Of a DNA stretch of 9,902 nucleotides, positions 1-9,902 are shown piece after piece; position 1 is the stretch's first letter, and every line of letters starts with the position of its first letter. The DNA comes from Candidatus Iainarchaeum sp. (GTDB lineage Archaea; Iainarchaeota; Iainarchaeia; Iainarchaeales; CSSED10-239): the NCBI GenBank assembly GCA_028693335.1, contig JAQUVR010000020.1:1-9902 (forward strand). Reading direction: 5' to 3'. Position numbers and translations under genes: made by a program. The notes under the pieces were generated by a model, which did no database searches, had not been told where the DNA came from, and saw nothing but the letters and a program-made list of their open reading frames with translations.

Positions 1-3
1 ATT

Positions 4-201
4 ATGTTAAATAGGTTAGAGTTTATGAGAAAAATAAAAACAAAATTAAAAAAAGCATATAAATCTAATAAAGAAGGAACAATAGCAATTATTGCAGCAA
101 TATTTGTATTGTTTAGTGCAATGATAAATCCAATATTTTCTGTTGGCATCTCATTTGCTGCTCTTATTGGATATTCTGTATATTTCTTTTCAAAAAAATA
201 A
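4..201 (+). CDS. Small hypothetical membrane protein (Lys-rich N-terminus followed by two hydrophobic helices)
   Basis: The ORF is 65 aa. The segments IAIIAAIFVLFSAMI and VGISFAALIGYSVYFF look like two TM helices. The frame is still open at nt 1-3, so the gene may extend beyond the window edge. An alternative internal Met is at nt 25. Confidence 0.45.
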   Translation: MLNRLEFMRKIKTKLKKAYKSNKEGTIAIIAAIFVLFSAMINPIFSVGISFAALIGYSVYFFSKK

Positions 202-211
202 TTTTTATCAG

Positions 212-237
212 AAAATATGTGTTTTTAAACATATTTT
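212..237 (+). terminator. AT-rich hairpin downstream of the small ORF (possible terminator or regulatory palindrome)
   Basis: AAAATATGT (212-220) pairs perfectly with ACATATTTT (229-237). The loop contains a T5 run. The hairpin sits 11 nt after the stop codon at 199-201. Confidence 0.25.
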
Positions 238-282
238 AAGAATAATATATTTATAGTTACACAAATTTTTAAAAAAAAAAAG

Positions 283-290
283 AGGATGAA
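283..290 (+). promoter_or_regulatory. Shine-Dalgarno-like ribosome binding site for the 294 CDS
   Basis: GAGGATGA lies 3-10 nt upstream of the ATG at 294. It is preceded by a T5A11 tract (266-281) and a TATA-like ATATATTTATAG at 246-257. Confidence 0.5.
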
Positions 291-293
291 AAT

Positions 294-1154
294 ATGTTTG
301 GATCATTTACTAGATCTTGGCAAATAACTAAATTAACATTTAAAATCATGAATAAAGATAAAAGATTATTCTTATTTCCAATATTTTCTGCAATTTTTTC
401 CACATTATTTGTAATTTCTATGATACTACCATCAATTATTTTACCAGGAATTACAACAAATTCAGTGGGTTCTGCAGGAATAAGTTTATTATTAATTTTT
501 GGACTATATTTTGGTTTAGCATTTATTGCAACATTCTTTAATGTTGGTGTTGTATATATAATAAAAAATATATTAGAAGAAAAAAAACCAACGTTTAAAG
601 AATCAATAAAATTTGCATTTTCAAAAATAGGATTAATTATTGGTTGGAGTTTAATTTCTGCAACTGTTGGATTAATCTTAAGAATTTTGGATGAAATTGC
701 TGAAAGAGTTGGTGGAATTGGGGAGATATTTATTAAGATATTAACATCAATGATTGGTGGACTTTGGAGTTTTATTACTATCTTTGTTGTTCCAGTAATG
801 GTTTATGAAAATACAGGGCCATTTAAGGCAATATCTAAATCAGCAACAACATTTAAAAAAACTTGGGGAGAATCAGTAATTAAAACCGCTGGACTTGGAA
901 TCGTTGAGATATTGTTTATTATCTTAGGTGTTGTTGCAACAATATTTGGTCTGATCTTGTTTGTACCACTTGGTGGAATTGTTACAATGATATTTATTGT
1001 TCTTATGGCAATATATTTTGTTTTTATTTTGTGTTTTTTTAGTGTTGCAAACAATATTTATAATACAGCACTATATGTTTATGCACAGACAGGAAACATC
1101 CCATTAGGCTATGATGATAGTATAGCCCATTCTTTTGAAAAGAAGAAAGAATAA
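294..1154 (+). CDS. Polytopic integral membrane protein, DUF6159-like
   Basis: The ORF is 286 aa with an SD-like site upstream. It has about six long hydrophobic segments. From memory, the N-terminus MFGSFTRSWQITKLTFKIMNKDKRLFLFPIFSAI matches the conserved start of DUF6159-type membrane proteins (xFxRSWxLxKxSFxVLxxDKELLLFPxxS). Confidence 0.85.
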   Translation: MFGSFTRSWQITKLTFKIMNKDKRLFLFPIFSAIFSTLFVISMILPSIILPGITTNSVGSAGISLLLIFGLYFGLAFIATFFNVGVVYIIKNILEEKKPTFKESIKFAFSKIGLIIGWSLISATVGLILRILDEIAERVGGIGEIFIKILTSMIGGLWSFITIFVVPVMVYENTGPFKAISKSATTFKKTWGESVIKTAGLGIVEILFIILGVVATIFGLILFVPLGGIVTMIFIVLMAIYFVFILCFFSVANNIYNTALYVYAQTGNIPLGYDDSIAHSFEKKKE

Positions 1155-1179
1155 AAACCTTTTCTTCTTTTTTTCTTTT
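1138..1179 (+). terminator. Hairpin spanning the stop codon of the membrane-protein gene, followed by a T-rich tract
   Basis: AAAAGAAGAAA (1138-1148) pairs perfectly with TTTCTTCTTTT (1161-1171), giving 11 bp with 2 G-C pairs. The loop at 1149-1160 contains the TAA stop at 1152-1154. The hairpin is followed by TTTCTTTT. Confidence 0.35.
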
Positions 1180-1186
1180 GATTACT

Positions 1187-1600
1187 ATGAATGCTTTAGA
1201 TATTTCTGATTTTGAAATAAAAGAGATGAACGATTATACTTTAATAACTCATAAAAATAGTAAAGGAAACACAACATCTTTTGTAGGGTTAGAATTTTTT
1301 GGTAAAAAAACTATTGTTGCTATATCTGTTGATGCAAAAAGATCTCTTATGCACAATAGTTTGTTTTTTTTAATAATTAATCATCAAAAAATACCTACTG
1401 AACTATTAGAGATGGCAAATTTAATTACTGGGGATTATTATCACAAAGATAAAAAAATAGAAATTAGAAGCACCCAAGGAAATAATAAAAAATTTTTTAA
1501 TGAAGTTGTATCCATATTTAAAAAAACAAAACCTGTTTTAAAATCGAGAAATTTATTTCCAAGAATAAAACCTCAAAAAATAAAAAAGAGACTCTTATGA
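1187..1600 (+). CDS. Hypothetical protein (orphan, about 137 aa), translationally coupled to the next gene
   Basis: This is an open reading frame. The track starts it at TTG 1178, and the first ATG is at 1187. Its TGA stop overlaps the next ATG as ATGA at 1597-1600. I recognise no domain. The C-terminus is Lys/Arg-rich. Confidence 0.7.
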   Translation: MNALDISDFEIKEMNDYTLITHKNSKGNTTSFVGLEFFGKKTIVAISVDAKRSLMHNSLFFLIINHQKIPTELLEMANLITGDYYHKDKKIEIRSTQGNNKKFFNEVVSIFKKTKPVLKSRNLFPRIKPQKIKKRLL

Positions 1601-2496
1601 AACCACCAATGAAAAAAGCAAAGATAGATTATCATCAATTTATAAGAGAATTGTCTAATCATAATCAAGGGAAAAAACCAGAACTACCAAAAGAATTAGA
1701 AAACAAATTAAGAAAATTAACTCAAGAAGAATTTCATGATCTAAGACATAATGGCTCATTTGCAAGAATATTTGAAAAATTAAAAGATAGTTTTGCAATT
1801 CAAAGAATTGAAGATCATATTAAATCTAGACAAAATAACAAGGCAGTGCGTAATTTTCATATAATAAAAAATAAATCAAAAAACAAAGGCGAGCGAACAT
1901 TTTTAGTTTATAAAGATGGAGTTCTTTATAGAAATGTTTCTCCAGGTACTTTTTTTATTTGGAAGAGATTACTTGACAAAAAAATTTCTGTTGAACCAAT
2001 TGTTGGTGGTGCTAGTAAAGCAGAAATAAAAGCTCTTGAAAAAATAGGTTGTTTTTTAGAAGAAGGAGATTTATTAATAAAATCTGAACCTGTTGGGGTT
2101 TCTTTTGCCTTACATCCAGATCACCCAAATACAAGGGTTAACACTTTAGAAACACTATTGAAAAGCAATTTAGTTAATAAATTAACTACAGATCAGAAAA
2201 TGAGTTTAACAAGACAAATAATAAAAACAATAACTAGTGTTTGGCAAGAAGGGTATGTTCATAAACACCCACATCTTGGTAATTGGGCTGTTGAATTTGT
2301 AAAGGGAGAACCAAAAGTTACATTGATTGATATGGATGGATTGAGTAAGATTAATTGGGGTCATCTAGCAACATCTCCTATTTTAGATCATGGTCAAGTA
2401 AAAGAAATAATCAAAGAACTAAGATTACCAAGAGAATATTCAAAAATTGCATATTCTTTATTAGATAAAAAATTAAGCCAAGTAAGTAAAAAATAA
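1597..2496 (+). CDS. Protein-kinase-like-fold protein, paralog 1, with a degenerate catalytic loop (HKHPHLGNW, IDMDG)
   Basis: The ORF is 299 aa. GYVHKHPHLGNW (loop at nt 2260-2286) aligns with the HxDxHxGN / HADPHPGN catalytic loop of APH, Kdo-kinase and UbiB-ABC1 type kinases, but has His where the catalytic Asp should be. VTLIDMDG (2326-2340) sits about 20 aa downstream, where the DFG-equivalent is expected. By eye, roughly half the residues are identical to the next ORF. Confidence 0.85.
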   Translation: MKPPMKKAKIDYHQFIRELSNHNQGKKPELPKELENKLRKLTQEEFHDLRHNGSFARIFEKLKDSFAIQRIEDHIKSRQNNKAVRNFHIIKNKSKNKGERTFLVYKDGVLYRNVSPGTFFIWKRLLDKKISVEPIVGGASKAEIKALEKIGCFLEEGDLLIKSEPVGVSFALHPDHPNTRVNTLETLLKSNLVNKLTTDQKMSLTRQIIKTITSVWQEGYVHKHPHLGNWAVEFVKGEPKVTLIDMDGLSKINWGHLATSPILDHGQVKEIIKELRLPREYSKIAYSLLDKKLSQVSKK

Positions 2497-2512
2497 AATA
2501 AGAGAATTACTA

Positions 2513-3436
2513 ATGTTAAAATTATTTAAAAAAAAACCAAAAGTAATGAAATATGAATCCTTTTTAACAGAACTTAGTAAATATAATCAGGGGAAAAAAC
2601 CAGAGCTACCTAAAGAACTTAAAAAAAAGTTAGAACAATTAAGTCAAGAAGATTATAATAGACTAAAAACAAATAAAAACTTTTCAAGAATATTTAATCA
2701 ATTAAAAGACACTTTTGCAACTCAAAAAATTGAAGATTCTATTAAATCTAAGGAACACAGAACAAGAATAAGAAACTATCATGTAATAAAAACTCAATCT
2801 CTGCGCGAAAATTTTTTAAATCCTGATCCAACATTTTTAGTTTATAGGGCGGGAGTGTTATATAGGAATTTGTCAAATAAAAAATATCAATTATGGAAAG
2901 AATTATTAGATAATGGCATATCTGTTGAAAAAATAATTGGTGTAGCAACAGAAAGAGAAATAACAGAATTAGAAATGGCTGGTTGTAAGTTAGGTCCTGG
3001 AGAAATAATGGTTAAATCTAAGGCTGCTGGAATGACTTTAGATCTACATCGTCAACATCCAAATCCAAAAATAAATACTATTAGCACATTAATAAAAAGT
3101 GAACTACGAAAAGATCTTAGTATTGATCAAAAAATGAGCATAGTGCGTCAAGTAATAACAACAACAAGTCAAATTTGGGATTTAGGTTATATGCATTATC
3201 ATCCACATTTAGGAAATTGGGCCATTGAATTTAAAAATGGGCATCCAAAAGTTACATTAATAGATTTTGATATGATTACAAAGATATATTCAAAAAAATT
3301 TAATCAAAATCCATATAATTATGATTATCAATCTTTAAATGAAATAATTAGATCTTTTAATCTCCCAGAAGATTACAGAAATAAGGCAATTAATTTATTA
3401 AATAGAAAAATAAAAAAAGCAGTAATACGAAAATAA
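2513..3436 (+). CDS. Protein-kinase-like-fold protein, paralog 2, with a degenerate catalytic loop (HYHPHLGNW, IDFDM)
   Basis: The ORF is 307 aa and is collinear with the previous protein along its whole length. Shared blocks include NQGKKPELPKEL, FLVY+xGVLYRN, DQKMS and HPHLGNWAxEF. The loop is at nt 3194-3220 and IDFDM is at 3260-3274. An alternative start at ATG 2546 (M12) would align better with paralog 1. Confidence 0.85.
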   Translation: MLKLFKKKPKVMKYESFLTELSKYNQGKKPELPKELKKKLEQLSQEDYNRLKTNKNFSRIFNQLKDTFATQKIEDSIKSKEHRTRIRNYHVIKTQSLRENFLNPDPTFLVYRAGVLYRNLSNKKYQLWKELLDNGISVEKIIGVATEREITELEMAGCKLGPGEIMVKSKAAGMTLDLHRQHPNPKINTISTLIKSELRKDLSIDQKMSIVRQVITTTSQIWDLGYMHYHPHLGNWAIEFKNGHPKVTLIDFDMITKIYSKKFNQNPYNYDYQSLNEIIRSFNLPEDYRNKAINLLNRKIKKAVIRK

Positions 3437-3443
3437 TATTTTT

Positions 3444-3450
3444 GAGGTGA
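3444..3450 (+). promoter_or_regulatory. Strong Shine-Dalgarno site (GAGGTGA) for the kinase-deaminase fusion gene
   Basis: GAGGTGA is complementary to the conserved 16S 3' tail (anti-SD CCUCC core) and lies 5 nt upstream of the ATG at 3456. The GTG at 3447 used by the ORF track lies inside this motif, so it is unlikely to be the real start. Confidence 0.7.
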
Positions 3451-3455
3451 AAAAT

Positions 3456-4544
3456 ATGATAGTTGGAATAACAGGGTTTTTAGCATCAGGAAAAGGAGTA
3501 GTATCAGAATATCTTAAAGAAAAAGGTTTTATAATTTATTCTTGTTCAGATGAAATAAGAGAAGAATGTAGAAAAGAAAATATAGAAATAACCAGAGATA
3601 ATTTGCAAAAAACAGGAAATCTTTTAAGAGAAAAATTTGGGCCTAATATTTTAGCAAAAAGATTATCTGATAGAATAAAATTAAAAGGTTTGGAAAATAA
3701 TTATGTTATTGAATCAATAAGAACTGAAGGAGAAATTAATGAATTAAAAAAATTATCAAAATTCAATTTAATTTTTATAGATGCTGATGAAAAAACAAGA
3801 TATCAAAGAGCGAAAGAAAGACTAAAAGAAAAAGAACATATTGATAGTTTTGAAAATTTTTTAGCTTCAGAAAAAAAGGAAATGAATAATGCTGATCCAA
3901 ATGCTCAAAATCTTTTAAAATGTAAAGAATTATCTGAATTTATATTAGATAATAATGGATCAATTGAAGATCTAAAACACCAAATAGAAGATCTTTTATT
4001 AAATATTCAAATAAAACAAAGAACAAAACCAGATTGGGATGAATATTTTTTAAAAATTGCAGAAGTTATATCATTAAGAGAAAGTTGTATTTCTGCAAGA
4101 ATTGGTGCAGTTATAACAAAAGACAATGTAATTAAATCAACAGGATATGCTGGTGCACCAAGGGGAACAAAAGACTGCTTTGAAAAAGGATATTGTCTTA
4201 GACGAAAATTAAATGTACCATCTGGTCAACAATATGAACTTTGTGCAAGTGTCCATGCAGAGCAAAATGCAATAATTAACGCTGCAAGAGATGGTGTCTC
4301 GATATTGGGTGGGACACTTTATATTGTTGGTAAAAAAACTTATCAAGGATTAGAAAAGCCAATAGATGCATTTCCTTGTTTTATTTGTAAAAAAATGATT
4401 ATTAATGCAGGCATAAAAAGAGTAGTTTGCTCAACTGCTGATGCAAAATATAAAGTGTTTTTGGTAGAAGATTGGGTAAGAGAATGGCAAAAAGAAGACA
4501 TTATAAATGACAAGGATAAATATGGTACAAATTATTCAAAATAA
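3456..4544 (+). CDS. Fusion protein: N-terminal P-loop nucleotide kinase-like domain (dephospho-CoA-kinase/UPF0200-like) plus C-terminal dCMP/cytidine deaminase domain (ComEB-type)
   Basis: The Walker A motif GITGFLASGKG is at nt 3465-3497 and the N-terminal half looks like a kinase. The C-terminal half, from about nt 4026, carries WDEYFLKIAEVISLRESC, the zinc motif HAE (4254-4262, CASVHAEQNAI) and PCxxC (4374-4388, PCFICKKMIINAGIKRVV). Together these are the canonical dCMP deaminase signature. Confidence 0.9.
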   Translation: MIVGITGFLASGKGVVSEYLKEKGFIIYSCSDEIREECRKENIEITRDNLQKTGNLLREKFGPNILAKRLSDRIKLKGLENNYVIESIRTEGEINELKKLSKFNLIFIDADEKTRYQRAKERLKEKEHIDSFENFLASEKKEMNNADPNAQNLLKCKELSEFILDNNGSIEDLKHQIEDLLLNIQIKQRTKPDWDEYFLKIAEVISLRESCISARIGAVITKDNVIKSTGYAGAPRGTKDCFEKGYCLRRKLNVPSGQQYELCASVHAEQNAIINAARDGVSILGGTLYIVGKKTYQGLEKPIDAFPCFICKKMIINAGIKRVVCSTADAKYKVFLVEDWVREWQKEDIINDKDKYGTNYSK

Positions 4545-5321
4545 TTATTTAGAGAATATAATTTTATCATAATTTCTATTAACAATATTTTCCATTTCTT
4601 TTAATGTTGTTAAATATTCTCTATACATGTTTTCTAAATGTTTAAATTTGATTTTAATATCTGGATTTAGAACATAAGAAACATTTATGCCCATTTTTTT
4701 ATATTTAAACATCTGTGCAATTTTAATTAACATGTTTTGAATACTTATTTTTGTTTTTTTCTTAGAAATCACTCTGTATTTCTGGTTAACAATTTTATTT
4801 ATTACTTGATTTGCAAGTTTGAAAAAAAGTAATTTCGTTTTATTTACATTAATTTGAGAAATATATTTTTTTGTATTCTTTTTATCATATTCTTTAATAA
4901 TATTTTTTAGTAATTTTTTTGGGAAATAGGGAATAATAATTTTGGCTTTTTCAAATTCTGCATCTAAATAACATTCACAGATTGAATGTTCTATTGAATA
5001 ATAGATGTTTTTTTTGTGAAAATAATTGTGAATATTTCTATCTAATAAAAAATGAGAAATAAATCCAATTGCAAAACAAATTTCTTTTTTTGTTTTTGCA
5101 TTAATTAAAAGTTTTTCTCCAAAATCTAGTCCATTATTGTCTTGATGAAGAAAATGACTTAAATTAGGATATTTATTATAATCTTTAATTTGAGTAAAAT
5201 AAAACAAATCCGGATAAATTGATCCACTCATTAAATAATTAAGATCTTTTTTTGTAAATAATTTGGGGTGTTTGTCTTTAATTTCTTTAATAAGTGCCAT
5301 GTGTGTTAATATGCTTGCCAT
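4545..5321 (-). CDS. Zinc-dependent phospholipase C / P1-nuclease superfamily protein, paralog A
   Basis: The ORF is 258 aa. The metal-ligand pattern is in the order typical of the family: N-terminal ILTH, YPD, SHFLH, SHFLLDRNIH (HxxxDxxxH) and EHSICE (HxxxE). There is no signal peptide. A Lys-rich C-terminal half of about 130 aa has no recognisable domain. Confidence 0.8.
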   Translation of the reverse strand: MASILTHMALIKEIKDKHPKLFTKKDLNYLMSGSIYPDLFYFTQIKDYNKYPNLSHFLHQDNNGLDFGEKLLINAKTKKEICFAIGFISHFLLDRNIHNYFHKKNIYYSIEHSICECYLDAEFEKAKIIIPYFPKKLLKNIIKEYDKKNTKKYISQINVNKTKLLFFKLANQVINKIVNQKYRVISKKKTKISIQNMLIKIAQMFKYKKMGINVSYVLNPDIKIKFKHLENMYREYLTTLKEMENIVNRNYDKIIFSK

Positions 5322-5324
5322 CTG

Positions 5325-6086
5325 TTATCTTTTTTTAATATTTACTGCATTATCAAAATTTAATGCGAAAAATTTCTTTTTTGCAATATTATATTCATTA
5401 GTTAGATCATATAAATATTTTTTTTTAATCTCTGCTTTTGGATAAATTATTTCATTAATGTCAGATTTCATTTTAATTGCGTGTTTTTTACCAAAATGAT
5501 ACATTAAAACATCTAAAAAATAAACTTTTTTTGAATTGTCTGTGTTTCTGTATTTTTTTGTTACTAGGTGTTTTTGAATTATATTATTTACTATAGAAAA
5601 ATAATATCTTCTTTGTAAAACACTTGTAAAATAATTTTTAGAAATTTCCGGATATTCGTGTTTTAGTACTCTGTTAATTAATGCTTTACAATATTTTGGC
5701 ACAGGAATGTTTTTATTTTTAAATTGTGCATCTAAGAAAAATTCACACACTGTGTGATAAACAGATTTTTTGATTTTTTTTTTTGTAAGATAACCGTGGA
5801 TTTGATTATCTAAAATAAAATGTGACATAAAACCAATAGCAAAAGATCTTTCTTTTTTATTTTTACTATACTCTAACATTTTTTTGCCAAACATAAATCC
5901 ATTTTTGCCAGTGTGCCAAAATCTGCTTAGATTGTCATCAGGTGTGTGATGATAACATAAAAATAAGTTAACATCTGGAAAAACAGCTCCAGAATATAGA
6001 TAAGCTTTATCTAAATGTTCAAATTTTTTTTTTTGTTCAACTAAACTTTCAGAAATTAATGAAAGGTGGGTAATTATTCCGGCCAT
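5325..6086 (-). CDS. Zinc-dependent phospholipase C / P1-nuclease superfamily protein, paralog B
   Basis: The ORF is 253 aa and is collinear with paralog A: IITH, FPD, RFWH, SHFILDNQIH, YHTVCE. Its stop is only 3 nt from the paralog A start codon. It contains two T11 (Lys-codon) homopolymers at 5774-5784 and 6024-6034. Confidence 0.8.
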   Translation of the reverse strand: MAGIITHLSLISESLVEQKKKFEHLDKAYLYSGAVFPDVNLFLCYHHTPDDNLSRFWHTGKNGFMFGKKMLEYSKNKKERSFAIGFMSHFILDNQIHGYLTKKKIKKSVYHTVCEFFLDAQFKNKNIPVPKYCKALINRVLKHEYPEISKNYFTSVLQRRYYFSIVNNIIQKHLVTKKYRNTDNSKKVYFLDVLMYHFGKKHAIKMKSDINEIIYPKAEIKKKYLYDLTNEYNIAKKKFFALNFDNAVNIKKR

Positions 6087-6108
6087 GGTGTATCATTTTT
6101 TAATAAAA

Positions 6109-6116
6109 TATTTAAA
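6109..6116 (-). promoter_or_regulatory. Candidate archaeal TATA box for a leaderless PLC-like gene pair
   Basis: The minus strand reads TTTAAATA, centred about 27 nt upstream of the ATG at 6086, and there is no SD-like sequence in between. Specificity is low because the DNA is so AT-rich. Confidence 0.25.
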
Positions 6117-6155
6117 TAAGAGTTAACATAACATTTTAAAATTATTAAAGTTTAT

Positions 6156-7352
6156 TTATTTTCCAGAAATAATTTCAATTACGTCGTTGTTTTTTAGTAA
6201 ATGTTCTTTACCAAGAAGCATTTTTGTTTTAACATCAACAGCTTTTATAAAATTATTACCAAAATCAGTATGTAATTTATAAGCAAAATCTAAAGTTGTT
6301 GACTTAGGGGGCATTAAAAAACAATCTGGCAAAACATTTCCATTTTTGTCTTTTAGGCTTTTAGTTCCTCCAGGGTATATTGCCATATATTTTAATACCT
6401 CAAATGCTACAAAATCCACAATTTCTTGGACGCCAGTAGATTTGTGTTTATCTAATATGTTTTTTTGAATAAATTTTAATGCTTCTAATTGTTTTTCAGG
6501 TATGTCCTCTTTTAATATTTTAAAAGAATTTGATCCTGGTAAATATTCAACAATTTTATTTTTGTCTGCTGACTTTAAAGCAAGTTCTGCTTCAGCACAG
6601 CAACCAATTATTTTTATATTTGGAAATTTCTCTTTAATTTCATCTAATTTTTTATTATTTGTTAATAAATCTATTTTGTTTGCTGCAATAACTATTGGTT
6701 TAGTTTTTTCTCTAATTTTTTTAGTGAAATTTAATAATTCTGTTTCACTCCAAGAGAGAACATCTTTATCCTGTAGATTTAAACTTTTTAATGATTGATC
6801 TAATATTTCTTCATTAACGCCCATTCCACTCATAAAAGACAAAAGGGTATTTAATGTTTTTATTTTTCTAACTTGTTGTTCTCTTCCAAGCTTTTCGAAA
6901 TTCTTTTTAAATATTCCAAGTAGCCAAGTTTCTATTTCAGTCAATAAAAAATCAATTTCATTTGCTGGATCATAACTACCTAAGGGAACTGGTCTTCCTT
7001 CTTCATCAGTAGATCCAGAAATATCTATTACTTGTATTAATGCTTGTGCTTGATATAAATCGGTTAAAAATTTATTACCAAGACCTCTTCCTTCACTAGC
7101 CCCTGGAACTAGTCCAGCAACATCAATAATATCTACTGGTATAAATCTTATATGTTCTTTACAAAATCCATGTCTTGGGTTACATTGAGTATTAAAAAAA
7201 CTATCAACACAATTATTTCTAACAAAACCAATACCTTTATTTGGATCTATTGTAGTAAATGGATAATTTGCTGATTCTGCATCCATTAATGTTAATGCCT
7301 TAAAAAATTTAGTTTTTCCTTTATTGGGTGCGCCCACTAATCCTATCATCAT
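6156..7352 (-). CDS. Obg-family (YchF/DRG-related, MJ1332-type) GTP-binding protein with a C-terminal TGS domain
   Basis: The ORF is 398 aa. Motifs seen are G1 GAPNKGKT (nt 7311-7334), G2 YPFTTIDPN, G3 DVAGLVPGASEGRGLGNKFL and G4 NKID. G4 is the GTP-specific NKxD, not the NxxE of bacterial YchF. The C-terminus DFAYKLHTDFGNNFIKAVDVKT...DVIEI is typical of a TGS domain. Confidence 0.9.
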   Translation of the reverse strand: MMIGLVGAPNKGKTKFFKALTLMDAESANYPFTTIDPNKGIGFVRNNCVDSFFNTQCNPRHGFCKEHIRFIPVDIIDVAGLVPGASEGRGLGNKFLTDLYQAQALIQVIDISGSTDEEGRPVPLGSYDPANEIDFLLTEIETWLLGIFKKNFEKLGREQQVRKIKTLNTLLSFMSGMGVNEEILDQSLKSLNLQDKDVLSWSETELLNFTKKIREKTKPIVIAANKIDLLTNNKKLDEIKEKFPNIKIIGCCAEAELALKSADKNKIVEYLPGSNSFKILKEDIPEKQLEALKFIQKNILDKHKSTGVQEIVDFVAFEVLKYMAIYPGGTKSLKDKNGNVLPDCFLMPPKSTTLDFAYKLHTDFGNNFIKAVDVKTKMLLGKEHLLKNNDVIEIISGK

Positions 7353-7358
7353 ATATAA

Positions 7359-8507
7359 TCATTTTAATCCATATTGATTATTTGCAAATTTAGTAATTGA
7401 TTTGATTTCAACAAGGTTCTCTTTAATTAGTTTATTTACTAAATATCTTGCGCCTTGTCTAGTCATTTTTAATTTTTCTGATAATTCATTTACTGTTAAA
7501 TTTGTATTTTTCAGTTCATATAATATTTTTTCTTTGTTACCTTTTATATATCTTTTTGGTTTATTTTGTCTTTTTATAAATTGTTTTATTTTATCGCCTT
7601 TAAAACCCAAATCAATTTCAGGATATTCTTTTAATAAATTACAATAATCAGCATAGAATTTGCCTAATCTTTTAGATAGAATATATAAACAAAATATTCC
7701 TTCTTTTCCTGGTTTTATTGTGCTTATATAATTTAAGTCATTACATAGATTATGTAAATCTGTAATTAATTCTTTGTTTTTTAATCTTATTATAATTAAA
7801 TCTGAATCTATGTGTCCTTCATCTATAATAATTCCAATTAAAAATGCTAACTTGTGTTTCCAATTTTTATTAAATAAGGCTATCGGTATTCTTGCGGTTT
7901 CTGATTTAAAACTATTTGTATTTAAGTTATATATTTTAAAAAACCACTCAGAACAAGTAACAGGAGAATATATTTTAGTTGTTTTATCATTTTGGATATA
8001 ATCTTTTTTATAAATTACATTTCCAAAAATACTCTCGATTTTTTTAAGATATAAAAATCTATATTTTTTATTAAATTGACGATATCCAAAATAAGGAGTT
8101 CTGTTTTTACCATTTATTACAGTTCCGTCTCCAATGTGGTGAGCAATAAGCATATCAAATACTGGGGTTATTTTTATTGGCAATTTTGGATTAATTATCA
8201 TATTTTTGCCTTTTCTACTTTTATAGGCTATAATGTTTTTTTGTAATTGTTTATTCGAAATATTTAATATTTTACAAAGAGACAATATTATTTCTAGATC
8301 TATAAAAGATTTGTGTGCTTTTTTTAATTTGACACAGAAAGTAGAAAAAGGGCAATTTGTATATTTTAATAATTTTTTATAGATTTTTTTTTTATTTTTA
8401 TATTTTTCAGATATTTTTTTATTTATGAGTAATAAAAAAGCTTTTTCTAATTTTATATTTATTTTTCCCTCAAATTCCCAAATATTTACTATATAAGAAT
8501 TTTTCAT
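7359..8507 (-). CDS. Free-standing double-motif LAGLIDADG homing-endonuclease-like protein with a C-terminal winged-helix DNA-binding domain
   Basis: The ORF is 382 aa. Two LAGLIDADG-type motifs lie about 100 aa apart: MLIAHHIGDGTV (nt 8118-8153) and LAFLIGIIIDEGHI (nt 7809-7850). Both keep the acidic residue (D and E). The C-terminus LTVNELSEKLKMTRQGARYLVNKLIKENLVEI (about nt 7392-7532) looks like a MarR/ArsR-type wHTH. The gene is not embedded in an intron or an intein host gene. Confidence 0.8.
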   Translation of the reverse strand: MKNSYIVNIWEFEGKINIKLEKAFLLLINKKISEKYKNKKKIYKKLLKYTNCPFSTFCVKLKKAHKSFIDLEIILSLCKILNISNKQLQKNIIAYKSRKGKNMIINPKLPIKITPVFDMLIAHHIGDGTVINGKNRTPYFGYRQFNKKYRFLYLKKIESIFGNVIYKKDYIQNDKTTKIYSPVTCSEWFFKIYNLNTNSFKSETARIPIALFNKNWKHKLAFLIGIIIDEGHIDSDLIIIRLKNKELITDLHNLCNDLNYISTIKPGKEGIFCLYILSKRLGKFYADYCNLLKEYPEIDLGFKGDKIKQFIKRQNKPKRYIKGNKEKILYELKNTNLTVNELSEKLKMTRQGARYLVNKLIKENLVEIKSITKFANNQYGLK

Positions 8508-8527
8508 TATTTATCTTGTTTATTAGA

Positions 8528-8537
8528 TTTATATAAT
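8528..8537 (-). promoter_or_regulatory. Candidate TATA box for the LAGLIDADG-GTPase transcription unit (leaderless geometry)
   Basis: TTTATATAAT (palindrome-like) is centred about 26 nt upstream of the ATG at 8507. No SD is evident. Confidence 0.3.
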
Positions 8538-8722
8538 AATTAAATTTATTGATTTAATTTTTTAAGCTATTTTTTTAATTGCAAAATATTTTAACCAGTT
8601 AAAGATTTTCCAACAATTCCTATTAACACAATTAATCACAAAAGTTATAATTTTTAAATAATTAGTATTTATATAATATATATAATAATAGAAAACAATA
8701 TAAAAAGATAGAGATCTTAAAA

Positions 8723-9433
8723 ATGTCAAAACCAAAAATAAATAGAATACAATTAAGACAGCATTATTTAGATATAGCTGGTTTTGAAAAAAAAGAATCT
8801 ATGTTTGTGAAAGTTCCTGGAGAAAAAGAACTTGTTGATATTTCTTTTAAAAGAAAAAGAAATAATATCCAGATGAATAATAAAAAATTTAAAGCACATA
8901 TAAGAGAAATGTGTCAAAAATTAGGAATAACCCCTGAAGAATATGGAAAAAGATTAACCATCATACACACACATAGATTTGATGGATCTAAAAAAAAATT
9001 GAAAGAGAATTACCCATTAACTTTATTTAGTATAGCTGATTTTGCAGATTTTTTTGCAAATCATTTAATTTTTAATACCAGAAAAGAGATTTCTGTTTTA
9101 TATGATATTAATAAAAGAGAACCAATGGGTTATACTTTTATTAGTCTAAGAGAACCACTATTAGGAATTTTAAAGAAACTAAAAATTAAAGCATCAACTC
9201 TAAAACCATTTTTAGAACAAAAAAATGGCCTGGCGTTATATTCTGAATTTCTTTTAGCAATTGATGAATATGAAAATAATTTTTTAAAAAGACTTAGAAA
9301 AAAAGATCCAAATTTAGATTCTAGTGTAGCAAGGTATCTTTTAGCTCAAGAATTAGGAATAAATTTAAGATTTTTGGCTGAAGAAAATTATTATTTAGAT
9401 AAAAATGATCTTTGGTTTCATAAAAAGAGCTAA
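8723..9433 (+). CDS. Hypothetical protein (236 aa orphan) with an HxH...SxxD motif
   Basis: This is a clean ORF with a TATA-like element (8667-8678) 45-55 nt upstream. The only motif I noticed is LTIIHTHRF-(x14)-LFSIADF, which is reminiscent of a JAB/MPN metalloprotease but has non-canonical spacing. Confidence 0.75.
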   Translation: MSKPKINRIQLRQHYLDIAGFEKKESMFVKVPGEKELVDISFKRKRNNIQMNNKKFKAHIREMCQKLGITPEEYGKRLTIIHTHRFDGSKKKLKENYPLTLFSIADFADFFANHLIFNTRKEISVLYDINKREPMGYTFISLREPLLGILKKLKIKASTLKPFLEQKNGLALYSEFLLAIDEYENNFLKRLRKKDPNLDSSVARYLLAQELGINLRFLAEENYYLDKNDLWFHKKS

Positions 9434-9435
9434 TT

Positions 9436-9447
9436 GATTTTTTTATT
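9436..9447 (+). terminator. Oligo-T tract (archaeal-type terminator) after the 236-aa ORF
   Basis: A T7 run at 9438-9444 begins 5 nt after the TAA at 9431-9433. Archaeal RNA polymerase terminates at oligo-dT tracts. Confidence 0.4.
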
Positions 9448-9618
9448 GCGTATATTTTTGTGATATTAATGCTTTTAAATGGCTTTAATCTTTAAAATAA
9501 AGTCAAAAGTTGCTTTTAATTTCAAAATAACGGTAATTAAGGCAAAAAAGATAAAAAAAGAAAGATTATTGCTTTTTTTTAAAAACAAAGCAAAAAACAG
9601 CCAAATCTGACAGATCTA

Positions 9619-9626
9619 TTTATAAA
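9619..9626 (+). promoter_or_regulatory. Candidate TATA box for the 23S rRNA transcription unit
   Basis: TTTATAAA is preceded by the short palindrome ATCTGaCAGAT (9604-9614). It lies about 175 nt upstream of the recognisable 23S 5' end. A start site about 25 nt downstream would fall just before the 9649-9676 hairpin. Confidence 0.3.
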
Positions 9627-9648
9627 CCTTGTGGTGCATATTTTATTT

Positions 9649-9676
9649 ATTCCCTCTAAACTTTTTTAGAAGGAAT
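9649..9676 (+). other. Stem-loop in the putative pre-23S leader
   Basis: ATTCCCTCTAAA (9649-9660) pairs with TTTAGAAGGAAT (9665-9676), giving 12 bp with one C/A mismatch and the tetraloop CTTT. It is relatively GC-containing for this region. Confidence 0.4.
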
Positions 9677-9799
9677 TTGACCGTTTTTTACAAAACACAT
9701 TTACGGGATGAAAGAGTTGGTATTAGTTTGCACTACGTGTAAAAGTAATCATTAAGGTAATTATTCTAAAATATGTGATTTCTTACACAAAACTTTGAT

Positions 9800-9902
9800 T
9801 TTATATAGAGCCAATTAATGGATAACTTGGCTTGTAGACCGATGAAGAGCGTGGCAAGCTGCGATAAGCTTGGGGTAGGCGCATGCAGCCTTTGATCCCA
9901 AG
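9800..9902 (+). rRNA. rrl: 23S (LSU) rRNA, 5' end only. It runs off the window, and the 5' boundary is approximate to about +/-10 nt.
   Basis: AATGGATAACTTGGCTTGTAGACCGATGAAGAGCGTGGCAAGCTGCGATAAGCTTGGGGTAGGCGCATGCAGCCTTTGATCCCAAG matches the universally conserved 23S domain I start (GGUGGAUxxCUxGGC...GAUGAAGGACGUG..AAGCUGCGAUAAGCC..GGGGAG.CGCA....GC.UUGAxCC). It has the archaeal-type CAAGCUGCGAUAAGC rather than the bacterial CUAAUCUGCGAUAAGC. Confidence 0.9.

Follow-up and report, generated by a model that had tools for sequence, protein, structure and literature searches.

A probable housekeeping kinase–dCMP deaminase fusion adjoining a rare kinase-like family with a replaced catalytic Asp in a DPANN archaeon

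Does a gene that fuses a nucleotide kinase-like domain to a zinc deaminase serve deoxynucleotide metabolism, or does it deplete the nucleotide pool against phage? The question is raised by a 9,902-nucleotide stretch of DNA from Candidatus Iainarchaeum sp. (contig JAQUVR010000020.1; here called the window), where such a gene ends a compact cassette that a sequence-only reading had suggested could be a nucleotide-pool-manipulating or defence-type module rather than housekeeping metabolism.

Positions 1187–4544 hold four genes, g1 to g4, which the ORF calls place on the same strand in tight packing, as had been described. The features referred to below are the following.

1137..1179, plus strand: A/T-rich stem and T-tract, between the stop of a DUF6159 gene (1154) and g1
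1187..1600, plus strand: g1, orphan protein of 137 aa
1597..2496, plus strand: g2, minimal protein-kinase-like (PKL) protein of 299 aa with an N-terminal helical extension
2260..2331, plus strand: g2 catalytic-loop and DFG-equivalent motifs (H222, H224, H226, N229 ... D245; columns invariant), aligned to HRDLKPEN and DFG of CDPK1
2513..3436, plus strand: g3, paralog of g2, 307 aa
3194..3265, plus strand: g3 catalytic-loop and DFG-equivalent motifs (H228, H230, H232, N235 ... D251)
3446..3452, plus strand: Shine-Dalgarno-like GAGGTGA, 3 nt 5' of the g4 ATG
3456..4544, plus strand: g4, 362 aa, P-loop (d)NMP-kinase-like domain (about aa 1–185) and zinc dCMP deaminase domain (about aa 190–340)
3465..3497, plus strand: g4 Walker A/P-loop GITGFLASGKG (G12 and K13 invariant in 46 orthologs)
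4254..4388, plus strand: g4 deaminase zinc/catalytic motifs H267-A-E269 and P307-C308-x-x-C311, all invariant

The spacing was also as claimed: g1 and g2 share a 4-nt ATGA stop/start overlap at 1597–1600, g2 and g3 are 16 nt apart (2497–2512), and the 19 nt between g3 and g4 (3437–3455) hold the GAGGTGA just upstream of ATG 3456. In the mechanical ORF list g4 starts at GTG 3447, a codon that falls within the Shine-Dalgarno-like element. Near-identical contigs have the gene called from ATG 3456, which gives the 362-aa protein. Comparison with three near-identical strains showed purifying selection on all four genes (dN/dS 0.04–0.16), so we regard them as real and constrained.

Upstream, a hairpin followed by a T-tract at 1138–1179 had been proposed to set the cassette apart from the preceding membrane-protein gene. 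The T-tract is present, but the hairpin did not hold up, since its A/U-rich purine/pyrimidine stem folds no better than shuffled sequences (about 1137–1179; MFE -11.2 kcal/mol, z=-1.38; 24 of 200 shuffles fold equally well). Stem and T-tract are possibly an archaeal oligo-T terminator. The DUF6159 membrane-protein gene is missing from the corresponding position in the sister species, and an Rfam search of the cassette gave no match. The cassette region is collinear between the two species, adjoins a 23S rRNA gene and is even in its GC content, a stable chromosomal setting; no mobile-element signature was found around the cassette.

The terminal gene was examined for its domain content. Pfam recognises AAA_18 in the N-terminal half of g4 (4.3e-11, AAA_18/AAA_17 region) and dCMP_cyt_deam_1 in the C-terminal half (8.5e-17), the PF00383 score being 61.4 bits against a gathering cut-off of 25. 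Similarly, PHROG matches were a dNMP kinase (phrog_139, 4.8e-17) and a dCMP deaminase (phrog_174, 6e-42), and PDB matches were dCMP deaminase 2hvv (1.3e-15) and the AdkA-like 3h0k/3lw7 (7.7e-8). Both active sites are invariant among the 46 orthologs, including G12/K13, several Arg residues, HAE and PCxxC (H267, E269, C308, C311). With both domains matched and both motif sets intact, the fusion of a P-loop nucleotide kinase-like domain to a dCMP/cytidine deaminase is confirmed. The deaminase domain is 46–48% identical to stand-alone bacterial deaminases.

Homologs of g4 with the same two domains and about 360 aa, down to 40% identity, are widespread in DPANN archaea and Patescibacteria/CPR bacteria, as judged from source names; one among the matches listed carries the label Nitrospirota. 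Four orthologs from more distant lineages adjoin thymidylate-pathway genes. The ortholog at 76% identity lies in the order SHMT-hyp-ThyX-g4 and that at 71% in SHMT-hyp-hyp-ThyA-DHFR-g4; at 63% identity a Tmk gene overlaps g4, and at 60% the fusion stands with NDK, ADK and a UMPH-1 nucleotidase (5'-nucleotidase) in the order NDK, ADK, g4, UMPH-1. Thymidylate genes do not adjoin g4 in the window's own clade, which was sampled through contigs of 18 kb or less.

It had been asked whether the four genes co-occur in relatives, and here the answer is divided. The order g1-g2-g3-g4 was seen in the window's species only; the sister species has g1-g2-g4, and in the examined lineages with g4 identity of 76% or less none of g1–g3 occurs at the g4 locus. 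Upstream neighbours of g4 differ across every lineage examined, so that the picture is largely one of fusions widespread in DPANN and CPR with freely varying upstream genes, which weighs against the defence-type reading. Within the two species that share g1-g2-g4, the order and a spacing of 2–19 nt are kept while DUF6159, CorA and g3 come and go, and this tight linkage is compatible with some dedicated function.

The proposal that two of the upstream proteins are non-canonical kinase-like paralogs proved correct. Over 297 aa, g2 and g3 share 48% identity (E=6e-102), and the profile of their family matches the catalytic cores of kinases, with the catalytic Asp replaced. The g2 ortholog of the sister species is 72% identical, whereas g3 is confined to the window's species and forms the sister branch of the g2 clade; at the loci lacking it (L005, L007, L008, L012) g4 directly follows g2. 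The family is in neither Pfam nor NCBIfam and is small, with about 50 clusters in a set of 1.84 billion representatives.

Against the PDB, the family profile matched the eukaryotic-type protein kinases CDPK1, CK1 and DAPK (E of 3e-8 or weaker) in alignments that span the hinge, the catalytic loop and DFG. The catalytic loop of g2 reads H-K-H-P-H-L-G-N where the canonical one is H-R-D-L-K-P-x-N; at the position of the catalytic Asp, 36 of 38 members, g2 and g3 included, have His and only two have Asp. All 38 keep the catalytic-loop Asn and the DFG-type Asp, which are the Mg/ATP ligands (N235 and D251 in g3). The presumed beta3 position is Arg or Lys in 36 of 36 members, mostly Arg; neither a glycine-rich loop nor a conserved alphaC Glu was recognised in the family. 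Sub-threshold Pfam matches (best E 1e-4 to 7.5e-4) were obtained to ABC1 (8/38 members), Kdo (4/38) and Pkinase (3/38). The archaeal Bud32 model TIGR03724 weakly matched 11 of the 38, at best with 1.1e-7, although not g3, and neither g2 nor g3 matched anything in NCBIfam at E<=1. An AlphaFold2 model of the kinase-like protein from a 6-sequence alignment had a pLDDT of 51.5, with the core below 50; the structure models are of too low a quality to speak for the fold or for any interface. By its profile matches and motifs the family appears to have a minimal protein-kinase-like domain that comes nearest to Bud32 and ABC1. Bud32 (KEOPS) proper was considered for g2/g3 and rejected, as g3 does not pass TIGR03724 and no recognised Kae1 annotation is found among the neighbours at any locus examined.

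The small protein g1 has no match in Pfam, NCBIfam, PHROG or the PDB. Its N-terminal part is beta-rich and its C-terminal tail rich in Lys and Arg. Orthologs (58–61% identity; loci L005, L007, L008, L009 and L012) were found only beside g2, always immediately upstream of it, and dN/dS among near-identical strains is 0.05–0.14.

Taken as a whole, we favour, with a probability of about 65%, a reading in which g4 would be a housekeeping pyrimidine-deoxynucleotide enzyme of a DPANN archaeon (apparently Iainarchaeota/Diapherotrites), accompanied by lineage-specific accessory proteins g1 and g2, together with g3. As we infer its substrates, the C-terminal zinc deaminase would supply thymidylate synthase with its substrate by converting dCMP to dUMP, and the P-loop domain, an active-looking (d)NMP-kinase-type module, would either phosphorylate a nucleotide of the pathway or act as a nucleotide-sensing regulatory domain. 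The g1-g2 pair would be a lineage-specific addition directly upstream of g4 in a narrow clade, probably co-transcribed with it, and g3 a second copy of g2 in the window's species only. Because the Mg/ATP ligands are kept and the catalytic Asp has become His, g2 and g3 are, by analogy, most likely Bud32-style nucleotide-binding or ATPase partners rather than classical phosphotransferases. Judged by their motifs and this analogy, they may modulate an adjacent enzyme, which in this case could be g4, and g1 may be a small partner; g1–g3 and g4 would then be functionally coupled.

It is conceivable, though on balance unlikely, that there is no functional link at all and that g4 is merely abutted by an unrelated module, g1-g2(-g3), specific to the lineage, the spacing reflecting genome streamlining. 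Intergenic gaps are indeed short throughout the whole window, the upstream neighbours of g4 change from lineage to lineage as described, and members of the kinase-like family occur in many unrelated contexts, among them beside SerRS, Peptidase_M24 and serpin genes. However, the order and close spacing of g1-g2-g4 have outlasted the turnover of flanking genes in two species, and one family member lies, with overlapping stops and starts, between iscS and iscU; such translational coupling inside a functional operon suggests that family members work with their neighbours.

A bolder form of the accessory idea seems doubtful to us. It would make the members of the HxHxHxxN...D family active kinase-fold proteins of a new, histidine-based class, working as ATPases or nucleotide-dependent switches and inserted by Iainarchaeota into operons as dedicated enzyme partners, of IscS/IscU in some lineages and here of the kinase–dCMP deaminase, with g1 as adaptor. 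The fusion would then work as a dC-to-dU switch under conditional gating, and would be the archaeal counterpart, or else a precursor, of bacterial nucleotide-depletion defence enzymes.

Quite improbable, in our view, is that g2 and g3 are small-molecule kinases, acting on a nucleoside, nucleotide or cofactor and extending a salvage pathway into g4. They do adjoin a nucleotide enzyme and keep the ligands for ATP/Mg, and there were weak matches to families of this fold whose kinases act on small molecules (ABC1, Kdo/WaaP, APH); yet the catalytic base is replaced in nearly the entire family, the glycine-rich loop and alphaC Glu are not evident, and other members stand in non-nucleotide contexts (Fe-S assembly, SerRS, peptidase).

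The likeness of g4 to bacterial anti-phage dCTP deaminases, which had been pointed out from the domain layout, is genuine: homology extends across both domains. The PADLOC dCTPase model matches g4 at 1.3e-50, and BLASTP aligns residues 1–324 collinearly with an 'anti-phage dCTP deaminase' of an E. coli plasmid (WP_223351761) at 24% identity. Given this homology, activity of g4 on dCTP is conceivable. In the defence reading, g4 would deplete dC nucleotides on infection, with g1–g3 as sensors or regulators; both domains of the 576-aa defence protein are needed for defence (Tal et al. preprint, 10.1101/2021.04.26.441389), and kinase-like proteins occur in some defence systems, one weak match being to Stk2 (E=0.005) and another, for a single family member, to MADS6. 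Against NCBIfam NF041025, whose equivalog cut-off is 400 bits, g4 scored only 117.6 bits, close to its thymidylate-linked orthologs (98–115 bits), whereas a genuine member used as positive control reached 482.7. An insert of about 60 aa that precedes HAE in the defence protein is missing from g4 in the alignment, and some 120 residues at the C-terminal end of that protein have no counterpart. On its score, on the missing insert and C-terminal extension, and on its conserved, thymidylate-linked distribution, g4 does not fit the anti-phage family. Neither g1 nor the kinase-like family has relatives in IMG/VR viral contigs, and a match of g1 to PADLOC PDC-M38A is marginal and not reproduced in its orthologs. 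With low family scores, widely conserved orthologs in thymidylate operons and surroundings free of mobile-element signatures, a defence-type nucleotide-depletion module is very unlikely.

If the housekeeping reading is true, it is a caution against over-calling defence systems from domain architecture alone. DPANN and CPR genomes would be scored as having 'dCTP deaminase defence', since the PADLOC dCTPase model matches a housekeeping-type fusion at 1e-50, when they more likely carry a normal dUMP-supply enzyme. The shared ancestry of the short DPANN/CPR kinase–deaminase fusions and the long anti-phage proteins also helps to trace the path of a metabolic enzyme into immunity. The unusual part of the cassette is the rare upstream kinase-like family, in which the key catalytic Asp is replaced by His. 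With g2 and g3 a small kinase-fold family comes into view that has not been catalogued; this change in its catalytic loop is conserved, its members lie within various operons of a single archaeal lineage, and it is a tractable target for non-canonical kinase-fold chemistry.

Among known systems, the anti-phage dCTP deaminases (NF041025, PADLOC dCTPase and the related AvcD of AvcID) share with g4 the order of an N-terminal P-loop kinase-like and a C-terminal zinc deaminase domain. They differ in being 527–576 aa long, against 362 aa, and only 24% identical, in having the deaminase insert and C-terminal extension, and in a sparse, mobile, island-linked occurrence, whereas g4 orthologs are conserved in thymidylate/nucleotide operons. 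In the type III toxin-antitoxin AvcID an sRNA antitoxin lies immediately 5' of the deaminase gene; here 19 nt separate g3 from g4, with no Rfam match, and an unmodelled RNA overlapping g3 is possible.

The minimal kinases of the Bud32/ABC1/UbiB type resemble g2/g3 in their small core with hinge, catalytic-loop Asn and DFG-type Asp, and the family motif HxHPHxGN mirrors the ABC1 consensus HADPHPGN. The g2/g3 family differs from them in the Asp-to-His change (36/38), in a beta3 Lys that is mostly Arg and in scoring below every curated cut-off.

Stand-alone housekeeping dCMP deaminases (ComEB/dCMP_cyt_deam_1; 2hvv, 1vq2, 2w4l) do not have the fused N-terminal (d)NMP-kinase-like domain, and g4 scores under the ComEB equivalog cut-off (66 vs 219 bits). 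Their likeness to g4 lies in the HAE and PCxxC zinc site and in the linkage of g4 orthologs to ThyA, ThyX, DHFR, SHMT and Tmk.

The cassette consists of four forward-strand genes, here called g1 to g4:

1187–1600, forward strand: g1, an orphan ORF of 137 aa
1597–2496, forward strand: g2, a kinase-like ORF of 299 aa
2513–3436, forward strand: g3, a kinase-like ORF of 307 aa
3456–4544, forward strand: g4, an ORF of 362 aa starting at ATG 3456

The spacing described in the sequence-only reading was exact: a stop/start ATGA overlap at 1597–1600, a 16-nt gap at 2497–2512 and a 19-nt gap carrying GAGGTGA before the ATG at 3456. The g2 and g3 products were 48% identical across 297 residues (E=6e-102), and L001, L004 and L006, near-identical strains found in other samples, had the same four genes. 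Relative to these strains the differences were overwhelmingly synonymous, with dN/dS of 0.04–0.16 in each of g1–g4; these are therefore real and constrained genes. ORFs, spacing, paralogy and purifying selection thus bore out the four-gene cassette, and the identities proposed for its genes, a kinase–deaminase fusion for g4 and kinase-like proteins for g2 and g3, were right. Judged from spacing only, g1–g4 are probably co-transcribed. Of the terminator suggested upstream, at 1137–1179, the T-tract was notable but the hairpin was no better than those of shuffled sequences (z=-1.4). A scan for sigma-70 promoters, a model irrelevant to an archaeon, gave matches at chance level only.

The G+C content was about 25% across the window, with no compositional break over the cassette, and neither tRNA or integrase genes nor composition pointed to an island around it. 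The 5' end of an archaeal LSU (23S) rRNA gene, cut by the end of the window, was seen at 9794–9902 on the forward strand (Rfam RF02540, 79 bits), which confirms that the chromosome is archaeal and that the setting is core genome. The chromosome around the cassette was collinear between this species and a sister species. A DUF6159 membrane-protein gene (294–1154, forward strand) lies upstream of g1 and is absent at that position in the sister-species locus L012, where a small 65-aa ORF (window 4–201) directly precedes g1; a CorA gene was present in L004 and not at the matching place in L012. The DUF6159 and CorA differences amount to small indels; the region is collinear apart from them.

Downstream, convergent to g4, are two tandem paralogs of a zinc-dependent phospholipase C-like protein (Zn_dep_PLPC; 4545–5321 and 5325–6086, reverse strand), about 34–36% identical to each other. 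They are the most persistent neighbour of g4, and one or two copies still follow it in relatives of 71–76% identity (L003, L015). Further on, a reverse-strand ORF of 382 aa (7359–8507) encodes a LAGLIDADG_3 domain and a C-terminal winged-helix (MarR_2) domain. The segment of about 1.24 kb that holds it (7362–8605) was missing in the near-identical L001 and L004, in which a 236-aa gene comes straight after YchF, and its junctions carry an imperfect duplication of about 33 bp of the YchF 5' end (7329–7361 and 8606–8638); a strain-specific insertion seems to have brought in a free-standing homing-endonuclease-like gene. The 236-aa protein (8723–9433, forward strand) had no Pfam match and kept 90–93% identity in sister strains; it matched the XPA/Rad14 DNA-repair model TIGR00598 weakly (E=6.8e-4, well under the cut-off).

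In the sister species the order was g1-g2-g4-PLC-PLC-YchF with equally tight spacing (L012, a GTDB representative MAG, and L005, L007, L008 and L009), at identities to the window of 81–86% for g4, about 72% for g2 and about 60% for g1. Only a single kinase-like gene was present there, and g3 is therefore confined to the species of the window. In a neighbour-joining tree g3 was sister to the whole g2 clade, so that it stems either from an older duplication lost later in the sister species or from a recent duplication followed by fast divergence. At the loci examined outside this species pair, g4 had no g1, g2 or g3 nearby. Mere adjacency in a compact genome has to be weighed against the tight g1-g2-g4 spacing kept in both species, and we consider it unlikely. 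Two unannotated genes upstream of g4 in L003 (146 and 319 aa) were tried as divergent g1 and g2 and rejected, as neither HMM matched and no Pfam match was obtained.

The kinase-like family of g2 and g3 is small. A word-indexed search of 5.8 billion proteins gave only five close proteins, and an exhaustive HMMER profile search, run over 1.84 billion cluster representatives, gave 50 at E<=1e-3 (33 at E<=1e-10), the named members coming from Diapherotrites/Iainarchaeum MAGs. Pfam and NCBIfam have no entry for the family, and no relatives were found in IMG/VR viral contigs. Against the PDB its profile matched eukaryotic-type protein kinases (CDPK1, CK1, DAPK; E down to 3e-8) over a stretch that spans the hinge, the catalytic loop and the DFG motif, placing HgHpHlGN opposite HRDLKPEN and IDFD opposite IDFG. 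Single members weakly matched ABC1 (8/38), archaeal Bud32 (11/38, best 1.1e-7), Kdo/WaaP and Pkinase. Literature searches gave nothing specific on His-substituted archaeal pseudokinases and the family was undescribed in what was found; g2 and g3 form part of a small new family, a variant of the kinase-like fold.

An alignment of 38 sequences showed the motifs YR...W..L..G(I/L)xVE(P)I...VKSK..G...RQ...W..GYxHxHPHxGNW...PKVxLIDFD. The catalytic Asp column held His in 36 sequences; the remaining two retain Asp, and one of these has the canonical motif, as HTDLKPGN. All 38 carry the catalytic-loop Asn, the DFG Asp and Gln213, and 37 carry Glu139; the presumed beta3 position was basic in 36/36, mostly Arg. 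Neither a glycine-rich loop nor a conserved alphaC Glu was recognised in the alignment. Such conservation marks what is predicted to be a remodelled site keeping the Mg/ATP ligands, not a decaying pseudokinase, and in place of classical phosphotransfer we infer that the proteins bind nucleotides or act as ATPases, or that the three His form a metal site. An AlphaFold2 model of g2 from a six-sequence alignment was too poor to judge site or fold (pLDDT 51.5). That g2 and g3 are small-molecule kinases, for which the weak ABC1 and Kdo/WaaP matches might speak, is highly improbable with His in nearly the whole catalytic Asp column.

Other members of the family occur elsewhere. A subfamily of about 250 aa (250–268 aa) lies between the cysteine desulfurase IscS (Aminotran_5) and IscU (NifU_N) at three loci from at least two lineages (L013, 7941–8747; L023, 6001–6762; L024, 5308–6069), and in L023 and L024 stop and start codons overlap at the His-substituted gene. 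This suggests an uncharacterised third component of an Fe-S assembly operon in some DPANN archaea. Further members adjoin seryl-tRNA synthetase, a methionine-aminopeptidase-type M24 peptidase and a serpin. No deaminase lies close to any of these loci. The family therefore has no specific tie to nucleotide metabolism, and its members seem to be inserted into various operons. Because of this IscS–IscU embedding and an analogy to Bud32, the ATPase partner of Kae1, we favour a partner or regulatory role for g2 and g3.

The g1 gene was found only directly upstream of g2. It had no match in Pfam, NCBIfam, PHROGs or the PDB and no relatives in IMG/VR viral contigs. A low-confidence single-sequence model (pLDDT 47.8) predicted a beta-rich body with a very basic tail. 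A hit to PADLOC PDC-M38A (E=7e-4) was rejected, being obtained with two of five orthologs, both copies from the window's species, and a comparison of g1 with the N-terminal domain of longer kinase-like members, from which it might have split off, gave no match beyond noise.

Pfam placed AAA_18/AAA_17 at residues 6–137 of g4 and dCMP_cyt_deam_1 at 196–329. The N-terminal half matched phage dNMP kinases (phrog_139, 4.8e-17) and the Sulfolobus AdkA-like protein SSO1041 (3h0k/3lw7), and the C-terminal half solved dCMP deaminases (2hvv, 1.3e-15). Among 5.8 billion proteins there were 598 matches; nearly all of the best 120, which reach down to 40% identity, have both domains and a length of about 360 aa, and they are named mostly from DPANN (Iainarchaeum, Woesearchaeota) and Patescibacteria/CPR (Peregrinibacteria, Falkowbacteria), with one Nitrospirota label. 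In a 46-sequence alignment P-loop G12-K13, H267-A-E269, P307-C308-x-x-C311 and several arginines typical of the NMP-binding and lid regions of NMP kinases were invariant, and therefore both halves look catalytically competent and conserved. Literature searches gave nothing specific on DPANN/CPR kinase–dCMP deaminase fusions or UPF0200/SSO1041; the short fusion was undescribed in what was found.

The most telling evidence on the role of g4 is its gene neighbourhoods. The ortholog follows SHMT, a hypothetical gene and ThyX in L003 (76% identity) and SHMT, two hypothetical genes, ThyA and DHFR in L015/L016 (71%); in L017 (63%) it overlaps a thymidylate kinase gene at that gene's stop, and in L018/L019 (60%) it has NDK/ADK on one side and a UMPH-1 pyrimidine 5'-nucleotidase on the other. 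Such surroundings are those of an enzyme supplying dUMP for dTMP synthesis and not those of a defence gene with a sparse, island-borne occurrence. Unannotated genes of 146–154 aa lie between SHMT and thymidylate synthase in L003 and L015, and the L003 ThyX gene (8470–9987, 505 aa, two Thy1 matches) apparently encodes a flavin-dependent thymidylate synthase whose domain is duplicated in tandem. The g4 protein belongs to a widespread fusion of housekeeping type: most likely it would deaminate dCMP to dUMP for thymidylate synthesis, and its (d)NMP-kinase-type domain would phosphorylate a pathway nucleotide or sense nucleotides. In this narrow Iainarchaeota-like clade, g4 sits immediately behind a lineage-specific pair, g1 and a Bud32/ABC1-like minimal kinase-fold protein, with which it is probably co-transcribed.

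The two-domain likeness to anti-phage dCTP deaminases noted in the sequence-only reading was correct: an E. coli plasmid protein that carries the annotation 'anti-phage dCTP deaminase' aligns with g4 collinearly, and the PADLOC dCTPase model (PDLC02373) scores g4 at 1.3e-50. Automated pipelines may therefore report 'dCTP deaminase defence' too often in DPANN and CPR genomes. The defence interpretation built on this likeness was not supported, and a defence module is highly improbable: g4 scores 117.6 bits against an NF041025 cut-off of 400, whereas the E. coli protein scores 482.7, and its orthologs stand in thymidylate/nucleotide operons and likewise reach about 100–115 bits. Membership of the anti-phage family also fails on identity, only 24%, and on structure, g4 having neither the roughly 60-residue insert ahead of HAE nor the C-terminal extension of the defence protein. 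Its deaminase domain is instead 46–48% identical to stand-alone bacterial deaminases, twice its similarity to the defence protein.

Follow-up and report, generated by a model that had tools for sequence, protein, structure and literature searches.

Kinase-fold proteins that have lost the catalytic aspartate are usually dismissed as pseudokinases, and several such families, for example SelO and SidJ, were later shown to have new chemistry. Bud32 is one of two kinases common to archaea and eukaryotes, and the UbiB proteins carry the catalytic loop HADPHPGN. For the minimal archaeal Fe-S system, we know of no settled account of the iron source or of the mechanism by which clusters are released. 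This system (MIS; MisS-MisU) has been described as a two-gene system that operates without an accessory factor (PMC13066941). Bud32 is an ATPase that is regulated by, and acts on, a metalloenzyme partner (PMC3814370, PMC8565320), and its C-lobe is abbreviated, with neither an activation segment nor αG (PMC8565320). In PaBud32, the catalytic Asp (D127) is essential for ATPase activity, and the D127R protein is dead (PMC3814370).

Two adjacent genes, hereafter paralogs A and B, are located in a 9,902-nucleotide stretch of DNA from Candidatus Iainarchaeum sp. (JAQUVR010000020.1:1-9902), which is referred to below as the window. The original prediction, made from the sequence of the window, proposed that both encode a kinase-type catalytic loop in which the catalytic Asp is replaced by His. 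The features discussed in this report are as follows (B numbering is used for the family unless A is specified).

1178..1600, + strand: 140-aa ORF without a recognisable family, whose stop codon overlaps the start codon of paralog A (ATGA)
1597..2496, + strand: paralog A, 299 aa; N-terminal helical extension and minimal kinase-like domain
2251..2283 (aa 219-229), + strand: catalytic loop of A, GYVHKHPHLGN, with H222, H224, H226 and N229
2323..2337 (aa 243-247), + strand: DFG-equivalent of A, LIDMD, in which profile alignment and family conservation mark D245 as the invariant metal-binding Asp
2513..3436, + strand: paralog B, 307 aa; architecture as in A, a divergent extra copy
2513..2767, + strand: N-terminal helical extension of B, ~85 aa, which includes NQGKKPELPKEL; clade-specific and outside the kinase core
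2858..2869, + strand: putative β3 of B, LYRN, with R118; strand 115-121 in the AF2 model
2894..2935, + strand: WKELLDNGISVEKI of B; αC helix with invariant W128, and αC-β4 turn with near-invariant V138, E139 and I141
3185..3217 (aa 225-235), + strand: catalytic loop of B, GYMHYHPHLGN, with H228, H230, H232 and N235
3257..3271 (aa 249-253), + strand: DFG-equivalent of B, LIDFD, with invariant D251; D253 is unconserved in the family
3447..4544, + strand: downstream gene, co-directional, encoding a P-loop kinase-like domain fused to a dCMP/dCTP deaminase

Two kinase-like paralogs and their neighbours

As anticipated from the original reading of two collinear ORFs of 299 and 307 aa that are about half identical, A and B are collinear and align by BLASTP over 297 residues with 48% identity and 69% positives (E 6e-102). 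The motif GYxHxHPHLGNW, with V or M at its first variable position, is followed in both proteins by KVTLIDxD, with M or F between the two Asp residues. Alignment to the kinase sequence HRDLKPEN places H222 of A at the HRD His, H224 where the catalytic Asp would be, H226 at the position of the catalytic-loop Lys, and N229 at the metal-binding Asn. Each paralog keeps every residue that is invariant in the family. Comparisons with strains that are 96-97% identical yield synonymous to non-synonymous ratios of 9:5 and 13:4 for A, and of 4:1 and 8:2 for B. This excess of synonymous changes suggests that both are genes under purifying selection.

The N-terminal extension of B is predicted to form helices at residues 14-82 (pLDDT 63-81), and the NQGKKPELPKEL block within it is common to both paralogs (A aa 23-34, B aa 25-36). 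A resemblance of this block to the N-terminal region of UbiB had been suggested, but the block is found in the closest relatives only, sits in the helical extension outside the kinase core, and gives no match to a UbiB N-terminal profile, and the analogy to KxGQ was rejected. The C-termini are Lys-rich helices; in Bud32, a basic C-terminal tail acts on Kae1.

The 140-aa ORF upstream of A is likely to be a co-translated partner because its stop codon overlaps the start codon of A, with CTTATGAAAC at the junction. This ORF had no Pfam or NCBIfam match and no homologue outside the close clade, and it is retained immediately upstream of the kinase-like gene only in six related loci (L001, L002, L005, L012, L013 and L014). 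The likely true start of the downstream deaminase-fusion gene is the ATG at 3456, which follows GAGGTG, and in the close clade this gene and the kinase-like gene occur in synteny. No tRNA genes are present within the window, neither iscS nor iscU is adjacent to A or B, and Kae1 is absent both from the window and from L001. The cluster is also absent beside the YchF-like GTPase in L024 and L025, which are relatives at 79% and 68% identity.

Fold and conserved residues of the family

Searches of Pfam, NCBIfam and the PDB with the single sequences of A and B yielded nothing significant; B has a sub-threshold ABC1 match only, and neither window protein matched an NCBIfam model even at E<=1. A profile of seven close sequences likewise found nothing in the PDB, and the AF2 model built from this shallow alignment had a pLDDT of 46, was unusable, and was excluded from all results. 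A word-indexed homologue search recovered only five close proteins, or four when used with the 36-sequence profile, and a genome scan with the closer alignment gave three loci. The family was revealed by an exhaustive HMMER search, which identified 53 cluster representatives at 50% identity among 1.84 billion. These are mostly on low-GC archaeal contigs. The family occurs mostly in DPANN-type archaea, with one bacterial member.

The 36-sequence family profile matches kinases of known structure, with E-values of 1.9e-8 for CDPK1 and 2.3e-8 for CK1δ, and aligns HgHpHlgN onto HRDLKPEN and LIDFD onto IDFG. These alignments agree with the original assignment of the loop to the kinase catalytic loop and of IDxD to the DFG motif. 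Matches to DAPK span profile positions 77-255 and thus reach the N-lobe. The AF2 model of B (me53a3fba9fc1; pLDDT 83.7, pTM 0.83) gave 1469 Foldseek matches in the PDB at E<=1e-3, and the best 50 of these 1469 are all kinases or kinase-fold proteins, with 205-320 aligned columns. The best TM-scores among the Foldseek matches listed, 0.45 and 0.57, belong to Bud32 (4ww5_A). A profile of the N-lobe alone matched no kinase in the PDB, and its only matches, designed repeat proteins found through the word 'G(L/I)sVEe(I/L)', were set aside as spurious. The assignment of the N-lobe is therefore taken from the whole-domain DAPK matches and from the AF2 model with Foldseek. In the AF2 model, the C-lobe is abbreviated to two helices (~55 residues) after the DFG Asp.

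The family, which has no Pfam entry of its own, carries the loop H-x-H-x-H-x-x-N. Among relatives, H228 is present in 59/62, H230 in 58/62 and H232 in 57/62, whereas N235 and the DFG Asp D251 are present in all 62. The substitution that had been noted in the two copies is therefore shared by the family: both window proteins and 58 of the 62 relatives have His where the catalytic Asp would be, and only four have Asp. The first Asp of IDxD likewise holds in every relative, but the second varies among D, N, S, K, T and A, and a 'DxD' motif is rejected. Position 118 on the predicted β3 strand is R or K in 54/55 relatives (R in 42/55), and the structural model makes R118 the putative counterpart of the VAIK Lys. 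Conservation is also high at E139 (57/58), G173 (61/61) and Q213 (59/61). There is no conserved Glu in αC; the conserved acid is E139, in the αC-β4 turn. There is no conserved Cys in the family. The window clade has an additional conserved LHxxHPN after β5.

The original prediction had remarked on the lack of an obvious Gly-rich loop, and none was found in A or B; GxGxxG was not found between β1 and β2, and a GG remnant occurs in only four distant members. Thus, of the traits of the protein kinase-like superfamily, the bilobal fold, catalytic-loop Asn and DFG Asp are present, and the catalytic Asp and Gly-rich loop are absent. Together, these data support the conclusion that A and B are protein-kinase-like domains with His in place of the catalytic-loop Asp. 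With a kinase fold found, and with HxHxHxxN and the DFG Asp conserved family-wide, the original prediction stands on both points at which it had been declared open to refutation, namely the fold and the conservation of the motif.

Likenesses to the loops of APH, Kdo and choline kinases and of UbiB had also been proposed. The kinase-like character holds, but the nearest named proteins are archaeal Bud32 and the eukaryotic protein kinase core. The closest named relative of the family is the KEOPS ATPase Bud32 (PRPK; TIGR03724; PDB 4ww5, 2vwb). The two share a minimal bilobal fold, an abbreviated C-lobe that has neither activation segment nor αG, an archaeal distribution, an IDF-type metal loop and the catalytic-loop Asn, and one family member is encoded beside Kae1. 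In contrast to Bud32, the family has His in place of both the catalytic Asp and the polar residue after it, β3 mostly carries Arg, there is no Gly-rich loop, and the N-terminal extensions are long and vary widely. Bud32 is also universal, whereas the family is rare and patchy, and its dominant conserved context is iscS-iscU rather than Kae1. The archaeal Bud32 model TIGR03724 is the commonest NCBIfam match (14/36 members), and a Kae1-Bud32 fusion model is matched by eight members, but no member reaches the curated cutoff of TIGR03724 or PRK14879, all Bud32 model scores lying far below it, and the best (1.1e-7) was judged too weak for an equivalog.

Eukaryotic-type kinases (PF00069; CK1δ, CDPK1, DAPK) align across the αE-catalytic loop-β7/8-DFG segment (E ~2e-8) and share the αE Gln, HRD His, catalytic-loop Asn and DFG Asp. 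They differ from the family in having an activation segment, an APE motif and αF-αI, their HRD Asp and catalytic-loop Lys are both His in the family, and the N-lobe of the family is unrecognisable by sequence. A few weak outliers of the profile search, P0015 and P0053, keep the canonical HxDLKxxN loop (HTDLKPGN in P0015), which further supports the kinase assignment, and P0053 passes the Pkinase threshold; such outliers bridge the family and the eukaryotic-type protein kinases. Weak ABC1, APH, Pkinase and Kdo Pfam matches are scattered over the members. The H, P-H and G-N that HxHPHxGN shares with the UbiB loop explain the weak ABC1 matches, which occur in 10/36 members. However, UbiB (ABC1, COQ8; PF03109) keeps the catalytic Asp, and its match to B covers only ~55 residues (204-261 on profile positions 166-220) with 17.0 bits against a gathering score of 22.9. 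With no N-terminal KxGQ region detectable either, membership in UbiB/ABC1 was rejected. Membership among the RIO kinases was also rejected, as PF01163 matches only 1/36 members (E 0.042).

Spread of the duplication and genomic contexts

In a neighbour-joining tree, A groups with P0002, P0003, P0005 and the copy from L005, and the single-copy gene of sister lineages is its ortholog. B-type copies are limited to the window, L001 and L012. On the syntenic contigs L002, L005 and L013, a single A-like copy is followed directly by the same downstream gene, and a blastn alignment pairs window positions 1133-2519 with L005 positions 5523-6909. L014 also has a single A-like copy, with the downstream gene uncalled. 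The A/B duplication is therefore lineage-restricted and not general. The original suggestion of a tandem duplication kept intact is upheld in that both copies retain the invariant residues and a pattern of purifying selection, but not as a general feature.

The sister clade in the same tree has a distinct context. Its genes (X) reside in operons with the order ArsR-HTH / IscS / X / IscU / 93-aa protein, separated by 2-7 nt gaps or 4-nt overlaps. Full iscS-X-iscU operons are found in L006 (= L017), L015, L018 and L020, and L016 and L019 show X-IscU with the sequence cut off upstream, such that this embedding is observed at six divergent loci. In addition, P0012 abuts an iscS-iscU unit (L022 adjacent), and P0009 has a Taw1-type radical-SAM gene on one side and an Fe-hydrogenase-like gene on the other. 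A gap of 12 nt separates P0029 from Kae1/TsaD downstream of it, the sole Kae1 case in ~15 distinct contexts, and contexts elsewhere are heterogeneous (L003, L008, L010 and L023). The loci were gathered by motif patterns, a procedure biased towards close relatives, and the isc association may therefore be restricted to a single clade. The literature searched on His-substituted catalytic loops, on Bud32 in DPANN archaea and on kinases in isc/MIS operons does not describe the family and holds no report of a kinase-fold component of MIS. The family is rare, undescribed and unnamed, and is defined by His at the catalytic Asp and Lys positions.

Readings of the altered active site

The explanation that we favour, to which we give about an even chance, is that A and B belong to a rare, minimal kinase-fold family nearest Bud32 whose members are nucleotide- and metal-binding ATPases, or switches acting on a partner, and not protein kinases. 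A and B are functional genes in this explanation. The domain retains the αE Gln, HRD-type His, catalytic-loop Asn, DFG Asp and a basic residue on the predicted β3, and is without an activation segment. Its pocket would bind a nucleotide-metal complex through R118, N235 and D251, and H230 and H232, facing the γ-phosphate and the metal site, would take the place of the usual base and Lys; these positions are drawn by analogy with the known geometry of kinase catalytic loops. Such a protein could be a small ATPase or a nucleotide-dependent switch on its partner, as Bud32 is on Kae1. In the sister clade, the partners would probably be IscS/MisS and IscU/MisU, the cysteine desulfurase and scaffold of the minimal Fe-S system. 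On this explanation, the gene has left the isc operon in the window lineage, gained the 85-aa helical N-terminal extension and the 140-aa upstream partner, and duplicated, so that A and B may work as a pair.

Since His is fixed at both positions and both metal ligands are invariant, an altered but working active site is indicated, and the pattern of conservation points to a site that is maintained and not decaying. Against this stand the β3 Arg in place of Lys, the lost Gly-rich loop and the lost catalytic Asp, which are classic marks of pseudokinases such as ActPs2 (PMC12599244). Moreover, the ATPase activity of Bud32 needs the catalytic Asp (D127R is dead; PMC3814370), and His may therefore not support hydrolysis. 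The equivalence of R118 to the VAIK Lys comes solely from the AF2 strand assignment, the window genes are away from iscS/iscU and Kae1, and the other contexts are heterogeneous. These marks make it conceivable, although rather unlikely in our judgement, that the proteins are catalytically dead pseudokinases whose fold is kept as a scaffold or allosteric ligand sensor, with a structural or binding role for His. The same combination of a β3 Arg (42/55) without Gly-rich loop or catalytic Asp occurs in bacterial pseudokinase families (PMC12599244), and variable N-terminal extensions fit adaptor roles. However, N235 and D251 are invariant as metal ligands (62/62), and the substituted positions are fixed as His (58/62 and 57/62) without drift, as expected of a working site. 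ActPs2 shares the β3 Lys-to-Arg change and a substituted HRD Asp, but its Asp became Asn and its DFG is mostly deleted (PMC12599244), whereas here the DFG Asp and the Asn are invariant and two His are fixed. The proteins could also be metalloproteins: H230, H232 and D251, with or without N235, would form a 2-His-1-carboxylate-type site for Fe2+, Zn2+ or Ni2+ on a kinase scaffold, the isc-clade protein would donate or gate iron for IscU, and the window paralogs would be derived. Such a His-His-Asp(-Asn) cluster is geometrically plausible by analogy, because the equivalent positions D166, K168, N171 and D184 (PKA numbering) all line the kinase phosphate/metal site. The six loci with tight iscS-X-iscU or X-iscU embedding, the two further Fe-S neighbourhoods, the extra LHxxHPN of the window clade and the description of MIS as lacking an accessory factor (PMC13066941) are all in keeping with a metalloprotein. 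We nevertheless regard it as quite unlikely, given that there is no conserved Cys, that the window genes lie outside any isc operon, and that the β3 basic residue and hinge Gly are retained, which argues that an adenine/phosphate pocket still matters.

Orthology to Bud32 would make these proteins highly diverged DPANN versions of the KEOPS subunit that works with Kae1 in tRNA t6A synthesis. The structural matches listed (best TM-score to Bud32), the predominance of TIGR03724 and other Bud32 models among NCBIfam matches, the IMG name 'Bud32' for P0007, the position of P0029 upstream of TsaD/Kae1 and the abbreviated C-lobe, as in Bud32 (PMC8565320), all point in this direction. This is very unlikely, however, because the catalytic Asp that Bud32 requires is absent (PMC3814370), model scores are all far below cutoff with no match for the window proteins even at E<=1, and Kae1 is adjacent in only one of the ~15 contexts. 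The 53 cluster representatives in 1.84 billion were judged too few for a universal archaeal housekeeping gene, and two window copies, widely varying extensions and a bacterial member also argue against orthology. More improbable still is a role as the kinase-like sensor or effector of an anti-virus defence island that includes the adjacent dCTP-deaminase-like gene. The downstream gene does match the PADLOC dCTPase model (1.3e-50), and its pairing with the kinase-like gene is syntenic in the close clade. Weak PADLOC matches were also obtained for A (Stk2, 13.8 bits, E 0.0046, no stretch passing alone; B has no match) and for the 140-aa ORF (PDC-M38A, 7e-4), but these matches do not rise above noise. 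On the NCBIfam anti-phage model the deaminase reaches 117 bits, short of the cutoff of 400, and its role may be housekeeping salvage. Moreover, deaminases do not neighbour the more distant family members, a scan of viral contigs found no relatives, and the cluster is conserved between the window, L001 and L005.

A more novel reading concerns the Fe-S operons. The HxHxH family might be an unrecognised third component of the archaeal minimal Fe-S machinery (IscS/MisS - X - IscU/MisU), namely a Bud32-like nucleotide-dependent module whose His-His-Asp(-Asn) site would bind iron or control cluster assembly or release on IscU; A and B would then derive from it by duplication and relocation and would work with the 140-aa protein encoded upstream. 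We consider this proposal unlikely as it stands. The sister clade is encoded between an IscS/MisS-type desulfurase and an IscU/MisU-type scaffold at six divergent loci, although the published description of MIS is of two genes and no accessory proteins (PMC13066941) and the window paralogs are outside isc operons. If the proposal is true, X would fill the ATPase/chaperone or iron-donor role that is apparently missing from the two-gene MIS.

The kinase fold itself is known, and the His-substituted variant of its catalytic loop is new. Because Bud32 is common to archaea and eukaryotes, a branch whose catalytic loop has been rebuilt bears on how this ancient scaffold diversified. For annotation, 'hypothetical protein' can be replaced by 'Bud32-like HxH kinase-fold protein', with caution against naming such genes Bud32. 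The sister clade has been inserted repeatedly between iscS and iscU, which provides a concrete, testable lead.

Tandem kinase-like ORFs and their neighbours

The window has a G+C content of ~25%, and its plus strand carries a five-gene co-directional array that runs from a DUF6159 gene through a deaminase fusion.

Genes of the co-directional array
294-1154, + strand: DUF6159 membrane protein, upstream of the cluster and conserved in L001, a related contig
1178-1600, + strand: 140-aa ORF without a detectable family
1597-2496, + strand: ORF A, 299 aa, kinase-like paralog; GYVHKHPHLGN at aa 219-229, LIDMD at aa 243-247
2513-3436, + strand: ORF B, 307 aa, kinase-like paralog; GYMHYHPHLGN at aa 225-235, LIDFD at aa 249-253
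3447-4544, + strand: P-loop-kinase/dCMP-deaminase fusion, directly after B

ORFs A and B align collinearly with 48% identity (E 6e-102), in agreement with the original prediction that they are about half identical and share the motifs listed here, and both carry NQGKKPELPKEL near the N-terminus. The stop codon of the 140-aa ORF overlaps the start of A (ATGA), and an ORF of 138-141 aa always precedes the kinase-like gene in the clade of the window while being confined to these close relatives. The fusion protein joins a P-loop nucleotide-kinase-like domain to a dCMP/dCTP deaminase domain, and its translation probably starts at the ATG at 3456, which is preceded by a Shine-Dalgarno-like GAGGTG. 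Its gene is syntenic with a kinase-like gene in four other contigs (L001, L002, L005 and L013).

Both copies are present in L001 and L012, which derive from other samples and share 96-97% DNA identity with the window. Synonymous and non-synonymous differences relative to these contigs (9:5 and 13:4 for A, 4:1 and 8:2 for B) are small counts that fit purifying selection on both genes. The syntenic contigs L002, L005 and L013 hold only one, A-like copy, with the same deaminase gene immediately downstream, and L014 likewise has a single A-like copy, with its downstream gene not called. Neighbour-joining places the B branch before A separates from the single-copy orthologs. This fits a duplication older than that separation with later loss of B in the sister lineage, and also a recent duplication followed by fast evolution of B; the tree does not distinguish between these histories. 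The proposal of an ancient duplication that has been kept intact is therefore only partly right.

A second tandem paralog pair lies on the minus strand (4545-5321 and 5325-6086; 258 and 253 aa), where both proteins match Zn-dependent phospholipase C (PF00882; E 1.5e-15 and 3.1e-12), and this pair is conserved in L001 and L005. An ORF of 236 aa at 8723-9433 (+ strand), also conserved in L001, has no family and a weak XPA/Rad14-like match (7e-4). The 1285-bp segment 7321-8605 is missing from L001, in which positions 8148-15428 and 15437-16733 correspond to window positions 39-7320 and 8606-9902. Within it lie a 382-aa ORF (7359-8507, minus strand), whose product combines a LAGLIDADG_3 domain with a MarR/winged-HTH domain at the C-terminus, and the first ~10 codons of a YchF-like GTPase gene. 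The segment resembles a free-standing insertion of the homing-endonuclease type, placed at the 5' end of the GTPase gene. Named relatives of the GTPase come from Candidatus Iainarchaeum (68% identity), Nanoarchaeota and Woesearchaeota MAGs.

A kinase fold with histidines in the catalytic loop

Single-sequence searches reveal very little: B yields one sub-threshold Pfam match, to ABC1 (17 bits, residues 204-261), NCBIfam and PDB sequences gave no match, and a word-indexed homologue search recovered five close relatives only. An exhaustive HMMER search with a 7-sequence profile returned 53 cluster representatives (E<=1e-3) out of 1.84 billion, 33 of them at <=1e-10. This family, called HxH here for its H-x-H-x-H-x-x-N catalytic loop, is real but rare.

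The A2 profile, built from 36 of the 53 representatives, significantly matches the PDB sequences of CDPK1 (1.9e-8), CK1delta (2.3e-8) and DAPK1/2, the last across profile positions 77-255. In these alignments, ...RQ...GyvHgHpHlgN... falls opposite ...RQ/DQ...HRDLKPEN/HRDVKPDN... and LIDFD opposite IDFG. An AlphaFold2 model of B computed with the A2 alignment (pLDDT 83.7, pTM 0.83) gives 1469 Foldseek matches in the PDB at E<=1e-3, and the best 50 of these are all kinases or kinase-fold proteins; yeast Bud32 (4ww5_A; TM 0.45 and 0.57) is the best size-normalised match among those listed. Profile search and predicted structure thus both support the kinase-fold reading of the original prediction. 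A separate model from the 7-sequence alignment was discarded (pLDDT 46).

Layout of B from secondary structure of the AlphaFold2 model and conservation over 62 sequences
~1-85: N-terminal helical extension, clade-specific, carrying the NQGKKPELPKEL block
90-93: beta1, then a variable non-glycine loop
109-112: beta2 (model)
115-121: beta3, Y-R-N; R118 is R in 42/55 and K in 12/55
122-133: alphaC; W128 in 56/56
V138, E139 (57/58), I141: turn after alphaC
147-155: inserted helix (model)
beta5 and hinge: V-K-S-x-x-x-G; G173 in 61/61
175-186: low-confidence loop, carrying LHxxHPN in the window clade
alphaD, alphaE: Q213 in 59/61, the conserved alphaE Gln of ePKs
Catalytic loop: H228 59/62; H230 58/62 (Asp in the other 4); H232 57/62; N235 62/62
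beta7 and beta8, then L249-I250-D251: D251 in 62/62

Beyond D251 the model contains two helices only, so an activation segment and alphaF-alphaI are both missing. In the proposed 'IDxD' motif, the first Asp is the invariant D251, while the second position is D, N, S, K, T or A and is therefore not a motif. The suggested likeness of the N-terminal block to the KxGQ region of UbiB did not hold up, as the block is limited to the closest relatives and matches no UbiB profile region. The LH(x)2HPN element of the window clade (B 3044-3064, A 2110-2130; partial in protein P0007 as LHETH) belongs to the low-confidence loop that follows beta5 at the hinge, and may be a second His-rich site.

Asp occupies position 230 in four matches. 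P0015 has HTDLKPGN, exactly the loop expected of an ePK; P0053 (HNDLKLAN) scores above the Pfam threshold for Pkinase and is therefore an ordinary kinase caught as an outlier; the others are P0014 (HTDAHIGN) and P0033, a shrimp repeat protein. These outliers tie the HxH family to canonical kinases.

Genomic context and distribution

The sister clade in the tree is made up of short proteins (250-268 aa) that have no N-terminal extension. In this clade the kinase-like gene, X, sits within a conserved operon ordered ArsR-type HTH / IscS / X / IscU / 93-aa DUF1858-like gene, with gaps of 2-7 nt or 4-nt overlaps; IscS matches Aminotran_5 (E about 1e-84 to 1e-89) and IscU matches NifU_N (about 1e-39 to 1e-45). 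The full operon is found in divergent low-GC archaeal contigs, and X-IscU is visible in two more (L016 and L019) that are cut off upstream.

Loci with the full X operon
L006 (= L017): 4476-7461
L015: 4456-7329
L018: 4367-7377
L020: 3960-6959

Because the X proteins lie on deep tree branches, this synteny does not simply reflect recent common descent. Elsewhere, the gene for P0012 is convergent against an iscS-iscU-95aa unit, and that for P0009 is flanked by sequences for two Fe-S proteins, on one side the C-terminus of a Taw1/Tyw1-type radical-SAM enzyme and on the other an Fe-hydrogenase-like protein. Contexts in L003, L008, L010 and L023 reveal no pattern. The archaeal minimal Fe-S system MisS-MisU has been described as having no additional component (review, PMC13066941), and our literature search found no paper connecting a kinase-fold protein with it. 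A third gene inside this supposedly two-gene unit appears to be unreported, and the genomic link of the family to Fe-S biogenesis, drawn from a small context sample biased by motif-based collection, is likewise unreported.

All family loci have a G+C content of 21-35%. Genome-scan matches come from 'uncultured archaeon' MAGs, and one cluster includes a protein of a Candidatus Diapherotrites MAG. Together with the GTPase relatives named above, these findings mark the host as a DPANN-type archaeon. A scan of viral contigs found no relatives. A Pseudomonadales MAG (L007, 4495-6276, + strand) encodes a 593-aa protein whose C-terminus holds the same kinase-like domain, with HGHPHLHN...LIDWD (hmmsearch 2.5e-15); the long helical region that precedes it has no Pfam match. 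The family is therefore not strictly archaeal, and this occurrence could reflect horizontal transfer or contig mis-binning.

Possible function and relationship to named families

In canonical kinases, the catalytic-loop positions corresponding to H230 and H232 hold the base Asp and the Lys that contacts the gamma-phosphate. The HxH family fixes His at both, on a kinase fold that retains the invariant metal ligands N235 and D251 and an almost invariant basic beta3 residue. We hypothesize that the pocket still binds a nucleotide-metal complex, that H230 and H232 face this pocket and either activate water (ATPase) or coordinate metal, and that the protein, like Bud32, acts on a partner. Within KEOPS, Bud32 serves as an ATPase rather than a protein kinase, under regulation by Kae1, and its catalytic Asp is required (PMC3814370, PMC8565320). 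Since Bud32 cannot do without this residue, the change to His in the family is a genuine change of function rather than a neutral one. We give about an even chance to a working nucleotide/metal-dependent ATPase or switch. A dead pseudokinase scaffold, for which the beta3 Arg and the missing Gly loop and Asp speak as typical pseudokinase traits (PMC12599244), seems doubtful. A protein that handles iron or forms a transition-metal site is unlikely. A defence-island component is very hard to credit: the downstream deaminase fusion matches the PADLOC anti-phage dCTPase model (1.3e-50) but reaches only 117 bits against a cutoff of 400 with the NCBIfam anti-phage deaminase, and the Stk2 match of A is noise.

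A diverged true Bud32 ortholog is improbable. Member by member, the archaeal Bud32 model TIGR03724 is the commonest NCBIfam match (14/36, best 1.1e-7) and the Kae1-Bud32 fusion model matches 8/36, while Pfam gives weak scattered matches to ABC1 (10), APH (6), Pkinase (5) and Kdo (5); all lie below curated cutoffs. The gene for P0029 (502 aa; JGI 3300072015, 150-kb contig), 12 nt upstream of Kae1/TsaD, offers the one context in the small, motif-biased sample that favours a KEOPS link. In contrast to Bud32, the family has no catalytic Asp, scores below cutoff and shows no Kae1 linkage, and the 'Bud32' label that IMG gives one member is a misnaming. The UbiB catalytic loop is HADPHPGN, and its resemblance to the family loop accounts for the weak ABC1 matches; the family falls below threshold for UbiB and has no KxGQ. 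It is not RIO either, as 1/36 members match, weakly. Pfam and NCBIfam contain no model for the HxH family. Its fold is familiar and its catalytic loop is rebuilt in a form for which we found no description in the literature; by descent the family belongs to the Bud32/ePK branch of the kinase-like superfamily, and it probably works in a similar way.
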